In this document: piece after piece, positions 1 to 30,503 of the stretch | Layout: every line of letters starts with the position of its first letter | How positions within the stretch are numbered: position 1 is the stretch's first letter | Virus genome (UHGV): UHGV-0123901 | From: a virus | DNA: 30,503 bases | Direction: 5' to 3' (one strand) | Position numbers and translations under genes: made by a program | The notes under the pieces: model-generated | Seen by the model: the letters and a program-made list of their open reading frames with translations, nothing else | Database searches by the model: none | What the model was told of the DNA's origin: nothing

Positions 1-49
1 CCATTTTAGTTAATTTACCTTTATAAAACAAACAGATAAAAACAAAACA

Positions 50-1213
50 TCACTCATCATCTTCTGTTTCGTACTCCACATCAGAAAGCCTGACCTCAAG
101 CTCCAAGGACGTCGTGAAGCCGCTGTTATTCAGAAAATGTGTCACCTTAGTGATTGTCCAGTCCTGCTCGTCTATGACGCGCTTAAAGCCTGACACTTTA
201 ACCGGTGTTTCCGTGTAAATATCTGCCCGACCGGTAGCCAGGCTGATGGAGAACTCCGCCACACCCCGTTGCAGTTTATCCCACTTCGCCTGAGCGGCGC
301 GCATGGCCTGCGCTTTCGTGGCATATACCGTGGTCAGGGCAAAAACGTTGTCAGCCTCACCGGCCATGTATTCACCTTCGCGCGCTTCCGGTACTTTTGG
401 CGCTTTCTTCTGCGTGACCGGTTTCGCTTTCGGGTGCTCCAGTGCGCGCAGGTGTTTTTCTTTCTTTTTGCGTTTCAGTTTTACCTTCTGCTTTTGCGGC
501 TTCGGGTCTTTGGTGTGTAACCACTTTGCCGTTACGCCGGTGTAAGCTCCACGGTCAGCAATCGCAAAATGATGACGGTCGCCGTCGCTGCGGGTGATGG
601 TAATCTGCGGGATTTTTTTACCGCTGGCCGTCCCCCCCTGCCCCGCTTTGAGAAACAGCAGTTTTCCCATTTTTACCGACACCTCACCGCCGTTGCGTTC
701 AGCAAGGCGGGTCAGGAATTTCGCATCAGACTCCTGCGACTGGTCGATGTGCGGGATTTTAATTCCGTCCAGTGACGGCGCGACACTGGCTTCCAGCTTG
801 TTACGGGAGGCTATCGCCTCAACAATCGCACCGAGCGTGGTGTCATGCCATGAGCCTTCACGGCGGGAATTGAGCGTCCCGCGAAAATCTGCACTCCGGG
901 CGCGGATGGTAACCACATCCGGCGCGCCCCGGTGTTCAACCTCATCAACGGTGAATTTCCCTTTGCATACCAGGGCAAAACCTTTCCAGCCGATATACAC
1001 CGTCAGGACAGCGCCACGAACCGGCAGCCCGACCTGCCCGTCGGCATCGTTCAGTTCAATATCAAGCTGGTCAGCCTCAAAGCCCCGGTTATCCGTCAGG
1101 GTCATGCTCATCAGACGGTCGCTGATATTGCCGGTAATATCCCTGCTGTCGAGCATCAGCATGTAATCCGGCGTCAGCGTACTGCCTGCATCAAATGTCA
1201 GCGCATCCAGCAT
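50..1213 (-). CDS. D: tail protein D (P2 gpD-like)
   Basis: 387-aa ORF, last gene of the tail operon directly downstream of U; length equals P2 gpD. Confidence 0.85.
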   Translation of the reverse strand: MLDALTFDAGSTLTPDYMLMLDSRDITGNISDRLMSMTLTDNRGFEADQLDIELNDADGQVGLPVRGAVLTVYIGWKGFALVCKGKFTVDEVEHRGAPDVVTIRARSADFRGTLNSRREGSWHDTTLGAIVEAIASRNKLEASVAPSLDGIKIPHIDQSQESDAKFLTRLAERNGGEVSVKMGKLLFLKAGQGGTASGKKIPQITITRSDGDRHHFAIADRGAYTGVTAKWLHTKDPKPQKQKVKLKRKKKEKHLRALEHPKAKPVTQKKAPKVPEAREGEYMAGEADNVFALTTVYATKAQAMRAAQAKWDKLQRGVAEFSISLATGRADIYTETPVKVSGFKRVIDEQDWTITKVTHFLNNSGFTTSLELEVRLSDVEYETEDDE

Positions 1214-1692
1214 TATCCCGCCCCCGTCATACCCGTGAATTTAGTCGCCATACTGCCAGCCTTACCGATGAGCGATTCCGCCTGTTTACCGATATCGCCA
1301 TAAAGCGCGGCCAGTGATTCATCAACGCGGGTGAGCGACAGCGTAAAATCAATTTTCCGGGGTGTGCCGTCTGCAAAGAAAATACTCCCTGTTTCACTCA
1401 CCCTGCTGATGACATACATGCCGTAAATCATGCCGGTGCCATCCAGCAACGGCCACGCCCGGCCTTCCTCTGCCATCAGCCTGAGCGTGGTCATCGTCAG
1501 CTTGCCGCCGGTCAGTTCGGGATAAAGCACGCCGGCAAGCGTGATGTTTTCCTCACCCACACCGAGAAACTGGTAGGCATCCCGTTTACCGATACGGGAA
1601 TTTGACGGCCAGCGATAATCTGATTCACGCTGCATGGTCTGGTGTGGCAGCGTCTGGCGCATAAAAACAAACATACCTAACGCGAGCATCAT
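1213..1692 (-). CDS. U: tail protein U (P2 gpU-like)
   Basis: 159-aa ORF between tape measure and D; stop/start overlap with D. Confidence 0.85.
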   Translation of the reverse strand: MMLALGMFVFMRQTLPHQTMQRESDYRWPSNSRIGKRDAYQFLGVGEENITLAGVLYPELTGGKLTMTTLRLMAEEGRAWPLLDGTGMIYGMYVISRVSETGSIFFADGTPRKIDFTLSLTRVDESLAALYGDIGKQAESLIGKAGSMATKFTGMTGAG

Positions 1693-1706
1693 TTTTCGTC
1701 ACCTCC

Positions 1707-4154
1707 TTAACCGTCATGCATCATGCTGGCACGGGCGCGCGCACGTTTATCCCGCTCGTATTTTTCGAGCGCATCCTGTAACTGGCGGTCAAGCTGTGTC
1801 CCCGGCGCAGTACCACCGGTCAGGCTGATGTGATATTCGTTTTTACTCTGGTCCACATAAGAGCGGCCAGCCGGTGCCGTGACCGGCTGATAAGCCTGAT
1901 AGCCTGCATAAGAGCTGGTCGCCGGAATATAACCACCGCTGCCATACGTGGCGGCTTGAGTTCTGGCGGCGGTCTGGTCAAGTGTGTCTGACTCTTTGTT
2001 GATAACACCGAGTTTTTCCAGTACCCAGTCAATACCGCTGCGCAGTTTGTTGAACGCATTAAGCGGCAGCATCAGCGCGTCAGCCAGTGCCTGCCCGAAC
2101 ATGACGCCCGTATCACGGCAACGGTTCAGGGTGTCCTGGGTGGCTTTGACCGGGGCAATCAGGTTTTTAAACCACTGCCACGCGGCCTGTAACTTTTCGC
2201 CCAGCCAGTCAAACACCGGCTTAAGTGGCGTGAACAGTTCCCCCACTGGCGCAAATGCCACTTTCAGCCCTTCAACCACACCGCCAAAGAATGCGCTGAC
2301 AGGCTCCCAGTATTTACGGATAAGCAACGCCCCGGCGACAATGGCAGCCACCACGGCCACAACCGGCCAGCTAATCACCCCGATAGCAGTCATAACGGCA
2401 CTGCCAACCGTCGTGAAGATTGCACCCATTGCGCCTGCTGCCGCGATGATGGCATTGATGCCGGTGATAACCGGCCAGGCTACAAGACCAATTGCACCGA
2501 TGATGCCAATAAGCGCCAGCGCGCCACCGGCAATGATGCCAATGGTTGACGCCAGTGATTTGTTTTTCTGGATCCAGCCGTCGAGTTTTAACACATACTT
2601 TGTGGCCGTCTGTGTGAGCTTACGCAGTGCGCCTTCCTGCTGGTCAAACAGGTCTGTCCCCACCGCCTCATAAGCGGACTGAAACTCTTTAAAGTCACCG
2701 CCGAGGTTGTCCTGCATGATATTTACCAGCTCGGCGGTCTTCCCGTCTGAGGCTTTAAACGCAGCGGTCAGTTTGTCCAGCTTTCCGGTTGAGGCGGCAG
2801 TCATCAGCACGGCGGCGGCTGAGCTGGCCTCCTCCCCGAAAATAGTTTTCATGTATTCAGCCTGCTGGGCAGTACCGAGCCGGTTTTTCTCAAAACTGGC
2901 CTGCATTTCTTTCAGAATGGTAAATATTGGCCGGGTGTTTCCCTTGCTGTCTGAGGTTTTCACTCCAAGCTCTTTGAGTGCATCCCATGCTTTTCCCGTC
3001 GGTGCCTGCAGGCGGCTTAACACGGCACGGCTTCCCGTCCCCGCCATTGAGCCTGTGATTTTTGCATCATGCAGCGCCCCGACCATTGCGGCGGTTTCTT
3101 CAATGCTGACACCGGCATTTTTTGCCACAGGTGCGGCATAGGTCAGCGCATCGCTCATGCCGTCAAAATCGGCGGCGGTTTTGTTCATCGTCATGGAGAG
3201 AACATCCCCGATATGAGCGACCTTATCGTTTGAAAGCTGAAAGGCGGATTTCATCCCCATCAGCAGGGCGGCGTTTTCTTCCATCGTGCGGCGGTTCGCC
3301 AGCGCCATATTCAGCGTGACCGGCGTTGCCGCCTGAATGGCATCAACATCCCCACCCGCTTTCGCGATGATTATCTGTGCACCGGCCGCATCATCCGCCG
3401 AAGCGGCGGTATTGTCGCCGAGCTGGCGCGCCTGTTTGCGTAGTGCGGTCATTTCGGCGGAGTCTTTTGCCACTCCGAGCACGGCCTGCAATTCTGAGTT
3501 TTTCTGCGCAAACTCATAACCGGGCATCAGTAACTTAACTCCGGCCATCGTTCCCGCCGCCGCAATCCCCACACCGGCAGCGCCTACTGAGGCCATATTT
3601 CCGGCCAGCTCCTTTCCGGCCTGATAACGCTGTTTGACTGCGTTAAGTTTTGCCTGTTGCGCACTGACACGCGCCAGCGCGTCGCGCTGACGGTTAAGCT
3701 GTGCGGTGGTTTCACTGATACGGTTTTTCAGTCCCTGCTCATCATGTGCAAGATTGCGGGTATTAATTCCCACAGCGGCCAGTTCCCGCTGCTGGCGTTT
3801 AACGGAATCCGTCAGGCGGTTATATTTCGCCTGTAAGTCCTCCGCCGCTCGCTTTGCGGATTCCAGCACTTTCGCCTGAGCACGGGTCGGTCGTTCGGTA
3901 TTTTTAAACTGTGTGGCAAGGGCTTCGGCTTCCTGCCGCGCCTTTTCAAGTGCATGACCAGTCACGGCGAGCTGTGCACTGGTCTTGCGGAACCCCTCAA
4001 TACGGGACGCCTGACCGTTCAGCTCGCGCAGTGATTTTTGTGTTTCCCGGATATCCCCCGACAGCGATTTGCTCGCTGTGCGGATGGATTTAAACGGGCG
4101 GGATGCCTGGTCAACAGCCCTGAGCAATACCTGTAATTTTACATTGTTACTCAT
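1707..4154 (-). CDS. T: tail tape measure protein (P2 gpT-like)
   Basis: 815-aa ORF, Ala/Gly-rich with coiled-coil N-terminal part and hydrophobic central segment; position after E/E'. Confidence 0.9.
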   Translation of the reverse strand: MSNNVKLQVLLRAVDQASRPFKSIRTASKSLSGDIRETQKSLRELNGQASRIEGFRKTSAQLAVTGHALEKARQEAEALATQFKNTERPTRAQAKVLESAKRAAEDLQAKYNRLTDSVKRQQRELAAVGINTRNLAHDEQGLKNRISETTAQLNRQRDALARVSAQQAKLNAVKQRYQAGKELAGNMASVGAAGVGIAAAGTMAGVKLLMPGYEFAQKNSELQAVLGVAKDSAEMTALRKQARQLGDNTAASADDAAGAQIIIAKAGGDVDAIQAATPVTLNMALANRRTMEENAALLMGMKSAFQLSNDKVAHIGDVLSMTMNKTAADFDGMSDALTYAAPVAKNAGVSIEETAAMVGALHDAKITGSMAGTGSRAVLSRLQAPTGKAWDALKELGVKTSDSKGNTRPIFTILKEMQASFEKNRLGTAQQAEYMKTIFGEEASSAAAVLMTAASTGKLDKLTAAFKASDGKTAELVNIMQDNLGGDFKEFQSAYEAVGTDLFDQQEGALRKLTQTATKYVLKLDGWIQKNKSLASTIGIIAGGALALIGIIGAIGLVAWPVITGINAIIAAAGAMGAIFTTVGSAVMTAIGVISWPVVAVVAAIVAGALLIRKYWEPVSAFFGGVVEGLKVAFAPVGELFTPLKPVFDWLGEKLQAAWQWFKNLIAPVKATQDTLNRCRDTGVMFGQALADALMLPLNAFNKLRSGIDWVLEKLGVINKESDTLDQTAARTQAATYGSGGYIPATSSYAGYQAYQPVTAPAGRSYVDQSKNEYHISLTGGTAPGTQLDRQLQDALEKYERDKRARARASMMHDG

Positions 4155-4574
4155 TCGTGTTTCCGCTTCGCCGGAGCGCCTTTTCGCGCCATGTGATGAG
4201 TTCGGTCAGGCTCATGGGATACAGTTCTGATGGCGGCCAGTGAAATATCACTGCCACATCCGCCATCAGGTCATCGACCGAGAGATTTTTCGGAAACGTC
4301 ACTGCACCGAGTTCGGCGACAAAAAACCGACCACCTTACCGGCCAGCGCCACAAGGTCAGGCAGTTCCAGTGCGGCGACTTCCTGCTCGGTCAGCATCGG
4401 TGCCGTCATGCGCGGCAACACCTTAATCAGTGCATCGACTTCGGAGTTTGCAACCGCAGCCAGACTGACACCGCGCAGCGTCCCGGCATTGGGTTTCATC
4501 AGCGTGACCTGTTCGATAACCTGCTCACCACGTTTGACCGGATTGTCCAGGGTAATGACATTTTCTTTGTTCAT
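4147..4574 (-). CDS. E': E+E' tail assembly chaperone produced by programmed -1 frameshift
   Basis: Slippery T TTT TTG on the coding strand (plus coords 4320-4326); the -1 frame stays open until a TAA at 4147-4149, giving a 142-aa product that overlaps the start of T, as in P2. Confidence 0.6.
4299..4574 (-). CDS. E: tail assembly chaperone E (P2 gpE-like)
   Basis: 91-aa ORF between FII and T; ends ...GFLSPNSVQ, with the GFL codons (ggt ttt ttg) forming a slippery heptamer. Confidence 0.85.
   Translation of the reverse strand: MNKENVITLDNPVKRGEQVIEQVTLMKPNAGTLRGVSLAAVANSEVDALIKVLPRMTAPMLTEQEVAALELPDLVALAGKVVGFLSPNSVQ
4320..4326 (-). other. programmed -1 ribosomal frameshift slippery heptamer (T TTT TTG)
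   Basis: Read directly: plus strand caaaaaa = coding strand TTTTTTG, in the X XXY YYZ register of the E reading frame. Confidence 0.6.
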
Positions 4575-4630
4575 GGTTTTCTCACTTCTGAATCGGGGTT
4601 AACCGGTCAGCCAGGCTGACCGGATGACAA

Positions 4631-5149
4631 TTACAGGCCGATATTGCGGCGGTGTTGCTCCAGCCGGTCGACGCCGTTCACCTTCTCAATCATGTTGATG
4701 GTGTCGATTTCGACCAGCTCCTTACCGTCCATCGTCAGCCGGAAATAGGTGCAGACCACGGAGATTTTCGACTCAGTGTCTTCTCCCTGTTTACCCTCGC
4801 CGGTGTCGATTTCTTTCTGACGTCCACGCATGACCACTTCGACGGCCACCGTTTCGCCGGTATCGTCACGCTGGTAAGAGCCTGCAAAACGAATCGGCAC
4901 AGCATCCACACCGGTTGCGGCGTAAAGCTCCCAGATAACCGAATCCGGGAAGCCACCGAGCGACCACTCCATTGACAGCGCATCGTCATCAAGGCCGAGG
5001 TCTACCGGTGCGCTGCCGTTCATCCCCGCACCGCGATAGTTTTCGAGCTTACGGGTCAGTTTTGGTAGCGTGACGGACTTTGCAACGCCCTGATAGCTGT
5101 ACCCGTTCAGAAAGACGTTCATTAACTTGAGTTTGCGCGGCATTGCCAT
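4631..5149 (-). CDS. FII: tail tube protein (P2 gpFII-like)
   Basis: 172-aa ORF immediately downstream of the sheath gene. Confidence 0.9.
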   Translation of the reverse strand: MAMPRKLKLMNVFLNGYSYQGVAKSVTLPKLTRKLENYRGAGMNGSAPVDLGLDDDALSMEWSLGGFPDSVIWELYAATGVDAVPIRFAGSYQRDDTGETVAVEVVMRGRQKEIDTGEGKQGEDTESKISVVCTYFRLTMDGKELVEIDTINMIEKVNGVDRLEQHRRNIGL

Positions 5150-5161
5150 CGGTCAGGCTCC

Positions 5162-6352
5162 TTAATTGCTGTTAACCGAGGTGACCAGATTTGCCAGGTA
5201 TTTATCGGTAATACGCTGGCGCAGGGTCAGGTTTTCGAGTGGAGGCACCGGTGTATAGTCGTAGTCGATATACAGTTTTCCGGCCTTAAGGGTTTCCGCA
5301 TCGTTGGATTCTTCGCTGAACCAGCAGGTTGCATCCACGATATAGCCGTTTGTTTTCAGCTCACGGAATTTGGCATTGATGCCGTCAACGATGTCGCGAA
5401 TCAGCGTTGCGGTGATGGGCTTGTCCACCGCCCACATGTGCGCCTCAGCCATCGTGTCGGCCAGCACCTGCGCGGTACGGGTGTAGTTTTCAAAGAGGAA
5501 CAGCGGGTCATCAGAGCAGGTACGGTTACCCCAGAATCGGAAACCGTCACGGCGAATCAGCGTGGTGACGCCTGACTCGTTAAGCAGGTCAGCATCGGTG
5601 CCGGACTCCTGCAAATCCCAGAATACAGATGCGCTGATGCCGGTAACACCGTTCACCCCGACGTTGGACAGCGTTTTATGCCAGCCCTGCTCCTGGTCGA
5701 TTTTAGCGCGCAGCCCCAGCGCACGAGCGGTGGCATACGCGGTGGCGGTGGTACTGGTGACCGTATCCCATGCGAGGAAATCCGGCCAGATGACCATCAG
5801 CTCACGCTGGCTGAAATTCTGGCGGTAGGCTTTCACCTCGGAAATGGTTTTACAGCCCCATGCGCTGATATACCCGAAAGCGCGCAGCTTCTGACAGACT
5901 GATGCCAGTGCAACCGCCACCTCTTTGGTGTCCAGTCCCGGCACACCGAGAATACGCGGTTTAACACCGGTAACCGACTCCGCCGCCAGCAGGGCTTTTA
6001 GTCCGGTGTACTGACCGTTTTCGTCGGTGGTGCCGATGATATTGGAAACGGTCTGCGCAAGTTTCGTTTCCTCGTCATCACCGGTGCCGTCCTCCACGCG
6101 CACAACAACGGTGACCGGTTTTGACTGGTCGGCGATAGCCTGCAACGATGCCGCCAGAGTGCCTTTTTTACCGGCCTTTGCAATTGCGCTCTGCACATTG
6201 GTAATCAGCACCGGTTTATTGAGGGGGAAGGTTTCCGCATCCGCATCGCTGGCCGTGCAGACCATGCCAACAATGGCAGTGGATACGGTGGAAATGACGC
6301 GGGTGCCGTCGTTAATCTCCAGCACCTGCACGCCGTGATGATAGTCACTCAT
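5162..6352 (-). CDS. FI: contractile tail sheath protein (P2 gpFI-like)
   Basis: 396-aa ORF at the head of the FI-FII-E-T-U-D block. Confidence 0.9.
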   Translation of the reverse strand: MSDYHHGVQVLEINDGTRVISTVSTAIVGMVCTASDADAETFPLNKPVLITNVQSAIAKAGKKGTLAASLQAIADQSKPVTVVVRVEDGTGDDEETKLAQTVSNIIGTTDENGQYTGLKALLAAESVTGVKPRILGVPGLDTKEVAVALASVCQKLRAFGYISAWGCKTISEVKAYRQNFSQRELMVIWPDFLAWDTVTSTTATAYATARALGLRAKIDQEQGWHKTLSNVGVNGVTGISASVFWDLQESGTDADLLNESGVTTLIRRDGFRFWGNRTCSDDPLFLFENYTRTAQVLADTMAEAHMWAVDKPITATLIRDIVDGINAKFRELKTNGYIVDATCWFSEESNDAETLKAGKLYIDYDYTPVPPLENLTLRQRITDKYLANLVTSVNSN

Positions 6353-6411
6353 CCGTTTAACTCCGTGGTTAATGGGTGAGTGGTATTTTCAGTTGTGCCG
6401 GAGATGTCAGG

Positions 6412-7011
6412 CTATTTGTCCCGGTTGGCTAAGGGATGACACAATTTATTCTTTGTCGCTGATGAGGGGAATTTCTTATAGAGCGTGGACAGGCCAATAT
6501 CAAAAATCAGCGCCACGCGTTGACGAGATTCCCCCGCAGCCAGCAACCGTCCGACCTGCTCCCACTCACTCGCGGTGAGTTTCGGACGTCTGCCACCAAT
6601 ACGACCTTTGGCTCTGGCCGCTTCCAGTCCGGCGCGTGTCCGCTCGACAATGAGTTCTCGCTCCATTTCAGCCAGGGCACCCATCACATGAAAGAAAAAA
6701 CGCCCCATCGGCGTGCTGGTATCAATAGCATCCGTCAGACTGCGAAAATTAACGCCGCGTTCGCGCAGTTCCTCAACCAGAATGACCAGATGCCGCATAC
6801 TACGCCCCAGCCTGTCCAGCTTCCAGACTACCAGAGTGTCACCTGCTGATAATGTTCTGAGCAGTTTTTTCAGTCCCGGTCTGTCGGACTTCGTGCCGCT
6901 GATTTTATCCTCAAAAATCCGCTCGCATCCTGCGCACTCCAGCGCGTTACGCTGCAATTCCGTGTTCTGGTCATTTGTTGACACGCGTACATAGCCAATA
7001 AGCATGAGCAT
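6412..7011 (-). CDS. serine-recombinase DNA invertase (Hin/Gin/Cin/Pin family)
   Basis: 199-aa ORF with N-terminal IGYVRVSTNDQ catalytic-serine motif and C-terminal HTH; sits just outside a gix/hix-like crossover site next to tail-fibre genes. Confidence 0.9.
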   Translation of the reverse strand: MLMLIGYVRVSTNDQNTELQRNALECAGCERIFEDKISGTKSDRPGLKKLLRTLSAGDTLVVWKLDRLGRSMRHLVILVEELRERGVNFRSLTDAIDTSTPMGRFFFHVMGALAEMERELIVERTRAGLEAARAKGRIGGRRPKLTASEWEQVGRLLAAGESRQRVALIFDIGLSTLYKKFPSSATKNKLCHPLANRDK

Positions 7012-7062
7012 CCCCCTGAATAAAAACCGGAGATGATGCCAGTTGCCCGTTATCTCTGCATT

Positions 7063-7086
7063 TTCATAAACGTTGGTTTGGGAGAA
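7063..7086. other. invertase crossover site (left, gix/hix-like)
   Basis: ttcataaacgttggtttgggagaa; its reverse complement ttctcccaaaccaacgtttatgaa shares 14/14 nt (ttctcccaaaccaa) with the site inside H at 8833-8858; imperfect dyad around a central dinucleotide. Confidence 0.6.
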
Positions 7087-7434
7087 GCGGCGAAAAGGGA
7101 TGTGGGCACAGGAGAAAATCAGATACCGGATATGTCATCCTGGAAAAGAAATCCGAGTTCTAATCGCTGGAGAAAATTGCCTGATGGAACCATCATTCAA
7201 ATGGGAATATCAGCATCAGGGCCATTAGGCTCACCTGTAAATATCACCCTGCCGATATCTTTCAGCAATACCAATTATTGTGTTGTTGCATCGTACGATA
7301 ATGCACGGTCAGGTGTGTCAACAATGGTTAGTTTTGCAGCATTACCTGTTTCACCATCGCAATTTTCCCTGATGTCATCTGTGACTGAGCAAGGAATAAA
7401 TCCTTTTGCTTACTGGATTGCTTTTGGAGATTGA
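7075..7434 (+). CDS. alternative tail-fibre C-terminal segment (S'v-like), silent in this orientation
   Basis: Open frame beginning at the crossover site, in frame with the constant part of H after inversion (276 codons of H, then about 120 codons here). Confidence 0.55.
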   Translation, partial: GLGEAAKRDVGTGENQIPDMSSWKRNPSSNRWRKLPDGTIIQMGISASGPLGSPVNITLPISFSNTNYCVVASYDNARSGVSTMVSFAALPVSPSQFSLMSSVTEQGINPFAYWIAFGD

Positions 7435-7437
7435 TAA

Positions 7438-7857
7438 ATGGACAGATACTTCTATTCACAAAAAGAAAATGGTTTTTTTACCGATTTAAATAAAGCACCT
7501 TCAGATGCTGTTGAGATAACCACGGATGAATGGCTGTCACTACTGGATGGTCAGGATAATGGCATGAAAATAGTCAGCAATCAGGAGGGATATCCGGTTT
7601 TGACAGAGCAACCACCTTTATCAAAAGAAAACCTTATTGCATTGGCGGATTTGAAAAAAAGAAAACTTATTAATGAAGCCAACGAGCACATGAACAGCAG
7701 ACAATGGCCAGGTAAAGCGGCTATTGGTCGTCTGAAAAGTGAGGAACTGGCGCAATATAATTTGTGGCTGGATTATCTGGACGCACTGGAACTGGTTGAT
7801 ACCTCCAGTGCTCCAGATATTGAATGGCCTACGCCTCCGGCAGTTCAGGCCAGATGA
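7438..7857 (+). CDS. tail fibre assembly chaperone, alternative copy (U'/Tfa-like)
   Basis: 139-aa ORF whose C-terminus (LWLDYLD...SAPDIEWPTPP) parallels that of the opposite-strand Tfa (LNAVLDYID...APDVIWPELP); convergent with it, as in Mu G and P1 C segments. Confidence 0.75.
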   Translation: MDRYFYSQKENGFFTDLNKAPSDAVEITTDEWLSLLDGQDNGMKIVSNQEGYPVLTEQPPLSKENLIALADLKKRKLINEANEHMNSRQWPGKAAIGRLKSEELAQYNLWLDYLDALELVDTSSAPDIEWPTPPAVQAR

Positions 7858-8431
7858 CATCCGGCGCGGTGCTGGTATCTGTTGCCGTCACCGAGTCAAT
7901 GTAATCCAGCACAGCGTTAAGTCGGGTGTTTTCTGTCTGCGTCAGCTTCCGCCCGGCCTGTAATTTCAGCTGAATCAGACTGATGGAAGCCATTGCAGCA
8001 TCAATCAGCGACTGGCGCTGTGCTTCTGCCGCTTCTACTGCGGCGCTATGCTGTGCCTCAGTATCGGTCACCCATTTCTCACCATCCCATTTATCGTATG
8101 GCGTTAACGGTGCGAGAGTGGTTGTATTTTCGGGATAGTCGCCTGGTGCTGTGATTTCTTTGGCATCTCCCGTTTCGGTGTTGTAGACAATTTCACCGCG
8201 ATGGTCTGGCACATATTCCCATGAGTTAAAATCTGCAGAACGGCAGATTGCATAACCAGCTTTATGTGTAACTGGTGCATCTAAACAAGAACATGCCGGG
8301 ATACCGACGCCAATGGCAAGATATTCATTTGAAGTAGAAATATATTCCCGAGTTTTACCATCATAGTTATAGACGGTAATATTCCCCGCCTTCGTGGCAA
8401 TAAGCTCGCTATTTAATACGGCGTTATCCAT
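7829..8431 (-). CDS. tail fibre assembly chaperone (gpG/Tfa-like), currently expressed orientation
   Basis: 200-aa ORF immediately downstream of H with start/stop overlap; conserved Tfa C-terminal motif. Confidence 0.8.
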   Translation of the reverse strand: MDNAVLNSELIATKAGNITVYNYDGKTREYISTSNEYLAIGVGIPACSCLDAPVTHKAGYAICRSADFNSWEYVPDHRGEIVYNTETGDAKEITAPGDYPENTTTLAPLTPYDKWDGEKWVTDTEAQHSAAVEAAEAQRQSLIDAAMASISLIQLKLQAGRKLTQTENTRLNAVLDYIDSVTATDTSTAPDVIWPELPEA

Positions 8432-9672
8432 TATGCAGCCCTTACGATATAGTTAAATGCAATATTTCGTGGACGGGTTTCGCTCCCGCCATATGATGAT
8501 GTAAATCCCGAATATGCCCGGTGTCCCGCATCCGTCGTATTAGCCCAGGAAGGACCGCTAGAAGTATAGATGACCCCATTGTAATCATGGCCGTGTGCCT
8601 CAATGCTCCCGTCCTGAGCAGACAGGAGAGTCCGTCCTGAATCAATTCCTCTTCCATCATCCCACCCACGAATGAATTCGCCGCGTAAATCTGGCAATTT
8701 ATTTGTCGGATAAACTTTTGCCAGTTCCGGATACTCTTCGGCAGAAAAAGCTGCACCGTTGCATTTCAGCCAGCCTGTTGGCGGAGTGGCTGAGGGCCAC
8801 GGAACAGGCACACCAACGGGTAATGCCGAACCTTCTCCCAAACCAAGGTATGCGAGAAGACCGGCAACATCCTTTCCACTCAAATGAGTCAGCGTCTCAT
8901 CCAGTGGCTGCTTACCTGACAGCGCATTGTTAATAGTGGTGCTGAATTTCGGGTCATTGTTAATGGCCGCGGCAATTTCTTTCAGTGTATCCAGCGTGGC
9001 TGGCGCGCCGTTAATCAGAGCGGTAATAGCAGCCTGAACAAACTCAGTGGTCGCAATCCGCGTGGTGTTATTTCCTGCGGCAGGCGTCGGCGCTTTTGGT
9101 TCTCCGGTAAATGTCGGATTATGTTTCTGTGCATACTGGGTATGAGGATCCTGTGCGGCAATGTGGTTTCTCATCTGGTCATCCACATACAGCTTTAACT
9201 CCAGAACTTCATCATCCACGTATTTACGGGTCGCCAGTACCACCGACGGGTCGATTTTCAGCGTGATGGCTTCGGTATTCGTGACAACCAGAATCATGCG
9301 GATAGTCTGGGTACGACCGCTGCCTTCCTGCAACTGCGGTTTGTACGTTTCCGGGCAGTTCGCCACCGCAATGAGTACGCCTTCATCATCATAAAGCCCA
9401 ATCTCACGGATCCAGAATCCGCCCTCGTTCTCAGGGATGATTTGCTCCGCAATAATCTGGCTCTGGTTGTTCGGGTCAACACTCAGAAGATTCAGCGGTG
9501 CAATGCGTTTCTGATTAATCAGTTTTGTCTGTGCCGGGTCTGGTGTCGGCAAGACACCATTCGCATCACCAACGGCCATTTGCGTCAGATTCAGCTTACT
9601 GCCGAGCATCGTCGCGTTAGCCAGCCGTGCTGCGCCCTGATTAGTCAGAATGGCGTAGTATTTCACTGTCAT
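8431..9672 (-). CDS. H: tail fibre protein (P2 gpH-like constant N-terminus, variable C-terminus)
   Basis: 413-aa ORF after I; a crossover site lies inside the gene at 8833-8858, dividing a 276-codon constant part from a 137-codon variable part. Confidence 0.85.
   Translation of the reverse strand: MTVKYYAILTNQGAARLANATMLGSKLNLTQMAVGDANGVLPTPDPAQTKLINQKRIAPLNLLSVDPNNQSQIIAEQIIPENEGGFWIREIGLYDDEGVLIAVANCPETYKPQLQEGSGRTQTIRMILVVTNTEAITLKIDPSVVLATRKYVDDEVLELKLYVDDQMRNHIAAQDPHTQYAQKHNPTFTGEPKAPTPAAGNNTTRIATTEFVQAAITALINGAPATLDTLKEIAAAINNDPKFSTTINNALSGKQPLDETLTHLSGKDVAGLLAYLGLGEGSALPVGVPVPWPSATPPTGWLKCNGAAFSAEEYPELAKVYPTNKLPDLRGEFIRGWDDGRGIDSGRTLLSAQDGSIEAHGHDYNGVIYTSSGPSWANTTDAGHRAYSGFTSSYGGSETRPRNIAFNYIVRAA
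8833..8858. other. invertase crossover site (right, inside H)
   Basis: ttctcccaaaccaaggtatgcgagaa; inverted repeat of the site at 7063-7086. Confidence 0.6.
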
Positions 9673-10280
9673 GCGTTTACTCTCAGGTTATCAATTAAAT
9701 GAATGGCCGAGGCCGGGAAATAATCCCCTCCGACAATAATGGCCTCCGGGGTGTAGGGATAAACCGTCAGGGCGTCACCGTGATAGCATCCCGCACCGGC
9801 AAAAATGTTGCCGGTTGTACTTAAACTGATAGCCAGTCCCGTCAGATGGCGGCTCGCCGGTTTTGCATCAGCAACGAGGCGCTCCAGCTCCTGATACATT
9901 TCCTCGGTAATACCCTGCTCAAGCACACCAACAACGATGCGGAATGTCCCCGGCTCCTCGTTGAGCAGCCACCACTCCCTCACCTCAATCAGATAGCCGA
10001 GCGGCTCCACCACACGCCGGATTGCGCCTATAGTGCCCTTATGGCAGTGAATGAAATACGCATCGCGGATAACAGCGCGTTTTGTCGCTTCCGGCCACTT
10101 ATCATCCCAGCGGTCAACCGAAAATGACCACGCCAGCCACGGCAGCAGATTTGCCGGGCAGGTGTCCGGGTTCCACAGCTCACGAATACTGACCGGCGTT
10201 TTTTCAATTTCCGCACAGGCTTTTGCGGCGGCAACTTCAAGCGGTGATGAGCCGGTCGGCAGCAGGCGCGAATCACTCAT
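9669..10280 (-). CDS. I: baseplate protein (P2 gpI-like)
   Basis: 203-aa ORF between J and H, overlapping both neighbours. Confidence 0.8.
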   Translation of the reverse strand: MSDSRLLPTGSSPLEVAAAKACAEIEKTPVSIRELWNPDTCPANLLPWLAWSFSVDRWDDKWPEATKRAVIRDAYFIHCHKGTIGAIRRVVEPLGYLIEVREWWLLNEEPGTFRIVVGVLEQGITEEMYQELERLVADAKPASRHLTGLAISLSTTGNIFAGAGCYHGDALTVYPYTPEAIIVGGDYFPASAIHLIDNLRVNA

Positions 10281-11181
10281 CCGAGCCTCCGGTCACGACG
10301 CGGTATTCGGTACAGAAAGACGCCTGCGTACTGTTGAGCACGATGTCGGCCAGTGGTGCAGCCAGTTCGACACGCTGCACACCTTCCACATGCAAAGCGG
10401 CATAAATGGCAGACAGACGGATGTCGCGCCCCAGCCGGTGCTGTGCCGTGATATACGCTTCCAGCTTTTTCACAGCGGCAGCGCGGATGGGTTCGCTTTC
10501 GGGACCAGGGTAAAGGTAAAGCGTGGCGTTTATCTGGTATTCAACGATGGCGGCAGACTGCACGGTCACGCGGTCGGCCACCGGCCTGACGTCCTCGCCA
10601 TTAAGGGCGTTGCGCACCACCGCCAGCAGGTCTTCGGATGCGACACCGTTATTTTCGCGAGACAGCACAGAGATAGTGACACAGGCCGGAGACGGACTGG
10701 TGACAGAGATATCCGCGACACGCCCGTCGGCACTGCGACCATGATACTGATAAGCACCCACCGACCCGGCGACGCTTAAGCCCTCAAACGCCTGCTGAAT
10801 ACGCAGACGATAATCGGTGTCAGACTCCATCACTGCCGGTGTCGGCGGGATAGTCGAATCATCTGCCGGGGTGATAGTCAGGCGCGTGGTGTTGTAATTG
10901 GCACCAATCACATCAAGGTCATTACCGGCTGCACAGGCCAGCATCACCGCCCGTGCAGCCTCATTCACACGCTGACGCCAGATAAGCTCACGATAAGCAT
11001 TTTCCTCCAGCAGTTTGACGAGAGGCTCAGATTCCAGCGTCAGGGTACGGGCGACCGCCTCCTGCTGGTCTTCCGGGTAAAGGGAAATCAGTGTCGCCTT
11101 GCGTTCGGCGAGAATGGTTTCAAAGTCCAGCTCCTCAACCACATCCGGTGCGGGTAGCTGGTTCAGGTCGATAATCGGCAT
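10273..11181 (-). CDS. J: baseplate wedge protein (P2 gpJ-like)
   Basis: 302-aa ORF, length and position as P2 J. Confidence 0.9.
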   Translation of the reverse strand: MPIIDLNQLPAPDVVEELDFETILAERKATLISLYPEDQQEAVARTLTLESEPLVKLLEENAYRELIWRQRVNEAARAVMLACAAGNDLDVIGANYNTTRLTITPADDSTIPPTPAVMESDTDYRLRIQQAFEGLSVAGSVGAYQYHGRSADGRVADISVTSPSPACVTISVLSRENNGVASEDLLAVVRNALNGEDVRPVADRVTVQSAAIVEYQINATLYLYPGPESEPIRAAAVKKLEAYITAQHRLGRDIRLSAIYAALHVEGVQRVELAAPLADIVLNSTQASFCTEYRVVTGGSDE

Positions 11182-11185
11182 GGTT

Positions 11186-11533
11186 TCAACTCACAGGGAT
11201 GGTTAACGAAAGTGGCTGGCCGGTGTCGTTGTGCTGACCGGTTAATGTGACCGTCATTCGCCCGTCAAAACTGCGCTCAGTGGTGACGGATGACAGGGTG
11301 ACGCGGGGTTCCCATTTCAGCACCGCCATGTAACAGGCGACCTTAATCTGCAACTCAAGCGCCGGGGTCTGCGGCTGGTCAATCATTGACGCCAGCAACG
11401 AGCCGTAATCACGACGCATCACTCGTGAGCCGACCGGTGTGCGCAGGATATCGCCGATACTCTGGCTGATATGCTCAAGGTCAGTGACCGTCAGGCCATC
11501 ACTGCGATTCATTCCGAGATAACGTGCTGTCAT
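11186..11533 (-). CDS. W: baseplate protein (P2 gpW-like)
   Basis: 115-aa ORF between V and J. Confidence 0.85.
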   Translation of the reverse strand: MTARYLGMNRSDGLTVTDLEHISQSIGDILRTPVGSRVMRRDYGSLLASMIDQPQTPALELQIKVACYMAVLKWEPRVTLSSVTTERSFDGRMTVTLTGQHNDTGQPLSLTIPVS

Positions 11534-12165
11534 AGAGGACTCCCGGTTGTGCCGCCGCTGTCGCCGGGGTGTTTATGGGTATGCAGTACCTTACCGTTTG
11601 ATGAGAGTTCACCACCGGTGTGTTCAATGTTGCCGCGCATCGTCCCGCCCTTCTGTACTTCCAGCGTGCCGGTAATCAGCCTGTTGGTGCAGACCACCTC
11701 CGGTGTGTCCAGAGTGATGCGGGTTGACGCTTTCACCATGACCACCGGCACCGTGGCAGTAACAGAATCAGAAGCCGTCACGCTGACCGTTTTAATTCCG
11801 CTTACCGTGAGTGCACTGGTTTCGGGTTCATACTCAATCACCGCCCCGTCAGGGAAACGGATATGCAGGGCATCCGCCGACGCAGACGGCGCGGGGTTAT
11901 CGCCGGAATAAATCCCCGGCAGAACAAACGCCGTGTCAAGTTCACCGCCCACGGCCAGAATCAGCACCTGTTCCCCCACGGAAGGTGCCCACCATGTGCG
12001 CGAACGTCCTGCGCGATGGGTCAGCCACTGAAGCCAGTCGGTGCACATGCCGCCGGTCTGCACACGGCAGCGACCGGCGTTAAGGTCGGTTTCGACGATA
12101 ATGCCGGTGCGGATCATGTTGCGCAGTGCGCGCGCGAGTTCCTGGATATTTGCGAGAGTGTTCAT
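11530..12165 (-). CDS. V: baseplate spike/assembly protein (P2 gpV-like)
   Basis: 211-aa ORF; first gene of the V-W-J-I-H block. Confidence 0.9.
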   Translation of the reverse strand: MNTLANIQELARALRNMIRTGIIVETDLNAGRCRVQTGGMCTDWLQWLTHRAGRSRTWWAPSVGEQVLILAVGGELDTAFVLPGIYSGDNPAPSASADALHIRFPDGAVIEYEPETSALTVSGIKTVSVTASDSVTATVPVVMVKASTRITLDTPEVVCTNRLITGTLEVQKGGTMRGNIEHTGGELSSNGKVLHTHKHPGDSGGTTGSPL

Positions 12166-12231
12166 AACGGGAAGGATGCCGCCGGGTCATACCGGCGGCA
12201 ATGTGACGATGAGGTGTCAGGAATGGCACAA

Positions 12232-12684
12232 CTAACGGTCGAGGTGAGCCAGAATAATCTCTTCAATCATCTGCACATCCTCACCGGTAAAGCCGAGCAG
12301 AGGACGCGCCGGATAATCAATTTTCTTACCGTCTTTCCGGTTTTCTTCCGACAGACCGAACTGATGCACGCAGGCGATTTTCGGTGACTTCCCGCCGTAA
12401 AATTCCATTGATGCCTGCTCCGGGCTGGCGCGGATATGCAAAAAACGACTGGTGATAAGTTTCGCAAACATTTTTCGCTTAACACGACCGGTCTTTTTTC
12501 TGGCGCTCTGCTGCTGGCGTGGCGCGTAGGGTGTGCCGTCCGGGGCTTTCTGTGCCATCACCCGACGCTGCTGACTCTGCCGCAGACGTTTCGCCAGTTC
12601 GGCGCTCAGTCGCCGACGCCCTGACGGTGACAGCGACTCAATCAGTCCGGTCAGCCGGTCTTCAAAACGCTTAAACTCATTCAT
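12232..12684 (-). CDS. S: tail completion protein (P2 gpS-like)
   Basis: 150-aa ORF downstream of R. Confidence 0.85.
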   Translation of the reverse strand: MNEFKRFEDRLTGLIESLSPSGRRRLSAELAKRLRQSQQRRVMAQKAPDGTPYAPRQQQSARKKTGRVKRKMFAKLITSRFLHIRASPEQASMEFYGGKSPKIACVHQFGLSEENRKDGKKIDYPARPLLGFTGEDVQMIEEIILAHLDR

Positions 12685-13144
12685 CCCACTTGCTCACCAG
12701 TTCGCCATTGATATAAAGCTCCATCGGGCGGGTGACCGGCTCCGGCGGCGGGGGTTCCGGGATATTCTTCACATGCAGCGCGCCGTCCACCTCACTGACC
12801 AGCGTGCGCTCGGTCAGCATCAGGCTGATGCTGATATCAAAGCTGCTGTCATTGTTGATGTCTGCATAAAACGTGAAGCCCTTTTTCTGGCCTGCGTCGG
12901 TGGTCATGATGTCGGGCTGATTTTCCCGCAGCCACGCCAGCACCGGCACAATGAGCAGGTCAAAATCACCGGTAAAGTCGGTCACAATCACATTGAGCGT
13001 GTAACGCTTTTCGAATGACAACGACGTCGCCAGTGTGGAGGCAATACTCCCGTTATCCACGAATATCCGCAGCATCTCGGGACTGGTTTTCAGCACCGTG
13101 ACGGCATCAGTCAGCGCCCTGCGCAGGCTGTCGGGTTTGAGCAT
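12677..13144 (-). CDS. R: tail completion protein (P2 gpR-like)
   Basis: 155-aa ORF downstream of the lysis genes. Confidence 0.85.
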   Translation of the reverse strand: MLKPDSLRRALTDAVTVLKTSPEMLRIFVDNGSIASTLATSLSFEKRYTLNVIVTDFTGDFDLLIVPVLAWLRENQPDIMTTDAGQKKGFTFYADINNDSSFDISISLMLTERTLVSEVDGALHVKNIPEPPPPEPVTRPMELYINGELVSKWDE

Positions 13145-13397
13145 CGTTTTCGTCCTGACAGTGTTTAATCATTTTTACCTGGCTGGCACAGCGTGCCAGC
13201 GCGTTCTCAAGCTGCCGGATATCGGCACTTAAATCGCCGTTCGTCTGCGGGTCACTGCCCGGCATCGGGCAAAGGCTCACTTTCGGGCAGGCGTTGGCGA
13301 CAATCACTGGCGTCGGTGCAGGCCGGGCGCTGGTGCAACCGGCGCACAGCATCAGGCAGGTCAGCGCCGTACCAGCGGCGAAAATCTTCGTTTTCAT
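13107..13397 (-). CDS. lysC: Rz1-like outer-membrane lipoprotein spanin (P2 lysC-like)
   Basis: 96-aa frame starting MKTKIFAAGTALTCLMLCAGC (signal peptide plus lipobox Cys), embedded out of frame in the 3' part of lysB and running into R. Confidence 0.7.
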   Translation of the reverse strand: MKTKIFAAGTALTCLMLCAGCTSARPAPTPVIVANACPKVSLCPMPGSDPQTNGDLSADIRQLENALARCASQVKMIKHCQDENDAQTRQPAQGAD

Positions 13398-13677
13398 TAA
13401 GTAACCTCGTGATGGTTTTCTCGCGCTGTGCTTCACGCTTCGCGGCGTTCTCCAGTTCCTGACGCAGTACCACCTGCGCCAGCTCGTTTTTGTCTGCTCT
13501 GGTGAGGGCAACATGAAGCTGATTTTTCAGCATGGTGATGGTCGTCTGCTGCCCGCTGGCGACGTTGTTCGCCCTGTCCAGCGAGGCGCGCAGGCTGGCG
13601 TTTTCATGCTTCGCCAGAAACAGCCCCGCCACCGCCAGCGATAACAACACGACCAGCACAATCATCAGCTTTGACAT
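13252..13677 (-). CDS. lysB: Rz-like inner-membrane spanin (P2 lysB-like)
   Basis: 141-aa ORF with N-terminal TM segment and coiled-coil remainder. Confidence 0.8.
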   Translation of the reverse strand: MSKLMIVLVVLLSLAVAGLFLAKHENASLRASLDRANNVASGQQTTITMLKNQLHVALTRADKNELAQVVLRQELENAAKREAQREKTITRLLNENEDFRRWYGADLPDAVRRLHQRPACTDASDCRQRLPESEPLPDAGQ

Positions 13678-14090
13678 AATTCCCGCCCCTCAAGACGCTG
13701 ACGACAGGCTTTACGTATCAGCCGGAAAAACAGCGACGCCACAAGATAAATCAGCGCGGTAAAAATCCATCCGGCGGCGACCAGCGAGATAAATGTCGCC
13801 ACCATCACCACCAGAGCCACTGCCCGTCTGCACCACGGCACCGGCTGCAAAAACAGCGACGTGACAATCTTCACGGCCAGCGATTCCGGCGGCAGCTCCC
13901 GTCCGTAGCGTTCCAGTACATACTCAGTGGCATACACCCCGACACCACCGGCAACCACACAGATAACCGTCGCCAGAATCGCCCAGGTGGCGACAAAACT
14001 GACGGCCACGCTCTGCGGGTAAATCAGGAACAGTGCCAGCATCAGCGCCAGCGACACGTGCAGCATCAGTGAAAGGGATAATTTCTTCAT
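13665..14090 (-). CDS. lysA: lysis timing membrane protein (P2 lysA-like)
   Basis: 141-aa ORF with several hydrophobic helices, between K and lysB. Confidence 0.75.
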   Translation of the reverse strand: MKKLSLSLMLHVSLALMLALFLIYPQSVAVSFVATWAILATVICVVAGGVGVYATEYVLERYGRELPPESLAVKIVTSLFLQPVPWCRRAVALVVMVATFISLVAAGWIFTALIYLVASLFFRLIRKACRQRLEGRELCQS

Positions 14091-14104
14091 GGTGTTTACT
14101 CCGT

Positions 14105-14602
14105 TTAAGCCGGTACGCCGCCAGCGGTACGCCAGACGGTGACCAGTTTTTCCAGTGAATGCTCACGCTGACCGTAACCGGCACCCGGCAGGGACGCCCA
14201 GATATTGCGACAGCGTGAAATGGCGCGCTCAATGCGTCCCGCCCGGATGTCATCCAGTGCACCGCGTTCGCGGATCAACTGAATGGCGAGTCTGTCCTGT
14301 GACAACGGACTGAAATCCGGCAGGGCAAGCTGTTTGCGGTAATGCGGCCAGAACAGGTAAAGCTGCTGATAGCGACCGGAGGCCGTGGATTTTTCACCGC
14401 GACGGTTAAACACCTTCGCCGGTCGGCCATGTGCGAACGGGTGGTCACTGTAGTCGGTGAAAATTTCCGGCTTCCCGTCCAGTCCGGTGACTATCACGTC
14501 ATAGCCACGGTTTTTCGTCAGCGGATGATTCGCCGTCCCTTCGGATACCGCCAGCATGTCGAGAAAGGCGGCGATATTCTGATGCGTGTTAATTACCGGC
14601 AT
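14105..14602 (-). CDS. K: endolysin (P2 gpK-like lysozyme)
   Basis: 165-aa ORF immediately after the holin. Confidence 0.9.
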   Translation of the reverse strand: MPVINTHQNIAAFLDMLAVSEGTANHPLTKNRGYDVIVTGLDGKPEIFTDYSDHPFAHGRPAKVFNRRGEKSTASGRYQQLYLFWPHYRKQLALPDFSPLSQDRLAIQLIRERGALDDIRAGRIERAISRCRNIWASLPGAGYGQREHSLEKLVTVWRTAGGVPA

Positions 14603-14883
14603 TACTGTTTCCCCCTGCCCTTAAAGCGACGCTGAATGGCAATCTCAATCACCTGATAACCGGCGATACCCAGCATGGAGCCGATGCCGCACACCGCAGG
14701 CAGTGACAGGTCAGGAAACTGCACCAGAACAACACCGGCAACCATCGAGACAAAACCACCGAGCAACATGCGTCCGATAAACAGACGCGGGGTGATGGGT
14801 TCACCACCGGCAAGCACCTTGCCGACAACAATCAGCACCCCAATCATGAAAAGCGACAGGACGCTTTTTTCTTCTGCTGTCAT
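14602..14883 (-). CDS. Y: holin (P2 gpY-like)
   Basis: 93-aa ORF with hydrophobic helices and a charged C-terminus (RRFKGRGKQ). Confidence 0.85.
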   Translation of the reverse strand: MTAEEKSVLSLFMIGVLIVVGKVLAGGEPITPRLFIGRMLLGGFVSMVAGVVLVQFPDLSLPAVCGIGSMLGIAGYQVIEIAIQRRFKGRGKQ

Positions 14884-14886
14884 GCG

Positions 14887-15090
14887 TTACTCCCACAGAT
14901 TGACAGTTTCAGCCACGGGCGCGGTCTGAACGTCGGGCAGTTCGACGGCGGTGCCGTGTGGCAGCACCGCACCCAGTTCAGCCAGTCCCGGATTTGCGGC
15001 GAGCACGGCTTCGACCACGCCCTCAGTGCGCCCGTAATACCGGACACAAATGGCGTCGAGCGTGTCGCCCTGTAGCGCAAAGGTCTTCAT
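14887..15090 (-). CDS. X: tail protein X (LysM-like, P2 gpX-like)
   Basis: 67-aa product starting MKTFALQGDTLDAICVRYYGR; its ATG overlaps the L stop (TGATG). Confidence 0.8.
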   Translation of the reverse strand: MKTFALQGDTLDAICVRYYGRTEGVVEAVLAANPGLAELGAVLPHGTAVELPDVQTAPVAETVNLWE

Positions 15091-15599
15091 CAGATTTGAC
15101 TCACGATGCAGCGCGGCTTGTCCTGGATACGCGCCACCGCCCAGCGCATATCCCGCCACAGCTCATCAATGGTGCTGTCAATGCTGTCAGCCTTCTTGTC
15201 GCCTTTCGCACTGGCATCCACGCCGCGATAACGCTCATAAAGCGACGCGGTCGCCATCGCACACACGGCGCGCTCGTAGTAAAAAACTTTGATGCTTTCA
15301 CCGTCGATATCGTCCGCCGGGACGTCCGCCAGACGCGTAAAACCGGCGGCAATTTTCTGTTCGCGGTACTCGTACAGCTCCGCATTCGTCTCCGCCATGC
15401 CTGACTTGATGGCCTCACGCAGACGAGCGGGGACGACGGTCTGCTCAAGGCGCATACGTTCCCGGACGCGCTTCGGGTCGATATCGGGGAAAAAGAACGT
15501 GTTTTTAATCACCGGCTCGTCGCCTGCCGGTTGCGGGATGACCACCGTACCCTCACCGGACACGGGAGCCTCCTTTCGCGGAATAATCAGCGTCATCAT
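15090..15599 (-). CDS. L: head completion/stabilisation protein (P2 gpL-like)
   Basis: 169-aa product starting MMTLIIPRKEAP after trimming the ORF to the P2-consistent start. Confidence 0.85.
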   Translation of the reverse strand: MMTLIIPRKEAPVSGEGTVVIPQPAGDEPVIKNTFFFPDIDPKRVRERMRLEQTVVPARLREAIKSGMAETNAELYEYREQKIAAGFTRLADVPADDIDGESIKVFYYERAVCAMATASLYERYRGVDASAKGDKKADSIDSTIDELWRDMRWAVARIQDKPRCIVSQI

Positions 15600-15697
15600 G
15601 ACTACCTCTGAAAAGTCGGGCGGTGGACGCCGGTGCAGTGTCAGGTGATTCACCCTCACTGACCGGCGTGCCGCCCTGGCGCGGGGCGCATTCGTTG

Positions 15698-16441
15698 TTA
15701 ACTGGCTTTCTTTTTCGGGCGTCCACGTTTTGCCGGTGTCACGCTCCGGGTCTTACGCGGGGCACGGGTGGCCGCTTTTGGCTGCGGCTCCGGCTTCGGT
15801 TTCAGCTCCCGCTCCAGTCGTTCAATCTCTTTTTTGACGCCTGCCTGACAGTCGAGCTGTGTCGCACGTTGCAGGTGCGCCAGCGCACCGGCGGCATCAC
15901 CAGCGTCACGCAGAAACAGACCGGTGATTTTGTGCAGCTTTGCGCGCACTTCATCAGGCATGTCTGCCGTGGCGGTCAGTTCAAGGGTGTCCGTCAGCAG
16001 GCGGGGATCCACAGACTCACCGGCAGCGTGAGCGCGCATGGCCGCGAGCGCCACCTCCTCGGTGAACATGTACGGCGGGGTGCGGCGGTGTTTACCCGGC
16101 ATGGTCAGACCGTACTTCAGGGCATAACGGGCAATCTCCAGCGCACCGGCAATATCGCCGGTATCCAGACGCCACAGCATGACCGTCATCAGAATGTCAT
16201 CCTGTGCACCTTTGCCCTGCTCCAGCACGCCGTTCACCCACGGCAACCAGAACGGCAGCAGTTCGCGCTTTTTCGCGGCCTTCAGCTCTTTTGAATAAAT
16301 CGCTTTCAGTGTGCGCTGGTCTGCGGCGAGCTTAACCAGCATCTGCTCATAGACAGTTGCATGTCGCAGCGGGGCGGCTTCCCGCTGCGCGGTCATCGCT
16401 GCCGAGACCCGCATCATGTGGCGCTGTGCGGGACTCGTCAT
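15698..16441 (-). CDS. M: terminase small (endonuclease) subunit (P2 gpM-like)
   Basis: 247-aa ORF with basic C-terminal tail. Confidence 0.9.
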   Translation of the reverse strand: MTSPAQRHMMRVSAAMTAQREAAPLRHATVYEQMLVKLAADQRTLKAIYSKELKAAKKRELLPFWLPWVNGVLEQGKGAQDDILMTVMLWRLDTGDIAGALEIARYALKYGLTMPGKHRRTPPYMFTEEVALAAMRAHAAGESVDPRLLTDTLELTATADMPDEVRAKLHKITGLFLRDAGDAAGALAHLQRATQLDCQAGVKKEIERLERELKPKPEPQPKAATRAPRKTRSVTPAKRGRPKKKAS

Positions 16442-16444
16442 CGG

Positions 16445-17518
16445 TTACGCTCCCGGCTCTGCGGTCGCTTTAGCCAGTGTGGAGAAATCACCGACCTTAA
16501 TTTTTTCCACCAGACAACCGGCGGCGTAGTCTTCCACCACGTAATCAATGTTCATTGACTCGTAGTTCTCCACGCGGTCGAGTTTCGGGTTTTCCTCAAT
16601 CACGCGGCGATGGCTGTCATCCATGTAGTAGATGGACAGGTTTTCCAGCTTTGTGATGAGCATCGCATCCGCCGGGAAGTACGGGACGCGTACCGCCGGC
16701 AGGTTACCGATGCGTTTCTGGCTGATGATGACGTCAGCGGCCAGCATTTCGCTGTTGTCCTGCTCCTTGTTGACGATGGGAAAATACTTGTCCGCCAGTA
16801 GCTGACGTCCCACAATCACCACAAGGTCAGGGTCTTCCTGATACCACGGCTCAATCAGGTTGTTGGTCGCATCCATCACCAGTGCGTCAAGGCTGGCATA
16901 ATCACCGCCCTTACCCACGCGGATAACCTCAGAGGTGGTGTGCCCTTCCTCGTCAGTGACCTTGCTCATCACGCGCGCCGGGGCTTCATTGCGGTATTTC
17001 TGCAGCCAGCCGACCGCCACATCCTGCAGCATCGGATTGCTGCTGCGGTCAGAGGTTTCGGCACGCCTCACGCCGTTAAAACCGGCCATGATTAAATCAA
17101 GGGACTGGCGTTTGATAATGGCGTTACGGACACGGAGCTGGAAATCCTGATAACGCGCCCACAGGTCCAGCGTTTTGTAGCGGATATAAAAATCGAAGTT
17201 AATCTGGTCGCATTCGTACTTGTTTGACGCCAGCTTCGAGAAGTCCTTCGGCTGACGCTCGGTGCCACCGGCGGTGTCGGTGGTGCTGGCGATGGAGCCG
17301 GTGACACCGATGCCAATTTTTTCCCCTTTCATTTCGCTGACCGGCACAATGTTGATGCGGGTCAGAAAGTCAGAGGACTCCTGCATGGTGTTCATCAGGG
17401 TCTGGGTGACCGACGGTTCAACGGTGAATTTTTTCGACACATCACCAGCGTCGATGCCGTTCAGTTCGGCAACACGGGACAGGTAGGCATTAAATTTAAA
17501 GCGGGTTTCCTGGCGCAT
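16445..17518 (-). CDS. N: major capsid protein (P2 gpN-like)
   Basis: 357-aa ORF between O and M. Confidence 0.9.
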   Translation of the reverse strand: MRQETRFKFNAYLSRVAELNGIDAGDVSKKFTVEPSVTQTLMNTMQESSDFLTRINIVPVSEMKGEKIGIGVTGSIASTTDTAGGTERQPKDFSKLASNKYECDQINFDFYIRYKTLDLWARYQDFQLRVRNAIIKRQSLDLIMAGFNGVRRAETSDRSSNPMLQDVAVGWLQKYRNEAPARVMSKVTDEEGHTTSEVIRVGKGGDYASLDALVMDATNNLIEPWYQEDPDLVVIVGRQLLADKYFPIVNKEQDNSEMLAADVIISQKRIGNLPAVRVPYFPADAMLITKLENLSIYYMDDSHRRVIEENPKLDRVENYESMNIDYVVEDYAAGCLVEKIKVGDFSTLAKATAEPGA

Positions 17519-17576
17519 AGTTTTTCCTGAAATTAAGGGTTAATCGTGAAGGTTTTCCCGGACTGACTGACGCCGG

Positions 17577-18431
17577 TCAGCAGTTCGTCATCAGGGCGTC
17601 ACCGCCACCACCGGTGGCCTTGCTGCGGCGCTGCTGGGTCAGACTTTCGGTGTGGTCGAGACTGTTTTTCAGGCGGGTGAATGCCTGGCTGGTTTCATCC
17701 GCCCTGTCAGTCACATCCTGCTTAAGTGCGGAAAAAGCGGTTTCCATCTCAGCGAGGCGCTGCTCAGTGGCGCTCAGTTTTTCCTGCACATGTTCAGCAA
17801 CAGCGGTCACCGCTTCATGCACGTCATTCAGACGGGCGTCATCGCTGGCCTGTTTGCGGCCAAAAATGGACTTCACCTTTTCGGTCAGGGCGGTGAACAC
17901 GGTTTCAGGCAGGTCTTCAAATTCCAGCTCAACGGGCGTTGCCACTGAAATCAGGTTTTCAGGGCTTAATTTGAAGCGGTTCAGGGGGTTGTGTTTTGCC
18001 GTGCGGCAGAATTCCAGGTATTCCGTGCCGAGGCTTGCCGGGTCATCGGTGACGGCCAGACCCACCAGATAACATTTGCCGGTATTGGCAAAGTTCGGCT
18101 GAATTTCCATTGAGGTATAGACCTTCTGCGCGGCCTTGTTCATCGCGATAAGGTCATCGGTCGGGGTGATTTTCGCAAACAGCGCCCATTTGCCTTTCAG
18201 CGCCGAATCATCGTCAATCTTTTCGGCCTTCAGTTCGGCCACATCGCCATAACGCTTAAAAATACCGTCAGGCAGGATGCCGCGCAGATGTTCCAGGTTA
18301 ATGCGGCAACCATAGACTCGCGGGTCAAAGGTTTCGGCCATTTCCTGAATATCCTGCGCACTGATGACACGCCCGTCACAGGTGTCACCCTCTACGCCGA
18401 TACGAAAGAATTTTGAGACTTTTTTTGCCAT
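17577..18431 (-). CDS. O: capsid scaffolding protein (P2 gpO-like)
   Basis: 284-aa product starting MAKKVSKFFRIGVEG (internal start of the 306-aa ORF); divergent from P. Confidence 0.85.
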   Translation of the reverse strand: MAKKVSKFFRIGVEGDTCDGRVISAQDIQEMAETFDPRVYGCRINLEHLRGILPDGIFKRYGDVAELKAEKIDDDSALKGKWALFAKITPTDDLIAMNKAAQKVYTSMEIQPNFANTGKCYLVGLAVTDDPASLGTEYLEFCRTAKHNPLNRFKLSPENLISVATPVELEFEDLPETVFTALTEKVKSIFGRKQASDDARLNDVHEAVTAVAEHVQEKLSATEQRLAEMETAFSALKQDVTDRADETSQAFTRLKNSLDHTESLTQQRRSKATGGGGDALMTNC

Positions 18432-18604
18432 TGTCAGGAGTCCTGAATAGTGATTAGAGGAGTCACATGTCGGCATCAGTTTCCCGACGATGCGCATCCT
18501 CCGCCATCAGTCCCGGATGGCTTATCACTGACACAACAGCACCTTAGCGAATCGCGGGACGCGACTCAGTAGCCTTGCCGTGTATTCATCACGGCGAGGT
18601 ATTC

Positions 18605-20377
18605 ATGACCATCACCACAGACACCACTCTTTTACACGACCCGCGTCGTCAGGCGGCGCTGCTGTACTGGCAGGGGTTTTCCGTGCCGCAGATTGCCGCC
18701 ATGTTGCAGATGAAACGCCCGACGGTGCAGAGCTGGAAACAGCGCGACGGCTGGGACAGCGTTGCCCCCATCAGCCGTGTCGAAATGAGTCTGGAAGCGC
18801 GGCTGACCCAGCTCATCATCAAACCGCAGAAAACCGGCGGTGACTTCAAGGAAATTGACCTGCTCGGACGCCAGATTGAACGACTGGCACGGGTCAACCG
18901 TTACAGTCAGACCGGCAACGAGGCAGACCTTAATCCGAACGTCGCTAACCGCAACAAAGGCGGGCGTCGCAAACCGAAAAAGAATTTTTTCAGTGACGAG
19001 GCCATCGAAAAGCTGGAGCAGATTTTCTTTGAGCAGTCTTTCGAATATCAGTTGCACTGGTATCGCGCCGGGCTTGAGCACCGCATCCGCGATATCCTGA
19101 AATCCCGCCAGATTGGCGCAACGTTTTATTTTTCCCGCGAGGCGCTGCTGCGCGCCCTGAAAACCGGTCATAACCAGATTTTTCTGTCGGCCAGTAAAAC
19201 GCAGGCGTATGTGTTCCGCGAATACATCATCGCCTTTGCCCGGCTGGTTGACGTTGACCTGACCGGTGACCCGATTGTCCTGGGCAATAACGGCGCAAAA
19301 CTGATTTTTCTCGGCACCAACTCCAACACCGCACAGAGCCATAACGGTGACCTGTACGTCGACGAGTTTTTCTGGATCCCGAATTTTCAGGTACTGCGTA
19401 AGGTGGCATCAGGTATGGCCTCACAGAGTCACCTGCGCTCGACCTATTTCTCCACCCCGTCCACGCTGGCGCACGACGCCTATCCGTTCTGGTCGGGTGA
19501 ACTGTTCAACCGGGGACGCGCCAGCGCCGCCGAACGCGTGGAAATCGACGTCAGTCATAACGCCCTTGCCGGTGGGCTTCTCTGTGCGGACGGCCAGTGG
19601 CGGCAGATTGTCACCATTGAGGACGCCCTGAAAGGTGGCTGCACGCTGTTCGACATTGAGCAGCTTAAACGCGAAAACAGCGCCGACGATTTTAAAAACC
19701 TGTTCATGTGTGAATTTGTTGACGACAAGGCGTCGGTATTCCCGTTCGAGGAGCTGCAACGCTGCATGGTCGACACGCTGGAAGAATGGGAAGACTATGC
19801 GCCGTTTGCCGCGAATCCGTTCGGCTCCCGTCCGGTCTGGATTGGTTACGACCCGTCACACCGTGGCGACAGCGCCGGATGCGTGGTGCTGGCACCGCCG
19901 GTGGTGGCCGGTGGCAAATTCAGAATACTTGAGCGTCACCAGTGGAAAGGCATGGACTTTGCCACTCAGGCGGAATCCATCCGCAAACTCACCGAAAAAT
20001 ACAACGTCGAATACATCGGTATTGATGCCACCGGCCTCGGTGTCGGCGTGTTCCAGCTCGTGCGCTCGTTCTATCCCGCCGCGCGCGATATCCGCTACAC
20101 GCCGGAAATGAAAACCGCAATGGTGCTCAAGGCAAAAGACGTTATCCGCCGTGGCTGTCTGGAATATGACGTCAGCGCCACCGACATCACCAGCTCGTTT
20201 ATGGCTATTCGCAAGACCATGACCAGCAGCGGACGCAGCGCCACCTATGAGGCCAGCCGCAGCGAGGAAGCCAGCCACGCCGACCTCGCCTGGGCGACCA
20301 TGCACGCCCTGTTAAATGAGCCACTCACCGCCGGTATCAGCACCCCGCTGACATCCACCATTCTGGAGTTTTACTGA
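18605..20377 (+). CDS. P: terminase large (ATPase) subunit (P2 gpP-like)
   Basis: 590-aa product starting MTITTDTTLL with a GAGG RBS upstream; its stop overlaps the Q start (TGATGA). Confidence 0.9.
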   Translation: MTITTDTTLLHDPRRQAALLYWQGFSVPQIAAMLQMKRPTVQSWKQRDGWDSVAPISRVEMSLEARLTQLIIKPQKTGGDFKEIDLLGRQIERLARVNRYSQTGNEADLNPNVANRNKGGRRKPKKNFFSDEAIEKLEQIFFEQSFEYQLHWYRAGLEHRIRDILKSRQIGATFYFSREALLRALKTGHNQIFLSASKTQAYVFREYIIAFARLVDVDLTGDPIVLGNNGAKLIFLGTNSNTAQSHNGDLYVDEFFWIPNFQVLRKVASGMASQSHLRSTYFSTPSTLAHDAYPFWSGELFNRGRASAAERVEIDVSHNALAGGLLCADGQWRQIVTIEDALKGGCTLFDIEQLKRENSADDFKNLFMCEFVDDKASVFPFEELQRCMVDTLEEWEDYAPFAANPFGSRPVWIGYDPSHRGDSAGCVVLAPPVVAGGKFRILERHQWKGMDFATQAESIRKLTEKYNVEYIGIDATGLGVGVFQLVRSFYPAARDIRYTPEMKTAMVLKAKDVIRRGCLEYDVSATDITSSFMAIRKTMTSSGRSATYEASRSEEASHADLAWATMHALLNEPLTAGISTPLTSTILEFY

Positions 20378-21411
20378 TGAGCAAGAAAAAAGGGAAAACA
20401 CCGCAACCTGCGGCAAAAAAAATGACCGCCAGCGCCCCGAAAATGGAGGCATTCACCTTTGGTGAGCCGGTGCCGGTACTCGACCGCCGTGACATTCTGG
20501 ATTACGTCGAGTGCATCAGTAATGGCAGATGGTATGAGCCACCGGTCAGCTTTACCGGTCTGGCAAAAAGCCTGCGTGCTGCCGTGCATCACAGCTCACC
20601 GATTTACGTCAAACGCAATATTCTGGCCTCGACATTTATCCCGCATCCGTGGCTTTCACAACAGGATTTCAGCCGCTTTGTGCTGGATTTTCTGGTGTTC
20701 GGTAATGCGTTTCTGGAAAAGCGTTACAGCACCACCGGTAAGGTCATCAGACTGGAAACCTCACCGGCAAAATATACCCGCCGTGGGGTGGAAGAGGATG
20801 TTTACTGGTGGGTGCCGTCCTTCAACGAACCGACAGCCTTCGCGCCCGGCTCCGTGTTTCACCTGCTGGAGCCGGATATTAATCAGGAGTTGTACGGCCT
20901 GCCGGAATATCTCAGCGCCCTTAATTCTGCCTGGCTGAATGAGTCGGCCACGCTGTTCCGCCGAAAGTATTACGAAAATGGCGCACATGCCGGATACATC
21001 ATGTACGTCACCGATGCCGTGCAGGATCGCAACGATATCGAAATGCTTCGCGAAAACATGGTGAAGTCGAAAGGCCGCAACAACTTTAAAAACCTGTTTC
21101 TCTACGCCCCACAGGGGAAAGCCGACGGCATTAAAATTATCCCGCTCAGTGAAGTGGCAACGAAGGACGATTTTTTTAATATCAAAAAAGCCAGCGCCGC
21201 TGACCTGCTTGACGCGCACCGCATCCCCTTTCAGCTGATGGGTGGCAAGCCGGAAAACGTCGGGTCGCTGGGCGATATTGAGAAAGTGGCAAAGGTCTTT
21301 GTCCGCAATGAGCTTATCCCGCTACAGGACAGGATCCGCGAGATAAACGACTGGCTCGGTCAGGAGGTCATCCGCTTTAAAAACTACTCACTGGACACTG
21401 ACAACGGCTGA
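20377..21411 (+). CDS. Q: portal protein (P2 gpQ-like)
   Basis: 344-aa ORF adjacent to cos. Confidence 0.9.
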   Translation: MSKKKGKTPQPAAKKMTASAPKMEAFTFGEPVPVLDRRDILDYVECISNGRWYEPPVSFTGLAKSLRAAVHHSSPIYVKRNILASTFIPHPWLSQQDFSRFVLDFLVFGNAFLEKRYSTTGKVIRLETSPAKYTRRGVEEDVYWWVPSFNEPTAFAPGSVFHLLEPDINQELYGLPEYLSALNSAWLNESATLFRRKYYENGAHAGYIMYVTDAVQDRNDIEMLRENMVKSKGRNNFKNLFLYAPQGKADGIKIIPLSEVATKDDFFNIKKASAADLLDAHRIPFQLMGGKPENVGSLGDIEKVAKVFVRNELIPLQDRIREINDWLGQEVIRFKNYSLDTDNG

Positions 21412-21415
21412 ACAT

Positions 21416-21439
21416 CGCCGCCTGCGGGCGGCTTTTTTA
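21416..21439 (+). terminator. intrinsic terminator downstream of Q
   Basis: GC hairpin cgccgcc-tgcg-ggcggc followed by a run of six T. Confidence 0.6.
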
Positions 21440-21580
21440 CATCCCGTCATCACGCCCTCACACGCTCACCACCGCACAAAACAGCCCGCAGGCAAACCAA
21501 CGCCTCAACGGACAGACTAAGCGCCGTCACGACGCGCTGAGACGCTGAAAAAATAAAATCAGCACCACCGCCAGCGCGCA

Positions 21581-21599
21581 GTGCTTTCCCCGCCTCGCC
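21581..21599. other. cos cohesive-end site (P2-type 19-nt)
   Basis: gtgctttccccgcctcgcc is the exact reverse complement of the P2 cohesive end GGCGAGGCGGGGAAAGCAC as I recall it; located beside Q as expected. Confidence 0.85.
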
Positions 21600-21674
21600 C
21601 GCCCGCTTCGTGGAGCGGTTTTAATGCAGTTGTATAACGACGCAGACTTCCTGACAGTTCTATCTACTCATAAC

Positions 21675-21699
21675 AAAAAAAAGCATTACAGATGAATGC
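21675..21699 (-). terminator. possible weak intrinsic terminator at the end of the cargo operon
   Basis: On the minus strand, a 5-bp stem (gcatt/aatgc) followed by a run of eight T, about 50 nt after the stop of the 266-aa gene. Confidence 0.3.
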
Positions 21700-21748
21700 A
21701 AAATCATGCAACTAATGAAGGCGTACAGGCTAGGTGAGAAAATAAATG

Positions 21749-22549
21749 CTATTTCATCAGTCCTATAAAAGCTGCTGTCATGCTACCCAATGCACCAATA
21801 GCAGCAAATAACGTTGCCCAAAACATGCTTTTTTGGCTACGAATATTCTCATTATATCGTTGTTCTTCATTATTGAAGTGATTTAACGTATTAATTGCTT
21901 TTCCGGTGGGCTTATAACCATCTCGAGTCTTTGAAATGTCCCCACTCTCTACAAGGGAATCCAGACATAAGCGAAGTTCTTTTATGAGTCGAGAATAATC
22001 ATCATGGTAGATCCATAAACGTCCTGCCACATCATTCATAATTAGAGTCTCCCTGAATGGTTTTTCCCCTTGCTGCTCTCGATAAATTCTGACAATTGCA
22101 GCCAATACCGTCATTACATCAGTTATCTCCTGCTTGCGTTGTCGATACAAATACTTCTCACGACTTAGCTTTTTATTTTGACGATCCGCTATTCTTCTAA
22201 ATCTAAGTACATTAAAATAAGATAAATCATCCAATGAGTCAAACTTCAATTCATGCGCATGATAATAATAAATTCCAGAAAAGGAATTTGATGTAAGTCG
22301 TTCTGGTTTAAGAATTGTATCAATATTGAAAGTTTTATTCTGATGACTCCACTTCTTAACCTTTATAATTCCGTTTGAATAACTATCAAAAAGATAGTCA
22401 TTACCCTCATCATCCTTAATGTAAACGGAATACATATCGTAATGAATGGCACTCTCATACATTAAACTAATTCTGCCATTTTCAGGAGTCTTCTTTGACT
22501 CAAAAACTTTCAGAAACTTTACAACATCAACTTTATTTTTATGCCTCAT
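21749..22549 (-). CDS. hypothetical protein with single C-terminal hydrophobic helix; candidate effector of the RT module
   Basis: 266-aa ORF in AT-rich cargo DNA, 165 bp downstream of the RT gene on the same strand; C-terminus MFWATLFAAIGALGSMTAAFIGLMK; no domain recognised by eye. Confidence 0.6.
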   Translation of the reverse strand: MRHKNKVDVVKFLKVFESKKTPENGRISLMYESAIHYDMYSVYIKDDEGNDYLFDSYSNGIIKVKKWSHQNKTFNIDTILKPERLTSNSFSGIYYYHAHELKFDSLDDLSYFNVLRFRRIADRQNKKLSREKYLYRQRKQEITDVMTVLAAIVRIYREQQGEKPFRETLIMNDVAGRLWIYHDDYSRLIKELRLCLDSLVESGDISKTRDGYKPTGKAINTLNHFNNEEQRYNENIRSQKSMFWATLFAAIGALGSMTAAFIGLMK

Positions 22550-22714
22550 ACATTCAGCCTTGACTGTAAACCACCATATTAAATGATTGCACTAACGACT
22601 CGTACTACTTATTGTTCAACCCAGTCAGAACTGAAAGCAAACTTTTGCACTAACTGGGTTGCCATCATAATATATCGATACTAATAAAATCCGATATTAT
22701 TATATTTTAGTGTA

Positions 22715-23665
22715 TTAAACCGATGTATTTGCTTTCAACGTCAATACTTTCGATCTATAACGTTTTTCAATAACCCCCATTGAATATAAACGACCAAATA
22801 ATTTCTTTGCTGTTCTTGTATCTTTAGCTTGTTCTACATCTTTTATTATTTTCCAAAGCTCTATTTCTCTAGCCATAAGATAATGCTGTTCGTTCCTAAC
22901 CTTTAAGCTATCCCCAAATACTATAACTCCTGTCACTAGTTTAGGCTTATCCCCAGCATATAATTTCGTTTTAGTTGGATGCATAGCGTGTCCATGCTTA
23001 TTAATAATCTTACGAATCACGCTGCAAAACAATCGATTTACATTATCTCCAGAAAAAGTAAGATCATCGACATAAACTGTCATTTTCACACGAAACTTCT
23101 CACAAAGTTGATTCATTTCATCAAACATTCTGGAATTTGCAAAATATGCTAATGGCATACTAATCCGACTACCCGTTGGCAATCGTTCATGACAGGTACA
23201 TATATGAGATAAAATATCAGCCACATCTGGCGACATTTTCATTATTGAGAAAAAGAAAGAAAATATCATTTCTCTTGTTGTTGACGGAAAAAAAGATCTA
23301 ATATCTGTAGTCATCAACTTCTGATGATTGAGATGTGCTTTAGCATTTGTTATGTTAGAGCAACTTTTTTTACCAGAGTGTAAATATTCGGGCATAGCTA
23401 TACGCAATAATAAACTCGCAATACGTGTATGCACTACATCTAATTTTTCTAAAGGCTTTTGTATTTTCCGTATTTTATTTTTTTTAGAAAGCTGTTCAAA
23501 AATAGAGTAATTACCCTCATCCCTTTTCAAAACTGATAGGTCATTGATACTAACGCAGAGCAAGCTAGCCAACTTTTTTTTACTTTTAAGTTTATAAAGT
23601 GGCGAATCCGTAATAGGATAAGATTTATTTTTAGTTGAAACCTTCAGCTTAATCCTTTTTTTCAT
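22715..23665 (-). CDS. reverse transcriptase, retron-type
   Basis: 316-aa ORF with NAKAH...DIRSFFPS (NAxxH and finger motifs), LPTGSRISMPLAYFAN (motif B-like), VYVDDLTFSG (YxDD catalytic motif C) and KLVTGVIVFG (the VTG triplet typical of retron RTs). Confidence 0.85.
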   Translation of the reverse strand: MKKRIKLKVSTKNKSYPITDSPLYKLKSKKKLASLLCVSINDLSVLKRDEGNYSIFEQLSKKNKIRKIQKPLEKLDVVHTRIASLLLRIAMPEYLHSGKKSCSNITNAKAHLNHQKLMTTDIRSFFPSTTREMIFSFFFSIMKMSPDVADILSHICTCHERLPTGSRISMPLAYFANSRMFDEMNQLCEKFRVKMTVYVDDLTFSGDNVNRLFCSVIRKIINKHGHAMHPTKTKLYAGDKPKLVTGVIVFGDSLKVRNEQHYLMAREIELWKIIKDVEQAKDTRTAKKLFGRLYSMGVIEKRYRSKVLTLKANTSV

Positions 23666-23963
23666 TTCTTTTACTTACCCACTCTAGTATATCCAGAACT
23701 TTCCCTGCCAGTTTTAAACGTAAACTTTTGGATAATCGTCCTTGTGTCCCTAATGATTCTGAAAAAAAGACCAAAGAGGATACTGGCATGTCGAAATGGG
23801 AAGCATAACGCTGTAAAATATCAATCGACGGCACCCATAGTCCGCTTTCAATCTCTACTATTCTGCTTTTTGGAATACCTAAAGATGATGATAAGTCAAC
23901 TATTGATTCTTTATGGTATTGCCTTATTAAACGAAGGGCTTTATGCAACATAGGCAACTCCAT
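23649..23963 (-). CDS. XRE-family helix-turn-helix protein, translationally coupled to the RT gene
   Basis: 104-aa ORF with HTH signature SIVDLSSSLGIPKSRIVEIESG; its stop overlaps the RT start by 17 nt. Confidence 0.6.
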   Translation of the reverse strand: MELPMLHKALRLIRQYHKESIVDLSSSLGIPKSRIVEIESGLWVPSIDILQRYASHFDMPVSSLVFFSESLGTQGRLSKSLRLKLAGKVLDILEWVSKRNEKKD

Positions 23964-23987
23964 CTTGTTGAAACTAGGGAGGACGCA

Positions 23988-24143
23988 TTACTCATCTCCC
24001 CCTTCAAAGAAGTCAACTGCGCGAGTGATCCAATAAAGTAGTCTAATAAGCCACTTAATTACACCCCAAGCGTTAGGAGTCTTCTTTTTCCGGTTTAACT
24101 TGTTTTGCGCCTGCTGTTCGTTGGTTACTTTATCATTTTTCAT
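23988..24143 (-). CDS. small hypothetical protein (51 aa) with hydrophobic segment; may instead be non-coding
   Basis: AAGGAG RBS 6 nt before the ATG (MKNDKVTNEQ...), hydrophobic AWGVIKWLIRLLYWITRAV; a longer 97-aa upstream extension seems less likely. Confidence 0.3.
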   Translation of the reverse strand: MKNDKVTNEQQAQNKLNRKKKTPNAWGVIKWLIRLLYWITRAVDFFEGGDE

Positions 24144-24245
24144 GATCTGCTCCTTATGTCCACGGTGTGCAAACGATATGTCTGCTCCAGCACCATGGCT
24201 CGCCCTCATAAGGATGAGATTGAACAGCACCAGCTCCCTGCTCCA

Positions 24246-24272
24246 CGAACCCTTTGTCGCCCAAAGGGTTCG
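24246..24272. repeat. perfect 11-bp stem hairpin (cgaaccctttg / caaagggttcg, 5-nt loop)
   Basis: Read directly; not followed by a T-run on either strand, so not an obvious terminator. Confidence 0.5.
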
Positions 24273-24585
24273 AATACCCATACGCTATGCCGCGTGAATC
24301 AGAGACTCCTGTCGCTGACAGAGGCGTTGCGCGGGGTAAATGTTAGAAAGCATTAGCTTTCCACGGGCAATAAATACCCAATTGATGGCGATTTATCTCA
24401 CTAACTAACCAATGATTGAATCATACCAAGTAAACCGTTGTATTTGATCTCTCCTTATATAATTTTTTGTTATTAAACAACATAAATGAATAACAAAATG
24501 AAATAAAACTAATCTTCATCCGTCTCATCACAAGAAATATCAACAAATCAAGAATATCGTTTGATTATCTAGTCTTTCCAATTCA

Positions 24586-26874
24586 TTAAAATAAAAACAA
24601 TGCTTCATCTTCAATTCCCGGCCAAACATCAGCAACCGGATACGTGAATTTTTTCCCGTCATAATTTACAGTTGCTCCACGCGCCAGCGCCTCAAGTTCC
24701 CATCGCTGCGGCCTGATACCGTTCTGAGCAAGGTCAACGCGGATACGGGTAATTTGCATTCGTTCCGACCGGGTCAGCCTGGCTGATGGAGCTATTTCAT
24801 GCGGTTTTAACGGGCTTCCGTTTCTTTGCTGACGGTTTGGTGTTCTCAGGTCGTGTTTTAATGCGCCCCTGAGCGCCCTCACGACCTCCGGGTCATTCCA
24901 TTCGATAACACCATCATCAACCAGATTAAGCACTGCTGCGGCGTGCTCAGAAGGCGTGGGAGCCGGTAACGAAGTATCACCACCGGTGAGCTTTCCACAG
25001 TTATTGACAGGACTCCGAGGCGCGGCGATGCCGCTTTTTAAAGTCAAAGGCTCCACGACCGGAACTTTCGGCACAATGCGCCAGTCCGTCGTTCTGGTGA
25101 TATGAATATGACGCGCGCCGAGATGTGGCGCGTAAATGCCGACCACTCTCTCGACTTCTTCCTCGTACTCGTTAACTTCATCCGACGGGCTACGGGCGAC
25201 TCTGACAGTCTGGCAATCGCGCGGAACGTTTGCCCCACCCTGCGCACTGATATACAACGCAAAATCGCCACTGTCTGCGGCAGCGCGTGCAGCCTCGACG
25301 CGTTCGTCAAACTCATCAGCAATGCTGACGCCGCGAGGCAATTTGCGTAGTTCACGGTAAGCCCCCATTGTCGGCAGACCAACCGTTTTAAATTGCGGGA
25401 TGCGCCACGTTGACGCCCATGCAGTAACAGCCGCGGCAGTATCTTTCAGAGGTCTGCCGGTATCGTTATCGAGCTGACCATCCAGTGCATAGCCGTCGAT
25501 GTTTTTTGAGATGTATTTCGCGATATACCCCGCAGCACCGCCCCGATTAAGGTGTTTTGCCTGAAAACGGTTTCGCGCGGCTCCTCTTTCGTCGCCATCC
25601 TCTTTGAGCGCATAGCGACGCATGATTTCAATAATCTGGTTACGCTGGCGTGGATTACAAAAAAGCATCATATGCCAGTGCGGCGTTCCGTCGTGGTGTG
25701 GTTCAACAACACGCAAACCGTAGACCTGTAAATCATTATCCTTGAATGCCGTGCGCATCAGGCTCCAGATACGGCAGAGATAACGCTGCGCATCCTTTGG
25801 ATTAAATGCCTCATCGTTCCAGCCGTGATTAAGCTGCACGGTTTTACTTTCGCCTTTTCCGACCTGACGTGTCGGGTGATACTTTGACGGCGCGGTCAGC
25901 GTGATAAACATCCCCACATCACCCTCTGCAGCGGCGTAACGCTCAATACCGGCAATGGTGTTCATCAGCTCCATCCGGCGAATTTCAGGATTAGAAATAC
26001 TTCCCATCACCTTACTGATAAGGTCGATGCGCTCGCCGGTTTCCCTGTTTTCAAGGTCACACGATTTAAGAAATTCCAGATTTGCCTGGCGGCGTGCACG
26101 CACATCACGAATGGCATGTTTACTGGCATAAGGAGAACGGTCTTTATTGACTTCCCCGACAGCTATCAGTAACGCCTCATGCCAGCGCATACGCTGGCCT
26201 TTAAGCTGATGAGTCCACCACTCATCGTTAAACAGACGGGCAATGGCAGAATATGCCTGCCTCGTGGTCATCTGCCCTTTACGGTATTTTTTCCAGTAGA
26301 GAGGGGAAATATTGAAAGCACGTGCAGCGCCAGCAACATGACCATACAGGTGAGCCTGCGCCTCATCCGTAAACAGCGATTCTTTTTCGCCATGCGCATC
26401 CACCCAGGCATCGCTGAGTTCCTCATACATCATGAAAAGCTGCGATGAGATACGGGCAGCAAACTTTTTCAGCTCCTTGTCATTCATTCCCGGCAGGCGC
26501 GCATAGTGGTCACGCTCTGCCAGAAACAGTAACGACGCGTCGGTGTTCATTTCATGGCGCTGATTCACACGCTCAATGCGCGGCCATAAACGACGCTGAA
26601 AAGTGGATGTGAGGAAATAAAACCCGTGCACCGGGCTTTTATTGCGCCGGATGTAGTCATAGCGTGAAGTAAACAGCGAGCGCAAAAAGTAAGGCAGGCG
26701 GTTAATCGTGGATAAAACACCTTGCACCTGACGCATCTCGTCACGTGTAAGGGGTCTTTCGCGCCCGACAGCCTCGCGTGGCGCGTTCCATGCATAAGCA
26801 CCGGTAAACGCCTTACCGGTGCCTGCGGCAAATGCTGACGGAGGGACAAAACGCCCGGAGGCTTTAACGGCCAT
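24586..26874 (-). CDS. A: rolling-circle replication initiator (P2 gpA-like)
   Basis: 762-aa product starting MAVKASGRFVPPSAF (internal start of the 776-aa ORF), matching the P2 A N-terminus. Confidence 0.9.
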   Translation of the reverse strand: MAVKASGRFVPPSAFAAGTGKAFTGAYAWNAPREAVGRERPLTRDEMRQVQGVLSTINRLPYFLRSLFTSRYDYIRRNKSPVHGFYFLTSTFQRRLWPRIERVNQRHEMNTDASLLFLAERDHYARLPGMNDKELKKFAARISSQLFMMYEELSDAWVDAHGEKESLFTDEAQAHLYGHVAGAARAFNISPLYWKKYRKGQMTTRQAYSAIARLFNDEWWTHQLKGQRMRWHEALLIAVGEVNKDRSPYASKHAIRDVRARRQANLEFLKSCDLENRETGERIDLISKVMGSISNPEIRRMELMNTIAGIERYAAAEGDVGMFITLTAPSKYHPTRQVGKGESKTVQLNHGWNDEAFNPKDAQRYLCRIWSLMRTAFKDNDLQVYGLRVVEPHHDGTPHWHMMLFCNPRQRNQIIEIMRRYALKEDGDERGAARNRFQAKHLNRGGAAGYIAKYISKNIDGYALDGQLDNDTGRPLKDTAAAVTAWASTWRIPQFKTVGLPTMGAYRELRKLPRGVSIADEFDERVEAARAAADSGDFALYISAQGGANVPRDCQTVRVARSPSDEVNEYEEEVERVVGIYAPHLGARHIHITRTTDWRIVPKVPVVEPLTLKSGIAAPRSPVNNCGKLTGGDTSLPAPTPSEHAAAVLNLVDDGVIEWNDPEVVRALRGALKHDLRTPNRQQRNGSPLKPHEIAPSARLTRSERMQITRIRVDLAQNGIRPQRWELEALARGATVNYDGKKFTYPVADVWPGIEDEALFLF

Positions 26875-27139
26875 ATGAGCCAAAAGCCTCTGAACAACGC
26901 TTGCTGAGTTGCTCAACCTGCGCGTTTAAATCAGCAAAAGACTTTGCGCTTCCGGTCAGAATATCGTGATGCATCAGGCCGGAAACGAGCTGGCTTAATT
27001 TCGGGTAATAACCAACCACCGCCAGCCATTCCTGACCGGCATTTTTACCGCTTTCCGCTCTCTTTTTCTCGTGGAGAATAAACTGAAAGCTGTCACTGGT
27101 AACGACATAACGTTCGCCAATTTCGATACGAATACTCAT
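26864..27139 (-). CDS. hypothetical early protein (P2 orf83 position)
   Basis: 91-aa ORF in the operon-packed block between B and A. Confidence 0.55.
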   Translation of the reverse strand: MSIRIEIGERYVVTSDSFQFILHEKKRAESGKNAGQEWLAVVGYYPKLSQLVSGLMHHDILTGSAKSFADLNAQVEQLSKRCSEAFGSYGR

Positions 27140-27360
27140 GCCATTCTCCGGTAATGTTTGTTTTTTGCTTCAAAGACTGACTGACAGGAAACACAACGCG
27201 TGGCTGACGGATAAGCCGCACGACGGGCAGCAGGTATTGGCGCGTCACACTCTTCGCAAACCAGCGCAGAAACACCGCAATGTTTTACCCTTGCCGCGTT
27301 AATCTGGCGCTCCAGTAATTCAGCCTGTTGTTCCTGAATGAAATCTACGTTGTCCGGCAT
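27136..27360 (-). CDS. TraR/DksA-family C4 zinc-finger protein (P2 orf82 position)
   Basis: 74-aa ORF with the four-cysteine finger CGVSALVCEECD...RCVSCQ. Confidence 0.7.
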   Translation of the reverse strand: MPDNVDFIQEQQAELLERQINAARVKHCGVSALVCEECDAPIPAARRAAYPSATRCVSCQSVFEAKNKHYRRMA

Positions 27361-27665
27361 TACCAGTTCCTTTTGTCGTTCAGTTTCTTAAATTCATCAG
27401 CGCAATAGCTGGCGATTTCTGTCGTTAATTTTGTCAGTTCATCCACGGAGGAAATTTGCTTGTGAAATACAGCGCGTTTAACAAGTAAATTGACCACATC
27501 AGACAGGAGGTTTAATTCATTCTGATAAATCGCGATAACAGATTCAGTTATGTCGCGTTTTTCTTTATCAAGACAAAGTTGAATAAGAGACAAATCGCCA
27601 TTTTTCATAACGGCGATTTTTAAGGCGTTATTCAGTAATACAACTGAATGAGAACAGGACATCAA
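27360..27665 (-). CDS. hypothetical early protein (P2 orf81 position)
   Basis: 101-aa ORF, start/stop coupled to neighbours. Confidence 0.55.
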
Positions 27666-27886
27666 AGCACCTCCCCGCGAGACAATCCGATATTGTGAAA
27701 TTTTTCCGACTCCTGACTGAGCAGCTCGACTATCTCCACGCGGGATAACTCCGCCTTTGTGATATGGCGAATCATGGCGTCAAGATGAGAAGAAAAGCGC
27801 GTCGCAGCATCAGCCTGTGCTTCGGTTCTGGCCTGTTGCAGCAGTAATGCGTATTTACCGCACTGATTTTCAGAAACTGTATGCAT
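27662..27886 (-). CDS. hypothetical early protein (P2 orf80 position)
   Basis: 74-aa ORF overlapping the next gene by 4 nt. Confidence 0.5.
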
Positions 27887-27949
27887 GACTTTCTCCAGGC
27901 AAAAAGAAGCCCCGCACGATTAAGTGCGTTAAAAACTCTGGTTAATTAC

Positions 27950-28450
27950 TTAATGCAGATATTGCTCTGGTTTTACCGACGTCAGAATTGTCGGTGCATA
28001 CTCAAACAAACTGAATAGTTCACGTAATGCACGGAATAAAGCATCACGCCAGTAACATGACTCTTCATTAATTCGCCAGTATGGCTGATTGAATTCTTTT
28101 TCAGTCAATCCGGCATGCATAAATAAAGTGCGACGCTGACTGACTGTTAAAAAACTAATATATGCATACTCACTTGCACCAACCTGACGGCGTTTTGAGA
28201 ATGCGCCACGCAATTCATCAATTGCACAAACCAGTCGTTCACGTTCGACGTCGTTCATTTCTTCAAAACGCATCGTTGCGTGACGCTGTTTTAACTGCGC
28301 ATGGAAGCAAACCGTTAGCCGTTCGCGTTCCATCATCTGATTATAATAATCGCATGTCTCCTGCCAGCGAGGGACGGCCAGATGCTTACCAATTATCCGG
28401 CGCATAGCTGCTGGCTGTTTTTCAACGAGATTGAGCGTCATCACTGTCAT
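27950..28450 (-). CDS. B: replication protein B (P2 gpB-like)
   Basis: 166-aa ORF, same length and position as P2 B. Confidence 0.85.
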   Translation of the reverse strand: MTVMTLNLVEKQPAAMRRIIGKHLAVPRWQETCDYYNQMMERERLTVCFHAQLKQRHATMRFEEMNDVERERLVCAIDELRGAFSKRRQVGASEYAYISFLTVSQRRTLFMHAGLTEKEFNQPYWRINEESCYWRDALFRALRELFSLFEYAPTILTSVKPEQYLH

Positions 28451-28641
28451 TTCCAGACCCTCCGGCTTTTCAGAAAGGTCAGAGCCTTTTTTAACGGACT
28501 CTGTTTTTTGGTGCGGATAATGATTCCCTTACGCCCCTTACCATGGGTGATGGTGAAGTCAATCGCCCTGGGGCTTTCGTTACGCAATAACTGAGCAATA
28601 CAACGAGGCTCATTCATACGGTTCTCCTTAACGTGGTTCAC
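28447..28641 (-). CDS. hypothetical small basic protein between cox and B (P2 orf78 position)
   Basis: 64-aa ORF overlapping both neighbours. Confidence 0.4.
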   Translation of the reverse strand: MNHVKENRMNEPRCIAQLLRNESPRAIDFTITHGKGRKGIIIRTKKQSPLKKALTFLKSRRVWK

Positions 28642-28903
28642 CGAGACCTAACCACATCAACCAGCCGTCACGAATCTCTTTAGGACGGCTTTCATAAGCC
28701 AGTTTTAGTCCGTTATTCCATGCCGGAAGGTATACCCAATATTCACCAGCACGCCCCGATACTGACTGAGGGTCAGTAATCTCAATAACTGGTAATTTCC
28801 CTTTCTCAATCATGCCCCTTACAGCTCTTGGAGTTTTACCAATGAGTTTTGCAAACTCCTGATAAGGCACGGCATCAGTCACGCTTACAGGCTGTCTATT
28901 CAT
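28628..28903 (-). CDS. cox: Cox excisionase/transcriptional repressor (P2 Cox-like)
   Basis: 91-aa ORF with recognisable ...PYQEFAKLIGK...GKLPVIEITDPQSVSGRAGEYWVYLPAWNNGLKLAYESRPKEIRDGWLMWLGLGEPR; first gene of the early operon. Confidence 0.8.
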   Translation of the reverse strand: MNRQPVSVTDAVPYQEFAKLIGKTPRAVRGMIEKGKLPVIEITDPQSVSGRAGEYWVYLPAWNNGLKLAYESRPKEIRDGWLMWLGLGEPR

Positions 28904-29024
28904 CTGCTACGATTCTCCCTTAGTGCTTCTAATGGCTCCTAATGGCTAATTATTGCCTAAAAGGATAACTCCAGAAGCACAACATTTCACACTATCAGCA
29001 AGAAATTACGCAATCGGAGTAATT
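28904..29024. promoter_or_regulatory. lysis/lysogeny switch region (Pe/Pc promoters and C operators expected)
   Basis: Intergenic region between divergent cox and C starts; contains a tandem 10-bp direct repeat taatggct(c/a) x2 at 28930-28948. Confidence 0.5.
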
Positions 29025-29324
29025 ATGTCAATAGACGTTTCGGAGAAGTTGAAGCTAATCCGTGAATCTGAAAGGTTAAACCGTAAAGAATTCAGTGAAT
29101 TAACTGGTGTAGCCTACAGCTCACTTTCGAGCTATGAGAGCCGGTCAAAAAACGCTGGAGTTGAAGCCATAATGAAGGTCTTACAACATCCTAGATTTAC
29201 TAAATATACTTTGTGGTTCATGACTGATCAGGTAGCTCCAGAAGCCGGGCAAATTGCGCCCGCTCTCGCACACTTTGGGCAAAACGAAACAACGTCGCCC
29301 CACTCCGGTCAAAAGACTGGTTAA
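29025..29324 (+). CDS. C: immunity repressor C (P2 C-like)
   Basis: 99-aa product starting MSIDVSEKLKLIRESE with GGAG RBS 5 nt upstream; C-terminus QIAPALAHFGQNETTSPHSGQKTG matches P2 C as I recall it. Confidence 0.85.
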   Translation: MSIDVSEKLKLIRESERLNRKEFSELTGVAYSSLSSYESRSKNAGVEAIMKVLQHPRFTKYTLWFMTDQVAPEAGQIAPALAHFGQNETTSPHSGQKTG

Positions 29325-29439
29325 CAATTTATCGTGAATATATTCATCACAAGTGCCTACTATTGGTGGCTAAATTTCAGCCACCACGAAAAAAGCGATT
29401 AGTAGTAGCAAAAAAAAGTACCACTCGGAGGGTTTTCTG

Positions 29440-30453
29440 ATGGCAATCAAAAAACTCGATGATGGTCGATATGAAGTGGACATCCGCCCTACTGGACGTA
29501 ATGGAAAACGCATCCGTAGGAAGTTTGATAAGAAAAGCGAAGCTGTCGCTTTCGAAAAATACACGTTGTACAACCACCACAATAAAGAATGGCTATCAAA
29601 ACCAACAGACAAACGACGTCTGTCGGAACTGACACAGATCTGGTGGGATTTAAAGGGTAAACACGAAGAGCATGGGAAATCTAATCTTGGAAAAATTGAA
29701 ATCTTCACAAAAATAACGAATGACCCATGCGCATTTCAAATCACGAAATCCCTTATCAGCCAGTACTGCGCCACCCGAAGAAGTCAGGGTATTAAACCTT
29801 CGAGTATCAATCGTGATTTAACATGTATTAGCGGCATGTTTACAGCCCTGATTGAAGCGGAGTTATTCTTTGGTGAGCACCCTATCAGAGGGACAAAGAG
29901 GCTTAAGGAGGAAAAACCAGAAACAGGCTATCTCACACAGGAAGAAATTGCCTTACTGCTTGCAGCACTTGACGGCGACAATAAAAAGATTGCGATTCTT
30001 TGCCTGAGTACAGGAGCACGTTGGGGAGAAGCAGCTCGTTTGAAAGCAGAAAATATCATCCATAACCGCGTCACGTTTGTTAAAACGAAAACAAACAAAC
30101 CACGCACCGTCCCGATCTCAGAGGCTGTTGCCAAAATGATCGCGGATAACAAACGAGGTTTTTTATTCCCTGATGCTGATTACCCTCGCTTCAGACGAAC
30201 AATGAAAGCAATAAAACCGGATTTGCCAACGGGGCAAGCCACACATGCACTAAGGCACAGCTTTGCCACTCATTTCATGATTAATGGAGGAAGTATTATC
30301 ACGCTACAACGGATACTAGGCCACACGCGGATTGAGCAAACTATGGTTTACGCTCATTTTGCGCCAGAGTACCTTCAGGACGCCATTTCTCTTAATCCGC
30401 TAAGAGGTGGTACTGAGGCCGAGAGTGTCCACACAGTGTCAACAGTAGAGTAA
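29440..30453 (+). CDS. int: tyrosine integrase (P2 Int-like)
   Basis: 337-aa ORF with C-terminal catalytic region HALRHSFATHF...LGHTRIEQTMVYAHF (R/H/R/Y tyrosine recombinase signature). Confidence 0.9.
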   Translation: MAIKKLDDGRYEVDIRPTGRNGKRIRRKFDKKSEAVAFEKYTLYNHHNKEWLSKPTDKRRLSELTQIWWDLKGKHEEHGKSNLGKIEIFTKITNDPCAFQITKSLISQYCATRRSQGIKPSSINRDLTCISGMFTALIEAELFFGEHPIRGTKRLKEEKPETGYLTQEEIALLLAALDGDNKKIAILCLSTGARWGEAARLKAENIIHNRVTFVKTKTNKPRTVPISEAVAKMIADNKRGFLFPDADYPRFRRTMKAIKPDLPTGQATHALRHSFATHFMINGGSIITLQRILGHTRIEQTMVYAHFAPEYLQDAISLNPLRGGTEAESVHTVSTVE

Positions 30454-30503
30454 CGTTTAAGGGCTTTCAGTGGTAATTTATGCCGCTCAAACCCGCATAG
30501 TAC

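Follow-up and report, generated by a model that had tools for sequence, protein, structure and literature searches.

Some tail-fibre genes of bacteriophages are not fixed, and their ends can be exchanged by a site-specific DNA invertase. This mechanism has long been in the textbooks, from the Mu G, P1 C and e14 P segments onwards. The locus studied here raises the question of whether such a switch is present in a P2-like prophage, and whether it inverts. The window, by which we mean the whole stretch of DNA that was analysed (30,503 nucleotides of the virus genome UHGV-0123901), carries an invertase gene beside a segment with two possible fibre ends, and the sequence-only reading of it had proposed a G-segment-like switch of the tail fibre. 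We consider it very likely that an invertase switches the tail fibre of this P2-like prophage between two states, in the manner of the Mu G, P1 C and e14 P segments.

The P2-like element

The window apparently holds a complete P2-like (Peduovirus) prophage, as judged from its gene content. The P2 gene order V-W-J-I-H-G ... FI-FII-E/E'-T-U-D is present with P2-type proteins, and annotated homologues have the same order. Pfam matches were found to Tail_P2_I, the N-terminus of Phage_tail_fib and GPD. In addition, the Pfam matches to GPA, Cox and integrase place the whole element in the P2 group. The H-tfa genes are on the minus strand, where P2 has its late tail operon, and the module under study sits in the gap between H-G and FI of the P2-type tail module.

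Crossover sites and invertible segment

The features of the module are listed in Table 1. The arms 7061-7087 and 8832-8858 are the longest inverted pair within positions 5500-10500 of the window, and they contain two crossover sites, here called L and R. The two sites are imperfect palindromes that agree at 21 of 26 positions; furthermore, their 2-bp cores are identical, and so are their 12-bp inner half-sites. When a pix-type consensus was searched with at most 3 mismatches, matches were found at sites L and R only in the 30.5 kb, and there were none in 100 shuffles. A search across the window for additional crossover sites, as in a multi-inversion, shufflon-like system, found none.

Table 1. 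Features of the invertible tail-fibre module, in window coordinates.
Feature	Position	Strand	Description or evidence
DNA invertase gene	6412..7005	-	197 aa; small serine recombinase of the Gin/Pin/Hin class; Pfam, Gin structures, alignment
Candidate recombinational (Fis) enhancer	6910..6972	-	in the invertase 5' end, gene nt 34-96; two Fis-like 15-mers
Conserved spacer	7006..7060	.	55 bp, invertase start to site L; SD-like GGGGGA, possible extended -10, plus-strand ATGs
Crossover site L	7061..7086	+	pix-type, 26 bp; TTTTCATAAACG TT GGTTTGGGAGAA; core 7073-7074
Hv', silent alternative fibre C-terminus	7075..7434	+	119 codons and stop; gp53-like C-terminal domain; Pfam PF21882 1.6e-13
TfaP-like tail-fibre assembly gene	7438..7857	+	139 aa; pairs with Hv'; Pfam Caudo_TAP 5.8e-26; phrog_188
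TfaE-like tail-fibre assembly gene	7829..8431	-	200 aa; pairs with Hv; Pfam Caudo_TAP 1.9e-32
Hv, expressed variable C-terminus of H	8431..8844	-	137 aa; tail-collar domain; Pfam Collar, H residues 287-334
Crossover site R	8833..8858	-	26 bp, in H; TTCTCGCATACC TT GGTTTGGGAGAA on the minus strand; core 8845-8846
Constant N-terminal part of tail-fibre gene H	8845..9672	-	276 codons, outside the invertible segment; Pfam Phage_tail_fib N-terminal 1.3e-62

A pair of inverted 26-bp sites had already been described from the letters of the DNA. Both are present, and site R was placed exactly, but site L had been given as 7063-7086 and was thus 2 bp short. The segment measures 1770 bp from core to core, which is the 1.77 kb of the first description, and 1798 bp between the outer ends of the sites. 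Site L is separated from the invertase start by 55 bp. The architecture of the module is kept in 57 of the 64 related IMG/VR loci, and site L precedes the invertase ATG by 81 nt in almost all of those inspected.

Comparison with known crossover sites showed that L and R are pix sites of e14, the cryptic prophage of E. coli K-12, to whose P segment the segment in the window is related. Site L has exactly the sequence of the pin-proximal e14 site, and between site R and the second e14 site, which lies inside stfP, 24 of 26 positions agree. The sites also share the AAACC-NN-GGTTT core architecture with the gix sites of Mu. Moreover, e14 sites with the same 16-bp repeat, TTGGTTTGGGAGAAGG, were inverted experimentally by PinE, PinQ and PinR (PMC12529663).

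Fibre tips and assembly genes

When the segment was inverted in silico, the 276 H codons (8845-9672) joined the 119 codons and stop of Hv' in frame, which gave a fibre of 395 aa, compared with 413 aa in the present orientation. The earlier count, in which 276 codons of H would be fused in frame to about 120 codons at 7075-7434, is therefore correct. The reading frame runs on through the GLGE junction into either tip (137 aa or 119 aa). Past this junction Hv and Hv' are unrelated, and their Pfam domains differ (Collar versus gp53-like C).

Each tip is followed directly downstream by its own Caudo_TAP gene. These two assembly genes are convergent and overlap by 29 nt at their 3' ends, and the only part that their proteins have in common is a C-terminal stretch of 68 aa with 32% identity. 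The ORFs of the two tip cassettes and the two chaperones are all intact. The two convergent assembly genes and the two alternative fibre C-termini that had been recognized in the segment at first sight are thus all present. The module shares with the invertible host-range segments Mu G, P1 C, e14 P and p15B Min a constant fibre part beyond the segment, oppositely oriented tips that join it in frame at the crossover site, and a chaperone gene for each tip.

From this anatomy we propose the following mechanism. In the present orientation, the minus strand encodes H with its 276 constant residues and a 137-aa collar-domain tip, followed by the TfaE-like chaperone. The invertase would bind the two 26-bp sites as dimers, and the sites would be synapsed, probably on a Fis-bound enhancer in the invertase's own 5' coding region, by analogy with Hin and Gin. 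Cutting at the 2-bp TT/AA cores would then allow the 1770-bp segment to be rotated. After inversion, the same 276 residues would be followed by a 119-aa gp53-like tip and then by the TfaP-like chaperone. Since there are two alternative sets of tip and chaperone, the virions that leave a lysogen population would have one or the other of two receptor specificities, and the host range would be expected to change with the orientation.

The invertase

The ORF at 6412..7011 on the minus strand matched Pfam Resolvase (8e-53) and HTH_7 (5.5e-13). Translation probably begins at the second ATG, at 7005 (MLIGYVRVS...), and not where the longer ORF opens at 7011, because a start at 7005 agrees with Gin, with PinE and with the homologues as annotated in RefSeq. 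The protein matched the Mu Gin structures 3uj3 and 4m6f over its full length (E=4e-94) and gamma-delta resolvase at 3e-33. It is about 80% identical to Mu Gin, and it aligns with PinE and Gin over 180 aa with zero gaps.

In the gap-free alignment with Gin and PinE, the catalytic S9 and R42 were found in the invertase. Gin numbers are lower by 1 than Hin numbers, so that the catalytic serine is S9 in Gin and S10 in Hin; the conserved arginine is Hin R43. In addition, the enhancer-contact residues K46, K47, R50, Q150, R153 and L154 (Gin numbering) are present. The traits reported as specific to the Fis/enhancer-dependent invertases of the Hin/Gin/Cin/Pin (Din) family are basic residues at the helix-B positions Hin 47, 48 and 51, together with Gln151, Arg154 and Leu155 (Hin numbering) in helix 1 of the DNA-binding domain (PMC3798978). 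The two domains, the match to Gin and these signature residues confirm that a serine invertase of the Hin/Gin family lies beside the segment, as had been recognized from the translation. In NCBIfam there was no specific equivalog for any part of the module, and Rfam gave zero matches in the window.

The spacer and the candidate enhancer

The spacer 7006-7060 can be aligned across 62 related loci, e14 and Mu. The sequence TGGCATCAT, on the minus strand at 7041-7033, is a possible extended -10 of the invertase. We infer the promoter here, since a consensus sigma-70 scan found no match for the invertase or in the spacer 7006-7060. Candidate terminator-like matches exceeded the expectation from shuffles.

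A Fis-dependent enhancer had been expected inside the 5' end of the invertase gene, and the search for it gave a mixed result. There are two Fis-like 15-mers, GACCAGAACACGGAA and GAGCGGATTTTTGAG (gene nt 34-48 and 82-96), whose centres are 48 bp apart, and the gin 15-mers at the matching gene positions are likewise 48 bp apart. Each candidate 15-mer fits the Fis core on one side only. Furthermore, conservation at synonymous sites is higher in codons 1-33 (11/28) than in codons 34-180 (12/91; Fisher p=0.005). Per-codon synonymous diversity in 68 unique invertase genes and third-position invariance in 7 to 9 divergent representatives also indicated a raised constraint at the 5' end, a constraint which does not place the Fis sites. 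However, a strict scan of the invertase 5' region for the Fis core (G-N13-C, A/T-rich centre, 47-49 bp spacing) found no pair conserved in the window, pinE and gin, and for this reason we do not claim a demonstrated enhancer. The spaced 15-mers and the synonymous conservation only suggest that a Fis-dependent enhancer lies in the 5' end of the gene, and dependence of the switch on host Fis, on this enhancer and on DNA supercoiling would be expected from the family of the invertase.

The plus strand of the spacer could have another role. Two in-frame ATGs, at 7033 and 7036, open the silent-cassette ORF, which is annotated in homologues as 7033-7434 (133 aa). It could be proposed that, in the lysogen, the silent tip is produced from this ORF as a free receptor-binding domain and keeps other phages from adsorbing, besides or instead of a switch in the host range of the virion; the blocker produced would then depend on the orientation of the segment. 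Of the 62 related loci, 60 have retained the in-frame ATG that precedes the inner half-site GGT by 39 nt, and it is retained in e14 and Mu as well; GGAG stands directly 5' of the first ATG (7033). In addition, a chimeric e14 ORF that starts at the homologous ATG was reported to inhibit T2 adsorption, and e14 StfE2 was claimed to be a free adsorption blocker (PMC12529663). However, the conserved ATGCCA can equally be read as the reverse complement of an invertase promoter element. Moreover, the leader peptide is without conservation at the protein level, two loci (L030 and L031) have an in-frame stop, and Hv' is not homologous to the StfP tip. Thus, we regard a blocking role of the ORF as unlikely. 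If it were true, the invertase would toggle a prophage-encoded defence along with the virion host range.

Both orientations in public genomes

The fibre switch that we favour has two states, and both were found in public genomes. In 15 complete E. coli genomes the inverted junction is present in the form of one uninterrupted 'phage tail protein' gene, with 97-98.7% identity. The arrangement of the window, with the silent cassette adjoining the invertase, occurs in 88 genomes. Two Okinawan bovine isolates (L003 and L004) carry essentially the same prophage, with flanks that are 100% and 99.97% identical, and have the segment in opposite orientations. The breakpoints between them map to window positions 7073-7087 and 8832-8849. 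In L003, the identical 119-aa Hv' C-terminus is joined to H, and the constant part of H is collinear in both orientation states. Site R of L004 has a T variant in the inner half-site that is found at neither site of L003. Therefore, L003 did not arise from L004 in one step, and the pair shows inversion within a lineage and not a single clean event. The sequence-only reading had allowed that only one orientation might ever be observed, and this is not the case. At the level of public genomes, inversion between the two sites evidently occurs.

One may still ask whether the module is a frozen relic in the window, that is, inherited but no longer inverting here, with the database orientations left by old events. 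The window is a single consensus in which one orientation is visible, and neither the enhancer nor the invertase promoter was demonstrable in the scans. However, the invertase ORF is intact and has all the signature residues, and its protein is 197/197 identical in L003, L004 and L006, so that the same allele stands in both orientation states between flanks that are 99.97-100% identical. Furthermore, both sites retain identical cores and inner half-sites, and the two cassettes and two chaperone genes are all intact. We give very little credence to a relic; judged from these features, the switch in the window's prophage is probably active.

The likeness of sites L and R to those of e14 also suggests that inversion could be performed mainly in trans, by host PinE, PinQ, PinR or the invertases of other prophages, and not by the adjacent gene. 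Each of the three Pin enzymes inverts the e14 P segment, and Fels-2 Fin acts on the Salmonella H segment (PMC12529663). In addition, the region has matches at a median of 2 places per E. coli genome, with a maximum of 12. However, the cis invertase is intact and stands at a fixed distance of 81 nt from the proximal site in almost all relatives, which argues that the invertase gene and the sites are maintained as a unit. Moreover, enzymes acting in trans would supplement the cis invertase and would not replace it. As the main route, inversion in trans is extremely unlikely. Given the match of sites L and R to the e14 sites, however, the module is likely to be open to cross-talk from other Pin-type invertases of the same cell. 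Finally, RecA-type homologous recombination between the repeats was rejected as the cause of inversion, because they share only 14-16 bp of identity and the breakpoints fall on canonical invertase sites adjoining the invertase gene.

An invertase-driven switch of the fibre has consequences for annotation. A single assembled orientation does not suffice for reading off the host range, because the prophage can make fibres of two types. The 133-aa 'gp53-like' ORF is the stored alternative tip and not necessarily a separate gene. In addition, assemblies of such loci may differ in orientation without evolutionary distance.

Comparison with known systems

The tail module is collinear with that of canonical P2 (NC_001895), and the FI-FII region (window 5000-6432) has 97.4% nucleotide identity with it. 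However, P2 has a single H of 669 aa and one G, and the place taken in the window by the invertase and the second cassette is occupied in P2 by the cargo gene fun(Z). The order in NC_001895 is H, G, fun(Z), FI, with no invertase, in agreement with the earlier statement that canonical P2 lacks the switch.

The Mu G segment with Gin (S/U, S'/U') resembles the module in that the constant N-terminus of the fibre is encoded outside the segment, the two tips and their chaperones inside it, and the invertase just outside. On the other hand, the G segment is about 3 kb long with 34-bp repeats and a TC core, its fibre and chaperone proteins have no detectable similarity to those of the window, and Mu is a transposable phage.

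The e14 P segment with PinE (stfP-tfaP / tfaE-stfE) has the same layout as the window. The shared order is invertase, site, silent tip, assembly gene, convergent assembly gene, expressed tip and site, and in e14 coordinates the assembly genes have the same 29-nt convergent overlap. The segment is 1798 bp long in the window and 1797 bp in e14. TfaE is 89.5% identical to its counterpart in the window, the StfE tip 63% and TfaP 55%, and pinE is 81% identical to the invertase gene at the nucleotide level. However, e14 is a defective lambdoid remnant, and the constant part in the window is a P2 H-type N-terminus. Furthermore, the StfP tip is unrelated to the gp53-like tip Hv', for which the comparison gave no match.

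Such modules are also carried by other P2-like phages and prophages. In Peduovirus magyaro KC618326, pro483, S164 and Salmonella phage MET_P1_103_31, the module likewise lies between the fibre genes and FI, with the same order of invertase, tip, assembly gene, assembly gene and H. The module is found in RefSeq E. coli genomes at 95-97% identity, and the same kind of module is present in many P2-like phage records and in at least 600 IMG/VR contigs. The feature is thus already known and very common in P2-like phages. Moreover, in the P2-like prophages of EPEC E2348/69, segments of about 1.8 kb were shown by sequencing and PCR to invert, with both variants coexisting (PMC4272514). Because the module is common and its inversion in P2-like prophages was shown experimentally, the interest of the feature was overstated at first reading; the switch holds no new biology. 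The other P2-like modules differ from that of the window only allelically, with mosaic tips and H lengths of 413, 445 or 499 aa; such a mosaic tip is seen at window 8483-8652, which has no match in L003 or L004. Some of these relatives have three sites and four variants, and the window has two sites.

Crossover Sites and the Invertible Segment

The longest inverted repeat within 5500-10500 was formed by 7061-7087 and 8832-8858. It holds the two crossover sites, L and R, and the inverted 26-bp sites claimed beside the invertase and inside tail-fibre gene H by the sequence-only reading were found there. L and R agree at 21 of 26 positions, and their 2-bp cores and 12-bp inner half-sites are identical. 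Because a pix-type consensus (pix, the crossover sites of the e14 P segment), allowing ≤3 mismatches, had no match in the 30.5-kb window besides L and R, and none at all in 100 shuffles, the switch is a simple two-site system.

Coordinates of the switch, its neighbour FI and the cargo genes
Feature	Position	Strand	Remarks
FI	5162-6352		
DNA invertase ORF, long form	6412-7011	-	Resolvase catalytic domain, HTH_7
Site L	7061-7086		TTTTCATAAACG-TT-GGTTTGGGAGAA
gp53-like fibre C-terminus	7075-7434	+	
Tail-fibre assembly gene	7438-7857	+	
Tail-fibre assembly gene, convergent	7829-8431	-	
Present H C-terminus	8431-8844	-	Collar domain
Site R	8833-8858	opposite	TTCTCGCATACC-TT-GGTTTGGGAGAA
Conserved phage ORF	21749-22549	-	phrog_7611; no function assigned
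Retron RT	22715-23665	-	PADLOC RT_VI, 1.4e-105
Retron HTH	23649-23963	-	PADLOC HTH_VI, 2.5e-31
Conserved phage ORF	23988-24281	-	phrog_5826; no function assigned

Between the cores lie 1770 bp (7075-8844) with four elements, all of which had been named beforehand: two convergent assembly genes and two alternative C-termini. The in-frame fusion of 276 H codons to alternative codons was also counted correctly, since in-silico inversion joined exactly 276 codons (8845-9672) to 119 codons and a stop, giving a fibre of 395 aa vs 413 aa at present. The two tips share no sequence past the GLGE junction, which the crossover site encodes, and similarity of the two chaperones is confined to their C-terminal 68 residues (32% identity). 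In addition, about 170 nt inside the expressed tip (8483-8652) have no counterpart in two Okinawan bovine isolates, L003 and L004, whose H has 445 aa. By sequence comparison, the variable part of H is itself mosaic over this stretch.

Inversion in Public Genomes

The sequence-only reading had named detection of both orientations in a lysogen population among its checks; in public genomes, both are present. A recombinant-junction query (reverse complement of 7075-7400 plus 8845-9200) was searched in complete E. coli genomes. The predicted junction was found as one continuous piece, within a single annotated tail protein, in 15 genomes (97-98.7% identity), and the window arrangement, in which the invertase has the silent cassette as its neighbour, in 88. 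The clearest comparison is offered by L003 and L004: their flanks are 100% and 99.97% identical, and the 1.87 kb enclosed by the flanks align in reverse complement at 99.9% identity, with joint overlaps of 15 bp and 18 bp. The breakpoints map on the window to 7073-7087 and 8832-8849. Both isolates carry an invertase identical to that of the window (197/197 each), and the predicted 119 residues are the exact end of the L003 fibre.

Site R varies in its inner half-site, which reads TTCTCCTAAACC in L004 (5130-5155), L002 and L006 and TTCTCCCAAACC in the window (8833-8858), L003 (4315-4340) and L005. The C variant occurs at both L003 sites. Since the T variant of L004 site R is missing from both, L003 and L004 are not separated by one clean inversion event.

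In EPEC E2348/69, P2-like prophages carry segments of ~1.8 kb and ~2.2 kb whose orientations coexist by sequencing and PCR (PMC4272514). PinE, PinQ and PinR invert the e14 sites (PMC12529663), and a 16-bp repeat, TTGGTTTGGGAGAAGG, is common to the e14 and window sites. The observation is confirmed, the evidence supports its interpretation, and the switch very probably works.

The Invertase and Its Upstream Region

The assignment to the Hin/Gin family of serine invertases held in domains, Gin match and signature residues. Mu Gin crystal-structure sequences match at E=4e-94 and resolvases far worse, and catalytic S9 and R42 are present. Certain residues are conserved only in Fis/enhancer-dependent invertases (McLean et al., PMC3798978), and this signature is present as K46, K47 and R50 (basic helix-B) and Q150, R153 and L154 (DNA-binding domain). 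The gap-free alignment with Gin and e14 PinE (180 residues) begins at the second ATG (7005), so the true gene is most likely 6412-7005 (197 aa); RefSeq homologues are annotated with the same start.

A strict Fis-core scan of the 5' region found no conserved Fis-site pair. In the window invertase and in gin alike, a centre-to-centre distance of 48 bp separates two 15-mers (gene nt 34-48 and 82-96). Among nine divergent invertase genes, synonymous conservation was higher in codons 1-33 (window 6906-7005; 11/28 sites invariant) than in codons 34-180 (12/91; p=0.005). This constraint fits an embedded DNA element, for example a recombinational enhancer, and suggests an enhancer candidate only.

On the minus strand at 7025-7044, a terminator-like hairpin and T-run (AACTGGCATCATCTCCGGTT TTTATTCAGG) separate site L from the invertase start. 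By its consensus match only, this putative hairpin could keep transcripts of the late fibre operon from running on into the invertase gene.

Two in-frame ATGs, 7033 and 7036, open the silent-cassette ORF; they lie in 7033-7060, beyond the end of the invertible segment. Among L011-L089, 60 of 62 related loci keep an in-frame ATG as part of a conserved ATGCCA, 39 nt ahead of the inner half-site, as do e14 (L008) and Mu (L007); L030 and L031 have an in-frame stop. The ATG may act as a start codon; alternatively, the motif may be a candidate invertase promoter element (TGGCATCAT) in reverse complement. For e14, StfE2 has been claimed as an adsorption blocker (PMC12529663); that this ORF would serve likewise in the lysogen, by expressing the stored tip, seems very improbable.

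Prophage Setting and Distribution

By Pfam and gene content, the window is an almost complete P2-like prophage, running from gpD, tape measure, FII and FI through I, J, W and V (fibre/baseplate) to terminase/portal, gpA, Cox and integrase. Nucleotide identity to phage P2 is 97.4% over the FI-FII region (5000-6432), and the invertase ORF sits between FI and the fibre genes. A type VI retron lies in the cargo region (21749-24281), which has portal/terminase gene Q on one side and replication gene A on the other; its msr/msd RNA was not identified there by Rfam (0 matches) or an inverted-repeat scan.

The region matches 139 phage records, among them P2-like phages such as Peduovirus magyaro, pro483 and S164, in which a DNA invertase is annotated at the corresponding position. 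Copies of the whole 3.4 kb occur in RefSeq E. coli genomes at up to 96.8% identity, and IMG/VR holds at least 600 invertase relatives. Of 64 IMG/VR loci inspected, 57 paired one site lying exactly 81 nt ahead of the ATG with a single partner at a distance of 1.05-2.6 kb, and one had three sites. The latter, L048 (IMGVR_UViG_2747843111_000001), whose pix-type sites precede the invertase by 81, 1659 and 3490 nt, may be a multi-inversion system comparable to the four-variant one reported for EPEC (PMC4272514).

In L001 (NZ_CM151354.1, 1-5154), the genes ahead of the module are one for a tape measure and one for a 'phage tail protein' instead of FI; its H' junction has 98.7% identity with the window prediction, and its invertase is identical to that of the window at 145/197 residues. 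Since this version follows other tail genes, the module apparently moves from one tail-gene context to another.

Comparison with Known Systems

Canonical P2 has fun(Z) at the invertase position and no invertase, so it lacks the switch, as had been stated. By sequence, the module is related to the e14 P segment: identity to the window counterpart is 89.5% for TfaE, 63% for the StfE tip and 55% for TfaP, pinE is 81% identical to the window invertase gene at the nucleotide level, and the convergent chaperone genes overlap by 29 nt in both. With reference sites taken from the e14 and Mu sequence records, site L and the pin-proximal e14 site have the same sequence, the site inside stfP matches site R at 24/26 positions, and Mu gix (the G-segment sites) shares the AAACC-NN-GGTTT architecture. 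Switches of this class have long been known, are abundant and are already annotated, and the novelty of this one is low.

Follow-up and report, generated by a model that had tools for sequence, protein, structure and literature searches.

Does a membrane protein encoded just behind a retron reverse transcriptase (RT) serve that RT as its effector, or is it a separate gene that shares the locus? A 30,503-nucleotide stretch of viral DNA (UHGV-0123901; the whole stretch analysed, hereafter the window) raises this question with T266, a 266-residue protein with a predicted tail anchor, encoded on the minus strand at 21749..22549. A sequence-only reading of the window had proposed T266 as a membrane-acting effector of the RT encoded upstream of it, with the caveat that it may be a separate module.

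T266 is a genuine gene in the cos-proximal hotspot of a P2-like prophage

The window, a P2-like prophage, encodes capsid N (16445-17518) and scaffold O (17577-18497) on the minus strand, terminase P (18575-20377) and portal Q (20377-21411) on the plus strand, and replication protein A (repA, 24586-26916) again on the minus strand. An AT-rich island (33-41% GC) separates portal from repA and is flanked by phage genes of 52-53% GC. It occupies the cos-proximal gpA-gpQ locus, where P2 carries old and tin and which is a known hotspot for anti-phage systems; many of its cassettes are validated defences and part of the cargo is non-defensive, e.g., partition systems and cytolethal distending toxin (Rousset et al. 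2022, PMC9122126). The interval from T266 to the portal gene contains a conserved P2 cos-proximal region (21412..21638, no strand assigned) that is matched in more than 2100 E. coli genomes.

T266 is a genuine gene rather than a chance open reading frame (ORF). It begins with ATG, with AAGG 10-13 nt upstream of the start, the same ORF is annotated by NCBI at a 99% identical E. coli locus, and the protein aligns with PHROG 7611 from end to end (9e-146, 260 of 260 profile positions). The RT stop at 22715 and the T266 start at 22549 leave a 165-nt spacer between two genes on one strand, and the GC content of T266 (34.8%) is close to that of the RT (32.7%) and far from the 52-53% of the flanking phage genes; T266 is AT-rich cargo, horizontally acquired. 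Its sole hydrophobic segment is MFWATLFAAIGALGSMTAAFIGLM, residues 242-265, with a Kyte-Doolittle 19-residue mean of 1.9 at residues 247-265. The sequence-only reading is thus borne out on the intact ORF with a single C-terminal membrane anchor of 24 hydrophobic residues, on the distance and strand relative to the RT and on base composition, as it is, at the sequence level, in having recognised no motif: searches of Pfam, NCBIfam and PADLOC with T266 return no match.

T266 belongs to a large family with a predicted winged helix and membrane anchor

A profile search of 1.84 billion representatives collects 677 clusters (50% identity) at E <= 1e-3, nearly all of 250-300 residues, and the 29 clusters of close homologues come from Enterobacterales with a mean column identity of 69%. 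The hydrophobic segment near the C-terminus is kept in 172 of 194 full-length relatives. A Pfam scan of T266 and 28 diverse relatives assigns no family, an HMM search of PDB sequences with the family gives no match, Foldseek finds nothing below E 0.01 among viral structures, and tblastn of T266 against INPHARED phages is likewise empty. No defence or candidate-defence HMM of PADLOC-DB v2 matches T266, and three homologues reach it only at non-significant values (E >= 0.002); neither a catalytic motif nor a toxin or nuclease signature is found in the protein. A literature search by family-member accessions and by PHROG 7611 returned no papers.

The architecture of T266 was predicted with AlphaFold2 from 22 homologues (pLDDT 83; 86 for an N-terminal construct). 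The model comprises a small N-terminal beta-barrel of six strands (approximately residues 36-105; 22235..22444, minus strand), a long helix at residues 111-137, a winged-helix domain (approximately residues 145-215; 21905..22117, minus strand) in whose predicted structure both the three-helix bundle and the beta-hairpin wing are present, and a 50-residue helix (216-265). The final 24 residues of this helix form the A/G/S-rich transmembrane (TM) anchor (21755..21826, minus strand), which is also indicated by hydropathy and by conservation across the superfamily. The winged helix, of the MarR/TubR/kleisin class, is the sole confidently recognised domain, and the predicted topology is N-in and tail-anchored, with barrel and winged helix in the cytoplasm. 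The sequence-only reading had suggested TM and structure prediction and a remote-homology search as checks; the former places the anchor at the end of the last helix, and the latter yields PHROG 7611 and the 677 clusters and no relative in Pfam, PADLOC or the PDB.

By homology, T266 is a new allele of a family already catalogued, as PHROG 7611 and as system #68 of Rousset et al. 2022, who list the family as a single gene with 62 occurrences, no Pfam domain and '1 TM'. This assignment draws on the ORF, the PHROG match, the homologues, the AlphaFold2 model and Table S5B of Rousset et al. together. T266 is homologous to the family over its full length, with 55% identity to the listed E. coli variant (P0023), and shares with it the cos-proximal gpA-gpQ location and the single C-terminal TM segment; it differs in that the window allele is of another lineage and is preceded by a retron, not by the 243-residue protein described below. 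Neither PHROG 7611 nor Rousset et al. 2022 gives a function for the family, and we found no sign that system #68 had been tested.

A complete type VI retron lies next to T266

The operon upstream of T266 (22715-24416) is a type VI retron, encoded throughout on the minus strand. The 316-residue RT (22715..23665) matches the PADLOC model RT_VI at 1.4e-105, and the 104-residue helix-turn-helix (HTH) protein, whose gene (23649..23963) overlaps the RT start by 17 nt, matches HTH_VI at 2.5e-31. Upstream of these lies the gene for a 51-residue small protein, SP (23988..24143; PHROG 15287, 6.3e-34), the expected toxic effector on the strength of preprints, and upstream of SP a conserved non-coding region (24144..24416), predicted to contain msr-msd or the 5' part of the hybrid RNA. 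This region of approximately 270 nt is strongly conserved in a four-way comparison, with compensatory stem changes, e.g., GAACCCTTTGGGCGACAAAGGGTTC versus GAAGCATTGGGCGACCAATGCTTC, and nucleotide homology between retrons, by blastn, extends no further 5' than its outer end at 24416. An Rfam scan of 21000-25000 at E <= 1 gives no match, so neither the retron RNA nor the hairpin in the RT-T266 spacer is in Rfam.

SP is conserved at 66-100% in related retrons (66-67% identity in three diverged copies), and NCBI annotates a 51-residue SP coding sequence at homologous loci. The 97-residue ORF called at 23988-24281 is over-extended: only its final 51 codons (23988-24143), which have AAGGAG as ribosome-binding site, are the SP gene, and the rest of the call runs into the structured non-coding region. 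Published type VI retron operons consist of the non-coding RNA (msr-msd), SP, HTH and RT, and Retron-Vpa2 and Retron-Sen3 are described as SP-HTH-RT systems only (10.1101/2025.10.22.683967; 10.64898/2026.04.27.721009). In Retron-Vpa2, SP is the toxic effector and is encoded within the hybrid RNA (10.1101/2025.10.22.683967); in Retron-Sen3, the HTH protein neutralises SP, which is a toxin (10.64898/2026.04.27.721009). Mutations made in Vpa2 SP were K15*, I39R, F43R and F45R (10.1101/2025.10.22.683967), and the window SP has K15, I39, V at 43 and F45 when positions are compared by number rather than by alignment, an agreement that is suggestive.

The retron of the window shares with Retron-Vpa2, -Eco12 and -Sen3 the RT and HTH families, the position and size of SP, the non-coding RNA and the gene order, and it is complete and canonical without T266, which is not in the defined operon. 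Since RT_VI, HTH_VI, SP and the non-coding RNA are all in place, the effector role that the sequence-only reading had assigned to T266 is already filled by SP. T266 and SP are unrelated in sequence, and T266 is five times larger, with 266 residues encoded downstream of the RT and not approximately 50 residues encoded between the non-coding RNA and HTH. T266 matches no retron-associated PADLOC model.

T266 lies outside the conserved retron cassette

The boundary of the cassette is seen against Acerihabitans arboris (L013), to which blastn aligns window positions 24416-22725 at 71% identity and nothing else of the island. Homology starts at the non-coding RNA and stops at the RT stop, which places T266 outside the conserved cassette. 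The HTH and RT genes overlap by 17 nt, unlike T266, which begins 165 nt past the RT and beyond a phage backbone element.

The distribution of the two genes points the same way. Related SP-HTH-RT cassettes are present in 100 of 5426 complete E. coli genomes as three variants, with >=99%, ~81% and ~77% nucleotide identity, and the island with both retron and T266 is found whole in only 10 E. coli records, all of a single lineage. Downstream of the retron, on the opposite strand, the ~77% variant has an FRG-domain gene and the ~81% variant a gene for a 145-residue protein. Three more retron loci are followed by a 177-aa gene, a 309-aa gene or nothing, with no match to the T266 HMM, and in plasmid copies of the retron from Aeromonas and Serratia, Hok/Gef and RelE/ParD modules come next. 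T266 does not consistently co-occur with RT_VI and HTH_VI: it is missing from approximately 90% of the related E. coli retron loci and occurs elsewhere mostly where there is no retron. These co-occurrence figures are drawn from a modest set of independent contexts, as the genome-contig scan and the RT metagenome scan gave 2 loci each.

Two features of the retron loci themselves deserve mention. The related type VI retrons of the 100 E. coli genomes, O157:H7 strains included, sit in the P2 gpA-gpQ hotspot, and each of the three variants has its own downstream neighbour, namely T266, the FRG-domain protein or the hypothetical 145-residue protein. The 309-aa ORF (L071:5074-6000) directly follows its retron on the same strand in a P2-like hotspot and is not a relative of T266 by HMM.

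The alleles of T266 and RT do not co-diverge. Window T266 shares 72% identity with retron-less copies from Enterobacter and only 38% with the other retron-adjacent copy, although the RT next to that copy shares 74% with the window RT. RT diversification is described as following SP cluster identity (Toro preprint). Neither position in the cassette, nor co-occurrence, nor homology to SP identifies T266 as a type VI retron component, and it is very probably separate from the retron, the reading that the earlier caveat had allowed for.

A backbone hairpin appears to divide the hotspot

The 165-nt spacer between RT and T266 has no ORF and contains a P2-family backbone element (22590..22660, minus strand) composed of a 16-bp hairpin at 22618-22660 followed by GTTGAACAAYRAG...CGAGKCGTTAGT at 22590-22620. 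The stem covaries, with compensatory changes in 10 of 22 pairs. The element is found in 70 phage records, P2, 186, Wphi and PSP3 among them, and a query that starts with it is matched over its first ~73 nt in ~545 E. coli genomes. Phages 186 and P2 carry the same hairpin and no retron, and in other prophages the element separates T266 from the gene for the 243-residue protein or from tum, or precedes both. It appears to separate a repA-side slot from a cos-side slot of the gpA-gpQ hotspot, with cargo on either side. The type VI retron thus lies on the repA side of the hairpin and T266 on the cos side, and the hotspot of the window is best read as two independent modules.

The hairpin has no U-tract on either strand and is thus not an obvious intrinsic terminator. 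A promoter scan gives no more sites than shuffled sequence and no convincing sigma-70 promoter directly upstream of T266, so read-through from the retron operon into T266 is possible. The hairpin and its GTTRRRY-like motif were also considered as an integron attC-type site, which was rejected because neither an inverse core site nor an integron context is present.

Genomic contexts of T266 relatives

The surroundings of the family were surveyed with tblastn at 49 loci. In P2/186-like prophages, T266 is invariably the last gene before cos, convergent with the portal gene, and its upstream neighbour is a 243-residue protein with two TM helices (~25 loci), tum/DinI, repA or an RT; an RT in this position is limited to the near-identical lineage of the window. 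Other relatives lie at the end of another type of prophage, after the tail-fibre genes, on a Yersinia conjugative plasmid with HEPN and DUF2971 proteins on either side, in an integrase island, among toxin-antitoxin (TA) modules, or between housekeeping genes.

The commonest upstream neighbour, the 243-residue protein (L003:5138-5869, L009:2823-3554), carries two TM helices at its N-terminus and matches neither Pfam nor PADLOC. It is system #12 of Rousset et al. 2022, listed as a single gene with 210 occurrences and '2 TM', and it also occurs without T266. Tight coupling to a partner is seen only once in the family, with an AbiJ_NTD4 gene: in a P2-like prophage, near gpD, a 291-residue AbiJ_NTD4 protein (L072:408-1283) is encoded by a gene that ends 28 nt before the T266-family gene.

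Most of the surveyed T266 loci have no retron, and the exception beyond the window lineage is A. arboris, in which a 257-residue family member follows SP-HTH-RT_VI by 460 nt on the same strand in a region flanked by type IV secretion system genes. The spacer there is unrelated to that of the window, there is no P2 backbone, and a PDC-S31/DUF2971 gene follows the T266-family gene. The closest relative of this T266 allele with a usable context adjoins the AbiJ_NTD4 gene, not a retron. The recurrence of T266-RT_VI adjacency in a second element is more than expected if two rare families were unrelated; with two rare families adjacent twice, and with different alleles, the pattern either reflects shared residence in defence islands or hints at functional synergy. 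Two cases of adjacency set against many counter-examples on both sides lead us to regard a functional link to the retron as improbable.

DUF2971 genes lie directly downstream of divergent T266-clade genes at two loci (L013:9002-9769, PDC-S31, Acerihabitans; L074:3913-4653, Yersinia hibernica plasmid), which belong to unrelated conjugative elements and differ in orientation. DUF2971 may be a second recurrent neighbour of the family.

Discussion

On balance, we favour T266 as an autonomous single-gene cargo cassette of the P2 hotspot and not a component of the retron, a reading to which we give somewhat better than even credence. That it has an anti-phage function of some kind is about an even call, and the chance that T266 by itself constitutes a new single-gene, tail-anchored anti-phage system, from a family of 677 clusters without known relatives, falls just short of that. 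A membrane-acting defence role is plausible, because T266 is a real gene for a predicted tail-anchored protein and is AT-rich, acquired cargo in a known anti-phage hotspot. Of the proposal of a tail-anchored, membrane-acting effector, the predicted anchor stands, and the link to the RT is not supported.

TM effectors are common in abortive-infection systems, and known examples include the 2TM protein of type IV retrons and the TM effectors of CBASS and Pycsar; AbiP of Lactococcus is a membrane-anchored nucleic-acid-binding Abi protein. T266 would share with such systems a general logic, in which a recognition domain in the cytoplasm is coupled to a membrane helix and the protein is encoded in defence islands or prophages. 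With old and tin of P2 it shares the cos-proximal slot of P2-like prophages and the expectation of acting against other phages; T266 is unrelated to them in sequence, predicted to be membrane-anchored and without an enzymatic motif, in contrast to the ATPase-nuclease Old and the soluble Tin. From the old/tin slot of a validated hotspot, the defence-type neighbours, the turnover of alleles and the use of TM effectors in abortive infection, we infer a defence role in which T266 would most likely be an inner-membrane-anchored phage-exclusion or abortive-infection protein. Expressed by the prophage and anchored in the inner membrane, T266 would use its cytoplasmic barrel and winged helix to recognise a component of an incoming phage, nucleic acid or protein, and its TM helix, rich in small residues, may place it at the site of DNA entry; alternatively, the TM helix may oligomerise, with membrane damage as the outcome. 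A sensor-plus-TM mechanism of this kind is offered tentatively and is, as a specific proposal, on the unlikely side.

T266 could instead be non-defensive prophage cargo, i.e., a membrane-tethered winged-helix regulator, a maintenance factor of prophage or plasmid, or a 'moron' with a fitness function. We consider this fairly unlikely, though a serious rival. It would accommodate a protein in which no domain other than a winged helix (MarR/TubR/kleisin class) is recognised with confidence and which bears no toxin or nuclease signature, and it agrees with the partition systems and toxins unrelated to defence that P2 hotspots also hold and with the distant relatives found between housekeeping genes. 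The neighbours that recur around the family are those of genetic conflict, namely type VI retron, AbiJ_NTD4, HEPN, DUF2971/PDC-S31 and TA modules, which argues against it, as do the occupation of the P2 old/tin slot and the fast divergence of alleles (38-72% identity) that is typical of conflict genes.

A role for T266 as an optional accessory or second effector in a subset of type VI retrons, e.g., with the winged helix binding msDNA or the RT-HTH complex and the TM helix damaging the membrane, is improbable. Strand and gene order in the window lineage are compatible with it, TM effectors are used by other retron types, and in the unrelated conjugative element of Acerihabitans another RT_VI, 74% identical, is directly followed by a homologue with 38% identity to T266. 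Approximately three quarters of HTH-encoding type VI retrons are without an SP of the recognised clusters (type VI retron preprint), although the window retron has its own SP and both Vpa2 and Sen3 were characterised as SP-HTH-RT systems. Retron copies are homologous only as far as the RT stop, approximately 90 of 100 related E. coli retrons and the plasmid copies are without T266, and most T266 genes have no retron nearby. The two spacers are long (165 and 460 nt) and mutually unrelated, the T266 alleles do not co-diverge with RT, and the AbiJ_NTD4 context of the closest relative of the Acerihabitans copy also speaks against an accessory role. A related possibility, to which we give equally little credence, is that the family is a plug-in membrane output module recruited repeatedly and independently by type VI retrons, with the barrel or winged helix sensing msDNA or RT-HTH; if so, T266 would add a second, membrane-level kill switch to the SP toxin.

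The idea that T266 and the 243-residue 2-TM protein together form a two-gene membrane system, with T266 orphaned in the window where the retron displaced its partner, draws on their direct adjacency in ~25 loci of Enterobacter, Klebsiella, Cronobacter and E. coli and is very improbable, as T266 directly follows repA or tum without the partner in at least 12 loci, the 243-residue protein occurs alone, the position of the backbone hairpin varies by lineage, from between the two genes to upstream of the pair, and systems #12 and #68 are listed as separate single-gene systems (Rousset et al. 2022).

Read as an autonomous cassette, T266 bears on how such loci are annotated. The effector of the RT system in the window is the 51-residue SP hidden in a 97-residue ORF call, and not the larger membrane protein downstream; to call T266 the retron effector would misdirect experiments and annotation. 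The P2 hotspot shows here at least two slots, with a conserved structured element as their divider. T266 represents a large family that is found recurrently in defence hotspots of prophages, plasmids and islands, and, at one gene of ~800 bp, it is a compact and easily tested candidate anti-phage or exclusion gene.

Follow-up and report, generated by a model that had tools for sequence, protein, structure and literature searches.

A Type VI retron with a probable Vpa2-like RNA switch, carried as cargo in a P2-family prophage of Escherichia coli

Genes of the locus

The window is a 30,503-nucleotide stretch of viral DNA (UHGV virus genome UHGV-0123901). Its minus strand holds a retron of four parts, in the order structured hybrid RNA, embedded small protein (SP) gene, helix-turn-helix (HTH) gene, and reverse transcriptase (RT) gene, and the RNA has a conserved fold. 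The genes and the transcript are as follows:

24420..24428, minus strand: putative extended -10 element TGgTATGAT, read by eye, with an inferred transcription start near 24413
about 23967..24413, minus strand: predicted hybrid RNA (hyRNA), about 450 nt long with approximate ends; covariation supports its fold
23988..24143, minus strand: SP, 51 aa, predicted toxic effector; open reading frame with a ribosome-binding site, at a conserved position
23649..23951, minus strand: Cro/C1-type HTH protein, 100 aa, with an HTH_VI match and a ribosome-binding sequence before its ATG
22715..23665, minus strand: retron RT, Type VI, RT clade 3; 316-aa ATG-to-stop open reading frame with YVDD intact
21749..22549, minus strand: 266-aa membrane protein; open reading frame with one hydrophobic stretch at residues 244-265

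The plus strand of 22715..23665 contains many stop codons, and the open frame is that of the minus strand. A sequence-only reading had called its product a retron-type RT and had listed its motifs in order; all are present, namely NAKAH (residues 107-111), DIRSFFPS (121-128), LPTGSRISMPLAYFAN (162-177), YVDD (198-201), and KLVTGVIVFG (242-251). The NAxxH motif and the VTG triplet are hallmarks of retron RTs, and both of these retron-specific features are found here (VTG at 244-246). None of the motifs is lost on alignment: N107, A108, H111, D121, F125, and S128 show no variation among 19 homologues with identity down to 47%, nor do P163-S166 (PTGS), Y198-D201, T245, and G246 in the same alignment. 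The PADLOC model RT_VI matches with an E-value of 1.4e-105 and 350.6 bits, aligning residues 21-306 to profile positions 1-278 of 279, while the runner-up model scores 150 bits and RT_V 75 bits. All of the best 25 of 40 PADLOC matches are retron RT models, and the solved structures matched by the sequence are retron RTs in 11 of 11 cases. NCBIfam matches are to the retron St85, TIR, and Ec67 families and, weakly, to Drt3a, its sole DRT match; none exceeds its own cutoff (retron St85 reaches 105.9 bits of the 235 required).

An alternative reading would be a defence RT of the UG/Abi or DRT classes, for instance of the Abi-P2 type known from the P2 hotspot. The first RT described at the variable P2 locus was of the Abi-P2 type (Odegrip et al. 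2006, as cited in PMC9122126), and Pfam recognises only the generic RVT_1 domain, at 32.6 bits, above the Pfam cutoff. However, RT_VI leads the PADLOC matches by 200 bits, no DRT or Abi model is among the best 25 of 40, and Drt3a reaches 22.5 bits against a cutoff of 200. DRT and Abi defence RTs are usually longer and have extra C-terminal domains; the RT here has 316 aa, lacks a C-terminal extension domain, and conserves NAxxH and VTG. The profile searches thus place retron RT families first, ahead of group II intron, Abi, and DRT families, and the chance that this is a defence RT of the latter classes is very slight.

The HTH gene lies directly upstream, as the sequence-only reading had it, and the two genes share 17 nt at the RT start. 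The PADLOC model HTH_VI matches its product over the full length (2.5e-31, 105.8 bits). An alternative start at 23963 would give 104 aa, and the ATG at 23951 is the more likely start: GGAG lies 6 nt 5' of it, the profile begins at residue 5 of the longer open reading frame, and the RefSeq annotation is of the 303-nt version. Type VI retrons are defined by an HTH gene with an overlapping RT gene after it; their HTH protein is of the Cro/C1 type, has 91-110 aa, and is encoded upstream of the RT or overlapping it (Mestre et al. 2020, PMC7736814). Here the HTH protein has 100-104 aa, and for both proteins the match to the Type VI profile is full-length. The arrangement, once taken as a possible new architecture, is therefore the defining one of Type VI, and the profiles and gene order identify the locus almost certainly as a retron of that type.

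An SP gene upstream of the HTH gene was present in a subset of the original Type VI dataset (Mestre et al. 2020, PMC7736814). The earlier list of parts was correct for the RT and the HTH protein, but it overlooked both the SP gene and the structured RNA upstream. AAGGAG lies 7 nt 5' of the SP ATG, and RefSeq carries the identical coding sequence as a hypothetical protein. The N-terminal half of SP is polar and basic; after it come a hydrophobic helix rich in Trp (about residues 25-40) and the acidic tail FEGGDE. It matches phrog_15287 over its full length (1.1e-34), and nearly all of about 80 related loci have an SP-like open reading frame of 45-65 aa located 25-60 nt 5' of the HTH gene. A 97-aa open reading frame at 23988..24281 was rejected as a gene; it is the SP frame run upstream through the structured RNA, without a ribosome-binding site.

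The hotspot and the membrane protein gene

The flanking genes are of the P2 type, including a terminase (Terminase_5/6N/6C domains), a portal protein, and a replication protein (GPA, 413 bits), and the GC content, 53-58% in the phage core, drops to 31-37% over the cargo; this bears out the initial description of the retron as cargo in a P2-family prophage. The site is the hotspot between the replication gene gpA and the portal gene gpQ. A variable defence hotspot between A and Q, next to cos, has been described in P2, and retrons are already among its known defence genes (Rousset et al. 2022, PMC9122126). The old and tin genes occupy this position in reference phage P2 (PMC9122126), whereas the window has a Type VI retron and an unrelated 266-aa membrane protein. 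Prophages of Klebsiella, Serratia, Yersinia, and Enterobacter have this retron at the same hotspot. In E. coli, the retron family is present in about 100 of 5,426 complete genomes (about 2%), and all copies found are chromosomal; those with flanks read all lie inside a P2-family prophage. There are at least three allele groups, with identities to the window of at least 98% (10 genomes), about 82% (29 genomes), and about 78% (61 genomes).

The 266-aa protein is encoded on the same strand, 165 nt after the RT gene, and its single C-terminal hydrophobic stretch agrees with the tail-anchored membrane protein first proposed. It has no match in PADLOC or Pfam, nor in a search of the phage record collection. 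If this protein were the effector, or a second effector, the retron would have a new architecture. The shared strand and the lack of any terminator-like site found by scan between the two genes would fit such a role, as would the predicted structure, in which a winged-helix domain with a membrane anchor suggests an effector or a sensor. Moreover, a homologue with 38% identity follows the Type VI retron in Acerihabitans arboris, in a conjugative element and not a P2 prophage. Against this, the gene 3' of the RT is different or absent in six of the seven related loci read in detail, and it varies or is missing in E. coli O157:H7, Klebsiella, Serratia, Yersinia, Enterobacter, and Dickeya. The 266-aa family occurs mostly without a retron: among its 57 loci, only this haplotype and one other locus (L003) have a retron upstream. 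In about 30 the partner is another protein, of 243 aa, and in at least 7 the 266-aa gene stands by itself immediately after gpA. No trace of a remnant of the 243-aa partner gene was found within the window. The window copy is 72% identical to retron-free copies and 38% identical to the retron-linked copy of L003, which argues against the 266-aa gene having been inherited jointly with the retron. In published Type VI retrons, SP, HTH, and RT alone make up the complete system (10.1101/2025.10.22.683967). The 266-aa gene, initially counted with the retron, is a hotspot gene in its own right, and an effector role for it within the retron is improbable.

A Type IV assignment was also considered and rejected. 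Type IV retrons have a Type IV RT and a two-transmembrane protein whose gene overlaps that of the RT or closely follows it; the 266-aa protein has one hydrophobic segment, is encoded 165 nt away, and is not co-conserved, and the RT matches RT_VI and not RT_IV.

The conserved fold of the hybrid RNA

In the hyRNA, a non-coding part resembling msr and msd is followed by the SP coding sequence and then by a 3' tail, which folds back to pair with the 5' region. From 5' to 3', its elements are:

24395..24399, minus strand: GAGAU, which pairs with GUUUC at 23970..23974 as a closing, long-range helix resembling a1/a2 (helix 1)
24387..24391, minus strand: 5' element UCGCC, within AUCGCCA, the reverse complement of both GGCGA repeats
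24345..24380, minus strand: two msr-like hairpins, UGGGUA/UGCCCG and GGAAAGC/GCUUUCU (helices 2 and 3)
24277..24335, minus strand: variable long stem-loop, the predicted main msd (DNA template), between conserved CCC/GGG anchors (helix 4)
24246..24272, minus strand: 11-bp hairpin CGAACCCUUUG-GGCGA-CAAAGGGUUCG, with repeat 1 in its loop (helix 5)
24256..24262, minus strand: 7-nt repeat 1, GGGCGAC, in the loop of the 11-bp msd hairpin
24234..24238, minus strand: IR1, GGGAG, which pairs with IR2, CUCCC, at 23977..23981 (helix 7)
24222..24229, minus strand: UGCUGUUC, which pairs with GAACAGCA at 24112..24119, in SP codons 9-11 (E-Q-Q) (helix 8)
24207..24214, minus strand: anti-Shine-Dalgarno segment UCCUUAUG, whose predicted partner CAUAAGGA at 24151..24158 is the SP ribosome-binding site (helix 9)
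24199..24205, minus strand: 7-nt repeat 2, GGGCGAG, in an unpaired junction next to the anti-Shine-Dalgarno helix
23977..23986, minus strand: tail after the SP stop codon, consisting of IR2 (CUCCC, 23977..23981) and GCGUC (23982..23986)

The fold has a z-score of -4.43 against shuffled sequences. An alignment of 17 related hyRNA sequences (A2) gave a consensus of 71 pairs, with 93.1% of cells paired compared to 38-52% when the partners were slid. Compensatory changes occur at 34 pairs, against 9-20 in the slid controls, and none of 500 shuffles reached these values. A scan of 21000..25000 against Rfam, at E-values up to 1, gave no match; therefore, the RNA of Type VI retrons is not represented by a family in Rfam. 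The promoter at 24420..24428 is a putative one because a generic scan did not pick up the -10 element, although a CTTGnTATGAT block is conserved in the aligned enterobacterial relatives. A palindrome across this element, ATGATTCAATCAT, is attributed to chance, as the relatives do not conserve it.

Helix 1 is paired in 98.8% of cells; its variation is one-sided (A/G), with no compensatory changes, and its GUUUC arm lies immediately 5' of the HTH ribosome-binding site. A search by eye for a canonical a1/a2 pairing found only this closing helix of 5-6 bp, and a similar search of the hyRNA for the branching (priming) G found none that could be assigned. Within the AUCGCCA block, CG and CA are invariant in A2. 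Helices 2 and 3 are 97.0% and 97.5% paired, with compensatory change at four and two pairs, respectively. The variable stem-loop has 59 nt here and 49-109 nt in the relatives; every relative has a single long imperfect hairpin at this point, and their sequences are unrelated. In stability, the stem does not exceed shuffled sequence (z about -0.9). The stem-loop has the same position as the msDNA stem-loop of Retron-Vpa2, and from this analogy it is predicted to serve as msd template. Helix 5 is a conserved hairpin (93.1% paired, compensatory change at four pairs) and is predicted to be the template for the 5' stem-loop of full-length msDNA.

The remaining long-range helices bring the coding sequence into the fold. 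Helix 7 is 100% paired, with two compensatory pairs (A-U, G-C, and G-U at one position), and since IR2 lies just past the SP stop codon, the IR1/IR2 pairing encloses the SP coding region. The GCGUC of the tail has its partner, GGCGC at 24107..24111, inside SP codons 11-13. Helices 7, 13, and 14 are 97-100% paired, with double changes in 6-7 sequences at three pairs. Helix 8 has eight pairs, is 100% paired, and shows compensatory change at three; in distant relatives its pairing is retained by wholly different letters, CUGCCAAAA and UUUUGGCAG. Helices 1, 7, 8, 13, and 14 thus connect three regions with one another, namely the non-coding part, the codons of SP, and the tail beyond its stop codon. 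The anti-Shine-Dalgarno helix (helix 9) is 85.7% paired, with compensatory change at three pairs, and the lowest-energy fold pairs the SP ribosome-binding site with the anti-Shine-Dalgarno segment in 12 of the 17 relatives. For the window hyRNA alone, the pairing probability of the ribosome-binding site is 0.64, and the lowest-energy fold picks another partner. In repeat 2, positions G210, C212, G213, and A214 are invariant in A2. The repeat core differs between lineages, and both copies change together (GGCGA, GACGA, GGUGA, AGCGA).

Comparison with characterised Type VI retrons and proposed mechanism

Phage defence dependent on RT catalysis and on SP has been shown only for Retron-Vpa2, Retron-Eco12, and Retron-Sen3 (10.1101/2025.10.22.683967; 10.64898/2026.04.27.721009), and SP has been shown to be a toxin in Vpa2 (10.1101/2025.10.22.683967) and Sen3 (10.64898/2026.04.27.721009). 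In Vpa2, the msDNA stem-loop was mapped by Spacer-seq (Zhang et al., 10.1101/2025.10.22.683967); there is a 23-nt 5' msDNA stem-loop, and of the 7-nt direct repeats one is in an msd loop and one in a riboregulator (10.1101/2025.10.22.683967). In a riboregulator of the Vpa2 type, stems enclose both the ribosome-binding site and the start codon of SP. One of the 17 relatives in the RNA alignment, a Vibrio parahaemolyticus locus (L092), is probably Retron-Vpa2 itself, judging from its sequence: its SP fits all published descriptors of the Vpa2 SP (55 aa, K15, I39, F43, F45), as does its HTH protein (R7). This identification is kept at probable because L092 reads YVDD and the preprint gives YADD.

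The window resembles Vpa2 in its order (a hybrid RNA with embedded SP, then HTH and overlapping RT), in the pairing of the 3' end of the SP transcript back to the 5' part, in the 7-nt direct repeats in msd loop and riboregulator, and in the conserved Arg7 of the HTH protein. The L092 RNA can be aligned with the window hyRNA nucleotide by nucleotide, and the N-terminus of the HTH protein, MLHKALRLIRQYH, is similar to MIHRALRLIRQYH of L092. The SP has 51 aa here and 55 in Vpa2, and in both the middle is basic, the C-terminal helix hydrophobic, and the end GGD(E/T). The two nevertheless differ in several respects. The RT of L092 is just 52% identical to that of the window, its msd sequence is unrelated, and its repeat core is GACGA instead of GGCGA; its chromosomal site is beside hipA-like and rpoD/dnaG genes, while that of the window is the P2 hotspot. 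Profile comparison of the two SPs gave 14.7 bits, without significant similarity, and because the match is weak, what links them is position and composition, and not sequence. Retron-Eco12 is of the same species and retron type as the window and is related to Vpa2 by phylogeny (10.1101/2025.10.22.683967). Under its native promoter it defends against lambda-vir, and its DNA product is undetectable at rest (10.1101/2025.10.22.683967).

Retron-Sen3 from Salmonella, of the cl2075 lineage, represents a different mode of control, which has been demonstrated for an enterobacterial Type VI retron (Garcia-Rodriguez et al., 10.64898/2026.04.27.721009). If the window worked in the same way, ssDNA and SP would both be produced constitutively, the HTH protein would be the antitoxin, and loss of RecBCD would free the toxin. 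Sen3 shares with the window the SP-HTH-RT order and the pairing of HTH with RT, and its SP coding sequence likewise lies inside a structured transcript with a long-range inverted repeat, IR1/IR2, around it. The SP ribosome-binding site of Sen3 is sequestered in the RNA fold, and a counterpart is predicted in the window. However, the DNA products of Sen3, of 112 and 145 nt, are constitutive, and its SP is controlled post-translationally (10.64898/2026.04.27.721009). Its SP (cluster cl2075) has 79 aa, of which about 25 form an N-terminal extension, whereas the 51-aa SP of the window is near the 55-aa SP of Vpa2; membership in the cl2075/Sen3 lineage, in which SP has 75-79 aa and this extension, was rejected on the same ground. 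The window RNA aligns with the Vpa2-like RNA, and both the 7-nt repeats and the anti-Shine-Dalgarno helix covary. The resting DNA of Eco12, an E. coli retron related to Vpa2, is below detection (10.1101/2025.10.22.683967), which also speaks against constitutive production. Control in the manner of Sen3 is accordingly a minority possibility, and a translational switch in the manner of Vpa2 is somewhat favoured over it. As a whole, 22715..24430 on the minus strand is probably a complete Type VI retron with Vpa2-like action, carried as cargo in a P2-family prophage hotspot.

By analogy with these homologues, from which the phage triggers, toxicity, DNA product, and switch would all carry over, the following mechanism is proposed. 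A promoter near 24420 would give rise to the hybrid RNA of about 450 nt, with the HTH and RT genes following. At rest, the hybrid RNA would be in one complex with the RT and the HTH protein, the HTH protein would restrain reverse transcription, and SP would be silent because the upstream anti-Shine-Dalgarno segment pairs with its ribosome-binding site. Phage recombination functions, or functions that inhibit RecBCD, would act as the trigger, upon which the ssDNA product of the RT, about 90 nt long, would build up. The 5' stem-loop of this ssDNA, which would carry the complement of a 7-nt repeat, may then bind the second copy, repeat 2, beside the anti-Shine-Dalgarno helix; repeat 2 is accordingly proposed as the landing site of the msDNA loop. 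Derepression by hybridisation of msDNA to the repeat is a model put forward in the discussion of Zhang et al. (10.1101/2025.10.22.683967). Release of the ribosome-binding site would allow SP to be produced and the growth of the infected cell to be arrested (abortive infection).

The 5' element may add to this model. UCGCC at 24387..24391 is the exact complement of both repeats, so its sequence is also that of the msDNA 5' hairpin loop, and the element and the repeats covary by lineage (UCGCC/GGCGA, UCGUC/GACGA, UCACC/GGUGA, UCGCU/AGCGA). The hybrid RNA could, tentatively, be a three-part switch of 5' element and two repeats, going beyond the two repeats described so far. If so, the 5' element could serve as a built-in RNA stand-in for msDNA, and it might keep the riboregulator repeat or the msd loop off until displaced. 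Alternatively, it might place the template for priming.

The locus is a further Type VI retron and adds no new kind of system. Its practical value is one of annotation: RefSeq labels the genes "reverse transcriptase family protein," "helix-turn-helix," and "hypothetical protein," which leaves the toxin gene and the RNA without a functional label. In Type VI retrons the DNA product turns the toxin on, instead of keeping it off, and a native copy from E. coli, whose template stem is short (59 nt) and which has many natural variants for comparison, would be useful for dissecting that switch.

Reverse transcriptase and HTH genes

The window carries a Type VI retron, with all of its parts, at a hotspot already known for prophage cargo. 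The sequence-only reading placed a retron-type reverse transcriptase (RT) of 316 amino acids here, and its ORF is on the minus strand, with the ATG at 23665 and the stop codon at 22715; the plus-strand frame across 22715-23665 has many stop codons. All of the motifs that it listed are found: NAKAH (residues 107-111), DIRSFFPS (121-128), LPTGSRISMPLAYFAN (162-177), YVDD (198-201), and KLVTGVIVFG (242-251). None of their key residues varies when the protein is aligned with 18 homologues, of identity down to 47%. RT_VI is the top PADLOC model (350.6 bits, E = 1.4e-105, entire profile covered), RT_III-A is second (150 bits), and all 25 matches listed are retron RT models. Pfam reports only the generic RVT_1 domain, and no NCBIfam family scores above its own cutoff, the sole non-retron match being Drt3a, at 22.5 bits where the cutoff is 200. 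The sequence matches with solved structures are all retron RTs (11 of 11), including Ec86, Kva2, Ec67, Ec83, and Ec78. The best hits in the proposed profile check are thus to retron RTs and not to those of group II introns, Abi, or DRT systems, and the retron assignment is right.

The upstream helix-turn-helix (HTH) protein matches the entire PADLOC HTH_VI profile with 105.8 bits. Its most likely start is the ATG at 23951, since GGAG lies 6 nt upstream and the profile begins there; this would give a 100-aa protein. The HTH and RT ORFs overlap by 17 nt at the RT start. Mestre et al. (2020, PMC7736814) define Type VI retrons by a clade-3 RT and a Cro/C1-type HTH protein of 91-110 aa whose gene is upstream of the RT gene or overlaps it. 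HTH plus overlapping clade-3 RT is therefore the defining layout, and the suggestion of a new architecture was wrong. The full operon order is structured RNA, small protein (SP), HTH, and RT (Zhang et al., 10.1101/2025.10.22.683967; Garcia-Rodriguez et al., 10.64898/2026.04.27.721009); the earlier description of the neighbourhood had recognised the HTH and RT genes and missed the SP gene and the structured RNA upstream.

Small protein and hybrid RNA

Features of the SP gene and hybrid RNA; RNA anatomy follows the consensus fold
23988-24143, minus: SP, 51 aa, AAGGAG 7 nt upstream of the ATG at 24143
24395-24399 (GAGAU) and 23970-23974 (GUUUC), minus: closing helix
24345-24380, minus: two short hairpins
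24277-24335, minus: hypervariable long stem-loop, 59 nt here and 49-109 nt in other loci, in every case a single elongated hairpin
24246-24272, minus: conserved 11-bp hairpin with GGGCGAC in the loop
24234-24238, minus: GGGAG, pairs with CUCCC directly after the SP stop codon
24222-24229, minus: UGCUGUUC, pairs with SP codons 9-11
24107-24111, minus: GGCGC in SP codons 11-13, pairs with GCGUC after the SP stop codon
24207-24214, minus: UCCUUAUG, predicted to pair with the SP ribosome-binding site CAUAAGGA (24151-24158)
24199-24205, minus: second repeat copy GGGCGAG, at the junction beside the ribosome-binding-site helix
24257-24261 (msd hairpin loop) and 24200-24204 (riboregulator junction), minus: GGCGA repeats, complementary to UCGCC

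The SP has a polar and basic N-terminal half; a hydrophobic helix rich in Trp comes next, and the acidic FEGGDE closes the protein. It matches phrog_15287 over its full length, and RefSeq has this CDS, labelled as a hypothetical protein, in a genome with hotspot cargo 99.3% identical to that of the window. About 90 related loci were compared, and nearly all have an equivalent ORF of 45-65 aa at 25-60 nt upstream of their HTH gene. A mechanically listed 97-aa ORF (23988-24281, minus) is not a gene: it is the SP ORF stretched upstream, with ribosome-binding site and conservation confined to its last 51 codons (from 24143) and its first 46 codons crossing the structured RNA.

The 491-nt stretch upstream of the HTH gene has a better fold than any of 100 shuffles (z = -4.43). 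An alignment of 17 sequences, including the RNA of L092 (a Vpa2-like locus from V. parahaemolyticus), gives a consensus of 68 pairs with compensatory changes in 31. With the anti-Shine-Dalgarno helix there are 71 pairs and 93.1% of cells are paired; sliding the 3' partners by 1-3 columns lowers this to 38-52%. Both sides change at 34 pairs, against 9-20 when slid, and no shuffle out of 500 equals the structure on any of five measures. This anatomy agrees with the three-armed hybrid RNA of Retron-Vpa2 and with the IR1/IR2 frame of Retron-Sen3. The pairing between non-coding RNA and SP codons is kept in more distant loci with wholly different sequences (CUGCCAAAA with UUUUGGCAG). Within SP codons 9-13 (24112-24119 and 24107-24111, minus), a conserved EQQAQ/DQQ motif overlies two helices that covary with non-coding partners, so the N-terminal peptide may be conserved in part for the RNA structure and not for what the protein does.

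Near the RNA 5' end, UCGCC (24387-24391, minus) is the exact reverse complement of both GGCGA repeats. An exact 5-mer triple occupies the three expected places in 21 of 37 loci (5'-region shuffles: mean 7.8, maximum 15), and it covaries across lineages, as UCGCC/GGCGA, UCGUC/GACGA (Vpa2-like locus), UCACC/GGUGA (five loci), and UCGCU/AGCGA (one). Two repeats are discussed by Zhang et al. (10.1101/2025.10.22.683967), and the available part of that text does not mention the third element.

A conserved TGnTATGAT block (24420-24428, minus) is plausibly an extended -10 element, with transcription starting near 24413; it is not among the sites listed by a generic promoter scan. More distant Type VI loci (L009, L012, L014, L016, L018-L020, L022-L024, L027-L029, L036, L043, L049, and L052) have one or two TTCGC-N5-GCGAA palindromes (e.g. 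TTCGCTATTTGCGAA) beside a TTGACA -35-like box, some 250-330 nt before the SP start codon. They resemble operator sites, perhaps bound by the HTH protein, and are absent from the window and from its P2-borne relatives in enterobacteria.

Mode of action

In Retron-Vpa2, the RT, HTH protein, and hybrid RNA form one complex, defence requires RT catalysis, and the SP is the toxin. At rest no DNA product can be detected; it builds up when phage recombination functions are expressed or the HTH protein is mutated, and SP translation requires the full-length 86-nt DNA, whose 5' stem-loop carries the complement of the 7-nt repeat (10.1101/2025.10.22.683967). The counterpart of the DNA template in the window would be 24246-24335, about 90 nt, and the HTH residue mutated as R7D in Vpa2 corresponds to Arg7 of the 100-aa protein. 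The RT of L092 is 52% identical to that of the window, its 55-aa SP has exactly the residues named for Vpa2 (K15, I39, F43, and F45), and its HTH protein has R7. L092 is called only Vpa2-like because its RT box is YVDD, while the preprint writes YADD. Retron-Sen3 differs: its DNA is constitutive, and its HTH and SP are a toxin-antitoxin pair that surveys RecBCD (10.64898/2026.04.27.721009). The Sen3 SP, at 79 aa, is of another lineage than the 51-aa SP here, and a Sen3 mode at this locus seems rather unlikely. Given the likeness to L092 and the Vpa2 elements in the window, the retron probably acts in the Vpa2 mode. Taken by itself, the window sequence predicts ribosome-binding-site occlusion only moderately.

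The E. coli strain E2 locus (L001, NZ_CP195953.1) has an RT gene, at locus coordinates 5304-6255, annotated in RefSeq as a frameshifted pseudogene, with SP and HTH intact; its hotspot cargo (equivalent to window 21412-24585) is 99.3% identical. If the RNA and HTH protein keep a toxic SP in check, a host that lost the RT would have a disarmed system and would survive.

Downstream gene, hotspot, and distribution

[quoted passage not shown] It is cargo separate from the retron. In the relatives named here, something else follows the RT: three other small ORFs in E. coli O157:H7 (retron 82% identical), a 143-aa protein on the opposite strand in Klebsiella and Enterobacter, no gene in Serratia, an unrelated protein of 246 aa, on the same strand as the retron, in Yersinia, and the QatABCD island in Dickeya. 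The family is small (29 clusters, Enterobacteriaceae only). Among its 57 loci, a retron is upstream only in the window haplotype and one other, about 30 have as neighbour a 243-aa protein that is hydrophobic in an N-terminal stretch, and the gene is straight after gpA in at least 7. A caveat is L003 from Acerihabitans arboris, a second juxtaposition of two rare families: a 38%-identical 266-aa homologue (5389-6162, plus) is just downstream of a Type VI retron with a 74%-identical RT, and the element that holds them is conjugative (VirB8, CagX/VirB9, TrbL/VirB6), not a P2 prophage. The 165-nt spacer from the RT stop to the 266-aa gene has an 8-bp inverted repeat, AACCCAGU...ACUGGGUU (22600-22660, minus; loop about 25 nt), with no T-run after it; the repeat might mark a boundary that arose by cassette recombination.

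The P2-family setting proposed earlier is borne out by flanking P2-type terminase, portal, and replication protein GPA genes; GC content is 53-58% in the phage core and 31-37% in the cargo. The gpA-gpQ site is the P2 hotspot of Rousset et al. (PMC9122126), where retrons are already among the cargo listed. The same retron occupies it in Klebsiella, Serratia, Yersinia, and Enterobacter prophages and in sequenced peduoviruses. In Dickeya (L089/L090, locus coordinates 6227-10923), the same Type VI retron is outside a prophage, in a chromosomal defence island, adjoining the QatABCD operon (KAP NTPase, QatB, QueC-like, TatD).

The RNA-SP-HTH-RT block is found in 100 of 5,426 complete E. coli genomes, always chromosomal, in allele groups of 98% identity or more (10), about 82% (29), and about 78% (61); none of the copies in these 100 genomes has a "retron" label. 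Retron-Eco12, an E. coli Type VI retron that defends against lambda-vir (10.1101/2025.10.22.683967), may be one of these alleles. The locus is of interest mainly as a native E. coli example, so far unannotated, of a mechanism that is being actively studied.

Follow-up and report, generated by a model that had tools for sequence, protein, structure and literature searches.

The closest described relatives of the present locus are two Type VI retrons, for which different mechanisms have been put forward in two preprints of 2025-2026. In Retron-Vpa2 from Vibrio parahaemolyticus, the helix-turn-helix (HTH) protein co-immunoprecipitates with the reverse transcriptase (RT) and the hybrid RNA (hyRNA); an R7D mutant of the HTH protein is toxic, and the loss of the protein raises the msDNA level (Zhang et al., 10.1101/2025.10.22.683967). 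The enrichment of the hyRNA was the same in a dRT mutant, and the native promoter was described as constitutive (10.1101/2025.10.22.683967). In Retron-Sen3 from Salmonella, the HTH protein acts as an antitoxin against the SP and co-purifies with the RT (Garcia-Rodriguez et al., 10.64898/2026.04.27.721009). The small proteins (SPs) also differ: the Vpa2-type SP has about 54 aa, an aromatic helix and a ...FDGGDT tail, whereas the SPs of cluster cl2075 have 75-79 aa, a polar N-terminal extension and a ...DWMK tail. Another Type VI retron, Retron-Eco12 from E. coli, was called phylogenetically related to Retron-Vpa2; it defends against lambda-vir and has no detectable basal msDNA (10.1101/2025.10.22.683967). 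Compared by description only, Retron-Eco12 could be the locus reported here or its 83.5%-identical relative in O157:H7.

The window is the whole stretch of viral DNA that was analysed (30,503 nt). It carries on its minus strand an operon with the order candidate promoter, structured RNA, SP (51 aa), HTH (100 aa) and RT (316 aa). There is good reason to regard the product of the HTH gene as the accessory HTH protein of a retron that belongs to Type VI and, within it, to the Retron-Vpa2-like ('Large') lineage; a P2-like prophage carries this retron as cargo. The retron is located in the gpA-gpQ defence hotspot of the prophage, and the cargo has a GC content of 32-36% versus 51-58% for the backbone. 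As expected for a Type VI retron, an HTH protein is encoded beside the RT (HTH_VI 2.5e-31, 100 aa, 17-nt overlap), and an SP gene lies directly upstream of the HTH gene. The SP-HTH-RT order, with a small ORF bearing a Shine-Dalgarno (SD) sequence and an overlapping RT start, recurs in 35 genome loci and in 14 close relatives. Public E. coli contigs with a complete retron of this kind number in the hundreds. In one locus (L049) the retron cassette alone occupies the hotspot. A 266-aa protein with a C-terminal TM segment (21749-22549) was considered as the retron effector and rejected, because the cargo downstream varies from relative to relative and L049 has none, and homologues of the protein occur in P2 hotspots without a retron.

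The PADLOC models, rather than Pfam alone, were decisive for the family assignment of the HTH protein and the RT. The RT matches PADLOC RT_VI at 1.4e-105 (profile positions 1-278 of 279), versus 1.3e-44 for the next-best retron type; Pfam RVT_1 gave 32.6 bits only, and the matches to the retron St85/Ec67 family were below cut-off. The retron-type RTs are marked by NAXXH (region X), VTG (region Y) and the catalytic YxDD motif (PMC7736814); all three could be read from the translation, as NAKAH (107-111), VTG (244-246) and YVDD (198-201). With WP_000746343.1, a 'Large'-lineage leaf of Type VI near a V. parahaemolyticus entry in the published tree, the RT shares 81% identity; this placement and the RT_VI match put the RT in the Type VI RT group (retron clade 3). 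A domain search against HTH families, which the preliminary description of the locus had proposed, is answered by PADLOC HTH_VI, which matches the HTH protein end to end (2.5e-31). Pfam HTH_3, HTH_19 and HTH_31 match it below their cut-offs only (HTH_3, PF01381: 21.7 bits versus 23 for the single sequence), and some of its homologues have precomputed PF01381 matches.

The SP has a polar N-terminus, a hydrophobic C-terminal helix and the tail FFEGGDE, and is matched by phrog_15287 at 1.1e-34. It aligns to the Vpa2 SP (pairwise E 1e-5, about 27% identity); it is unlike the cl2075 SPs of Sen3, Yersinia and Xenorhabdus (Table S3) and falls outside that cluster. The Vpa2-like lineage was assigned because of this SP similarity and the relatedness of the RT. 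The Sen3/cl2075 lineage had been assumed at first from a Yersinia enterocolitica protein that is 74% identical to the HTH protein; Table S3 and the published tree spoke against it. The SP ORF ends 36 nt before the HTH start, and every locus examined had an SD-bearing small ORF before the HTH gene, at a distance of 10-117 nt (mostly 25-55 nt). Longer SP versions of 97 aa and 80 aa were rejected, since their upstream extension is closed or in different frames in the relatives.

Table 1. Features of the Type VI retron locus, with coordinates in the window.
Feature	Position	Strand	Basis or remark
Retron reverse transcriptase	22715..23665	minus	316 aa; RT_VI match, RVT_1, motifs
HTH 3' end / RT 5' end overlap	23649..23665	minus	17 nt, HTH stop codon included
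HTH gene, corrected CDS (start almost certain)	23649..23951	minus	100 aa; HTH_VI match, invariant start Met, PGAP 303 nt, dN/dS
HTH maximal ORF	23649..23963	minus	104 aa, ATG start
HTH Shine-Dalgarno GGAG	23957..23960	minus	6-nt spacer before ATG at 23951; read from sequence
Predicted hybrid RNA (hyRNA)	23961..24414	minus	about 450 nt: leader, SP coding sequence, 3' inverted repeat
IR2, 3' arm, SP-HTH intergenic spacer	23969..23981	minus	pairs with IR1
SP, putative small toxic effector	23988..24143	minus	51 aa; 156 nt by PGAP in identical loci
SP RBS AAGGAG	24151-24156	minus	
GGGCGA direct repeat, second copy	24200..24205	minus	loop beside anti-RBS
Anti-RBS UCCUUAUG	24207..24214	minus	predicted to pair with SP RBS arm CAUAAGGA at 24151-24158
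IR1, 5' arm of long-range stem closing SP-containing domain	24234..24245	minus	pairs with IR2
Perfect 11-bp hairpin, loop GGCGA	24246..24272	minus	candidate msd 3' end; 100% complementary
GGGCGA direct repeat, first copy	24257-24262	minus	loop of perfect hairpin
Long stem-loop, candidate msd template	24275..24338	minus	hypervariable core 24295-24320
Candidate extended -10 promoter TGgTATGAT	24420..24428	minus	read from sequence

A structured leader of about 270 nt, supported by covariation, is located upstream of the SP gene. The ends of the predicted hyRNA are both guesses, the 5' end from the candidate promoter and the 3' end from published RNA-seq of homologues. The region folds with a z of -4.3. 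In the consensus of the close relatives, 96.5% of the cells were paired and 24 pairs had changed on both sides (11.1±2.0 in shuffles), and with the more distant relatives included, 83.6% were paired (41-45% in slid controls) and 65 pairs had changed on both sides (versus 38.7±3.8); the structure and the covariation count come from the same alignments, so that their agreement is inflated. The structured RNA upstream of and spanning the SP gene that characterizes a Type VI retron is therefore present in silico. An Rfam scan of positions 21000-25000 at E≤1 gave no match, and the Type VI hybrid RNA is not represented by any Rfam family. The candidate -10 element was not reported by a generic promoter scan; its TG-n-TATGAT pattern is conserved in most close relatives (alignment columns 46-55). 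Both this promoter and the msd boundaries are candidates. A pairing of the HTH SD with 24428-24431 (helix 1) was discounted, as it shows no covariation and its 5' arm overlaps the candidate -10, and therefore the arm is probably not transcribed.

Within the hyRNA alignments, the candidate msd stem-loop (helices 6-8) has a conserved base and a variable, indel-rich centre. [quoted passage not shown] The IR1-IR2 stem is 100% paired in the close relatives and 94% paired with the distant ones, including five pairs with compensatory changes; the SP-HTH spacer is non-coding yet nearly invariant, and IR2 ends a few bases before the HTH SD. The SP RBS and AUG are both located in predicted stems. This layout agrees with the published accounts of the hyRNA. 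No exact 6-8-mer was repeated in all ten relatives; GGGCGA emerged when a repeat in at least six of the ten was accepted, and it was found in nine of them. It is conserved in Vibrio; Xenorhabdus and Thorsellia have it in a form shorter by one base (GGCGA). The Vpa2 paper probably refers to this element as '7 nt direct repeats' (10.1101/2025.10.22.683967).

The likely mechanism is that of Retron-Vpa2: the leader and the SP coding sequence would make up a single hybrid RNA, with the ribosome-binding site of SP locked in a stem. The HTH protein and the RT would bind this RNA, and the HTH protein would restrain reverse transcription and be required for the silence of SP. Phage recombination or anti-RecBCD proteins would permit the build-up of msDNA, which would open the riboregulator; the SP would then be translated, and growth of the infected cell would halt as abortive infection. 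The HTH complex, the repression of reverse transcription, the SP toxicity and the triggers are drawn for this locus from the literature on its homologues. The transfer of the Vpa2 mechanism to the window retron is uncertain, because Vpa2 and Sen3 differ in mechanism and the window SP shares only 27% identity with that of Vpa2.

A mechanism as demonstrated for Retron-Sen3, which is also of Type VI and has an equal gene order (10.64898/2026.04.27.721009), might apply instead, although this seems rather unlikely. The SP would then be translated constitutively, and the HTH protein would act through its C-terminal helix as a direct antitoxin, independently of the RT and the ncRNA; phage inhibition of RecBCD would free the toxin post-translationally. 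The window HTH protein does share the domain plan, including an amphipathic C-terminal helix in the model (residues 83-98) that has an invariant Trp. However, the window SP (51 aa) is Vpa2-like and differs from the three-helix cl2075 SPs of 75-79 aa, and the window RT belongs to the 'Large'/Vpa2 lineage. Moreover, the anti-RBS pairing would sequester the SP Shine-Dalgarno; this stem is invariant in the close relatives and mostly kept with the distant ones (83% paired, two compensatory pairs changed on both sides), and therefore translational control is indicated. The Vpa2-type and the Sen3-type mechanisms are not necessarily mutually exclusive. A speculative combination, to which we give a low probability, is that the msDNA-driven hyRNA switch may also set the flow of ribosomes and transcripts to HTH-RT, which would allow feedback re-dosing of the two coupled proteins at a fixed ratio; the HTH protein would then be both RT brake and SP antitoxin in this E. 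coli lineage, merging Vpa2 and Sen3. Such control is conceivable because IR2 ends a short way before the HTH SD and the RT start lies inside the HTH 3' end.

The AlphaFold model of the HTH protein (pLDDT 80) showed a five-helix XRE/Cro-C1 domain at residues 2-68; two C-terminal helices (75-80 and 83-98) come after it. SinR, DdrO, C.BclI and CapH superpose on it at 0.7-1.5 Å over about 60 residues, and 434 Cro is also among the DNA-binding repressors that share the fold of the N-terminal 60 residues. A profile of 36 HTH sequences matches the solved XRE-family proteins PezA, CylR2, SinR, HipB and DdrO (E 4e-6 to 4e-3), and the PHROG and NCBIfam matches are transcriptional regulators. Transcriptional regulation was also the original suggestion of Mestre et al. 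2020 (PMC7736814). These similarities might suggest a classical XRE-type repressor or autoregulator of the retron promoter, like HipB, PezA or CapH, for which the HTH/RT overlap would be operon compaction; a transcriptional regulator of the module was likewise one of the two roles offered in the preliminary description. This reading is improbable, since the HTH-motif helices, including the recognition helix, rank with the protein's least conserved regions (1.3-1.7 bits), whereas helix 1, which contains R7, and the SSLVFFSES segment hardly vary (0.4 bits). The latter two suggest a conserved protein or RNA partner. In addition, in the published data the HTH protein binds the RT and the hyRNA and affects reverse transcription and translation, not the transcript level, and neither paper supports a regulator of the module. 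A non-exhaustive look near the candidate promoter noticed no palindromic operator conserved among the relatives. Homology to Retron-Vpa2 and Retron-Sen3 supports the other role offered, that of a nucleic-acid-binding part of the system.

The 17-nt overlap of the HTH ORF with the RT start was confirmed (shared positions 23649-23665). The RT ATG (23663-23665) is embedded in the HTH codons AAT-GAA-AAA, and the junction alignment showed the same position in the close relatives, without a Shine-Dalgarno sequence upstream. Among 36 loci from alpha-, beta- and gamma-proteobacteria, about 33 have a plausible RT start between 5 nt after and 44 nt before the HTH stop. Translational coupling of HTH and RT is plausible from this arrangement: the overlap most likely ties RT translation to HTH translation, and the RT would thus not be produced without its brake. 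The RT could also initiate independently on the A-rich leader, in which case the two genes would be uncoupled. A -1 frameshift at the in-frame A-AAA-AAG in the overlap was rejected. It would enter the third frame, which has a stop after three codons and is not that of the RT, and the junction alignment shows no conservation of the heptamer; therefore no HTH-RT fusion is expected.

The HTH gene almost certainly starts at the second ATG (23951) and encodes a protein of 100 aa (11 kDa), because Met5 of the 104-aa ORF is the start in all homologues (M invariant in 46 homologues), PGAP gives 303 nt (100 aa) in identical loci, and the first ATG is replaced by GTG, ACG or other codons in the relatives. 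The GGAGT before the second ATG is kept in the relatives. The weak RBS reported earlier resulted from the choice of the non-conserved first ATG; it holds for that codon only, and not for the ATG at 23951 with its GGAG and 6-nt spacer. The ORF itself is genuine and of the XRE/Cro-C1 type, as claimed (HTH_VI 2.5e-31, 46 homologues, dN/dS about 0.1). It is under strong purifying selection, with synonymous change saturating (dN/dS 0.085-0.155 at dS 0.5-1.5, pairwise against eight relatives). That the interval 23649-23963 might instead yield a structured non-coding RNA, as the large structured RNA directly upstream (about 23961-24414) could suggest, is already computationally refuted and has virtually no probability left, given these dN/dS values, the ORF start and length kept in 46 homologues, an ORF RNA that folds no better than shuffles (z = -0.05), and a conserved structure that stops at the HTH RBS.

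The HTH-RT finding is real but known, as both the overlap and the role of the HTH protein have already been described. The locus raises no new question; its value is annotation. PGAP labels the genes 'reverse transcriptase family protein', 'helix-turn-helix domain-containing protein' and 'hypothetical protein'; these three, together with an unannotated RNA, make up a complete Type VI retron. The preliminary description lacked the name of the system, the structured RNA and the gene for the SP toxin upstream. The locus is also a handy native-host case for resolving the current conflict between the mechanisms published for the two Type VI retrons, and its clean set of close relatives delimits the hybrid RNA and the conserved loop repeat.

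SinR, DdrO, C.BclI, CapH, HipB and PezA share the five-helix fold with residues 1-60 of the window HTH protein (rmsd 0.7-1.5 Å), and several of these XRE/Cro-C1 regulators and antitoxins are negative regulators of toxins or defence systems. The window HTH family differs from them in its near-invariant helix 1 and SSLVFFSES segment and in its C-terminal helical extension; unlike these regulators, the Type VI HTH proteins have the reverse transcriptase and RNA as documented partners, and no operator is known.

Retron-Sen3 (cl2075) has the same SP-HTH-RT order and a cluster 2_1 HTH gene overlapping or abutting the RT gene, as in the window. The structured leader is also similar: it has a stem-loop at its 5' end, another that is long and variable, and IR1-IR2 around the SP gene. 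The SP family (75-79 aa, three helices) and the RT subclade are different. Retron-Sen3 itself has constitutive ssDNA and post-translational control, whereas Retron-Vpa2 is under translational control. The SL3 of Sen3 and the 'long stem loop' of Vpa2 are the counterparts of the window stem-loop at 24275..24338.

The window retron is known from its sequence alone, and its likeness to Retron-Vpa2 was judged from the SP sequence and the published description of the latter; on this basis, both are arranged as ncRNA-SP-HTH-RT. Their SPs are short (about 51-54 aa), begin with a polar stretch, continue as an aromatic/hydrophobic helix and close with (D/E)GGD(T/E). Their hybrid RNAs measure about 450-470 nt, hold the RBS and AUG in stems, and carry a 3' inverted repeat as well as a conserved loop repeat. 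The HTH N-terminus MLHKALR with R7 and the 'Large' RT lineage are also shared. The two retrons differ in host and carrier, the window retron being located in an E. coli P2-like prophage, and their SPs are about 27% identical. The candidate msd of the window together with its hairpin has about 93 nt, versus the reported 86-nt msDNA of Retron-Vpa2.

The HTH ORF was correctly sighted; the Type VI retron to which it belongs is a known system, of which it is a recognised component. The PADLOC profile HTH_VI matched the HTH protein end to end (2.5e-31), and RT_VI matched the RT over 278/279 positions (1.4e-105), with the next retron type 60 orders of magnitude worse. The RT also has the retron hallmark motifs (NAKAH, YVDD and VTG) as defined in PMC7736814. 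Mestre et al. (PMC7736814) described Type VI as clade-3 RTs accompanied by Cro/C1-HTH proteins of cluster 2_1, which are small (91-110 aa), and often by one more small protein. The system and its HTH component are already described; exact sequences of the RT, HTH and SP (the small toxic protein) occur in 208, 586 and 424 public contigs, respectively. The analysis revises the start codon of HTH, adds the SP gene and the hybrid RNA (both missed by the preliminary description), assigns the retron to a Vpa2-like lineage, and places the downstream 266-aa gene outside the system. The features are listed in the table.

Features of the retron cassette and its surroundings in the window
Feature	Position	Strand	Remarks
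Large terminase	18575-20377		P2 backbone
Portal	20377-21411		P2 backbone
266-aa protein	21749-22549	-	C-terminal transmembrane helix; 165 nt downstream of RT; phrog_7611
RT ORF	22715..23665	-	316 aa; NAKAH, YVDD, VTG
HTH ORF as first listed	23649..23963	-	104 aa
HTH CDS, corrected	23649..23951	-	100 aa; starts at Met5 (ATG) of the 104-aa ORF
HTH Shine-Dalgarno	23957-23960	-	GGAG; 6-nt spacer to ATG
IR2	23969-23981	-	pairs with IR1; within the nearly invariant SP-HTH spacer
SP gene	23988..24143	-	51 aa; AAGGAG RBS; upstream of HTH
SP AUG			within a small hairpin of the predicted hybrid RNA
Anti-RBS	24207-24214	-	pairs with SP RBS arm 24151-24158
Direct repeat GGGCGA	24257-24262 and 24200-24205	-	in the hairpin loop and beside the anti-RBS; conserved out to Vibrio
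IR1	24234-24245	-	pairs with IR2
Perfect 11-bp hairpin	24246-24272	-	covarying stem, fixed GGCGA loop
Long stem-loop	24275-24338	-	variable core; candidate msd
Two short hairpins			predicted hybrid RNA elements
5' stem-loop	24399-24414	-	5 bp; predicted hybrid RNA element
gpA replication endonuclease	24586-26916		P2 backbone

The two overlapping ORFs of the preliminary description were recovered at 23649..23963 (-) and 22715..23665, with 17 nt in common. The HTH start codon was revised. A search of 5.8 billion proteins gave 46 homologues, typically 98-106 aa long, and the first residue of each is aligned with Met5 of the 104-aa ORF, an invariant Met; the PGAP annotation of identical E. coli loci also gives a gene of 303 nt. 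Relatives have other codons in place of the first ATG. The RBS was called weak because this non-conserved ATG had been chosen as the start; the conserved one is preceded by GGAG at a 6-nt spacing. The dN/dS of the ORF against eight relatives was 0.085-0.155 (dS 0.5-1.5), and its RNA was no more structured than shuffled sequences (z = -0.05); a structured non-coding RNA instead of a protein is therefore ruled out for this interval. The HTH identity was confirmed by the family profile, which matches solved XRE-family proteins (PezA, CylR2, SinR, HipB and DdrO), whereas Pfam HTH_3 scored slightly under its cut-off (21.7 against 23 bits). The AlphaFold model (pLDDT 80) can be superposed, over some 60 residues, on SinR, DdrO, C.BclI, CapH and 434 Cro (0.7-1.5 A), and has two more helices after the HTH domain (residues 75-80 and 83-98).

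The SP gene is annotated by PGAP in sister genomes and matches phrog_15287 (1.1e-34). Longer readings (80/97 aa) were dropped, since the extension is not conserved in frame among relatives. In the mechanical ORF list the 97-aa SP ORF spans 23988-24281 (-), and its 46 added N-terminal codons overlap conserved RNA stems. These codons are in another frame or closed in relatives, and thus only the 51-aa product is conserved.

The 491 nt that cover the predicted hybrid RNA (24440 to 23950, minus strand) have a fold z-score of -4.3. In the alignment of ten P2-borne relatives, strongly conserved blocks flank a hypervariable, indel-rich core, a pattern typical of retron template RNA. The RNAalifold consensus, derived from these same ten sequences, contains 134 pairs with 96.5% of the cells paired; 24 pairs changed on both sides, compared with 11.1+-2.0 after shuffling (0/500) and 2-7 after sliding. 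The structure was then transferred to a 13-sequence alignment adding Vibrio, Xenorhabdus, Thorsellia and Acinetobacter. Pairing was kept at 83.6% against 41-45% after sliding, and changes on both sides were counted in 65 pairs, compared with 38.7+-3.8, although the structure is derived from these sequences. A 14-nt stretch of the SP gene (24069-24082, codons K-T-P-N-A) is also 86% complementary to 24303-24316, which lies in the variable core of the candidate msd. The partner sequences differ in O157 and other relatives, and the complementarity appears to be window-specific. An AT-rich inverted repeat, perfect over 10 nt (TTTTGTTATT ... AATAACAAAA, 14 nt apart, 24465-24498 (-)), lies past the gpA stop and ahead of the candidate promoter of the retron, and is common only to the closest relatives.

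One genome per species was scanned for the arrangement, which gave 35 loci of gamma-, beta- and alpha-proteobacteria. All 35 have a small ORF (33-78 aa) bearing a Shine-Dalgarno sequence, and the end of this ORF is 10-117 nt (mostly 25-55 nt) before the HTH start. The RT has a plausible start from 5 nt after to 44 nt before the HTH stop in about 33/36 loci, with typical overlaps of 4, 23, 26 and 35 nt. The HTH codons AAT-GAA-AAA enclose the RT ATG in close relatives, and no Shine-Dalgarno sequence precedes it; translational coupling is a plausible reading of this arrangement. Within the overlap, 23652-23664 (-) contains A-AAA-AAG in the HTH frame, the dnaX-type -1 slippery heptamer. A -1 frameshift from HTH to RT was rejected: it would enter the third frame, stop after 3 codons and miss the RT frame, and relatives do not keep the heptamer. 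In the E. coli strain E2 locus (L001), otherwise 99.3% identical, the RT is annotated as a frameshifted pseudogene by an A5-to-A6 expansion at nt 217 of the gene. HTH and SP are intact there, a notable point given that SP is a toxin.

In the window, a P2-like prophage, the cassette is placed between gpA and portal. This cos-proximal hotspot holds old/tin in P2 and many defence systems including retrons (Rousset et al., PMC9122126). Within 19500-26500 the GC content is 32-36% in the cargo (retron and 266-aa gene) against 51-58% in the backbone, consistent with horizontally acquired cargo. Close relatives in Enterobacteriaceae, Citrobacter, Cronobacter, Enterobacter, Serratia and Yersinia occupy the same site. 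The content after the RT varies: nothing (locus L049), an FRG-domain gene, a DUF8093 gene, a 246-aa gene, or the 266-aa gene of the window. The 266-aa protein had no Pfam, NCBIfam or PADLOC match. It was rejected as a retron part and regarded as neighbouring cargo, because its homologues (52-72% identity) in Enterobacter/Cronobacter P2-like prophages lie in the same hotspot without a retron; a so far uncharacterised role in defence or exclusion is possible. These homologues always come after a 243-aa gene, which is absent from the window. In the Yersinia locus (L044, 5150-5890), the gene after the RT, on the same strand, codes for a 246-aa protein; this too has a C-terminal TM helix, but no sequence similarity to the 266-aa protein. 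Membrane-anchored cargo beside Type VI retrons is recurrent and non-homologous. Directly after the portal stop, a strong terminator-like GC hairpin with a T-run (21415-21432 (+)) lies at the border where the conserved phage backbone meets this cargo.

In Retron-Vpa2, the hyRNA, RT and HTH co-immunoprecipitate; toxicity results from HTH R7D or from deleting the non-coding hyRNA part, and msDNA increases about five-fold when HTH is lost (10.1101/2025.10.22.683967). The SP is translationally silent before msDNA accumulates and is turned on by msDNA in trans alone; the triggers are lambda Red proteins (10.1101/2025.10.22.683967). In Retron-Sen3, the constitutively made SP is neutralised by HTH without RT or ncRNA, and the trigger is RecBCD inhibition (10.64898/2026.04.27.721009). 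Within an overall reading held with good confidence, a Vpa2-type model is somewhat favoured for the window retron. A Sen3-type antitoxin role of the HTH, not exclusive with it, seems less likely. A purely transcriptional role is improbable: in the window protein, conservation is lowest in the helices of the HTH motif (1.3-1.7 bits) and highest in helix 1, which includes R7, and in the FDMP-VSSLVFFSES segment (0.4-0.6 bits). This pattern fits conservation of an RT/RNA/SP partner better than conservation of an operator.

In the Vpa2 hybrid RNA, which is three-armed, the RBS and AUG lie in stems; it also contains a 3' inverted repeat, and its 7-nt loop repeats are conserved (10.1101/2025.10.22.683967). 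The predicted window RNA is similar in layout, and also agrees with the IR1-IR2 and 5'-stem-loop description of Sen3. The window SP resembles the Vpa2 SP in its basic middle, aromatic helix and FxGGD tail, unlike the SPs of cl2075 (the Sen3 lineage), which are 75-79 aa. The RT shares 81% identity with WP_000746343.1 (E. coli O157:H7), a leaf of the 'Large' lineage near a V. parahaemolyticus entry in the published tree; Vpa2 was assigned to this lineage in published work. Sen3 kinship, first assumed, was dropped on the SP resemblance and the RT tree position, and on sequence the window retron is assigned to the Vpa2-like lineage. The E. coli relative of Vpa2, Retron-Eco12, protects against lambda-vir (10.1101/2025.10.22.683967), and may be the window element or its O157 cousin.

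Follow-up and report, generated by a model that had tools for sequence, protein, structure and literature searches.

A Type VI Retron in an Escherichia coli P2-Like Prophage Whose Leader Is Probably a Hybrid RNA of the Retron-Vpa2 Kind

Introduction

A P2-like prophage of Escherichia coli encodes a retron reverse transcriptase (RT) whose msr-msd RNA appeared to be missing, which raises the question of where the template RNA of this retron lies and what form it takes. The original prediction tentatively placed it upstream of the neighboring HTH gene on the minus strand, in a region with a perfect hairpin, and suspected that a small open reading frame (ORF) called there was spurious. We analyzed the whole 30.5-kb stretch of DNA that contains the locus (hereafter, the window) together with related loci gathered via RT homologues. 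With a probability of roughly 85%, the retron belongs to the Retron-Vpa2/Retron-Eco12 lineage and the leader interval is its hybrid RNA (hyRNA), carried in a P2-like prophage. Direct support covers homology, the covarying RNA structure, and the status of the small protein (SP) gene as coding; where the transcript and the msDNA begin and end, what triggers the system, and the toxicity are our inferences.

Prophage Setting and Retron Class

The window is an E. coli P2-like prophage in which the retron cargo occupies the 3.3-kb variable spot between replication gene A (gpA) and the portal gene. The genes that define this setting are the following:

20377-21411, plus strand: portal gene
22715-23665, minus strand: retron RT, 316 aa, matching PADLOC RT_VI and Pfam RVT_1, with an intact YVDD motif
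23649-23951, minus strand: HTH gene of the Cro/C1 type, 100 aa from the corrected start, matching PADLOC HTH_VI (2.5e-31)
24586-26916, minus strand: replication gene A, matching Pfam Phage_GPA (7e-124)

Copies of the 3.3-kb gpA-portal segment with 99% identity were found in ten complete E. coli genomes, and alleles of the retron cargo with ~84% and ~80% identity occur in many other E. coli, O157:H7 included; at least three E. coli alleles of the retron are represented (~99%, 84%, and 80% DNA identity to the window). A 266-aa ORF downstream of the RT gave no Pfam, PADLOC, NCBIfam, or phage tblastn match.

Membership in Type VI was judged by the classification of Mestre et al. (2020), which combines the RT clade with a Cro/C1-type HTH gene (cluster cl2_1) upstream of or overlapping the RT gene. 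The RT aligns with 278 of the 279 positions of PADLOC profile RT_VI (1.4e-105; runner-up RT_III-A, 1.3e-44), its residues Y198-V199-D200-D201 are invariant, and it is 52% identical to the Vpa2 RT (P0079). The HTH gene lies directly upstream, its ORF overlapping the RT start by 17 nt. Judged by sequence, the locus is a Type VI retron, because the RT matches RT_VI and the HTH protein matches HTH_VI. The Vpa2 HTH protein is 47% identical to that of the window in an alignment that begins at M5, and RefSeq uses position 23951 as the HTH start. This start is most likely the correct one, rather than 23963, and moves the 3′ boundary of the leader 12 nt further down.

The same module was found in unrelated contexts, including P2 prophages, a Dickeya defence island, and Vibrio and Providencia chromosomes, and the genes downstream of the RT vary from locus to locus. 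The mobile unit is therefore leader-SP-HTH-RT.

A Conserved, Structured Leader RNA

Retron-Vpa2 has a "hybrid RNA" of ~470 nt in which an msr-msd is joined to an SP toxin gene kept translationally repressed, with inverted repeats that let the 3′ end fold back and anneal (10.1101/2025.10.22.683967). The corresponding features at the 5′ boundary and over the whole leader of the window are:

24420-24428, minus strand: putative extended -10 promoter element TGGTATGAT
23965-24413, minus strand: hybrid RNA, ~450 nt, with predicted ends

More than 35 loci, Retron-Vpa2 among them, have the ~450-nt stretch (~24413-23965, minus strand) in conserved form upstream of SP-HTH-RT; in length it is comparable to the Vpa2 hyRNA. 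Searches with nhmmer, using either the noncoding block of the window or a profile of 12 Enterobacterales leaders, returned one match in the window (24148-24414, minus strand) and matches in 23 loci from Klebsiella, Enterobacter, Serratia, Yersinia, Dickeya, Xenorhabdus, Providencia, Vibrio, and Shewanella as well as Escherichia, all directly upstream of a small ORF, an HTH gene, and an RT gene. One of the gathered loci, L094, encodes the published Vpa2 SP, apart from gaps in the table copy compared, and is hence the Vpa2 locus; it has the homologous hairpin, repeats, and inverted-repeat arms.

The segment 23964-24480 (517 nt), which contains the hyRNA stretch, folds with a minimum free energy of -164.8 kcal/mol (z = -4.85). 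A consensus fold computed with RNAalifold from 12 Enterobacterales sequences had 96.1% of cells paired, vs. ~42% in slid controls, and 25 pairs changed on both sides, vs. 5-9 in the controls; none of 500 shuffles reached the observed values. For the part from the hairpin to the Shine-Dalgarno (SD) sequence we built a covariance model, R1, with the structure supplied by hand. RNAalifold run on this trimmed fragment had given a poor fold that was not used, because the MAFFT alignment had displaced the arms of the hairpin and the fragment lacked the long-range partners. R1 has a single match in the window (24140-24274, 132 bits), scores 101 bits on the Vpa2 locus, and outside its seed matches eight genome loci plus 11 divergent metagenome loci (21-43 bits); in each of the eight non-seed genome loci the match ends at the SP start codon. 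All 31 pairs are changed on both sides in the model alignment of 30 distinct sequences, an alignment that is model-fitted and leans towards the given structure. Rfam returned nothing relevant for the whole window at the gathering threshold or for 22500-24600 at E ≤ 10.

Conservation, the covariance model, and covariation thus bear out a minus-strand retron RNA located upstream of the HTH gene. The fold and covariance-model scan proposed for 23964-24585 found a structured RNA with one R1 match. The same proposal named the 165-bp spacer downstream of the RT (22550-22714) as an alternative site. This spacer folds slightly better than shuffles (z = -2.5) and contains a 12-bp hairpin inverted repeat (22617-22661), but it is confined to the 99%-identical E. 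coli lineage, occurs in no other Type VI locus, has no nhmmer, covariance-model, or Rfam match, and lies on the side of the RT where gene content differs between loci. We give a retron RNA at that site next to no probability.

At the 5′ end, the pattern TGnTAnnAT is kept at the position of 24420-24428 in all 12 Enterobacterales leaders, and distant loci have TTGACA-17-TATAnT at the corresponding relative place. A simple promoter scan made no call at 24420-24428 because a -35 hexamer is absent. The transcript would start near 24413. Distant loci also have GTTCGC-N5-GCGAAC palindromes; upstream of the promoter in the window, no HTH operator of this kind was found.

The Hairpin at the Predicted Template End

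The hairpin singled out in the original prediction is present exactly as claimed, with a perfect 11-bp stem and a 5-nt loop:

24246-24272, minus strand: hairpin with covarying stem and the loop repeat GGGCGAC at 24256-24262

In the RNA-sense (minus) strand it reads CGAACCCTTTG-GGCGA-CAAAGGGTTCG. It is the sole perfect 11-bp hairpin with a loop of 3-8 nt in the 30.5-kb window, where block shuffles lead one to expect 0.04. It is also, as stated, no terminator: neither strand of 23964-24585 contains a terminator-like site, and the stem is not followed by a T-run in either orientation. Among 30 distinct sequences, 100% of cells are paired and 9/9 consensus pairs are changed on both sides. Stem variants in relatives include GAACCC/GGGTTC, GCAACT/AGTTGC, GCGACT/AGTCGC, GAAGCA/TGCTTC, and GAACCT/AGGTTC, with the loop GGGCGAC kept; the perfect 11-bp stem of the window is the 9-10 bp consensus stem extended by one base.

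Vpa2 msDNA is made only upon triggering; 63 nt of it cover a long stem-loop, and a further 23 nt extend it at the 5′ end and fold into a stem-loop of their own (10.1101/2025.10.22.683967). Homology with Retron-Vpa2 makes it most likely that the msd template ends, on its 3′ side, with this hairpin, which would become the 5′ stem-loop of the msDNA. The lengths fit: the Vpa2 long stem and its flanks (~57 nt) and the hairpin (27 nt) compare with the reported 63 + 23 = 86 nt. This placement at the msDNA 5′ end draws on text descriptions and lengths. The predicted msDNA product is ~90 nt, the plus strand of ~24246-24338. As DNA, the cDNA-sense strand of 24246-24338 is predicted to form two stem-loops (z = -5.4).

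Several short CTGCTCC repeats had been pointed out in the same region. Three copies do lie within 98 nt (24147, 24182, and 24238), and the whole window holds nine copies vs. 3.4 expected; they are not kept as repeats in relatives. We rejected the CTGCTCC/GGAGCAG heptamers as functional repeats, since relatives conserve only the copy in inverted repeat IR1 and, of the SD, the GGAG; the role of functional repeat falls to GGGCGA.

Structural Elements Around the Hairpin

Beyond the hairpin, the leader contains a series of local and long-range elements, listed here in 5′ to 3′ order of the RNA:

24364-24380, minus strand: stem-loop 2 (UGGGUA...UGCCCG), with compensatory changes of GGG/CCC to GAG/CUC in Dickeya and UBA5654
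24345-24362, minus strand: stem-loop 3 (GGAAAGC...GCUUUCU), 100% paired and highly conserved
24275-24338, minus strand: long stem with a conserved, paired base and a hypervariable tip (24295-24320)
24234-24245, minus strand: IR1 (UGGAGCAGGGAG), an a2-like arm directly 3′ of the hairpin that pairs with IR2
24222-24229, minus strand: 5′ helix arm (UGCUGUUC) that pairs with SP codons 9-11
24207-24214, minus strand: anti-SD UCCUUAUG, pairing with CAUAAGGA at 24151-24158
24199-24205, minus strand: second copy of the 7-nt repeat, GGGCGAG, in a riboregulator internal loop adjoining the anti-SD:SD helix
24160-24198, minus strand: stem-loop between anti-SD and SD, with strong covariation
24150-24158, minus strand: SP Shine-Dalgarno region (CAUAAGGAG), sequestered by the anti-SD
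24112-24119, minus strand: 3′ helix arm (GAACAGCA, SP codons E9-Q10-Q11) that pairs with 24222-24229
23969-23981, minus strand: IR2, just past the SP stop, which pairs with IR1

The GGAAAG...CUUUCU of stem-loop 3 occurs in nearly all loci, Vpa2 included. The tip of the long stem differs in sequence and length among relatives. In position, the long stem matches the Vpa2 "long stem loop" over which the 63-nt msDNA extends, and it would therefore form the main body of the msd template.

The IR1:IR2 helix covaries across 27 loci, with pairs such as UCGAGACGGGGG/CCCCUUGUUUCGA and AAAACGAGGGG/CCCCUUAGUUUU; a conserved branching G was looked for beside IR2 and not found. The helix into the SP codons likewise covaries across 27 loci (UGCUGAUC/GAUCAGCA, UGCUGGUU/AACCAGCA, CUGCCAAAAAC/GUUUUUGGCAG, and others) and is kept even where the encoded motif EQQ has become FWQ. 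The anti-SD:SD pairing is invariant in Enterobacterales; in the model alignment of 30 sequences, eight of its eight pairs are changed on both sides, and in Vpa2 the pair reads CUCUGUAAU/AUUACGGAG. The stem-loop between the two strands shows compensatory changes in 7/14 pairs among the 12 Enterobacterales and in 14/14 in the model alignment.

The second repeat has the form (G)GGCGA[AG] in nearly all covariance-model-positive loci inspected and is the counterpart of the 7-nt repeat reported for the Vpa2 riboregulator. Both copies change in step, to GGACGAA in Vpa2 and to GGUGAU in locus L017; in the L114/L120 lineage the two copies differ, and those of the window agree at six of seven positions rather than seven.

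The leader therefore has the architecture of a hyRNA: an msr-msd-like arm, an arm with the ribosome-binding site and start codon, an arm that encodes SP, inverted repeats via which the 3′ end folds back and anneals, and 7-nt repeats in two loops. The expectation of a separate msr-msd flanked by a1/a2 repeats fell away, as both the riboregulator and the SP gene lie between the arms of the a1/a2-like repeat IR1/IR2.

The Small ORF Is a Conserved Gene With a Spurious Extension

The ORF called across the leader exists in two versions, a 97-aa frame (23988-24281) and a 51-aa version nested in it:

23988-24143, minus strand: SP gene encoding a predicted toxin, MKNDKVTNEQQAQNKLNRKKKTPNAWGVIKWLIRLLYWITRAVDFFEGGDE, 51 aa, with ATG at 24143

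The gene is 51 codons long and free of indels in all 12 Enterobacterales sequences aligned, at ~35% amino-acid divergence, and its codon variability among them is lowest at position 2 and highest at position 3. Across covariance-model-positive loci the SP is 47-55 aa long. The SP of the window is represented in RefSeq (WP_016233353.1), matches PHROG 15287 (1.1e-34), and is similar to the Vpa2 SP by BLASTP (5e-07). In nearly all Type VI loci scanned, an SD-preceded ORF of 37-65 aa occupies the SP position, and the usual pattern of its product runs from polar through basic and hydrophobic-aromatic to acidic. In its position upstream of the HTH gene and in the hydrophobic C-terminal helix of its product, the SP gene agrees with the definition of the Vpa2-like ("Large") lineage.

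The 46-codon extension that leads to the 97-aa version has no codon periodicity and contains out-of-frame indels, and stops close the frame within 4-21 codons in five of the 12 relatives. On these grounds the 97-aa ORF is an artefact over the RNA, and the 51-aa ORF is the SP gene, its product a toxin by analogy with Vpa2. Database annotation is inconsistent at this point (51 aa in RefSeq, 97 aa in PHROG 5826, and 130 aa in Peduovirus P2_2H1). The suspicion of a spurious ORF was thus right for the extension and mistaken for the 51-aa frame, a real conserved gene; by the same token, the reading of the leader as retron RNA stands as regards a structured, conserved RNA and fails as regards an RNA separate from the ORF, the two forming a hybrid that includes the SP gene.

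A leader that is nothing but non-coding msr-msd RNA, with a small ORF open by chance, is very improbable. Such a reading accords with the structured and conserved nature of the leader region and with the way in which the 97-aa ORF and the 130-aa P2_2H1 annotation over-extend across the RNA, but in 12/12 Enterobacterales the length, start, SD, and stop of the 51-aa frame are preserved despite the divergence of its product, and distant loci have equivalent ORFs of 47-65 aa with the same pattern of charge and hydrophobicity. Moreover, the Vpa2 homologue proved toxic in experiments, and a stop codon in SP abolishes the toxicity of that retron (10.1101/2025.10.22.683967).

A 5′ Element Matching Both Repeats

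Upstream of stem-loop 2, further elements pair with the region around the anti-SD:

24395-24399, minus strand: 5′ strand of helix i (GAGAU)
24216-24220, minus strand: 3′ strand of helix i (AUCUC)
24387-24391, minus strand: 5′ "anti-repeat" UCGCC (helix ii), complementary to both copies of the 7-nt repeat

Across 26 loci, helix i occurs as GAGAU/AUCUC, GGGAU/AUCCC, AGGAU/AUCCU, and GGGAG/CUCCC, and helix ii, in which UCGCC pairs with the GGCG(A) of the second repeat, is 100% paired. Together the two helices are 98.3% paired, vs. 32-52% when slid, with five of nine pairs changed on both sides. The anti-repeat and both repeats change together, as UCGUC/GACGA/GACGA in Vpa2 and UCACC/GGUGA/GGUGA in L017. 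Helices i and ii cross each other and also cross IR1:IR2, which implies a pseudoknot or alternative conformers.

The 5′ UCGCC is identical in sequence to the msDNA hairpin loop. We tentatively suggest that this third matching element might clamp the resting riboregulator as an RNA mimic of the msDNA loop and, with GAGAU:AUCUC, flank the anti-SD, either in a pseudoknot or in a conformer alternative to IR1:IR2; msDNA might then activate translation by outcompeting the mimic for GGGCGA. We consider this a possible refinement, on balance doubtful. The three-way covariation of the 5′ element and both repeat copies makes it a concrete switch hypothesis that mutagenesis can test.

A Mechanism Proposed From Retron-Vpa2

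The steps proposed for the window locus are transferred from experiments on Retron-Vpa2. [quoted passage not shown] The HTH protein represses reverse transcription in Vpa2 (10.1101/2025.10.22.683967) and acts as an antitoxin in Retron-Sen3 (10.64898/2026.04.27.721009).

By this analogy, the hyRNA of the window would begin with two small stem-loops, followed by the long stem and hairpin as the template (msd), the SP gene, and IR2 folding back onto IR1 beside the hairpin. At rest, the HTH protein would restrain reverse transcription and SP would stay untranslated. Phage recombination or anti-RecBCD functions could act as the trigger, upon which msDNA would accumulate. The loop of its 5′ hairpin (GTCGCCC) is complementary to GGGCGAG, the second repeat copy, which the riboregulator carries at 24199-24205, and their pairing would open the ribosome-binding site, so that SP would be made and the infected cell would stop growing.

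The main alternative, which we consider unlikely, is that the same parts work in the manner of Retron-Sen3, with constitutive ssDNA and SP, an HTH antitoxin that neutralizes SP post-translationally, loss of RecBCD freeing the toxin, and RNA structure serving RT recognition instead of the control of translation. Sen3 is also an enterobacterial Type VI retron, with SP-HTH-RT and an IR1-IR2 framework around SP, and in the window the HTH gene adjoins the RT gene and its ORF overlaps the RT start, as in toxin-antitoxin modules. Against such a mode, the SP of the window is of the Vpa2 type (51 aa, matched at 5e-07) rather than the 79-aa cl2075 type, and conservation with covariation is seen both in the anti-SD:SD helix and in the two repeat copies. 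Furthermore, Retron-Eco12, an E. coli Type VI relative of Vpa2, defends against lambda-vir without detectable basal msDNA, in the way of Vpa2 (10.1101/2025.10.22.683967). Sen3 has been described as having constitutive ssDNA and post-translational control (10.64898/2026.04.27.721009); it works differently, and mechanism therefore varies within Type VI.

Membership in the Sen3/cl2075 lineage itself was considered because of close Yersinia and Salmonella RT matches and was ruled out by SP type, as the 51-aa SP resembles that of Vpa2 and not the Sen3, Yersinia, or Xenorhabdus cl2075 sequences.

Comparison With Known Retrons

The original prediction placed the retron RNA correctly and picked its functionally central hairpin, a function assigned here by analogy; RNA and ORF are one hybrid unit of a kind already described. 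For annotation, the analysis locates the "missing" retron RNA of the prophage, sets the small ORF at 51 aa rather than 97 or 130, and corrects the HTH start. More broadly, Type VI retron leaders are absent from Rfam and inconsistently annotated, and the R1 model finds them across Gammaproteobacteria, in P2-like prophages and chromosomal islands.

Like the canonical retron msr-msd (Ec86/Eco1; Rfam msr, RF00170), the window combines a retron RT with a neighboring structured RNA whose template forms a stem-loop and is directly adjoined on its 3′ side by an inverted repeat. It differs in having no Rfam match, in an a1-like arm that lies ~250 nt downstream, beyond an embedded toxin gene, and in that no conserved branching G was identified. 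Identity as a canonical msr-msd ncRNA was accordingly rejected, the curated msr model being unmatched and neither directly flanking a1/a2 repeats nor the branching G being found. The Vpa2 model departs from the canonical retron in a further respect, in that msDNA activates the toxin instead of neutralizing it.

Retron-Sen3 (10.64898/2026.04.27.721009) shares with the window the order SP-HTH-RT, an upstream structured ncRNA, IR1-IR2 pairing around SP, and an RNA structural constraint on SP coding. Unlike the window, it encodes a cl2075 SP of ~79 aa, in which a polar extension at the N-terminus is combined with an amphipathic helix at the C-terminus.

The closest counterpart is the experimentally characterized Retron-Vpa2 of V. 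parahaemolyticus. The two share the order structured leader, SP, HTH, RT, along with the homologous hairpin, both 7-nt repeats, a sequestered SD, the helix into SP codons 9-11, IR1/IR2, and the SP family. The window differs in its E. coli P2-like prophage context, in its repeat (GGGCGA vs. GGACGAA), in its perfect 11-bp hairpin with a 5-nt loop, in the sequence of the long-stem tip, and in the length of SP (51 vs. 55 aa). The system of the window may be Retron-Eco12 or an allele of it. The biology, a toxin gene inside a reverse-transcription template RNA and switched by cDNA, is already in two preprints of 2025-26, so that this locus adds a natural E. coli/P2 example and comparative support for it rather than a new principle.

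Long-range pairing in the leader and dual constraint on the SP gene

Positions 24387-24399 of the leader pair with 24199-24220 through two long-range helices that covary, GAGAU:AUCUC and UCGCC:GGCGA. These helices lie on both flanks of the anti-SD, the segment that pairs with the Shine-Dalgarno sequence of the small-protein toxin gene (SP), and cross the pairing of IR1 with IR2, the inverted-repeat arms around SP, which implies that the RNA adopts a pseudoknot or some alternative conformer. Identical in sequence to the loop of the predicted msDNA, the 5' UCGCC co-varies with both 7-nt repeats, GGGCGAC in the hairpin loop and GGGCGAG in the riboregulator. Besides the hairpin at 24246-24272, the sole perfect short-loop hairpin of at least 10 bp in the window is one of 10 bp with a 5-nt loop at 26798-26822, within replication gene A.

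Covariation with the leader also extends into SP itself, where codons 9-11 (24112-24119) encode a conserved N-terminal E/D-Q-Q motif and at the same time form an arm of an RNA helix; this stretch is therefore constrained both as RNA and as protein. Conservation is higher in the noncoding leader than in the coding part of SP, with a mean column variability of ∼0.09 against ∼0.16. Public annotation over-extends the small ORF across the structured RNA, to 130 aa in Peduovirus P2_2H1 (L095 2521-2913) and likewise to 97 aa in PHROG 5826; the correct call, made by RefSeq/PGAP, is 51 aa.

In a 99%-identical copy from E. coli strain E2 (NZ_CP195953.1; L001 1816-2767), the annotation marks the RT gene as frameshifted, while the leader, SP and the helix-turn-helix (HTH) gene are all intact. 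Were the RT required for SP control, this copy would be an interesting natural variant.

Region downstream of the RT gene

Two features follow the RT gene:
22550-22714, spacer between the RT gene and the 266-aa ORF, with a 12-bp imperfect hairpin at 22617-22661
21749-22549, minus strand, 266-aa ORF directly 3' of the RT gene

The 266-aa ORF matched PHROG 7611, annotated as of unknown function, at 9e-146 and has a hydrophobic segment in its C-terminal part; no match was found in Pfam, PADLOC or NCBIfam. A homologue with 38% identity also follows the Acerihabitans arboris retron (L004 3889-4638) and is absent at the remaining loci. The spacer carries the direct repeat TTGCACTAAC at 22587 and 22645, is conserved only within the near-identical E. 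coli lineage, and may be a regulatory element for the 3' gene.

Candidate operator and start codon of the HTH gene

In distant Type VI retron loci (L010, L013, L015, L017, L105, L107, L109, L112, L114, L115, and L124), a palindrome of the type GTTCGC-N5-GCGAAC adjoins the hybrid RNA promoter, either ∼20-60 nt 5' of TTGACA or overlapping it, and could plausibly serve the HTH protein as its operator. Nothing equivalent appeared in the window, where the upstream 157 nt are AT-rich and unconserved even among E. coli alleles.

For the HTH gene, the probable start codon within 23949-23963 is ATG 23951 (MLHKAL...), as in RefSeq, rather than the upstream ATG 23963, which is not conserved in relatives. 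A GGAG lies 6 nt 5' of ATG 23951, and the alignment with the HTH protein of Vpa2, the characterised Vibrio parahaemolyticus Type VI retron, begins at this same start.
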